Shown here in pieces: positions 1 to 64,000 of a DNA stretch of 64,000 bases. The translations under genes and the position numbers were made by a program. Source of the stretch: Macrostomum lignano. Lineage: Eukaryota. The notes below the pieces were generated by a model. It saw nothing but the letters and a program-made list of their open reading frames with translations. It searched no databases and had not been told where the DNA came from. Position 1 is the stretch's first letter. The number at the start of each line of letters is the position of its first letter. The DNA lies in NCBI GenBank assembly GCA_002269645.1, contig NIVC01003515.1, forward strand, positions 1 through 64,000, read 5' to 3'.

Positions 1-946
1 GACGAATAAATCTCTGTACACTGTAATTTTAAATTATGCATTTACATTTTAAGAGAAGAAAATGTTTTCAAAAGCTAGAATATACTCATAACAATTATTA
101 TTCTCAATTCACAGTCTCAGAACGGATAAGTCATGCAAAAAACAGAATAATGCAGACTTGATAAAAGTTATACTATAAGACAGCCCTTCAACAGTTTTAT
201 TAGTACCTCGAACGAATAGAATCAGGCTACTAACAGTAGCGCCAATGAATATTACGCTATTTTACGGATTTTAAAGTTTAGGGATCGTGAACTGGGGTGA
301 TATAAGTGAATGTGAATACCTTTCAGATAAAAGTACATATCAAATACTAAAGTAGTCTCTGGTCTGTTATCTGTCATATAACAGAATTCACTTCAGCTGT
401 TATAGACTTTAAAGCAAGGAAGAATGCTAGTAGTGTAATAATTCTACTGATTTTTAGTTTAAAGACAGATTTGGGTCAATTTGAAAATTACATGTAAAAA
501 AATTGGGGATTCACATTCACTGGAGCAGGCATTGCCATAAAAGTACATTCGACCATAGACATAGAAGCCAATCAAGAGGAAGTCAAGACTGCGAGAGGTT
601 GCTGCGGAAAATTCTGTATTCGAATCAAGTTCTGTGGCTTAAATGATTCGATTTTAAATTGATCTGTGTTGTGCGGTGTTTAAATAAAAAACAAGTACTT
701 TTACTAGTAGTATAGTGAAGATATTCGTTTTTTTTTTACGAAAATTTTTTCTTATATTTCTACTCTCAGTAAAGTATCAGATAAAATAATAATTTATTTA
801 TTTCATACGAGCAATTACCTACTATTCTAGGTATAATAATAATTTTTATCTCTTAATTTATCGAAGGTACTGGACCGGCTGAATTTAATCTATAGTAATA
901 GTGTAGTTCAATTATAGAGATTCTCAAAACACTTGCTAAAACAGTA

Positions 947-1516
947 TTAAAAATAGAGTATATCCGACGGCTTGTGATGGCTGGCCGATTTTAATGCCGC
1001 ATTGCTGTTATTAGCAGCAGTGGCAGTAGGGCCGGTAGAATGGCCCATAACATGAGGAGCAAGCGGTGGCAGCGGCTGCTGCGGTTGCTGATGCAGGCCA
1101 CTGCCCGACTGACTGCAGGGAGCCGCATTAGTATTATTACTACTATTGCTACTACTATTGATGTTATTATTATTAGTCGGAGTCGAAGCCGGCTGATGAT
1201 CGGGATTAGCCCGCAGGTGCCGCCGCATGTGCCAATTAGAAGCAACCCTCAGGCCGCAGGTGAGACACGGAAATGGCTTATTACCAGTATGGATCAATAA
1301 ATGTCGTTTTAAGCCTTTGTCCTCGGCGAAATCTTTCGGGCATTGCGGGCAACGATAAGGCCGACCACTGGATGGTGAATCGGAGCTTCTGGCCGTGGTC
1401 ATAACTCTCGTATCCAAGCTGAACCGGGCTTTGCTATTGTTGCCGCTGCGTTTCTGCTTGGAAACAGCGGCCGGCGGCTGCAGGCTGCCCAAGCCGACCG
1501 TGTTGGGATAAGCGGA
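947..1516 (-). CDS. C2H2 zinc-finger protein, terminal coding exon (5' structure uncertain)
   Basis: ORF contains YRCPQCPKDFAEDKGLKRHLLIH-TGNKPF-PCLTCG...HMRRHLRANPDH (two fingers, TGxKP linker) plus Asn/Ser/Gln low-complexity tail; stop TAA 947-949. An in-frame TGA at 1532-1534 limits the exon; candidate acceptor ttccAG at 1517-1519; first ATG at 1402. Confidence 0.8.
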   Translation of the reverse strand, partial: SAYPNTVGLGSLQPPAAVSKQKRSGNNSKARFSLDTRVMTTARSSDSPSSGRPYRCPQCPKDFAEDKGLKRHLLIHTGNKPFPCLTCGLRVASNWHMRRHLRANPDHQPASTPTNNNNINSSSNSSNNTNAAPCSQSGSGLHQQPQQPLPPLAPHVMGHSTGPTATAANNSNAALKSASHHKPSDILYF

Positions 1517-3719
1517 CTGGAATGGCGCGTTTCAATTGCTGTATAAATATGTCACGCTAAAATCAAACTACTCTACTTTCAGTAGGAAGTAGTGAAGATA
1601 CTAAAGCAATTACTGCGAGCTAGTATAAAATCGATATAACTAGTTGAAAACTGACTAATAACTAAATCGAACTGCGACTTTGATGCTTCGATACAATGCT
1701 CTCATGCTAGCAGCCTAAGCTTAATACTAAGTGTAGTCAGATAAAATTGGGGCTAAATTGGAATATTGGCTAGGCCCTAGGGTTTATAATCTCTTCATTT
1801 TTGCTCTTAAGTCTAATAATAAATAAGGTTAGGGTCATTGTATACTTCCCTTATGAGTGTGTGTCTACTCAAAAAAGTCAGTGGAATAGGCAATATTGAA
1901 TTTCAGTACTTAGTAGTATAACTATACTACTACACCAATATAGAATAAGACTACTACAAGTATAGAATAAGAATACTACTAATATAGAATAGGAATACTA
2001 CTAGTAAGAAGTAAGAAATACTCAGATATGTATTTAGACTTATATTTAGAATGATTCTTAGACCTACATATAGACCTATACTCAGATCTATTCTAAGACT
2101 TTCCTAAAAATTCTATTCTAAGACTTATGCTCAGAGGTTAATTATAGTCTAATAAAACTTGGTGACAAGACAACAGTAATATTAGCAAATTGAATTTACA
2201 AGAGACAGGGGAACCATCTAGGATAACTTTGGTGGCTTAGCAGCAGAATATCTATAAAAGACAAGGGAAAGCCTTATAACAACTTTGGTGGCAGTGGCTA
2301 AGGCTAAGATTCAAAATTAGTAAAACAAAACCTTATAACAACCATGAATGCGCAATATTGGGAATCACCTGGCTGTTTCTATTGGCAACATGCACATGCA
2401 AGTTGCAAGTTGCTATTGGCTGAGAGTAGCCATGTGACTATTCTATCCAATAGTGACTTATGTGTTTGTGTGTGTGTGTTGCTATTAAAAATGGCAGAAT
2501 GAATCCCTAGGTTGCACCCAAGCATGATAACAACATGATAGAATTAATAAAACATGTTTGAATTTATTAGAAACAAAGAAAACCTTATTCATAGCTTTGA
2601 TAATTGTGGTAGGATTGATATGGCACTATTACAAATTTAGTATCAGCAATCAAATATATAAACAAAAGAGAAAACTGAAAACCTCTGGGACAACTTTGGT
2701 GTCAGCTTTTAAGGCAGAAGCATACCTTCATCACAGAAAAATTAACAAGTTTCAACAGATAGATAGTTAATTATCAAGTAGTGAAGCTAGTAAAAAGTCT
2801 TATAGATAAAAAAGCAATACTAAACAATGGTTATAAGTGCAAATAAGTAGCTAGCAATGGTTTTAATAGTGTAGTAAAACAACTAATTTGTATGACTGCT
2901 TAAGTTAAAAGTTATTATTCTACTGCTTTTGCTCTTTATTGACTTACTATTGATTAGTCAACCTACCCAAGCTAATACTAATAGTCAGATTTTGTGCCAG
3001 AAAAAATCTTTCAAGCTATATCATTCCAAACCCATTAAAATTGCAAATTTCAAGAAAATAATTATGTGAAATTAAGATTGTTTAAGAGGGATAAGCAATG
3101 CCAATTAAAAAATTGGTTAGCATTATAAACTAAGAGTATACATCTATAGCCTATAGACTTAGATATATTTATCTATATAATAAAAAGCTAGTTGATATTT
3201 GGCATACTTTTGTATTTAGTTGTGCTAAAGATTAATAGATTGAAAACACCTTGTGACTAAACAAAAATTTTTTTATTAAACTTAATCTTTACATATGAAA
3301 ATCATAACTATATAAACAGTGTTAGTATTATTTTTATTATAGTAACCATAGTCTATATATAAAAATTTAAAAGAGAAAACAATATTCTCTTCAGAAGATC
3401 TTTTATTATATCATAGAGTTAACATTTTATTATATAGGCTAAGCTAAGGTTTATGACAATAATAATAGAGGGTTTATTAGAAGTTAGAGTGTAAGGCAAT
3501 GAATGGCCTTTGATACAAGTGGCAATAGCATCATTGCTTAAAATTTCAACATACTTATTCTTTTTTCTTATGCATAATTTATGTATGCTTTTGTGAATTT
3601 TTATTTGTCAATACTAATTAGAAGGTTTAAGAGCCTAAGGCTATAGACTTAGCCACTATATACTCTTAATATTAATAACTCCCAATAGCAACTTTTATAT
3701 AGACCTATTGCCTAGGCCT

Positions 3720-4420
3720 AACACACTCCACTTGGACAGTCAAGCAGCAATCTAAGCCCTTACGCCTTAAGCGCATTATCACCTGCTTGTGAATAGTCCT
3801 TGACTATATTGGGTAGCTCAATCACTTAGGTGCCTCTAACAAGGTGTCTCTAAAGTAGACCCCTGGGCACTTAGGCCACCCCAGCAACAAGCTGGCTGAT
3901 TGCCTAGCTAAGGCTAGCTCGAATAGTACTTTTACTAGTCCCTTGCCTATGGCCCCTACCTTTATCGCCATTGTCATCACTTGGATCAACAAATGGGTAG
4001 CTTTTAAACATAAGGAGAGGTAGGCTAGGCCTAATGCCCCCAACTGCCAGCAATCTTGCATGGTTGTCCCTTAAACTTTTTTTGTCCTGTGCAGGGCCTT
4101 GCTTCGACTCAATTGCAGGGACATCAAGGCAGTAACTATGACCTTCTCAGGTCATGGCTATTTTGCTAGACATTGTCACCTTGTCACTTGGTCGCATTGT
4201 CACAATAAAGAATGCCCATTTTGCCTCTTTGGTGTCAAGAATATAGAGCATTTTATCTGTGAATATCCCACTTTTACTTAGGATAGGCTCACCTACCTTG
4301 GCCCAAACCTAAACCCAGACCTATAACATTTTTTAGGCCTAAGAATCTCTGTTAACTTATCTGCTATCTAAGGGCTACTACTACTAGGCCTAGGCCAGTG
4401 ACAATCTACCTCCTGGACTC
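3720..4420 (+). mobile_element. Heavily decayed 3' fragment of an RNase H-containing non-LTR retrotransposon (I/R1/LOA-type)
   Basis: DSQAAI*AL (3735-3761) and KVSLK*TPGHLGHPSNKLADCLAKAS (3841-3918) match the RNase H motifs DSQAAI.AL and V.L.W.PGH.G..GNE.AD.LAK.G; FSGHGYF...CPFC...KNIEHFICEYP (4144-4270) matches the ORF2 C-terminal zinc knuckle. Several stops and a frameshift. Confidence 0.8.
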
Positions 4421-6536
4421 TCCAAATGGAGGGGTACTGCACTGTGGACACTGGTACTATCAGAACTCCCTGCACTGCACCTATGTGACATTGCAGCATT
4501 AGCTGCTGATGATTGCTAGGGCTAGGGGTTAGCAAAATGGCAGCAATGCCTCCTTGCTATTTCTAGATGCACAGAGCCCCCTGCAGCTAAGTCAAAGTAA
4601 GTAGGCCTAACACAATTAGAAAGTAACTCTAACTAAGGCCTAAGGCCTAGCCTAGGTAGGAAAAATGGCCTAATGGTAATGCTGTCTTACTTTTAGTTGA
4701 TACTTAGGCCCCCCTATAATTGTAGACCTATGCTATGCCTACACTGTAAAGTCTTAGCTTAAGCCTAATTTATTTCAAATTTAATATTAATTAGGCTTAA
4801 TATAGTAGTCCTTGATTGAATAAACTATGTTATAATATTATGTACATAGATATTACTTTCTAGAGGTCGTGGTCCATTAGACCTGGGTCCATTCTGTTAA
4901 TGTAATTAATAAAGATATAAAGATTACATACGGTTACATTACATAAACTTAAAGTGCATCACCTTACAAACATGGTGCATCATCTAATCGTCTTTCAAGT
5001 AACTTTATTATTCGACAACTACAAGGTTTTTATCTGGCTACCTGAAATTTTTCTTTTAAATGTTTCCGGCATTTTAAAGTTGCGTATTTAAACCTTAACA
5101 AATTTATTACCATATACAATAACTAACCATACTGTTACCACGTCAATTTCATTTATTTGTCATCAAAAAGTGTTTATACTTGTATTCTTGTACAGGAACA
5201 ACAAATTATTCTTCTGTGAAAATCATATTGTTTACATCGATACACGAAATTGATGACATTTGACACGCATGAATCATTATTTTAACTGCCTTTTTAACTG
5301 TGCCATGTTATAGCGATAGTCGAAATCAATCCTGTTAATCTTTAGAAAGACAGGTCTCTTTAAATTAAGATGTTATTGATAAAAAAGCATTGATCTCTAA
5401 CTTTACTTTAATTTACTTTAAGCAGCTAAAGTATAATTTTATTGTTTTTCGGGTGCACAATCTTTATTTTGAAAACTTTATTCTGAATTCTAAAAGCATG
5501 AGTTAGCTTTTGAAATTTATTAAATGTGGTTGTTCAATTTTTATTAATATCTACATAAGGCGTTGTTGATCTTAGTTCTATATTTTCCCAATCGTTTGGC
5601 ATTAAAATTTGTAATTTAATCCAGAACTGAATGAAAATAATCGTAAGAATAAATTATACGCTTTACGTAGTCTGAAAAATTAAATTATTAGCTGTAATAA
5701 GAAGTCATTCAGTATCGTGCTATATTATAGCTTTTTTAAAACTAAGTTGCTATTGACGTCTTGCAGTAGTTAATGCATGGATCAGAATATATAAAAAATG
5801 GGCAGTACGTTAATCTGGTCATATATGCACCAGCTTGTTTAAAGAATTCAAAGAACCAAACTAGTATTTTAAAAACTTTCAGCCAAAAGTTTAGCGTAGA
5901 GAATGACCATCAAGCAGTAACCTAGTTTTCAGTGCTTTTTACTGAGCCTCTATAAAGTTTGACCTGGTATATTAGTTGGTTATCTCATCGCTTATTCAAT
6001 ACAGGCTAAAACACAGAAGTAAATTGGGACTCACAAAACCTACTCGATAAAGTCAAGTCTGTTTACACAGCTGCCTTCCAGCATCTTGGTCCTTCATTTT
6101 TTCATGCCTATTCCCACTTAAACAACAGTAATAAGCAGCTAGGGCGACCCCTTCCACTTGTGCTTGTGTTTACCACCCCAGCCTGTCCGCAGTTCGAAGC
6201 TTAATCTCATCCCGAGATCTGCCGCATGCCGGCCAAGCGAATGAGTGCACAGGATTGAAATGGTTTTGAAAAGTTGGAATTTTACCTGCTGCGCATTTAA
6301 CTGAAGAATTTAGCTGTAAAAAAGTTATTTGCTTCCTTGAGTGTTATTGCGTAATAACCTTAGCAGCTTGGGAGCTTGTGTTCGATTAGAGTTTACCTAT
6401 TACGATGCAATATTTTGGACCCCTTGAAGAGATTCTTCATCCTTATTTAGCCATTCTTTCGATTACAAAACATCAAGGACATCTAAACAACCAAACAGAC
6501 AGAAAATTTTTGACCCGTAGGTTCTAAAAACTGACA

Positions 6537-7541
<1,005 letters not shown>

Positions 7542-8321
7542 CAATTAAAAATTGCACAATTAATAATGCAGAATCAATTTCTGCACAAAACTTGACCAGC
7601 TAGGCGGGCTCACGGAGGCGCAAGTCAGGGCAGCCTTGCAGAACCAATGAGGCGCGGACACGATCTAAGGAGCAATGCAAAGAGAGAGTGGGCCACGCAG
7701 AAGCAGTTTAGAGGTGAGCGATTTAGAAGCCTACAATATATTTTTTCTCTACAAATGCCTTTCAATTTGCGGGCCTTGACGTGACTCAGTGCCAGCGCAG
7801 ATTTCTGGCCCTGCAAGCTGGCGGCCAAGCCGGCCTTAATCCCCACAATAACCCTCCTCCCCTTCGTCCAGCCTTCCGGCCGCCCAAAATGGGATTTCGT
7901 GCGCGCTTCCAGCTGGGGGGAGGAGGTTGAGGAGGGACAGCCGAGTGAATCACCCGAGGCCTGCGCTTCTGCGCCACGCGCTGTAGCCTCCAATCCAATC
8001 CCCCCCCCTCCAGACCAATATATCCCCACACAGCTAAGCTAATCCCAAATCCCCAACACGAAATCTCCTCCAGTCTGCCTGTTTCCCCACACCCGACACT
8101 AAAACTCAATTCTGCACGCTTTCCAAGTCCGCTTGACTTCACCAAAACGCTAAGATTTTTGTTGCTGCTCAGTAGCTCCCTCCTCAGGTTTCCCACGCGC
8201 CCTCCCGGTGTGCTAAAAAATCCCCAAAATTCCCCACAGTCAAAGCTCTTTCTTTATAAGCTGCTCGGGACCACCGACCAGACCCTAAAGCGGCACAGAG
8301 AAATCCCACGAGTCCTCCCGA

Positions 8322-8403
8322 TATAAAAATGGGCAATCAGGACTTTCCTATAATTGGATAGATTGTGCTGCTGCTGCTGCGGAGCCGCCAATATCTGGTA
8401 AGT
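8322..8403 (+). promoter_or_regulatory. Candidate TATA box followed by a short non-coding exon and GTAAGT donor
   Basis: TATAAAA at 8322-8328 and CTG|GTAAGT at 8398-8403; motif match only, no transcript evidence. Confidence 0.25.
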
Positions 8404-8906
8404 CACACACACACAGACGCACACACCATAGCAAAGTCTCCTCTCAGAAATCTCGTAACTTACATTTTCGAACCAAGGTATAAAAAGCGATCGCGTGAAA
8501 AAGAAGCTGTACACTCTGCAGAAGATTGAGCATTAAGCCCCCCCCCCCTCCTCCTCCCTACTTGATCCGATCGTCCTGGTCACGCCCAAATATCCCCATT
8601 GCCAGCTCCCACTGCTGGCAGCCTCGCATGCGTGGAGCAATGCCTCCGGGGTGGGGCGGGCGGCCATGCAGTCAGTCAGTCCAGTCACTTACCCCCAGCT
8701 ATAGTCAAGGCTTAGCCAGGACCTAAAATCAATACCGCATTACTGGCGTCCCGTTCCTCACGGAGGAGCCGGCCAGATAGCTAGCTCTTTCTCTGCCCCT
8801 ATACTCTGCCTGGAGGGACAGAATAAGCCAAGGGCTTGTGGCTCAGGGGGGGGGGTTTCTATGGCTACCTCTGACGGCACTCCGGTCCCCTGTGCTCAGC
8901 CTGTGC

Positions 8907-8962
<56 letters not shown>

Positions 8963-10601
8963 GTTTGCAAGGCAGAAATTCCGCTTGCTGCTGCCGCTGC
9001 CACCGCCCTCCTTCACCCCAACCCTACGATATTATTCTCTCTATTGTGCATTTCTCCCCTTTCCCGATTCCCCCCGGGAGCCTCCCACCTCAACCCAGTC
9101 TTCCTATAACCCGTTTCCTCAGCATACTCAATCGAAATTGCAGCAACAGCAGTCTCCTCTCCTCCGGTATATAGCGGTGCGTATTTCTCACGGACTACGA
9201 AGAAATCCCGGTCTACAGCACAGCTTCCGCTTGCCATAATTATTATTCCTATTTCGCTTTCTTCCCCTTGGCTGATTCGGATAACAAGACCCCTGCTAGC
9301 TCGTTCCGTATTGAGTGGCTAGAGGATACGGCTTGAGACAGCCGATGTGTGCGGCAAGCGATTTTACTAATAGGCCATGCAGGCACCGTCTGCTTATTGA
9401 TCGGTGCAAGTGGACTGTCCTGTAGTTGCTATGGGCGACAAGTTAGTTCTCAGTACACGACCTGAGCAGCTGAGTGCCACACTTTTCATTTGTCCTCTCA
9501 CCAAGCCACCCTCCCGCATCCCCAGAAATAACCCGAAGGCCTCATCAGGTAGGAGAAGAATTGGCAAGCGCCGGGCCCTCACCAAGACTTACCTCGAGAT
9601 TCCATCGGGAACCGCGAGCGATAGCCTTGTGTGGTTGTTGGCCCAGTGGTCCTCTACCGGGAAAACTTTCTGTCCCTCTTTTTCTTTCTTTCTTCTCTTT
9701 CCTCCCGGCTTCCAGCGGCCAAGTCGATGAAGGGAGCAGAGGAGAGTTAGAGGCTGGCTTAGCCAGTGTGCGTGGCTATCCAGCTTAACCATCGCTACGA
9801 AATCCGCGTCCCCTTATCCCAGCATCAGCTTACCATAATCTCGTCCCCATCAGGTCCCGGGCGGATGCTGTGGACGGGAGAGAGACTCCTCTCTTCCCCT
9901 TTCCTCTCTCCCCCCGTCCTGTCTCTCTCCCCTCTTCCCTCGCTCCCATCCCTACTTATTTTATTATAGAACCATCCCGGCCCCGCCGAGTGCCCGAAAG
10001 CGCTCGCGAAGAGAGAAGCTGAGGCGAGCCGCGGCACATCCACATGCATCAACTTGATGGTAAGTAATTATTCTTCACTGCTATTAAACTCTACACCTAA
10101 TCTCTACCATGCAGACTCCACAAAAAACTTTCTAATTCATGTTGGTCCGCAAATATTGGAAAAGCCTGACAATTTTTGTTGCTGGACTGCGCCAGAGCAG
10201 CATCGGCAGCCGAGTGCTTGTCGCATTGTCAGTGCATGCTGCTCCATCTAGCACCAAAAGATGTCAGGATTAACCGGACCTAAAGCTGCCCGATATCAAC
10301 CCAGATTTGCATAATTGTAATTGCTAACAGGCTGGCGTGTGCCTGGCATAGACTGGTGACTCACAGATTATAATATATAATCATCTCTATGCAAGCTGAA
10401 GCACCAAGTCTATATCAGGAATACCGTCTGTAAACTCTTCTGCCGATTTCCACTGTGTTAATTTATATTCAATATCAGTTTATGTGTCTATTTTTTTAAA
10501 TAAAACGATACCGCATTAAAGCACAGCGCATTGTTAAGCGCAAACAAATAGGTGGGAAACTTTGACGTTTCAATTTTTGTTTTATTTTCTCTGATTGATT
10601 T

Positions 10602-10700
10602 GGGCCGCAGACCAGTGGTTCGGCGCGGCGCTCGATTCCCAGTGCAGTCGCATTAATTTGTGGCTAAATTGGAATCTCGGCTTGGCTCCGCTCGTGCAGA
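10602..10700 (+). mobile_element. tRNA-derived SINE family B, copy with shortened head
   Basis: ctcgattcccagtg...attaatttgtggctaaattggaatctcggcttgg...gctcgtgcag closely matches the reverse complement of 28796-28870; B-box-like CTCGATTCC. Confidence 0.7.
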
Positions 10701-11652
10701 TAGGGGCGTGAGTTTGTGCCTGTGGGCATGACTGCGTACGTGTCCGCACGCTTGTGTGCCTGCTCAGGGGAGTCGGCGGAATTGGCAGCAATGCCTCTCG
10801 CCGGTTGTGCGACAATATGATGAGGGAATCCTGACAGATGGACGGGACAGCTCCAGACCTCGCACTTGAAAAGAGAAACCAGCCGCTGCTGCTGTTGCCC
10901 GGCCCAGGAGCATCTCTGCTCTGTCTACTAGGAGCATCAGGAGCTGCAGCAGCTGATTGCTGCTCACACAGGCCTCCAAAAGCAGCTACATGAGTTTCAG
11001 AGGAGGAAAGTGGTCGATTCAACTCGAGCTGACTATCCTCTCTCCCCAGCTCATGGGTATCAGGAGTGAGTGCCCTCTGCTCAGGAGGGATGAGTACTGT
11101 ATACACAAACCCCGCAACGACAAACTAGATGGATGATGGAGGGGACGAAGAGAGCATTAGCTGTTTGCTTTGCTCCCACAAAGCTTTCCCCTAGCGATTC
11201 TCCATGCCCGCTTCGTCCTTCATCCCGTCGCCTTTTACATACTCAATCTCGAGGATCGTATTCTCGCGAGAAGTCAGGCATTTCTCTCTCCCGTCCTCTC
11301 CTCCTAGACCTTCCAGCTCCCTCCCCCCCCACTCTGTTCCAGTCATACCCTTCTCGACTTTTCAGCAGGGGCCGACAAAAGAGGAACGCCTGGGTCTGCG
11401 CGCCCCCTGCCTCAGTGGGGCCTCAGGGATCGCCTTGTTGGCATGTGGGCTAAAAATAAATCAAGTCAGCAGTAGGCCTGGCATGCCTTCCCCCTCTCCC
11501 CCCGCTTTCCCCTCTCTCTCTCTCTCTCACTATGGCCCGCAGCCAGCCGGATGCGCAATCCCTCCTCTCCGCCAGCACTGCTGGCACTGCGACACTGCTG
11601 CCTGCTGGGGCCGAGGAGACCGACTTAACTAGAATTTGGTGTGCCGGGTTCT

Positions 11653-12003
11653 AAGGGGCGCCAGCAGCAAGGGGCGCCAGCAGCAAGGGGCGCCAGCACC
11701 AAGGAGCGCCAGCACCAAGGGGCGCCAGCACCAAGGGGCGCCAGCACCAAGGGGCGCCAGCACCAAGGGGCGCCAGCACCAAGGGGTGCCAGCACCAAGG
11801 GGCGCCAGCACCAAGGGGCGCCAGCACCAAGGGGCGCCAGTACCAAAGGGCGCCAGCACCAAGGGGCGCCAGCACCAAGGGGCGCCAGCACCAAGGGGCG
11901 CCAGCACCAAGGGGCGCCAGCACCAAGGGGCGCCAGCACCAAGGGGTGCCAGCACCAAGGGGTGCCAGCACCAAGGGGCGCCAGCACCAAGGGGCGCCAG
12001 CAT
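11653..12003. repeat. 16-bp minisatellite (AAGGGGCGCCAGCACC)n, ~22 copies
   Basis: Directly visible; explains five overlapping spurious ORFs. Confidence 0.97.
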
Positions 12004-12559
12004 TAACTAAGAGTTTACTAAAATTGGGCAATTTTTCTTAGAATCGTTGCCTTATTTCGGATTTTAAGTCAAGCGCGATCTCTTTAGTCGGCTCGAGTAC
12101 TGGGATCAGGGGATGGGAAGTCAGGGGGAGAGGGAGAAGACCGTTGACACAAGGGTTATAGGGTTATTGGCCAGGGTGTGGGGGCAGGCCGTCTAGGCTG
12201 TAACTAATGCACAAGCCTGCCGGGGGGTGGCCTAACGATATCGCGGGCAGACTAAAGCGGATAAAGGATTAGTCACACGTCCGAAGCGTGCCCAGCCATA
12301 TCGAAGCGTTGCTTTTCTTCCCTTCAAACCGCTCCTTTTTCATTTATCCCAGCCTGCGCCTAAGGGATGTTCGGACAGGGCATACAAAGGATGCAAAGGC
12401 GAAAGCATCTTAAAGTGCGCTTGTTGGGGACTCTCTAATGGAAACGGAACTGGATTGGAAGACCAAATTTTCACTATTAAGGAAGAATAGCATTTTTTAC
12501 TCTAAACCAGAGGACCAGAAAATTTAATTCAAAGACTTTAGGATGAGTTGGAAAGCTGG

Positions 12560-13510
12560 GAGAGAGGCAGAGAGGGAGAGAGGCAGAGAGGGAGAGAGGC
12601 AGAGAGGGAGAGAGGCAGAGAGGGAGAGAGGCAGAGAGGGAGAGAGGGAGAGAGGGAGAGAAGGAGAGAGGGAGAGAGGGTAAGAGGGAGAGAGGGAGAG
12701 AGGGAGAGAGAGGCAGAGAGGGAGAGAGGCAGAGAGGGAGAGAGGCAGAGAGGCAGAGAGGGAGAGAGGCAGAGAGGGAGAGAGGCAGAGAGGGAGAGAG
12801 GCAGAGAGGGAGAGAAGGAGAGAGGGAGAGAGGGAGAGAGGGAGAGAGGGAGAGAGGCAGATAGGCAGAGAGGGAGAGAGGGTAAGAGGGAGAGAGGCAG
12901 AGAGGGAGAGAGGGTAAGAGGGAGAGAGGCAGAGAGGGAGAGAGGCAGAGAGGGAGAGAGGGAGAGAGGCAGAGAGGGAGAGAGGGAGAGAGGGTAAGAG
13001 GGAGAGAGGCAGAGAGGCAGAGAGGGAGAGAGGGAGAGAGGGTAAGAGGGAGAGAGGGTAAGAGGGAGAGAGGGTAAGAGGGAGAGAGGGAGAGAGGGAG
13101 AGAAGGTAAGAGGGAGAGAGAGAGGCAGAGAGGGAGAGAGGGAGAGAGGGAGAGAGGTAAGAGGGAGAGAGAGAGGCAGAGAGGCAGAGAGGGAGAGAGG
13201 GAGAGAGGGAGAGGAGAGAGGGAGAGAGGCAGAGAGGCAGAGAGGGAGAGAGGGAGAGAGGAGAGAGGAGAGAGGGAGAGAGGCAGAGAGGGAGAGAGGG
13301 AGAGGCAGAGAGGCAGAGGGAGAGAGGGAGAGAGGGAGAGAAGGAGAGAGGGAGAGAGGGTAAGAGGGAGAGAGGGAGAGAGGGAGAGAGAGGCAGAGAG
13401 GGAGAGAGGCAGAGAGGGAGAGAGGGAGAGAGGGAGAGAGAGAGGGAGAGAGGGAGCGGGAGAGAGGGAGAGAAGCAGAGAAGGAGAGAGGGAGAGAGGG
13501 AGAGGGAGAG
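12560..13510. repeat. Purine-rich 8-bp satellite (GAGGGAGA/GAGGCAGA)n
   Basis: Directly visible. Confidence 0.97.
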
Positions 13511-14592
13511 AGCGAGTGCTTAGTTCAGTTGCAAGGAGAGATGAGAGTGGCAGCCATTCGCTAAGCATGGCTGTAGGCGATGAAGAGAGGGGGACACAGA
13601 GATGAGTTCAGTGAATCCAGTTGATGGCAGTCAGCCCGTCCTGATCACAGAAAGCTGCTCCATCAGTTCCTCAATCAAGGAATCGCAGGCTAGCAGAAGG
13701 CAGAGAGCGCAGGGTGTGGTTTAAGAGGCCGAAAAACCTATTAGCGTTAATGAGGGCCTGTAGCTATGCTCTACTTTCAAGCCGATTACTCAAAACCAAT
13801 CTTGCTTACTCTACTGCAATATTTTTCCATGCACTTGCCGATTCTGTACGCTTTGCCATCCTGTCCCAATAGACTTTGACACTCGCGGCAGAAGCTGAAT
13901 TTTACAGGCTGCCTTCGGAATTCTTTCAGGCTTTCTCTCGTTTTAGAAAGCTGCTGACACATCCCTCACACCGAGAGCTTCGTGCGTACGGTTGCAGTTG
14001 TAAATTATTCAACTTAAACTGCAATAAGATTGCACTTCAGCGTACACGCAACTCCCCTCTGCGTCAACCGCCCACTTATGTACATGTACCAACTATTTTT
14101 AGGCTGTGAGGGTTAAACTGAAAATGTAATGCTTATGACAGTTCTTCCATGTTTTCCCCTTTTTTGCTGAAGAGATAGTTGGAAATTGTGCTGCATCTTT
14201 CTGAATCAGCATCTTCCTCTCCCCCTCCATCTCTCTCCCTCCCTCCCTGCTCCATCCCTCTCTTTCTCTCTCATTTTCTCCCTTTCTTCTAGCCTCTCTA
14301 TTTGTTAGTGCTCTTATTATAACTTAATGCACTGTACTGGAAACGCTTCCACTAATTTTAGAGATTGATTGATCGATTGCTTTCAATTAGAAAAGTCAAT
14401 TTTTTAATAAGAGCCTCGAATAATCATGCAGTCAGTCAGGAAGCCACATGACGCGAGCAAAATTATCGCGGGCTTTAAAAAAATTGAACAATTCGTTACT
14501 GCAGAATGCTTGAGTTGTTACGAGTAGTCTGTCATCTTGGCTAGCAGAGTAGCTGATTGATTTACTAATAAACTAATAGAGATAGCAGTGAG

Positions 14593-16040
14593 CAGGGGCG
14601 TCGCCACCGGAGGGACAGGGGGGACATGTCCCCCCAGTAAAAGTTGTGAGGGGGACATGCCAATGCTTTGTCCCCCCCCCCAAACCTCAAGACCCGTTAT
14701 GAAAATCAATCATTTTGCTTCAAGATGACAAAATATAGTGCCTGCAGAGCTAAAATGAGTGCCTGCGGAGCTAAAATGAGTGCCTGTGGAGCTAAAATGA
14801 GTGCCTGCAGAGCTAAAATGAGTGCCTGCGGAGCTAAAATGAGTGCCTGCAGAGCTAAAATGAGTGCCTGCGGAGCTAAAATGAGTGCCTGCGGCGCTAA
14901 AATGAGTGCCTGCTGAGCTAAAATGAGTGCCTGCGGAGCTAAAATGAGTGCCTGCGGCGCTAAAATGAGTGCCTGCAGAGCTAAAATGAGTGCCTGCGGA
15001 GCTAAAATGGGTGCCTGCGGAGCTAAAATGGGTGCCTGCGGAGCTAAAATGGGTGCCTGCGGAGCTAAAATGGGTGCCTGCAGAGCTAAAATGAGTGCCT
15101 GCGGAGCTAAAATGAGTGCCTGCGGAGCTAAAATGAGTGCCTGCGGAGCTAAAATGAGTGCCTGCGGAGCTAAAATGAGTGCCTGCGGAGCTAAAATGAG
15201 TGCCTGCGGAGCTAAAATGGTGCCTGCGGAGCTAAAATGGGTGCCTGCAGAGCTAAAATGAGTGCCTGCGGAGCTAAAATGAGTGCCTGCGGAGCTAAAA
15301 TGAGTGCCTGCGGAGCTAAAATGGGTGCCTGCAGAGCTAAAATGAGTGCCTGCGGAGCTAAAATGAGTGCCTGCGGAGCTAAAATGGGTGCCTGCAGAGC
15401 TAAAATGGGTGCCTGTGGAGCTAAAATGAGTGCCTGCAGAGCTAAAATGGGTGCCTGTGGAGCTAAAATGAGCGCCTGCGGAGCTAAAATGAGTGCCTGT
15501 GGAGCTAAAATGAGTGTCTGTGGAGCTAAAATGAGTGCCTGCGGAGCTAAAATGAGTGCCTGCGGCGCTAAAATGAGTGCCTGTGGAGCTAAAATGAGTG
15601 CCTGCGGAGCTAAAATGAGTGCCTGCAGAGCTAAAATGGGTGCCTGTGGAGCTAAAATGAGCGCCTGCGGAGCTAAAATGAGTGCCTGTGGAGCTAAAAT
15701 TGGCTTTGCCTGCTAAAATGAGTGCCTGCGGAGCTAAAATGAGTCAGAGCTAAAATGAGTGCCTGGGAGCTAAAATGAGTGCCTGCGGAGCTAAAATGAG
15801 TGCCTGCAGCTAAAATGAGTGCCTGTGGAGCTAAAATGAGTGCTTGGAGCCTAAAATGAGTGCCTGTGGAGCTAAAATGAGTGCTAGCTAAATGAGTGCT
15901 GCGGAGCTAAAATGAGTGCCTGCTGGAGCAAAATGAGCGCCAACAAAACTGACAACACCGATTCTGAAAATAATGTACATGTACACGTAGAATACTTGGC
16001 TTTGTCCCCATCCACCATAAAATCCATGGCGACGTCCCTG
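14593..16040. mobile_element. Non-autonomous hAT element (MITE) carrying a 21-bp minisatellite
   Basis: Left TIR CAGGGGCGTCGCCA (14593-14606); right end TGGCGACGTCCCTG (16027-16040; 13/14 inverted match); 8-bp flanks GCAGTGAG (14585-14592) and GCAGCGAG (16041-16048). An 8-bp TSD is the hAT hallmark. Confidence 0.88.
14742..15930. repeat. 21-bp minisatellite (GAGCTAAAATGAGTGCCTGCG)n, ~56 copies
   Basis: Directly visible inside the MITE. Confidence 0.98.
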
Positions 16041-17228
16041 GCAGCGAGACTCGGGTATTTAGAAGCCAAAGTCAGAGCACTATTGAATAATCAGGAAATT
16101 AAATTTCTCACGAGAAATAATCGTAGCCGAAACTGAGCGCACGTGAGGCGGTGAATGGCACTTTGCTTTAGGAGCCATCAGCCTGAGTAGGAAGGGACAA
16201 TCAATCCGCCAGCCTAAAGTAATATTTTTTGCAGGTGGGCTGCGTTGACAGCAATTCTGCCCATTCCAATGCTGTACGCAGGCGCGCACTCACACACGCT
16301 CATACAGGGTGCACAGCAGCCCTGACTTCTAATCGTTCTTGGGTTTCTAAGGCTTGTATCGAATAGTTCTGCAATAATGGAGCAATCTAATACAAATACA
16401 CACGCATACACTGAACTGATCTGAGTCTGACTAAATCCGACAAAAAGTCAGGATTAAGCGAGTTAGGCTGTGAAGTTCCGCAGCTTCTCTCTCTCTAGCA
16501 GTCTCTAATGATGAGGCACCGGGACGGGTAATAAATCAGGCTCTCAGCTCTTCTTCGCCTCAGATCATCACTCCAAGCCCCAGCAACGGCACCCCCTGTC
16601 GTGACTGCATGCATATCTCAGCCTTCCCTTCCCAAGGGAGATAGAGAAGATCCCAAGCGTCGCATCCTTAGAGCTGCAGATCTCTATATAGTCGTCTTTC
16701 CCTCAGCTAGCTGCCAGTTTCAGGCGGAAGAACTGCCGCCGACTCAATAATTAAATAGTGTTGCCGAGTCTTCTTCAGCTGCCCAGCCTACACGCATACC
16801 ATTGGCTATTTTTCCCCGAGAAGGTCCTCTGGCCTCGAGGGAGACGAGAGATGGCGGTGGCTGCTTTTGCTGCGGTCTTCTGCTGATAGAAGAGAGACAT
16901 CTCATCAGCTGGGGATTTGATGCTATACGAGCCATATATAACATGTGTACCACGGGCGTGTTGAATTTTAAATGAATTCTGACAATGCCAGAGAGAGACA
17001 CACAAGCAGACAGACTCGTCTACAGAAATTACAGCTCGATTGAAGAGAAAGTTTCGACAGTTTTTCTGTTTCATTAAGATTCAAATAAATCTCAGTGCCG
17101 CATGAGAATGCAATACCATCAGTGACTGTAGTTATGCTCAAGTGTGAAAAACGCGAACGAAATCTGATTTAGATTACATCGTGCTCTGTGTGCTACGTGC
17201 TTGGGTTTATTTACTTTGAAAGACGAAA

Positions 17229-17899
17229 GGAGAGGAGAGGAGAGGAGAGGAGAGGAGAGGAGAGGAGAGGAGAGGAGAGGAGAGGAGAGGAGAGGAGAGG
17301 AGAGGAGAGGAGAGGAGAGGAGAGGAGAGGAAGAGAGGAGAGGAGAGAGAGGAGAGAGAGGAGAGGAGAGAGAGGAGAGGAGAGGAGAGGAGAGGAGAGG
17401 AGAGGAGAGGAGAGGAGAGGAGAGGAGAGGAGAGGAGAGGAGAGGAGAGGAGAGGAGAGGAGAGGAGAGGAGAGGAGAGGAGGAGAGGAGAGGAGAGGAG
17501 AGGAGAGGAGAGGAGAGGAGAGGAGAGGAGAGGAGAGGAGAGGAGAGGAGAGGAGAGGAGAGGAGAGGAGAGGAGAGGAGAGGAGAGGAGAGGAGAGGAG
17601 AGGAGAGGAGAGGAGAGGAGAGGAGAGGAGAGGAGAGGAGAGGAGAGGAGAGGAGAGGAGAGGAGGAGAGGAGAGGAGAGGAGAGGAGAGGAGAGGAGAG
17701 GAGAGGAGAGGAGAGGAGAGGAGAGGAGAGGAGAGGAGAGGAGAGGAGAGGAGAGGAGAGGAGAGGAGAGGAGAGGAGAGGAGAGAGAGGAGAGGAGAGG
17801 AGAGGAGAGGAGAGAGAGAGAGAGGAGAGGAGAGGAGAGGAGAGGAGAGGAGAGGAGAGGAGAGGAGAGGAGAGGAGAGGAGAGGAGAGGAGAGGAGAA
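17229..17899. repeat. (GGAGA)n homopurine pentanucleotide array
   Basis: Directly visible. Confidence 0.98.
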
Positions 17900-18274
17900 G
17901 AAATAGCCCGAAATCGCAATTCGTCATATCTTTCTTTCGATAAGCCTACGGGCCAGGCAAAAAAGCTCTTTATTGCGTAGGTGGCTTATCAGCTACTAAG
18001 AAACCTCGATAAGAATCAGACTCAGACTATGTGAAAAAGCATATTCTAACTGACTCGCCCTGGTTCAATTTAACCCACTGCCCGACACTGCCATCTATGG
18101 GGGTGAAGATTGGGAAATCGCGACCGACAAGTCGGAAAGCGGAAACGAATCCTTGCGAAGCTCGAGCATATAAGTAAAGCTGAGCGATTCACAGCTGTTG
18201 AAGACAATTAAATCAGTCTAGTTTTAATTAGCAGCCTAGTTAAAACAGAACGGAATAGCGATAAAACTGCTAGA

Positions 18275-19000
18275 ATGCGTTTGTCTGTGCTAATTGCATG
18301 TCTCAGCCTCAGTTGCTGGGCAGTGTCCCCGGCTATGTCCGGCTTTGCACTGCGCGCTCTCAGCCGGCGCTCCGAAGCCGGCGTCGTGTCCGCGGTGCTC
18401 CGCCAGATCGGCCGGGTGGCATCCAAGCAGCCTCGCCACACGATCTGTCCCACCTGCCTAATCCAAGGCACGCCCCGGGTTCGAACCCGGGCAGTGAAAG
18501 GCTCCGTGTCGCGATCGAAGCTTCGAGCTGCTGTACTGGCGCGCGGCCTCCCAGCTGAGGTGGCCTCGCGTCTGCAGGCTCTGACCTTCGCCCGCTCGGT
18601 GCTGTTTCAAACCTTCAGGTTCGAGGTGGACTCGCTGGTTCGCAGAGGCCACTACGAAACCTACATCGGCGCTGGCCGGCGTCTCACCGACTCGGACACC
18701 GTAGAATTCGGCGTCGTGCACAGCGTCGCCACCGGCCAGCTGGTTGCCAAGACAACCCCAGTTCGACGACGCAAATGCAAGCGGCGATTCTTTATCAAAC
18801 GGTGCCGCTCGTGGACTGACCGGGTGCCGCGCGGCCTCACCGCCCAGGAGCTGCGGCAAGTCGAGGCGGCGCTGCGTCACTCGGCCGTCGCCTCCGCTTC
18901 AGCGAAACTGAAACGCCTAGGCATCAGGGCCCGGTCGCGAAGGCAAGCCGAAACAGCTGTGGAGTCCGAGAAATTTGATTTGGACTTTCAGGACGACTAA
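18275..19000 (+). CDS. Uncharacterised intronless, predicted secreted, Arg-rich protein (241 aa)
   Basis: GC-rich ORF in AT-rich surroundings, with the same GC3-rich codon style as the recognised genes; N-terminus MRLSVLIACLSLSCWAVSPA looks like a signal peptide; CxxC and C-x7-C motifs. Confidence 0.75.
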   Translation: MRLSVLIACLSLSCWAVSPAMSGFALRALSRRSEAGVVSAVLRQIGRVASKQPRHTICPTCLIQGTPRVRTRAVKGSVSRSKLRAAVLARGLPAEVASRLQALTFARSVLFQTFRFEVDSLVRRGHYETYIGAGRRLTDSDTVEFGVVHSVATGQLVAKTTPVRRRKCKRRFFIKRCRSWTDRVPRGLTAQELRQVEAALRHSAVASASAKLKRLGIRARSRRQAETAVESEKFDLDFQDD

Positions 19001-21114
19001 TGAAATCGGCGTGCCATTATTGATTTAAATGGTAGTTATAACGAATTTAAAAAAAGATTTGTACTTGCCAATTATTTTCCTTATTTGCATCGTATTGATT
19101 TCAATATATACTTTAAAAATTTTGGCGTCAGTTTGAGGCCACCTGATTATCGATATTTAATTTTAAATTGTCTTTTGCTTTTGTCTTGTTTTTTTGCTTC
19201 CACTTTCTAGGCTCTGTTAACAAAATTTTCAATTAGTCGGTTCAAACGGGCTATACTAGAACTATATATGTAGCTATTATGTGTAGTTTATTATTATATG
19301 CATACATAGCCAATTACATGCCATATGCTCCTTGTGTACAGGATAGAAATACTCGTATTTGCATCTCTATCGCAGAATTCTAATCAATGAAGCACAAAAC
19401 TGTATGAATGCACCGATTAATATGTGCACCGATTTATATATGAATAGTAATTTGTCGACGCCACAGCCGCCATTCATACGAAATGTAAATTAATGCTCTA
19501 TTTATGCCTGTATTATTCAACAGTGACAGAAGAGAAATAAACTGAAAGTTAACAAAATAAGATAGCCACAGAATTGTCCAGAGATCCGGCATTTGTTATT
19601 AAACATGCTGGTAAGTAAAACAACAACGATGAATTAGAAACTAGTTTAAAATCTTAATATATATTTTAACAATTCGAAGGTTTATATAAAAACATTTAAC
19701 ATTTTGAAATATTTTTTCTGTAAATATCTAACAATACTTTTATTGACACATACTTCGCACAAGCTCAACTGAATAAAAAGTAAGAATTATTATTTTGTGG
19801 TCGAATTGACACATGGCTAGACTTTGCCTAGCCCAAGCGACGTAGCTTGCACGTAGGCTCATATTGGAAAATTTATAGACTTGGATCTGTCAATCAACCT
19901 GGTTTTTTGGTCCCTGATGGAACTGGAAGCTTGTTATATTTATGCGAAATGTCCATTCTAAGTATAGAGTGCTTCGAATATGATGTAGATTAAAAGTCTG
20001 AAGTTAGGACTTCTGTGAATTGAATACTTTAAAATTACACAAAGAGAATTCCTCTATTCACATTAGGAATAAGATGACATTACATAGTCCTAGTCCTGCA
20101 CCTAGTCCTAGTCCTAGACTCCTAGGTTATTTAATTAGTGCATTGAGATGCTCTCTTTTTACTAGCTACTTACGCTGTTCATAATTCACTTATTGTCAAA
20201 CGTTAACTTTTGCAGCTTAACATGCTTAGCTTAAATTATGGACATATATATATATATATATATATGTAACATACTAGAATTTCGATTATCTTTAATATCT
20301 ATACATTAATTTAATAGTATGTGAGTATTTATTATTATACTTACATTTAAATATTTTTCAAAAAGTAATCTTATACCTTTATATTAACTTATATTTTTTT
20401 CTTTATATTTGTAAAATCATAGACATGGCAATTTACTAATACTATTATAAATTTAGGAAAAGTATCAGAGATATGTTTTTAGTATATAATAGGATTACAA
20501 TATGTCGTACATTATCTAAATCTATCTAACTATCTAGATAATAAATTTCCTATATTGAGCTAAATTGGGCGCCATATTGCTGGTTTGGGACACCAAAATG
20601 AGTCACCATTTTTTAAATGACTTAACTAACTAGAGAAAACCAAATCTAATTAACCTTGCATTGATAAGTAAACAGTGTGCATCAGGTGCCAGGAGAATGC
20701 TATATCTGAGTCCATCGTGCCTAGTTAACTCTCGTTTTATGAATAACTTGTATATAAACAACCTAAGCAATACGCTTAGCCATTTTTATTCTCTATCTAC
20801 GAAGCTCGTATCGCTAAAGCCTAACTTAAATTTATTGCTTTTATTGGGCAAGTTTGATTACCTATAAGTACGAGGTAATGCCTGCTTACTTTTTTACTCT
20901 ACTAATCTTGCTCAGCTGTACAAATATAACCTATTCCGATAGAAAATTCATTTCGAAATGCATGGGCAAATATAGTACCGGAATCTCCAGAGTCTTAATA
21001 GCACCCGCCACCTGTGAATTATATTTGTTTAGCGCCCAGGTGTGCTGGCATCAGATTGGAAGCCTCGGCAGTCATCAATAAATTCCAACTCAACTGTGCA
21101 AGTTCTTAGCTCCC

Positions 21115-21630
21115 GACTCTACGGATCCCGATCCATACTCTACAGATCCCGATTCCAACTCTACAGATCCCGATTCCGACTCTACAGATCCCGATTCCAA
21201 CTCTACAGATCCCGATTCCGACTCTACAGATCCCGATTCCAACTCTACAGATCCCGATTCCAACTCTACAGATCCCGATTCCGACTCTACAGATCCCGAT
21301 TCCAACTCTACAGATCCCGATTCCAACTCTACAGATCCCGATTCCAACTCTACAGATCCCGATTCCAACTCTACAGATCCCGATTCCAACTCTACAGATC
21401 CCGATTCCAACTCTACAGATCCCGATTCCAACTCTACAGATCCCGATTCCAACTCTACAGATCCCGATTCCAACTCTACAGATCCCGATTCCGACTCTAC
21501 AGATCCCGATTCCAACTCTACAGATCCCGATTCCAACTCTACAGATCCCGATCCCTACTCTACAGATCCCGATCCCTACTCTACAGATCCCGATCCCTAC
21601 TCTACAGATCCCGATCCCTACCGTACAGAT
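21115..21630. repeat. 21-bp minisatellite (CTCTACAGATCCCGATTCCAA)n upstream of the PMM start codon
   Basis: Directly visible, ~24 copies. Confidence 0.97.
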
Positions 21631-21705
21631 CCCCAAGTTGAATCCCGATAATAATTCGAGCACTCCTCATCATTGCAGTGCTACAGTGAAAGGTCACCGA
21701 TAAAA

Positions 21706-22974
21706 ATGAGCAGACGAGAGGACATCCTTTGCCTATTCGATGTTGACGGCACCCTGACCAAGCCACGGCAGAGCATCACCCCTGACATGGCCCAGTTTCT
21801 TATCGACCTGTCCGCCAAAGTCCCCCTGGCTGTGGTCGGCGGTTCCGACCTGTCCAAAGTCCAGGAGCAGCTCGGCGGCGACTTCAAAGAGAGCCAACTG
21901 GGTCTCTCGTTCGAATATGTGTTTGTAGAGAACGGCCTGATGGCTTATAAGCTTGGAGGAGAGCTCATTGGTTAGTCAAATTGCTCAGTGATCATTGATG
22001 TAGTTATCTGATATGACTACTATGATCCTGTTGATTCCAAATCAAATAATGATCCCAAATTTATTAATTGAAGTTCCAATTATCCCAATTCAATTGATCC
22101 CAAACTTGATTATAAGTCTAATATTTTTAAATCTGCTTATCACAAATTCCAGATCCAATAATCCCAGAACCAATAATCTCAGATCCAATGATCCCAGATC
22201 CAATGATCCCAACCTGCCGTTTCCCCAAATCGAATGCCAGGCAAGGAGAGCATTCTGAACTTCCTCGGGGAGCAGCGGCTTCAAGAGTTCATAAACTTCT
22301 GTCTCCGCTACATCGCCGACTTGGACATCCCGGTGAAGCGCGGCACCTTTATTGAGTTTCGCAACGGCATGCTGAACGTGTCTCCCATTGGTCGGAACTG
22401 CAGCCAATCAGAGCGCGACGCGTTCGTAGAATACGACAAAGAGCGCGGAATCCGGGCCGCCTTTGTTGAGGCCCTGCGTCGCCAGTTCGACAAATACGGC
22501 CTGGTGTTCAGCATCGGCGGCCAGATCAGCATTGACGCCTTCCCGGCCGGCTGGGACAAGCGCTACTGCCTGCGGTTCGTCAAGGACCGCTTCAAGGAGA
22601 TTCACTTCTTCGGGGACAAGACTTTGCCGGTGAGTTTTGGGGTGCAGGGTGCTTCCCATATCCAATGATTCCGGATCTAATGATCCCAGATCTAATGATC
22701 CCAGCTCTAATGATCCCCAAATCCAATGATCCCCAAATCCAATGATCCCCAAATCCAATGATCCCCAAATCCAATGATCCCCAAATCCAATGATCCCCAA
22801 ATCCAATGATCCCCAAATCCAATGATCCCCAAATCCAATGATCCCTAAATACAATTGCCAAAACAGGGAGGCAACGACTACGAGATCTACGAAGACCCCC
22901 TAACAACCGGGCACCAGGTGACCTCGCCTGAGGACACTCGCGATCAGCTGACCAAAATGTTTCTGCAAGGCTAA
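21706..22974 (+). CDS. PMM2: Phosphomannomutase (HAD family, PMM1/2-like), 253 aa, 3 exons
   Basis: Exons 21706-21970, 22241-22629, 22867-22974 join in phase (762 nt). Motifs [68 protein letters not shown]. Confidence 0.97.
22660..22850. repeat. 16-bp minisatellite (AATGATCCCCAAATCC)n in PMM intron 2; related degenerate units in intron 1
   Basis: Directly visible. Confidence 0.93.
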
Positions 22975-23986
22975 AATTTGTGATACAAATTAGTGTCAAT
23001 CTGTGCCAAGAGTGACTGATCAATTGCTATTTATGATTTTTTAATTCGTGCATTATTGCTGTCTCTAGTTGTCACTGCTATAACATTAGTTTTGCGGACC
23101 AGTGTGACTGTTGGTTGTTGCTCAGATGAACATGTTTACTCATATCAGCATATGCACTACCCTTAGTAGCAATTACTGCGAGGTTTCGTTAAAATGAATT
23201 AATATAACTATTTATTTAGCACCTTTCTTACATCCTTTCTGAGTTCAACCAATTTGCACCTATTTTCTATGGCTTTGTATTGTTGCTATCGTAGTTCGGT
23301 GACTTATATTTAATTTAAAGGTGACAATAAATTAATTATGTTATCATAATACAAATACATGTAAAACTCAACTGAGCTACGTGCTACACCCGATTTTCTT
23401 AGAACTGAGCCGGAGGGCCGATAAGAAACGTGTATCGGTCTTGGTCGTATCGTTAGTGAAGTATTATCGACCGAATTCGTCTATGGCAAAACTCCATGAA
23501 TTGCTAAGCGTTCTCGAGACAAATTACACACCATCCTTACCGATCTGCGTCTCATTTCTAAGAAACTCTAGAGTACAACCGCAGCTGTTTATGAGCGGAA
23601 ATAGAATTGTTTTTCTAAACTTTCTGCTGCAAATTTATAAACGCCTTTTGAGTCGGAGAAAACACGACTATATTATTATTTCTGAAAAATAACAGAAAAA
23701 TGTAAACAGCAAGTTAAGTCTATAAATAGATATACGAAGTAGGTTGGCCATCTGTTGCACGGCTTTTGTAGTTTACTAACCTACAGTTTTTCTGCGTGTT
23801 TACAAAAGCACTCAGAACTTGGAAATGACTGGGAGCGAATTTCTAAACAAAACCTTGCCCTATGACCATAGTATAAATAGGGCTTTCAATTAAATTTTCC
23901 GTACGAACTGCATGGCTACTTCTCGAATCATTTCGTTCATTTTTTACAGAAAATCATTTTTCCTAATTGTTTCTATTGCAATGCTA

Positions 23987-24296
23987 GGGGTTATATAGTG
24001 GTTAGAGCGTCGGACTCAAGACTGAAAGGTTGGGGGTTCGATTCTCGACCCGCTCGGAACAATATGTAGCAGCCTTAAAGCAGGATCGACACTTAACTCT
24101 GCATTGCTTCAGTTCACCTAGCTGTAAAATGGGTGCCAGCATCTCAACTGGGGTAATTGAGGGTGTGTGGCGACCCCCAGTCCTTTGGACTTAACAGCCG
24201 TACGCAAGCTTCAGATGCGCCGCGCAATAGCTGCGGCTGAGCTGTCAGTTGCAGATCTGCCCATTAGGTCAGGTGTACTAAATAAAAAATAATTAA
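23987..24296 (+). mobile_element. tRNA-derived SINE family A with CORE-like central domain
   Basis: A-box-like TAGTGGTTAGAG, B-box GGTTCGATTC (24035-24044); ccttaaagcagg...cacttaactc...cttcagttcacctagctgtaaaatgggtgccagc resembles the MIR/CORE block; A/T-rich tail; second copy at 27716-27825. Confidence 0.8.
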
Positions 24297-24823
24297 TTGC
24301 ATCAAATAACATTGAGTACGTTTCACCAAGGTTCTATACGTTATCACCAGTGGCCTTTAAACATGAAGGACTTCAGTGTCTGACAAGAATGGCTTATATT
24401 GGTATAGAGCGCCATTTTGCGCAGAGCCTCCATGCAACATTTGAATTCGTAATTGCTCTTGGTACTTTATTGAGTTGTATAATTATTGGTTGATACTATA
24501 CTGGCCAGGTAGTTTCGCAACAAACGTAGCGTCTAGTGCACACGAATTTTAATTAAGGCTCCATTAAAATTGTTCTAATCCGGCATTGTGTAACTTGTGT
24601 AAGAAAAACAGTTCAAAGGCAGTTCCCGGGATTGATATTTTTTAGTACCATCCTTGTCATAACATTGTTATAATGCTATAACAATGCTGTGAATGACATT
24701 TTTAAAACGCATACAGTTATGGTAGGAGCTAAAGGGGTAATGTTTGTCTTGTAATTTAATATATGTATACAACTCGTAATATAAATATTGTAATATATGC
24801 ATATATATTATGTATAACATATA

Positions 24824-25594
24824 ACAACAACAACAACACAGTACGCTGCCAGATCACAAAAGCAGCGTCAGATGGCGCGCTTTAAAGCTTGGGCGCGAAC
24901 AAAAGCCGCACCGCCGGCAGAGTCCGGGGCGCCGGCGTCAGCCAGCAGACAGTCGACGTAGCGCCGAGTCCTCGCCTGTCCCCGCCGGTAGGGTGCCTGC
25001 AACGTAAGTAGCAGCACCTCCTGCACCGGCTCCGGGCAGTAGGCCTCGGCGCGGATGACGTGGCCTGCCAGCTGGAGTCGCCGACGGCGCAGCAGATCGC
25101 TAGGACGGGCCAGGCCGGCGCGATGATAGAGCGCCGTGTTGGTGACTCGCTCGTTGCCGATCTTGAAGGCGGCGCGCAGCAGGCCAGGTGCGCCGCGTCG
25201 ACTTGAGCCTCGAGCGAGTCTGTCAGCGTCCAGGTCTCGGCGTTGTATAACAGGACGGTCTCGATCACCGCCTGGAACAGCGCCGCCCTCTGGCGGTCCG
25301 GTAGGGCCTCGGACTGCAGGACTGACCTTATAGAACGAAAGGCAGCCCAAGAAAGTCCTCGGCGACGCCGCAGATCCTCGCGGACGTCGGGAACCAGACC
25401 GCCGAGGTAGACGAACTGCTGACATCTTGGAAGCTCACTCGCCTGTCCGTCAGCGCCTCGGCAGAAGATTGCAGCCTCGGTGTCGTCCGGCACGCATAGC
25501 ACGACGGTCTTCTGCGTGTTGACCACCAGGCCGACGCTCGCCGCAACGGCAACCAGCCTATCCAGCTGTCGTTGGGCGCCCTCGACGGTCGTCG
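24824..25594 (-). mobile_element. 5'-truncated RTE-like non-LTR retrotransposon (RT C-terminal region to 3' end)
   Basis: GLVVNTQKT, FVYLGG, VIETVLLYNAETWTLT, RRRRLQLAGHVIR, RRG motifs; one frameshift near 25185; (GTT)n tail at 24824-24840; CpG-rich, so probably young. Confidence 0.9.
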
Positions 25595-26043
25595 AGAGAG
25601 GGAGAGATCTCTCTTACAATACAACAGATTATGTAATATATATATATGTATCACAGTCATGATTGATTACTATGCAAAGCAATATAAATGTATATATTAT
25701 ATTCAAAATCACAATCTACTACTGCCTGGGCAGTGGGCATTCCCGTTGTCAGGTTGTCACGACAAGCACAATGAGTTCAAAATTTAAAATCAACGTTAAA
25801 TTATTTAAGCAAGTCTCAACTCTAACAACATGAGAAAACTAGACTGCTGCACTGTTGGCAACCGTGATGACATCCACGCCATGACTCCGTGATTCCCTGC
25901 AGTACCATGGAACGCCAATACTGGTAGATTGATTTCGTCTGTTGGACTCTCCAGTTCCATTTACACGGCGGGCATGACTTGTCTGTCTTAATTTAACTGC
26001 TCTGCCTGTGCCATAGACAATAGACGCTGTTTTGACTATAGAC

Positions 26044-26578
26044 CGGGGGGTCAGCAAACTCCGGGCCCGCGGTGGGCCACATGCTCAAGGTTTATGACTC
26101 TGCTCAGCTCTTTCTCTTATCTCCCTTCTCTTCTTCTCTCCCCTCCTTTGCCTCTTTTCTCTCCGCTCTCTCCTCTCTTCATAATAGCCCTGAGAAAGAA
26201 TATACAATATTCGAAACATCGGCCCCTTGCTTAAACATCTGCGTTACTGTGTCGGTGCTTTGGAGTTTGAGGACTCTTTAGCTCTCTCCCTTTCTTTCCC
26301 TCTCACTCTTTTCTTTCCCTCTCTCTCCTTTCTTTCCCTCTCTCTCCTTTCTTTCCCTCTCTCCTTCTCTCGCCCCCTCTCCCTCTTCCCTCTCTTCTTC
26401 TCTCCCTTCTGTCCTCTCTCCCCTCTCATCTCTGTCTCCTCTTCCCCCCTCTCTTCTCTCTCCCCTTTCTTCTCTCTCTCTTATCTTCTATTCCCTCTCC
26501 TTTCCTCTCTCATCTGGTCCACAGCCATGAGCTGGATTCTCAAGCTGCCCCAGAGATTAAAAGGTTTGCCAACCCCTG
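26044..26578. mobile_element. hAT-Charlie-type MITE with CT-rich interior
   Basis: Left end CGGGGGGTCAGCAAACT..GGCCCGCGG, right end GTTTGCCAACCCCTG; 8-bp flanks CTATAGAC (26036-26043) and CGATAGAC (26579-26586). Confidence 0.75.
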
Positions 26579-27505
26579 CGATAGACGAAAGTAGAAGCAT
26601 TGGTTGAATGTGCCTTTGTTGAAGATGAGGCTTTGATTTTTATTATTTTGCAGAGAAAAAAACGGGAGCCGCGAACAGTTCGCCCTACCTGGGAAAAAGC
26701 AGAAATTTCATTGCAACAGAGAAAAAAATTGTCAAACACGAGCAAGTGAAGCGTTTTAAAAAAATATAATAATAAACATTCCAACGCGTAGTTTCGGTTG
26801 TTCACAAAGATTTAAACGAGAGAACCACAGACGGACACAGAAAGCATGGGAGGCCCAGATAACAGAATAATAAACATTATAGTATAGTTGCGCAAATTAA
26901 ATAGCTTATAAAAAATCGATAGCCCATTTTTAATGAGGATGATTAAGCAATTCACTTCAGAGCCGCTCCCGGTGTGCACATGACAGCTTTAGGGCTTTAG
27001 AATTAGGTCACCTGCACAACACAAACCGGGCAAAAAGTGCCAACAGGCTTGCAGCGGCTGGCCAAAAGTGCACTCAACCGCTGTGGAGGAACTCCATAGG
27101 TCAAATAAATAATAATGAACTTCAATGATGTGGCTTTGTTGCAGAGAATTTCATTACAGTTATAAAACACAAATACAAGTGCTTAGCTGGAATCTTAATA
27201 TTGAATTGTACAAGCATAGCGAACTGTTATGACCGGCCCCTGTTACCATGGACTAACTTCTACTTAAACCGCGCGATAGTTGATAGACCGGCAAGTTGAT
27301 TAATTATGTATGAATAAATAGAACTGTATGCAATAGTAAAAACAAACAAAAGTGAAAGCGAGACAGAATGAAAACAACAACACTACGGAAGGGTGCGCGG
27401 TGTTACTATTAGTAGATATTGTAGAGTTTTTTTAATTATTAACAGACACACCGATATAGTGTTCTCAAAGTCGCACAGATGAAATCTTTACCCTTCAGAT
27501 TGAGC

Positions 27506-30500
27506 TCAGAACTTCAGCGGCTTAGCCTGCTCCCAGGTGAACTCGTCGCGCCCGAAGTGGCCATAGCAGGAGGTCTTCTGGTAGATTGGCTTGCGCAGCT
27601 CCAGGTCCCTGTTTAATGATTTGTTATTGTTTGTAAAACATGACACACACGAACGATAAAGCAAGACAGAACGCAGTATTATTGAAAATTTGATGGCAAA
27701 GATGGGGTCTAGTATGGGGTTTTAGTCTAGTGGTTAGAGAGTGGGACACGACTGAAAGGTCGGGGGTTCGATTCTAGACCCACTCGAAGCAATTTGTGTT
27801 CTTAATCAAGACACTAATTATTGCTTAATTATTGCTAACTTACCTGACAATGCAGCCAGGCCTTAGATCGAAGTTCTCCTCAACGATGCGCAGCAGTTCT
27901 TCATCTGATCGCTTGCCAGTGCCATAGGAGTTGAGATAGACAGCCAGCGGCTTGCTCACACCGATAGCGTAGCTCACCTGCACTAATACGCGACGGCACA
28001 GGCCAGATTTCACCAGGGACTTGGCTACCCATCGGGCGGCATAGGCGGCAGATCTGTCCACTTTGCTGAAATCTTTGCCAGAGAATGCGCCGCCACCGTG
28101 GGCGCCCCAGCCGCCGTAGGTGTCAACGATGATTTTTCGGCCAGTCAGGCCGGCGTCCGACTGCGGGCCGCCAATAACGAAGCGGCCAGACGGGTTCAGG
28201 TGATAAATAGTATTCTCATCTAGCATGTCGCTGGGGCAGACGGCTTTAACAACGTGGTCCATGACGTCTTTGCGCAGCTGCTCCTGGGTGACGCTCTCGT
28301 CGTGCTGAGTGCTAACAACAATGGTGTGAATGCGAAGCGGCACACAGGCGCCGTTCTCGTCTTTGTACTCCACTGTCACCTGCGAGCGATGGGAATGATT
28401 TTATGAGTCAAGTAGATAGGCTATATTGAAAATAAAAAAATCAGAATAGACAACATGCAATAAGACTAAGATTAAGAGATTAAGATGCGCAAACAACCAT
28501 GATAAATAATTTTAACTGTTTTTATCAGAGGCTGGAGCTGTGTACACCTTGGCACACTTCAAACCAAGGCCAAGGTGTACACACACCTTCACACCTTGGC
28601 ACACACCTTGGCACACTTCAAACCACATTGTCAGAATCGGTGAGAGGCATTACTGTCCATTCTTCCGCCGACTCACCTGAGCAGGGGATACGTATGCAGT
28701 CATACACACAGGCACACACTCACACAGGAGTGTACAGCGCGGCCCTGATTCCTGATTTATCGTTAGGAACGACTTTACTGTGCCTAAAGAGCAGCTGCAC
28801 GAGCAGACCCAAGCCGAGATTCCAATTCAGCCCCAAATTAATGTGGACGGCACTGGGAATCGAGCCTGGGCCGCTGGCACATCAGAGCGAGCGACGCGCT
28901 GGGAAACTGGGCTACGACCCCCCATCATTATCCCTGATATCAGTATCTTTCAATTAAGCCAGCCCCTAATCCTACCTGAGTCTTGGTGTCTGGCCTGAGC
29001 CAGGGCAGGGTGCCATCGCGCCTGCACTGGGCCAGCTGTGCATTGAGCTTGTGCGCTAGCACAATAGTCAGGGGCATGCACTCCACAGTTTCGTCAGTGG
29101 CATAGCCAAACATAAGGCCCTGGTCGCCAGCTCCAATGTCATCCTCAGATCGAGCCTCGTGAACTCCTTGGGCAATGTCAGGGCTCTGCTCCTCGAGTGC
29201 TACCAGCACATTGCAAGTCTTGTAGTCAAATCCCTTATTAGAGTCGTCATATCCAATGTCTTTGATGGTGCCGCGGATCACACGCTGATAGTCAACGACA
29301 GCTTTAGAAGTGATCTCGCCACCAACCAAAATCATGCCAGTCTTGGTGAAGCATTCGCAGGCCACTTTGGCATTGGGGTCCTGCTTCAGATGGGCATCGA
29401 GCACTGCATCGCTGACCTGGTCGCAGATCTTATCTAGAATTTAAAGCAGAGTAAAGTATTAAATAATAAATTTGTACAAGTAATGCATTGCTGAACCCAT
29501 TGGGTCTAAAAAGTAGAATAGACTATGCCACACTTTATGGAATAAATTTATCATTGTCTACTACGAGATAAATGATGTCTACTACGTCTACTAGATGTCT
29601 AGATACTAGATGATAGTAGATGTCTAGTAGATACTAGATGATAGATACTAGATGTCTACTACGATCTCATATAAGTAGAATAGAATCTTAATCTCACCTC
29701 ATCTAAAAAATCTTGACCTGGCCTAAGCTTTCTGTTTAATCAAATAATGGCATTGATCCAAGTTCTCCTCCATAGTCAAGATTATAGTATACATGTCCCA
29801 AATATATTTAAGACAAAAAACTTTCTGCCTTGATTCCTTCCCTGAGACTCAAAATCTGTCCTAATGCCCTGAAGTAGTCTTAATTTCTACCCTGAGCCTC
29901 AGGTCCATCTAATTCAATCATTTAATTGTTTTATTTAGATGGTTAGATCTACATGGCCATATTAGCCACTAAATAGGCAATATAGCTCAGCCTATAGTCT
30001 GGAAGGTGGCCTTTATACTGGAATTTTCTAGTATATTTTTGCTCTCACTGACAATCTTAGCATACACTTAGCATATAGAATTTTCAGGTTTAACATAAAG
30101 TGTACATAGTTGGCATATAAAAAATAGCCAAGTTCAAGGCTAATGTAATCATGTAATTAAATATCAACCAATGTTGAAAGCTCCTTAAAAATAATTGGAA
30201 ACTAAAATAGAAAATAATAAGCAATCATGAGAAAGTCAAAATAAAAAAGAATATTAGTTTTAAGCAAAAAAACTGCCATTTTAAAGCTTAGTAAAAGTTT
30301 TGAATTCCTAAAAATATATATTCTTAAAAAATGGCATATAGACAATTCTAGCCTTGGCATTAAATTTTTTTAATTTTGCATTGGCATTAAATTGAAAAAA
30401 AACATGAATTTCTTTTCCAGCATATGCCTGCCATGATCTAGACTATAGAGCTTAACTTTAGTATGCTAGTTAACCATTTTGCTGCTATCTATTACACTTT

Positions 30501-31076
30501 GTCCCTGACCTAGCTTTACTTGCCTTACTTTGCTCTGCCCCAGGGTAAATTTACCCTGAATTTTCAATGAAAAATAGCCATATTCTTGACTATGGGTTTT
30601 CTTATCTTAAACTTAAAGTTAATAAATTCCATTAAAATTGAAGAAAAAAATTGATATTGTCATTTTTAAACTAAACAGACTAACAAAATACTTTTTAGAT
30701 TCAAAAAAATTTAGCTGAAAATGTCAAGACAGAGGAATTAGTCTAGTAGTAGAAGGGTCTAGAAATAAATAAAATAAAAACCCATTAAAAGCCTTAGTGA
30801 TTAACTACTGTACATCAAGGACAGAGGTCAGTCAAACGTAGATAAAAAGAGACATAGCCTAGGCTTTGCCGCTTACAGGCTAATTTAAGAAATTTAGGAA
30901 ATATTCTAGAATACCATTATTTGACGGCTTGAAGTCAATAAATTGCAATAGGACTACAGATTAAATGGTATTCCATGCCTTGTTTCATTTTTAATTTATC
31001 AGAGCTTACCAGGATGTCCTTCGCCCACAGATTCGGATGTGAAAAGAAATGTTTTGAGACCTTCTCCGTTCGCCAT
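27506..31076 (-). CDS. MAT: S-adenosylmethionine synthetase (methionine adenosyltransferase), 387 aa, 4 exons
   Basis: Exons 31076-31010, 29433-28976, 28379-27844, 27608-27506 join in phase (1164 nt). Motifs [49 protein letters not shown]. Confidence 0.98.
27716..27825 (+). mobile_element. Truncated copy of SINE family A in MAT intron 3
   Basis: tagtggttagag...gactgaaaggtcgggggttcgattctagaccc matches 23996-24052. Confidence 0.8.
28796..28922 (-). mobile_element. tRNA-derived SINE family B in MAT intron 2
   Basis: Minus strand GGGGTCGTAGCCCAGT...GGCTCGATTCCCAGTG (A- and B-box-like); body shared with 10602-10700. Confidence 0.7.
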
Positions 31077-32425
31077 TGAAATTTAAATCAGGCTTTGGCA
31101 ATAATAAAATATAATAATAGATTATAGATAAAGCAGTACAAGCGAATTTCAATAACACTTCAATAATGACCTAAGTCACGTTGCGAGAGACAGCCCCATT
31201 CAAAATCAAGTCATTCAATTTTATACCTTTTCTTAATTCCATGTTGAGGGGAATCATGGTACACATCAAAGAAGAACTTTTGGAAAGCAATTTTGAATTG
31301 AAAAATTTAGTAAAGCATTTATTTTGACTTTTTAAGGTTTTTGTTAAGTTTATATCAATATTCTCAAAAATAATGCAAAGCCTTTGTTTTACCTATATTC
31401 AAAAATATGCACATGGCCTACACTCCGGAAAAGATTACAACTGGTTTAATCCTGTTTAAACCGGTTGAAATTTTAACCAACTACAAAATCGGAGAACTAG
31501 AGCATTCGATTTGACTTAGTCGGACTTTAGGAGCTTATATGCGTCAAAAAGTTGGCGTCAGCAGCATAGCAGCATCTGGTGGTGTTGTGTAGGTTTTTTA
31601 GCAATTGCTCATAAAGTCTACTTGCCAAATCAACTATAGTAAAACTAATATCATGCAGCCATGCTACATGTAAGGCGGCAAGATAATATGCATGAAAGTG
31701 TCAAATATCATTGTATTTATGACGCTCATTGAATATGTGCATGTGTAACCAAATTTCTCCTGGTTGCCCTATCTTACTGAAAACTTAAATATGTACAGCT
31801 ACATGGAAGTTTTAATACATGCATGTACGAAGTTAGAAAATACTTTCAATGTAAAGGTTATATATATACAAATACATAGATTAATGTGCATTTATCTATT
31901 AGTTTAGTGGATGATCTGCATTCTTTATTGCTCTGAGAGAATGAGAAATAAAGCTTTTTTCGATGAGACAAACAATGTACATATGTAATGTATAAAAATG
32001 TATAAAAATTGTTAATTGTGCTTTTAGCTTTCAATTTTCAAATTTAATCAGTACTTCGTGCCCGAGAGCAAAATAAACCATGTGCATCAATATTTTACTA
32101 TCAGTGGGATCGATCTCAAAAGAAAAATAAAATTTTAGGCAATAATATAGCTCGTAACTTTTGAGGCAACTCTATTCATAAGCCGCACGCATACATGTTT
32201 AATAAAAATTTCGACGAAAAAAAAATATAGGAAAGAAAAGAAATTACATTTATCAGTCTCATTCATCTGAACAGCAAAATAGAGTCTGCTTCTGTCTACT
32301 GCAATAGTTGGTTCGACATAATCAATTCTTTGTAAAAAAAATAATCGTTAAACATGTCAATCAGTAGTAAATGTCTCTTCTACATGCACGATCCGATCGC
32401 TGTGTCAGCTGCTTCAATCAAGATT

Positions 32426-55193
<22,768 letters not shown>

Positions 55194-55560
55194 CTCACAG
55201 CAGTTCTCCGAAGCCTCTGCTAACCAGACCTGTCTTTGAGTGAGCAGTGTGCTCAAAGTCTCAGGAGCCTGTGCCGGTCAGTCTTGCACTCTGTTAATAG
55301 AACCCGACCTCCCCTCGCACCCAGCTGCGCCGGAGCCCCCCCCCCCCTAGGTAAGAGAGCGATTGGCTGCCGCAGTGTGATAGCCGTCACCAAGCTGCCC
55401 TCAAACTCCCGTCTCCATCTGCCTTTCAATCTCAATTAAATATCATCCATCTCAAGAGAGAAAATGAGCTTCTTATAAAAAAACTTCTCCATCAACTTCA
55501 TTTCAATTTCTTTTCTTTGTTAAAGACGGTGATGAAGCCGGGCTTAGTTCGGCGTCTTTA

Positions 55561-55575
55561 GTAACTAGGGGCGAC
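55561..55575. promoter_or_regulatory. Candidate RFX X-box upstream of the EFCAB6-like gene
   Basis: GTAACT-AGG-GGCGAC resembles the X-box GTNRCY-N0-3-RGYAAC; ~370 bp upstream of the ATG; motif match only. Confidence 0.3.
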
Positions 55576-55962
55576 AGACCGGTCAACACCGGCCCAGCAC
55601 CCCGTCACCTGTTGCACTCTTCCTGTCTCTCCTGTCTTTCATCTTTCATGTGCCTCTCACCCCCTGTCCATTTCTCAGCTCATGTTGCGCACCGCTACGG
55701 TGCAAGAGGCGCTCGCTAAAAATGGCAAACTATTAAACTCGCTGCTCACACACAGACACACACGGAGGCTGATAGAAGCGCTGAGAACGCGCCGCTCTCG
55801 CGTCCTCCCGTTCTGCCACCGTACGAGCTACCGCAGCCATATTTGCTGACAAGCAGAGCAGGCAATGCAAACGAGCTATAGACTGGCAAACAGGTTGAAT
55901 GAAATTACAACCCGAAAGAAATTAAAGACACAGAAGTTTTACTTCTATTTGGTTGTGAGACA

Positions 55963-55996
<34 letters not shown>

Positions 55997-56707
55997 ATCT
56001 TTCGCCTTGCAGTTTCTATTCTCAAATATTTGCTACTTAACGACTCCAGCATGTCTGTTGCTCCAACAACATCGAGTGCTGGAATTTAATAACCCGAGCT
56101 GGTGTGCTCAACTTGAAAGCGGGCGCCCCGCTGAAACTGTGCAACCCGCTTGTAGAATTATTGAGAGAAAAAATTCAAAACTCAGAATTTCTTCGTAGTT
56201 GCGGGCCTTGCATTGGAGAACGGTTGTTTCAGAATGTTGCATGTAGAGAGTAGTTAAACTAAGTTTTATCTGAACAAGTTGGTATTTTCGAATTAGGTAA
56301 TTCATTACTTTGTTCGCCGAAGAGTGAAATCAATTTATAGTTCTCTTAGAAACCTTGTTTAAAAATAGATAATGCGATCTCAGTTGCATAACATCCTACT
56401 GAAAGTAGCGTGTCTGAATGTCAAATTAAAAAAATTATTTCGACAAATACGTCAAGATTATTTAAGTTGATTTCAAGGTCCAACGTTGCTTGAAAATTAA
56501 AAGAAAGGCCACAGAATGATTTTTATCAGTATTTTTCAAAATATGATTGGATCAGAGACTGAAAACAAGCAAAGTACATAGTGTTTTCTAAAAATAGAAT
56601 TTTTTAAGTGTGCAGAACCCAGTGGCGTAGCCAGGGGGAACCGCGTGGGCTGGGGTAGCAATAATTATTATGGAAATGACACGGGGCCGAGGAGCCAGAA
56701 AAAACTC

Positions 56708-57212
56708 TGGCGCCCCTGGTGCTGGCGCCCCTGGTGCTGGCGCCTCTGGTGCTGGCGCCCCTGGTGCTGGCGCCTCTGGTGCTGGCGCCCCTGGTGCTGG
56801 CGCCTCTGGTGCTGGCGCCCCTGGTGCTGGCGTCCCTGGTGCTGGCGTCCCTGGTGCTGGCGTCCCTGGTGCTGGCGTCCAAGGGCGAAAGCACCAGGCT
56901 AAAGCCCCTTGTGCTAAAGCCCCTTGTGCTAAAGCCCCTGGTGCTAAAGCCCCTTGTGCTAAAGCCCCTTGTGCTAAAGCCCCTGGTGCTAAAGCCCCTG
57001 GTGCTAAAACCCCTGGTGCTAAAGCCCCTGGTGCTAAAGCCCCTTGTGCTAAAGCCACTGGTGCTAAAGCCACTGGTGCTAAAGCCCCTGGTGCTAAAGC
57101 CCCTGGTGCTAAAGCCCCTGATGCTAAAGCCCCTGATGCTAAAGCCACTGGTGCTAAAGCCACTGGTGCTAAAGCCACTGGTGCTAAAGCCCCTTGTGCT
57201 AAAGTCCCTGTT
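56708..57212. repeat. Bipartite 15-bp minisatellite: (GCTGGCGCCCCTGGT)n then (GCTAAAGCCCCTGGT)n
   Basis: Directly visible; preceded by hAT-like terminus CAGTGGCGTAGCCAGGGGG at 56620. Confidence 0.95.
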
Positions 57213-58147
57213 GATAAAGCAATGAGAATAAAGCAACGGTTTTAAAAGATAAATTCGGAGGGTCTGGGTTGAGTTCTTGAATGGAAGGAAAGAGAGACGA
57301 TAGAAGTACAAGCGGAGCACTTTTGTGATTGTTTTTTATGACTGATTATGGTTCAATTGGGTTTAGCAGCGGAAAGTGCACATTTCAAAGTCCAATTCGT
57401 CAGCCAACTTGAAAATCTTCATTTCATTAAGTGGCAGAATTTGAAATGCGGGGGGGGGGTTCTGAGCACAACTGATGAAGCGTATTGTATCTCAAGTTGC
57501 TAGATGGACTTTTTCGTCAAACTTGGTTGGAGACTGAGGGGCTGAGCCGCTGATGCAGATCCTGACCAATCAGAGAGGCCCCCTCTGAGACTAGAAATTG
57601 CCCAAATTCACCGCACATCAGTGCTACACCAGAGTAGTGAGTCAGCTTCTAAGCCTCATCAACTTTCGATTCAGAGGTAAGTGTGAATCAAAGTTATTCC
57701 TAGTACATGCACCTGCTTATCAGTATCCTGCCCTAGAAATAGGAGCCAGGCGGAACTGCTCAGAGTCCCGGGTTCGAGTCCAAAATAACTAAATATTTCT
57801 TATCCAGGTGGAAGGACTTCCAAAGCGGAACAGTTCCAAGCTGATAGACAATATACAATAACTGTAGCTGCTTGGCCAGTTCCAAATTTCTGCCGAGCAG
57901 GCAAAACAGACTTTCTAAATGTAGACTGGGCTGTAAATGTTTTGCATTAGCTAATGATGAAAAAATGATGTATAAATTAGTCTGCTAGGGAATGCTTCAC
58001 AGGGCAGGCTGTGCCAGTGCAAACATATTCCGCCCAGAGAAAACTTCATCACTTTTTTTCACACCTTCCCCAGGTCAGCCCCCCCCCCCGGCTAAAGATT
58101 GCAGAGTCAGGAAACGCAAGACAAACTGTGGGAAAAAACCTTGGAGG

Positions 58148-61100
58148 ATGCCCAATCGGCCTGCTCTTCTCCCCGCGGCAGTGTCAGGCAGCTGTCTTCT
58201 GCTGCCACTGCTGCTACTGCTGCTGCAAGGTAAAGCAGAAAAACTCCGATGAAAGCTAATGGTCGTGAAATAACTCATGGCAGATGTCATCGTGTTCACT
58301 CTGTGAATTAATAACTATATGCATGTTGGCGTGCATTGCATAGCTATTTGCAGAGTACGAATTTTGGCTTTAATTACGATCTGTCTTCATTTTTCAGTTT
58401 TTTAAAAGACTTTTTACCAATCTCTCAACGAATATATTGTAAAAAGAAAACTTTTATCTCAACGTGACACCCACCCCAGATTTCTCTGCCCCCACTGCAA
58501 CACCCACCCCAGATTTCTCTACCCCACTGCAACACCCACCCCAGATTTCTCTACCCCACTGCAACACCCACCCCAGATTTCTCTACCCCACTGCAACACC
58601 CACCCCAGATTTCTCTACCCCACTGCAACACCCACCCCAGATTTCTCTACCCCACTGCAACACCCACCCCAGATTTCTCTACCCCACTGCAACACCCACC
58701 CCAGATTTCTCTACCCCACTGCAACACCCACCCCAGATTTCTCTATTCCAGTGCAACACCCACCCAGATTTCTCTGCCCCAGTGCAACACCCACCCCAGA
58801 TTTCTCTGCTCCAATGTGACGCCCACCCCAAATTTTAACTGGGAAACCAAATTTCAATTCAAAACTGTACAGCGCCAAGCACAGTCTCGGGCTATCGCGA
58901 GGCCAGCCGCCTGTACAAAATGCTAATGAATGAAACCGAATACAATCGGCTGATTCGGCCAGTGAACTACAGCTCAAAAACTCTCACAGTCTATCTCGGA
59001 TTGAAACTCGCCCAACTCATCGATGTGGTAAGTTGCCAATAATTAAGATAAAAATATGCATCGACAACTGAGGTAAGAAAGGCGCTAGGAGAACGCTCGG
59101 ATTTTCTAAGAAATGCACTGGAGACTACAGTGTATGATTTTGCCTCTCGAGAAATAGGATTTTTCTATGGCAAAACCCATTCAGCGCTGGCCTCCGGCTC
59201 ATTTCGAAGAAAATTGTGTTCAGTGTCCTTGTACTGTAACTGTCCATGTTTACGTCGTATACCAGATAGTACAATTCGAAAGCCGAATCTCAGCCAACTC
59301 CCCCCTCTCTACTGGCTCAAATCTACTTTGCTTGTCCCTAAAAAATTTGATACAAAAAACTTGGAGATGCTCGCCAGAATCGAATCGAATGAGTTGGCTT
59401 CCCACCGGCTCACTCGGTTATTCGACCAGCATTTTTAGAGACGAAAAAGTTGCCTAACAAGAAGAGGTAGCCAGACAAAGTGGTCCGTCTCTCTCTCTCT
59501 CTCTCTTTCTCTCCCTTCGCCCAGTGCAAGCAGCAGCCCGAGGACAGCTCCTGAGATCCCAAATTCATTTCTCCCCCCCCCCACCAGTTTAATCGCCTTC
59601 CAGCCTTGCTGACCCCAGCATCCCCTGTTTCAACGGCCGCTGACAGAACATCGAGTTCGAATCTCGCCTCTATCTCTCTCTCTCTCTCTCCAGCTTCCTT
59701 CGCTAAGTGGCCTGCTGGGATAGAAATCAATATATTGAGGAGCTGGGGGGGGGGGGGGCAGGGCCGAGAACTCAAGTGGGTCAGGTCAGAGACTTATTTT
59801 GTAAGGTGGCAACCCGCACAGTCTGTGTTTCTCTTCTCGTCACAACAAAGTTAGTCATGTGTGAAGGAAAGCTTTTTCTGTAGCGTTTTTACTCACGCAA
59901 TAATCGATTTGTATGGGTGGGATATTGGATAGATTTTTTTCGCTGGTAAATTGGGATCCAAGAACTAACCTATTTATCCAGCTGGACAGTCTATTTAGGG
60001 ACTTGTGCTTTTCAATGGGGCTGGGCTTGCTAAAAAACTTGCTGTAATCTAGTTAATCCATTTCTTACTTATTGTTAAAAGTTTAATAATATGATGTAGA
60101 TAAACAGCGAGACTGACCTTATAGTGAGATTAGATAACTAGTGAGACTAGGTAACTAGTGAAACTAGATAACTAGTGAGATTAGATAACTAGTGAGATTA
60201 GATAACTAGTGAGATTAGAGAACTAGTGAGATTAGATAACTAGTGAGATTAGATAACTAGTGAGATTAGATAACTAGTGAGATTAGATAACTAGTGAGAT
60301 TAGATAACTAGTGAGATTAGATAACTAGTGAGATTAGATAACTAGTGAGATTAGAGAACTAGCGAGATTAGAGAACTAGCGAGATTAGAGAACTAGCGAG
60401 ATTAGATAACTGGCGAGATTAGAGAACTAGCGAGATTAGATAACTAGTGAGATTAGATAACTACTAGTGAGACTAGGTAACTAATGAGATTCGATAACTT
60501 CTGAGAATATAAACCTTGTGAGATTAGATAACTAGCGAGATTAGATAACTAGTGAAACTAGATAACTAGTGAGATTAGATAACTAGTGAGATTAGATAAC
60601 TAGTGAGATTAGATAACTAGTGAGATTAGATAACTAGTGAGATTAGATAACTAGTGAGATTAGATAACTAGTGAGATTAGATAACTAGTGAGATTAGATA
60701 ACTAGTGAGATTAGATAACTAGTGAGATTAGATAACTAGTGAGATTAGATAACTAGTGAGATTAGATAACTAGTGAGATTAGATAACTAGTGAGATTAGA
60801 TAACTAGTGAGATTAGATAACTAGTGAGATTAGATAACTAGTGAGATTAGAGAACTAGCGAGATTAGAGAACTAGCGAGATTAGAGAACTAGCGAGATTT
60901 GATAACTGGCGAGATTAGAGAACTAGCGAGATTAGATAACTAGTGAGATTAGATAACTACTAGTGAGACTAGGTAACTAATGAGATTCGATAACTTCTGA
61001 GAATATAAACCTTGTGAGATTAGATAACTAGCGAGATTAGATAACTAGCAAGATAAGATAACTTAGTGAAATAGATAACTATTGAGATTAGATAACTATT

Positions 61101-63890
61101 GTGATTAGAGAACTAGCGAGATTAGATAACTTGTGAGAATAGATAACTATTGAGATTAGATAACTAGTGAGATTAGATTAGACAACTTTTGAGAAAGGCT
61201 ATACTACTGAAATACATATATTAAATATAATGTAAGACTGCACAATACTTTACACCTATATTTAGGACGAGAAGAATCAGATAATTACTACAAATGTTTG
61301 GGTCGAGCAGGTAAGTAAACTCGAAATTTTGCTTTCATCGTTATTTCCAATTTCTGTGAAACTGGAGCAGCGCGAAATCCGATTGACAGGAATGGAGAGA
61401 CGCCAATCTGGTGTGGGATCCGGCTGACTACGGCGGCGTTAGCCGGCTGTATATTCCGTCTGACAAGCTCTGGCTACCGGATATCGTGCTGTATAACAAG
61501 TCAGTCAAGTGGAGCAGGTTTTTTATTATTGCCACTGGTCCAACTCTTGGAGACCTCGAAGGCGTAGAGAGTGAGGTTCCTAAAGGGCCAGGGCGTGAGG
61601 CGGATGTTTCGAGGGGCAGAGAGAGTGATGGTCCTGAAAAGCCAGGGCGTGAGGTGGGTGCTTTGGGGGCAGAGTGAGGGTCCTGAAAGGCCAGGGCGTG
61701 AGGTGGGTGCTTTGGGGGCAGAGTGAGGGTCCTGAAAAGCCAGGGCGTGAGGTGGGTGCTTTGGGGGGCAGAGTGAGGGTCCTGAAAGGCCAGGGCGTGA
61801 GGTGGGTGTTTAGAGAGGCAGAGAGAGTGAGGATCCTGAAAAGCCAGGGCGTGAGGTGGGTGCTTTGGGGGGCAGAGAGAGTGAGGGTTCTGAAAAGCCA
61901 GGGCGTGAGGTGGGTGCTTTGGGGGGCAGAGAGAGTGAGGGTTCTGAAAAGCCAGGGCGTGAGGTGGGTGCTTTGGGGGCATAGTGATAGTTCTGAAAAG
62001 CCAGGGCGTGAGGTTGGTGCTTAATGGAGGGACATTAATGTACATTTGATTTTTCGACTGAGCAAATAAAATGTACATTAAAGCCTGTTGTATTTCAACA
62101 TGACTATAATTGATGCGGCAAAAGATTTAAAAATGAGTTTTCTACTTTTCTATCAGTGCCGACGGAAAATACGAGCTGGTGATCATGACCAAGGCCACAG
62201 TGTTCTCAGACGGCACCGTCCGGTGGGTGCCGCCGGCAGTGTACAAAAGCTCCTGCCAGATTAATGTGGAATTTTTTCCATTCGACGAGCAGAACTGCAC
62301 GATGAAGTTTGGCAGCTGGACCTACGATGGGCACAAAGGTAAAGTTGTTTACACTTTATTAATCTAATTCACTAGCAAGTATTCAGCTTTCCTGCTTTAT
62401 CAAATAATTACAGTCGATCTGCAGCATATTGTGCAAAAATCAAAATCGGTAAGAAACATGTCCGGCCGGGTGACGGTGGACTATGCGGTGGATCTGTCCG
62501 AATATTATCCCAGCGGCGAATGGGATATTCTGCAGTTCTCCGCCATCCGGGACGACATCTATTATCCCTGCTGCGTGGAGCCGTTTCCAGGTGAGTGAAA
62601 CTCCCAGATTCTCAGATCCCAGATCCCCAGATCCCAGATCCTCAGATCCCAGATTCTCCGATCCCAGATCCTCAGATCCCAGATCCTCAGATCCTCAGAT
62701 CCCAGATCCTCAGATCCTCAGATCCCAGATCCTCCAATCCCAGATCCTCAGATCCCAGATCCTCAAATTCCAGATCCTTCGATCCCAGATCCTCAGATCC
62801 CAGATCCTCAGATCCTCAGATCCCAGATCCTCCAATCCCAGATCCTCAGATCCCAGATCCTCAAATTCCAGATCCTTCGATCCCAGATCCTCAGATCCCA
62901 GATCCTCAGATCCCAGATCCTCAGATCCTCAGATCCCAGATCCTCAGATCCTCAGATCCCAGATCCTCAGATCCTCAGATCCCAGATCCTCAGATCCCAG
63001 ATCCTCAGATCCTCAGATCCCAGATCCTCAAATTCCAGATCCTTCGATCCCAGATCCTCAGATCCCAGATCCTCAGATCCTCAGATCCCAGATCCTCCAA
63101 TCCCAGATCCTCAGATCCCAGATCCTCAAATTCCAGATCCTTCGATCCCAGATCCTCAGATCCCAGATCCTCAAATCCCAGATCCTCAGATCCCTGATCC
63201 TCAGATCCTCAGACCCCAGATCCTCATATCCCAGATCGACAGATCCCAGATTCTCCGATCCCAGATCCTCAGATCCCAGATCCTCATATCCCAGATCGAC
63301 AGATCCCAGATTCTCCGATCCCAGATCCTCAGATCCCAGATCCTCAGATTACAGATCCTCAGATCCCAGATTCCTCAGATCCCAGATCCTCAGATCCCAG
63401 ATCCTCAGATCACAGATCCTCAGATCCCAGATTCACAGATCCCAGCTAATCCTTACTCCCGTCGCCAGACGTGACCTTCAACATCCTGCTGAAGCGCAAG
63501 ACCCTGTTCTACGCGGTGAACCTGATCATCCCGTGCGTGAGCATCTCATTCCTGACCGTGACGGTCTTCTACCTGCCATCGGAGAGCGGCGAGAAGATCA
63601 GCCTGTCAATCTCGATTCTGCTGGCTCTGACGGTGTTTTTCTTGCTGCTGGCCGAAATCATTCCGCCAACATCGCTAGTGGTGCCGCTGATTGGCAAGTA
63701 CCTGCTGTTCACCATGATCCTGGTGACGCTGTCCATCATCATCACTGTCGTGGTGCTCAACGTGCACTTTCGCGGCCCGGACACGCACGAGATGTCGCCC
63801 TGGGTTCGAAAACTGTTCCTAGGCCACCTGCCGCGACTGCTGTGCATGCGGAGGCCAAACGAGAACGATGATGGAGAGTTTGAGGCAAGC
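58148..63890 (+). CDS. Nicotinic acetylcholine receptor alpha subunit (cation-type), 5' part; continues beyond the window
   Basis: Exons 58148-58229, 58873-59027, 61266-61310, 61390-61499, 62157-62338, 62414-62590, 63469-~63890 join in phase. Signal peptide; [18 protein letters not shown], Cys-loop [21 protein letters not shown], vicinal YYPCC, TM2 [23 protein letters not shown]. Confidence 0.97.
58465..58830. repeat. 32-bp minisatellite (CACCCACCCCAGATTTCTCTACCCCACTGCAA)n in nAChR intron 1
   Basis: Directly visible, ~11 copies. Confidence 0.96.
60120..61180. repeat. 17-bp minisatellite (TAGTGAGATTAGATAAC)n in nAChR intron 2
   Basis: Directly visible. Confidence 0.97.
61565..62020. repeat. 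~49-55-bp G-rich minisatellite in nAChR intron 4
   Basis: Unit gagtgagggtcctgaaaagccagggcgtgaggtgggtgctttgggggca, ~8 copies. Confidence 0.93.
62600..63445. repeat. (TCAGATCC/CAGATCC)n 7-8-bp compound satellite in nAChR intron 6
   Basis: Directly visible. Confidence 0.96.
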
Positions 63891-64000
63891 GTCAGTCCTA
63901 GATCGGGGGTCATCTGACCTCCATTGACCCCCCCCCCCTAGATTGCATGTTTTCCCCTTTACGCTCGTAGATCGGCCACTGACTCTAAATTTTACTCCTG

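What the first reader, a model, noticed from the sequence alone, without database searches (positions are those of the whole stretch)
3720..4420. RIP-like CpA/TpG->TpA hypermutation recorded in the codons of a LINE fragment
Seen: against conserved RNase H and zinc-knuckle motifs, nearly every lesion is a C:G->T:A transition. Non-CpG context: W->TAG (TGG; 3856), probable Q->TAG (3814) and Q->TAA (3753), C->Y (TGT->TAT; 3805 and in CEYP), G->S (gct-GGC->gct-AGC; 3916). CpG context: GNE->SNK (ccc-GGC->AGC, aac-GAG->AAG), S->L (TCG->TTG) in SDSQ. Established: CpA->TpA mutation is the signature of fungal repeat-induced point mutation, whereas ordinary animal 5mC decay gives mainly CpG->TpG/CpA. Inference: this animal may have a repeat- or domain-targeted process that also hits CpA (heavy non-CpG methylation or a deaminase). 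I know of no description of this in flatworms. Ancestral codons are inferred from motif consensus, not from an alignment. The nearby RTE, Penelope and Crypton copies are unaffected.
Basis: partly seen in the sequence, partly recalled or inferred. Interest (0 to 1): 0.78.

Follow-up and report, generated by a model that had tools for sequence, protein, structure and literature searches.

The report
Methylation-type decay of a flatworm LINE
An old, broken copy of a Macrostomum-type jumping gene has lost almost all its CpG sites and about 40% of its CpA/TpG sites to C-to-T changes on both strands. This fits slow decay of methylated DNA better than a fungal-style repeat-killing system, and the CpA part is a testable hint of non-CpG methylation in a flatworm.

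Summary
Window 3726-4601 (+) is a 5'-truncated LINE 3' end (RNase H C-terminus, Cys/His knuckle, stop, 3'UTR), bracketed by a 13-bp target-site duplication. It belongs to a Macrostomum lignano family.

Ancestral states were inferred from intact relatives. At codon positions 1-2 there are 72 C:G>T:A transitions, 4 reverse transitions and 18 transversions.

Context hierarchy:
- CpG: 50 of 53 sites lost.
- CpA/TpG: about 41% changed, equal on both strands.
- CpT and CpC: 11-19% changed.

CpA versus other non-CpG contexts gives OR 3.0 (p=1.5e-5) in the pairwise alignment and OR 5.4 (p=0.002) in the polarised codon test. It also holds at third positions plus UTR (p=0.02).

The RIP reading is not supported:
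- CpG dominates, and the composite RIP index fails.
- The copy carries transversions and indels that indicate age.
- It lies inside a 3.2-kb CpG-free block that extends beyond the element.
- Similar CpG-free blocks, in which CpG is hypermutable, occur in M. lignano loci.

APOBEC-type cDNA editing is excluded: the changes are strand-symmetric, show no strand runs and no 5' preference.

Best reading: deamination of 5mC laid down at CpG and, less often, at CpA (DNMT3-like). This is single-locus evidence, and repeat targeting could not be tested.

The parts
3726..4601 (+). 5'-truncated, decayed copy of an RNase H-bearing LINE of a Macrostomum lignano family. It holds the end of ORF2 and the 3'UTR.
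   Evidence: 66% nucleotide identity to L001:1684-2507 over 887 columns. It shares M. lignano-specific residues wherever P0007 differs from P0008/P0003/P0005. The reading needs at least two frames and is broken by about eleven stop codons.
3713..3725 (+). Upstream copy of the probable target-site duplication TAGGCCTAACACA.
   Evidence: Exact 13-bp direct repeat at the two ends of the homology to L001.
4602..4614 (+). Downstream copy of the probable target-site duplication TAGGCCTAACACA.
   Evidence: It starts exactly where homology to L001 ends, after ...GTCAAAGTAAG.
3726..3930 (+). RNase H C-terminal half (the HxDSQAA motif and WIPGHxGxxGNExAD-LAK) with stops at 3753, 3790, 3814 and 3856.
   Evidence: Weak Pfam RNase_H match on the decayed translation (E 0.063); strong match in relative P0007 (5.6e-16); codon table.
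4213..4266 (+). Cys/His knuckle C-x2-C-x8-H-x2-C-x-C. The last Cys (4264) is mutated to Tyr.
   Evidence: These columns are invariant among the relatives; codon table.
4500..4502 (+). Position of the ancestral ORF2 stop codon (TAG). The 3'UTR runs from 4503 to 4601 and includes a fully conserved stretch, CCCTGCAGCTAAGTCAAAGTAAGT, at its end.
   Evidence: Alignment A1, columns 801-904; P0007 ends at residue 592.
1690..4868 (.). Sharply bounded CpG-free, AT-rich block that contains the LINE copy.
   Evidence: 7 CpG observed against 95 expected (P=6e-32). The flanks are normal: 64 against 63, and 35 against 45.
29662..30837 (.). Second CpG-free block of the same kind, upstream of a SAM-synthetase gene. 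It shows no TpA excess.
   Evidence: 1 CpG observed against 27 expected; composition; gene identified.

Best explanation
This is an old, dead, 5'-truncated LINE copy. It inserted (a target-site duplication is present) into a stretch of intergenic DNA that was already AT-rich and CpG-free. It then decayed in place by cytosine-to-thymine changes on both strands.

The context hierarchy is CpG (almost all lost), then CpA/TpG (about 40%), then CpT, then CpC at or below that. This is the hierarchy expected from spontaneous deamination of 5-methylcytosine laid down by DNMT1/DNMT3-type enzymes, which methylate CpG fully and CpA more often than CpT or CpC.

T:G mismatches outside or inside CpG would be poorly repaired if, as reported for flatworms, there is no MBD4-type glycosylase.

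Shown here: the element, its family, the polarised mutation spectrum, the context dependence, the strand symmetry, the block structure, and CpG hypermutability confined to CpG-poor DNA in M. lignano.

Inferred, not shown: that methylation is the cause, that CpA is methylated, and that weak repair contributes.
For: Spectrum. At polarised codon positions 1-2: C>T 39, G>A 33, T>C 3, A>G 1, transversions 18.

Context:
- CpG 51/105 per strand; 50 of 53 CpG gone, with outcomes TG 20, CA 14, TA 8.
- CpA/TpG 46/112; CpC 27/148; CpT 23/118.
- Codon test: CpA/TpG 12/29, ApG/CpT 5/30, CpC/GpG 2/31.

Strand behaviour:
- Symmetry holds: CpA 26/63 versus TpG 20/49, and C>T versus G>A p=0.11-0.58.
- There are no strand-coordinated runs (z=0.45), and density is even along the copy.

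Regional character:
- The 3.2-kb block has 7 CpG against 95 expected and normal flanks.
- The target-site duplication shows a pre-existing TpA-rich target.

Genome-level support, from M. lignano homeologous loci L004/L005:
- They show the same mosaic of CpG-free blocks.
- CpG is hypermutable only in the CpG-poor stratum (6/9 versus 136/1785, p=1.5e-5). It is not hypermutable in the CpG-normal stratum (p=0.45).
- On the transversion clock from those loci, CpG and CpC changes in the LINE are as expected. CpA is in excess: 12 observed against 2.1-4.0 expected, p=2e-6 to 9e-4.

Literature:
- M. lignano keeps DNMT1 and DNMT3 and has low-level 5mC (PMC11292947, PMC9246332, PMC10658182).
- Platyhelminths have a single MBD2/3 and no MBD4-type glycosylase (PMC3710501).
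- An MBD4-null macaque transmits excess C>T at CpG and at CpA, attributed to DNMT3A CpA methylation in oocytes (PMC10760519).
Against: - No methylation data exist for this locus. The genome-wide methylation pattern of free-living flatworms is stated to be unknown (PMC9246332).
- In the M. lignano homeolog comparison, CpA is only about 1.45-fold above CpC+CpT in CpG-poor DNA (p=0.045) and equals CpC. A standing regional CpA regime as strong as in the LINE is therefore not seen.
- The second CpG-free block shows no TpA excess (odds ratio 1.06 against 1.66 for block 1).
- CpA/TpG are not depleted in the block (o/e about 1.0).
- The evidence rests on one 0.9-kb copy.
- The window's species is not proven to be M. 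lignano. Its GH47 is only 47% identical to the best M. lignano protein.
- No CAC or CAG sub-preference of the kind known for DNMT3A/3B is visible.
Confidence: 0.5

Rival explanations
1. A RIP-like, homology-dependent genome defence. Repeated DNA would be recognised in the germline and hit by a DNMT-like or deaminase activity that converts C to T at CpA and CpG on both strands, in bursts.
For: - C:G>T:A makes up 77% of polarised changes, and both strands are hit.
- The order CpA > CpT > CpC mirrors the Neurospora preference. CpG-directed RIP-like patterns (TpCpG) are known in Pucciniomycotina (PMC3318451), and here YCG 37/56 exceeds RCG 14/49.
- TpA/ApT rises from 0.89 in L001 to 1.34.
- The CpA excess is stronger in the TE copy than in background CpG-poor DNA.
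Against: - (CpA+TpG)/(ApC+GpT) is 1.44, which fails the RIP criterion.
- ts/tv is about 4, with 4% transversions and 10 indels. That fits an age about three times the per-lineage homeolog divergence, so no burst is needed.
- The CpG-free tract is 3.6 times longer than the element and pre-dates it, as the target-site duplication shows.
- Similar tracts lie beside single-copy genes.
- RIP is known only in fungi (PMC9246332, PMC12543289).
- No second copy is available to show that both copies are mutated.
Confidence: 0.07
2. Ordinary neutral decay with no role for non-CpG methylation. The copy is simply old, mutation is AT-biased, and CpG is hypermutable. The CpA excess would be either a general neighbour effect on transitions at YpA/TpR steps or a sampling fluctuation in one short copy.
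For: - The copy is old by transversions and indels.
- Non-CpG, non-CpA C>T and T>C rates match the homeolog-derived background.
- In the unpolarised comparison, T>C at TpA is also about twice that in other contexts (10/47 versus 28/273), which suggests a two-way YpA effect.
- The homeolog test gives a mild CpA elevation of 1.45-fold.
- CpA/TpG are not depleted at apparent equilibrium in the block.
Against: - CpA events are 12 against 2.1-4.0 expected on the transversion clock (p at most 9e-4).
- The effect appears in three partly independent site classes: codon positions 1-2 polarised, third positions plus UTR, and both strands.
- The CpG-normal stratum of M. lignano shows no CpA excess (7/531).
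Confidence: 0.22
3. Enzymatic cytosine deamination (an AID/APOBEC-like or other deaminase). It would act either on LINE RNA or cDNA during retrotransposition, or on the integrated copy.
For: There is a large excess of C>T and G>A. The CpA excess is stronger in the element than in background DNA, as editing before integration would give.
Against: - There is no strand asymmetry (92/279 versus 57/218, p=0.11) and no strand-coordinated runs (z=0.45).
- There is no 5' TC/CC preference at CpA sites (ACA 0.45, CCA 0.41, GCA 0.33, TCA 0.53). G>A shows no GG/GA preference either.
- The determinant is the 3' base, which is the DNMT pattern, not the APOBEC pattern.
- The flanks are CpG-free too.
Confidence: 0.06

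Closest known systems
Deamination decay of germline-methylated transposons (5mC at CpG > TpG/CpA), as in vertebrates and mosaic-methylated invertebrates
   Same: Near-total CpG loss with TpG/CpA products. Both strands are affected. The CpG-poor domain is regionally bounded. CpG is hypermutable only in CpG-poor DNA of M. lignano.
   Different: There is an added CpA/TpG>TpA component of about 40% of sites. It is not a usual feature of invertebrate methylation footprints. No methylome is available for this animal's germline.
CpG plus CpA C>T germline signature of MBD4 loss in a macaque, attributed to DNMT3A CpA methylation in oocytes (PMC10760519)
   Same: The same two contexts are affected, with CpG ahead of CpA. 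Both involve an animal germline. Flatworms are reported to lack an MBD4-type glycosylase (PMC3710501).
   Different: The macaque case is a measured de novo spectrum in a mutant. Here the spectrum is inferred from one fossil element, and neither mCpA nor the repair gene content was tested.
Fungal repeat-induced point mutation (Neurospora CpA type; Pucciniomycotina TpCpG type, PMC3318451, PMC12543289)
   Same: C:G>T:A on both strands of a transposon. The order is CpA > CpT > CpC, and YCG is preferred over RCG.
   Different: CpG dominates and the composite RIP index fails. Many transversions and indels are present. The mutated tract is larger and older than the repeat. No evidence exists for homology dependence or for a RID-type enzyme. 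This is an animal.
APOBEC3-type editing of retroelement cDNA
   Same: Hypermutated retroelement copy with many G>A changes that create stops, such as TGG>TAG.
   Different: The changes are strand-symmetric, lack a 5' dinucleotide signature, are not clustered, and depend on the 3' base.

Membership tests
Non-LTR retrotransposon (LINE) with RNase H, Macrostomum lignano family | Homology to ORF2 RNase H, C-terminal Cys/His knuckle and 3'UTR of intact family members | tested here: met
   phmmer E 3.6e-15 to 3.2e-11 to P0003-P0007. 887-column DNA alignment to L001. Family members are named M. lignano in UniRef.
Non-LTR retrotransposon (LINE) with RNase H, Macrostomum lignano family | Insertion hallmarks: 5' truncation and a target-site duplication | tested here: met
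   Homology starts inside RNase H at about 3720. An exact 13-bp repeat lies at both ends. The 3' tail type and the LINE clade were not determined.
Fungal-type RIP | C:G>T:A transitions overwhelmingly dominant | tested here: inconclusive
   77% of polarised changes, ts/tv 4.2. This is strong bias, but far from the near-exclusive transitions of fresh RIP. The copy is old.
Fungal-type RIP | RIP indices: TpA/ApT at least 0.89 and (CpA+TpG)/(ApC+GpT) at most 1.03 | tested here: not met
   The values are 1.34 and 1.44 for 3720-4603. Only the 265-bp tail 4604-4868 meets both (1.67, 0.72).
Fungal-type RIP | CpA is the preferred target | tested here: not met
   CpG 49% per strand (94% of sites lost) is at or above CpA 41%.
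Fungal-type RIP | Restricted to duplicated sequence, with all copies mutated | not testable with these tools
   There is no second copy in the window, none in 43 kb of M. lignano DNA and none in the metagenome scans. The CpG-free tract exceeds the element, which argues against this feature.
Fungal-type RIP | RID/Masc1-type methyltransferase present | not tested
The literature reports only DNMT1, DNMT2 and DNMT3 for M. lignano.
5mC deamination decay of methylated DNA | CpG loss to TpG/CpA on both strands, with regional CpG depletion | tested here: met
   3 of 53 CpG survive, with outcomes TG 20, CA 14, TA 8. Block CpG o/e is 0.07.
5mC deamination decay of methylated DNA | Organism has DNMT1/DNMT3 and 5mC | not testable with these tools
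   This is reported for M. lignano in reviews that cite Wasik 2015 (PMC11292947, PMC9246332). The primary paper is not held, and the species of the window is not proven.
5mC deamination decay of methylated DNA | The locus is methylated, including at CpA, in the germline | not testable with these tools
   This needs a methylome.
APOBEC-type cDNA editing | Plus-strand G>A excess, 5' dinucleotide signature, clustered strand-coordinated runs | tested here: not met
   C>T 92 versus G>A 57. Runs z=0.45. No GG/GA or TC/CC preference.

The most novel reading that the evidence does not exclude
Macrostomum has a transposon- or domain-directed cytosine methylation system with substantial CpA activity in the germline. 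Without MBD4-type repair, this system mutagenises new insertions at CpG and CpA. It would be an animal analogue of RIP in outcome (mutational inactivation of repeats), though driven by DNMT3-type methylation rather than by homology sensing.
Probability: 0.15. Interest if true: 0.8.

Novelty: new variant of a known kind. Interest (0 to 1): 0.45.

Why it matters
The genome-wide methylation pattern of free-living flatworms is stated to be unknown, although M. lignano keeps DNMT1 and DNMT3.

This locus, together with the M. lignano loci fetched here, indicates a sharply mosaic genome. CpG-free blocks, in which CpG is hypermutable, alternate with DNA of normal CpG content that includes exons. This is the reverse of the usual invertebrate gene-body pattern.

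A CpA component would mean germline non-CpG methylation outside vertebrates. It would also mean that methylation acts as a mutagen that permanently disables transposons.

All of this can be tested directly with one methylome and a genome-wide analysis of TE copies against their consensus.

If the CpA excess does not replicate, the finding reduces to ordinary decay of a methylated pseudogene.

Tried and rejected
- Word-indexed protein search with the decayed translation: no hit.
The 68-aa stop-free knuckle stretch worked.
- P0002, the second-best hit, is a bacterial repeat protein on a bacterial contig and is spurious.
- DNA for the M. lignano UniRef models P0003, P0005 and P0028 is not on record. 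M. lignano could therefore be used only at protein level.
- Both metagenome scans, by protein alignment and by the conserved 3'UTR 22-mer, found nothing.
- There is no second copy of the family in the window or in 43 kb of M. lignano DNA.
- A six-frame comparison of the rest of the block and of block 2 against the window found nothing. What the non-LINE part of the block derives from remains unknown.
- Repeats within the window are tandem arrays and are unusable for a context test.
- A CHG/CWG (plant-like) reading was considered because CAG/CTG is depleted and TAG/CTA enriched in the block. It was rejected: CAA, CAC, CAG and CAT are hit equally (0.38-0.50). The CTG signal is confounded by synonymous Leu CTG/TTG changes.
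- A Dcm-like CCWGG reading was not pursued for the same reason.
- Compositional scans of TpA versus CpA across 1-kb windows were not decisive. CpG-poor windows average higher, but some AT-rich windows with normal CpG score as high.
- Lookup of a window ORF to identify the source record failed.
- The Wasik 2015 paper is not held.
Pfam scans of ORFs found host genes only: GH47, a C2H2 zinc finger, SAM synthetase and PMM.

Full report
**What is there**

Reading 3600-4700 in three frames shows a decayed reading frame on the + strand. It carries the end of an RNase H domain (HLDSQAAI......TPGHLGHPSNKLADCLAKA) and a Cys/His knuckle (CPFC...EHFICEYP). It is broken by one frameshift and about eleven stops. 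Pfam sees only a weak RNase_H tail (E 0.063).

A word-indexed search with the decayed translation found nothing. A full HMMER scan with the 68-aa stop-free knuckle stretch found 24 relatives. The Macrostomum lignano UniRef models among them are chimeric gene models that include LINE-derived pieces. One relative is an intact 592-aa protein, P0007, on a metagenome contig, L001. P0007 has a clear RNase H domain.

The window aligns to L001 over 887 columns at 66% identity, from about 3720 to 4601. The alignment runs through the ancestral stop (4500-4502) and a 3'UTR whose last 24 nt are identical.

An exact 13-bp direct repeat, TAGGCCTAACACA, sits at 3713-3725 and 4602-4614, at the two ends of the homology. 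I read it as the target-site duplication of a 5'-truncated LINE insertion.

Wherever P0007 differs from the M. lignano proteins (P0008, P0003, P0004, P0005, P0028), the window copy agrees with M. lignano. The copy therefore belongs to the M. lignano family. The species itself is not proven: the window's GH47 gene is only 47% identical to the best M. lignano GH47.

**The mutation spectrum**

With L001 as a stand-in for the ancestor, the difference matrix is C>T 92, G>A 57, T>C 25, A>G 13 and 65 transversions.

By context, both strands folded:

| Context | Changed / sites | Fraction |
|---|---|---|
| CpG | 51/105 | 49% (only 3 of 53 CpG survive; outcomes TG 20, CA 14, TA 8) |
| CpA/TpG | 46/112 | 41% |
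| CpC | 27/148 | 18% |
| CpT | 23/118 | 19% |

- CpA against CpC+CpT gives OR 3.0, p=1.5e-5. With the neighbouring base unchanged, it is 31/84 against 28/179, p=2e-4.
- The two strands are equal (26/63 and 20/49).
- No sub-preference appears among CAA, CAC, CAG and CAT, and no 5' preference at CpA.

L001 is a relative, not the ancestor, so I polarised with proteins. I took codons where the M. lignano proteins and P0007 fix the ancestral amino acid. There the dinucleotide formed by codon positions 1-2 is known.

At 434 such sites the changes are C>T 39, G>A 33, T>C 3, A>G 1 and 18 transversions:

| Class (codons) | Changed / sites |
|---|---|
| CpA/TpG (His, Gln, Cys, Trp) | 12/29 |
| CpT/ApG | 5/30 |
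| CpC/GpG | 2/31 |
| CpG (Arg) | 10/26 per strand |

CpA/TpG against the other non-CpG classes gives OR 5.4, p=0.002.

Two cautions apply to this test.
Only the tests with denominators count.
Without them it is 7/24 against 7/61, p=0.059.

I conclude that the CpA/TpG excess in this copy is real, at about 2- to 4-fold over other non-CpG contexts.

**What it is not**

*cDNA editing of the APOBEC kind is excluded.*
- C>T and G>A are equally frequent per site (p=0.11 pairwise, 0.58 polarised).
- Their order along the copy shows no strand runs (74 runs against 71.4 expected).
- The determinant is the 3' base, not the 5' base.

*Classical RIP membership fails.*
- CpG, not CpA, is the main target.
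- (CpA+TpG)/(ApC+GpT) is 1.44.
- The copy has about 4% transversions and ten indels. Several are small tandem duplications.

*The mutated state is not confined to the element.*
- It lies in a block, 1690-4868, with 7 CpG where 95 are expected. The flanks are normal (64 against 63, and 35 against 45).
- The identical target-site duplication halves show that the target was already TpA-rich when the LINE arrived.
- A second CpG-free block (29662-30837, 1 CpG against 27 expected) lies upstream of a SAM-synthetase gene.

**Background from M. lignano**

Two homeologous M. lignano loci (L004 and L005, 93% identical) contain no copy of the family. They show the same mosaic of CpG-free and CpG-normal kilobase blocks.

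Differences between them give a present-day spectrum.

| Stratum | Transitions | Transversions | CpG behaviour |
|---|---|---|---|
| CpG-poor | 142 | 141 | Extremely mutable (6/9 against 136/1785, p=1.5e-5) |
| CpG-normal | 45 | 44 | Not hypermutable (p=0.45) |

In the CpG-poor stratum, differences per C site are CpA 0.092, CpC 0.091 and CpT 0.050.

So the genome has a compartment that behaves as methylated and one that does not. Within the methylated-like compartment, CpA is only about 1.45-fold above CpC+CpT (p=0.045).

I then scaled those rates by the LINE's transversion count:
- CpG and CpC changes in the LINE are as expected (10 against 10.8-17.1, and 2 against 2.2-4.2).
- CpA is in excess (12 against 2.1-4.0, p=2e-6 to 9e-4).
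- CpT is possibly in excess (5 against 1.2-2.3).

The copy's transversion load (4.1%) is about three times the per-lineage homeolog divergence (1.3%). It is old, and no burst is required.

**Mechanism**

The order CpG >> CpA > CpT >= CpC is the substrate order of DNMT3-type enzymes. That statement rests on established knowledge, not on a test here.

- Reviews state that M. lignano retains DNMT1 and DNMT3 and has low-level 5mC, with the pattern unknown (PMC11292947, PMC9246332, PMC10658182).
- A survey found a single MBD2/3 and no MBD4-type glycosylase in platyhelminths (PMC3710501).
- An MBD4-null macaque transmits excess C>T at CpG and at CpA, attributed to DNMT3A CpA methylation in oocytes (PMC10760519).

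The simplest account is therefore deamination of 5mC at CpG and, less often, at CpA, in a methylated domain that took in the new insertion. The stronger CpA signal in the element may reflect dense de novo methylation of a young transposon.

This is inference. No methylation data bear on the locus. Block 2 and the homeolog test show little or no CpA effect. The sample is one 0.9-kb copy.

**Verdict**

A DNA-level process that also hits CpA is likely. The 'RIP-like' label and repeat targeting are not shown, and several RIP criteria fail.
- Novelty: a variant of methylation-driven transposon decay with a non-CpG component in a flatworm.
- It is worth a genome-wide test and a methylome, but it is not established.

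Noticed in passing
window 3713-3725 and 4602-4614: An exact 13-bp direct repeat, TAGGCCTAACACA, brackets the LINE fragment. It is a probable target-site duplication. It also shows that the insertion site was already TpA-rich.
   Followed up: yes
window 29662-30837: A second CpG-free, AT-rich block (1 CpG, 27 expected) lies directly upstream of a SAM-synthetase gene on the minus strand (exons 27843-28400 and 28943-29440). The exons themselves keep normal CpG, which is the reverse of the usual invertebrate gene-body pattern.
   Followed up: partly
L004 and L005 (M. lignano NIVC01001772.1 and NIVC01000049.1): The homeologous loci are 93% identical and show the same kilobase-scale mosaic of CpG-free and CpG-normal DNA. 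CpG is hypermutable only in the CpG-poor stratum. ts/tv is about 1 in both strata, and CpG-poor DNA diverges 2.5 times faster.
   Followed up: partly
window 3726-4601 versus L001: CpG transitions depend on the 5' base: YCG 37/56 against RCG 14/49 (p=1.8e-4). Arg codons went CGN>TGN eight times and CGN>CAN twice.
   Followed up: partly
window 3726-4601 versus L001: Nine of ten indels are 4-12 bp extra in the window copy. Several are small tandem duplications (GCTAGG twice, CTA three times, TAGGC twice). Some may be subfamily differences rather than insertions.
   Followed up: no
window 3714-4643: AGGCCT is clustered: 7 of the 16 sites in the window lie here. The internal TAGGCCTAAG at 4334 corresponds to CAGGCCCGAG in L001, so transitions can create this motif repeatedly.
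   Followed up: partly
window 4604-4868: The 265-bp non-LINE tail of the block is the only stretch that meets both classical RIP indices (TpA/ApT 1.67, (CpA+TpG)/(ApC+GpT) 0.72). It is too short to interpret.
   Followed up: no
window 48744-50483 and 51880-52860: A GH47 alpha-mannosidase gene lies in two long ORFs separated by a microsatellite-rich stretch. It is only 46-47% identical to the two best M. lignano GH47 proteins. The window is therefore either another Macrostomum species or an unannotated paralogue.
   Followed up: partly
window 6537-7541, 11653-12000, 14737-15941, 36355-38112: Very long microsatellite and satellite arrays are present, including (GTCT)n of 1 kb, a 16-bp satellite, and a roughly 21/63-bp array found in both orientations at two places. 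They produce many spurious long ORFs.
   Followed up: no
window 24885-25613 (-): An open 243-aa ORF with a reverse-transcriptase-like motif (...GLVVNTQKTVVL...) lies in DNA with CpG o/e about 1. Pfam gave no hit at E below 0.01.
   Followed up: partly
L001 and L002 (JGI metagenomes 3300038379 and 3300037309): Intact relatives of a Macrostomum LINE family turn up on short contigs of environmental metagenomes. This suggests that macrostomid or related flatworm DNA is present in those samples.
   Followed up: no
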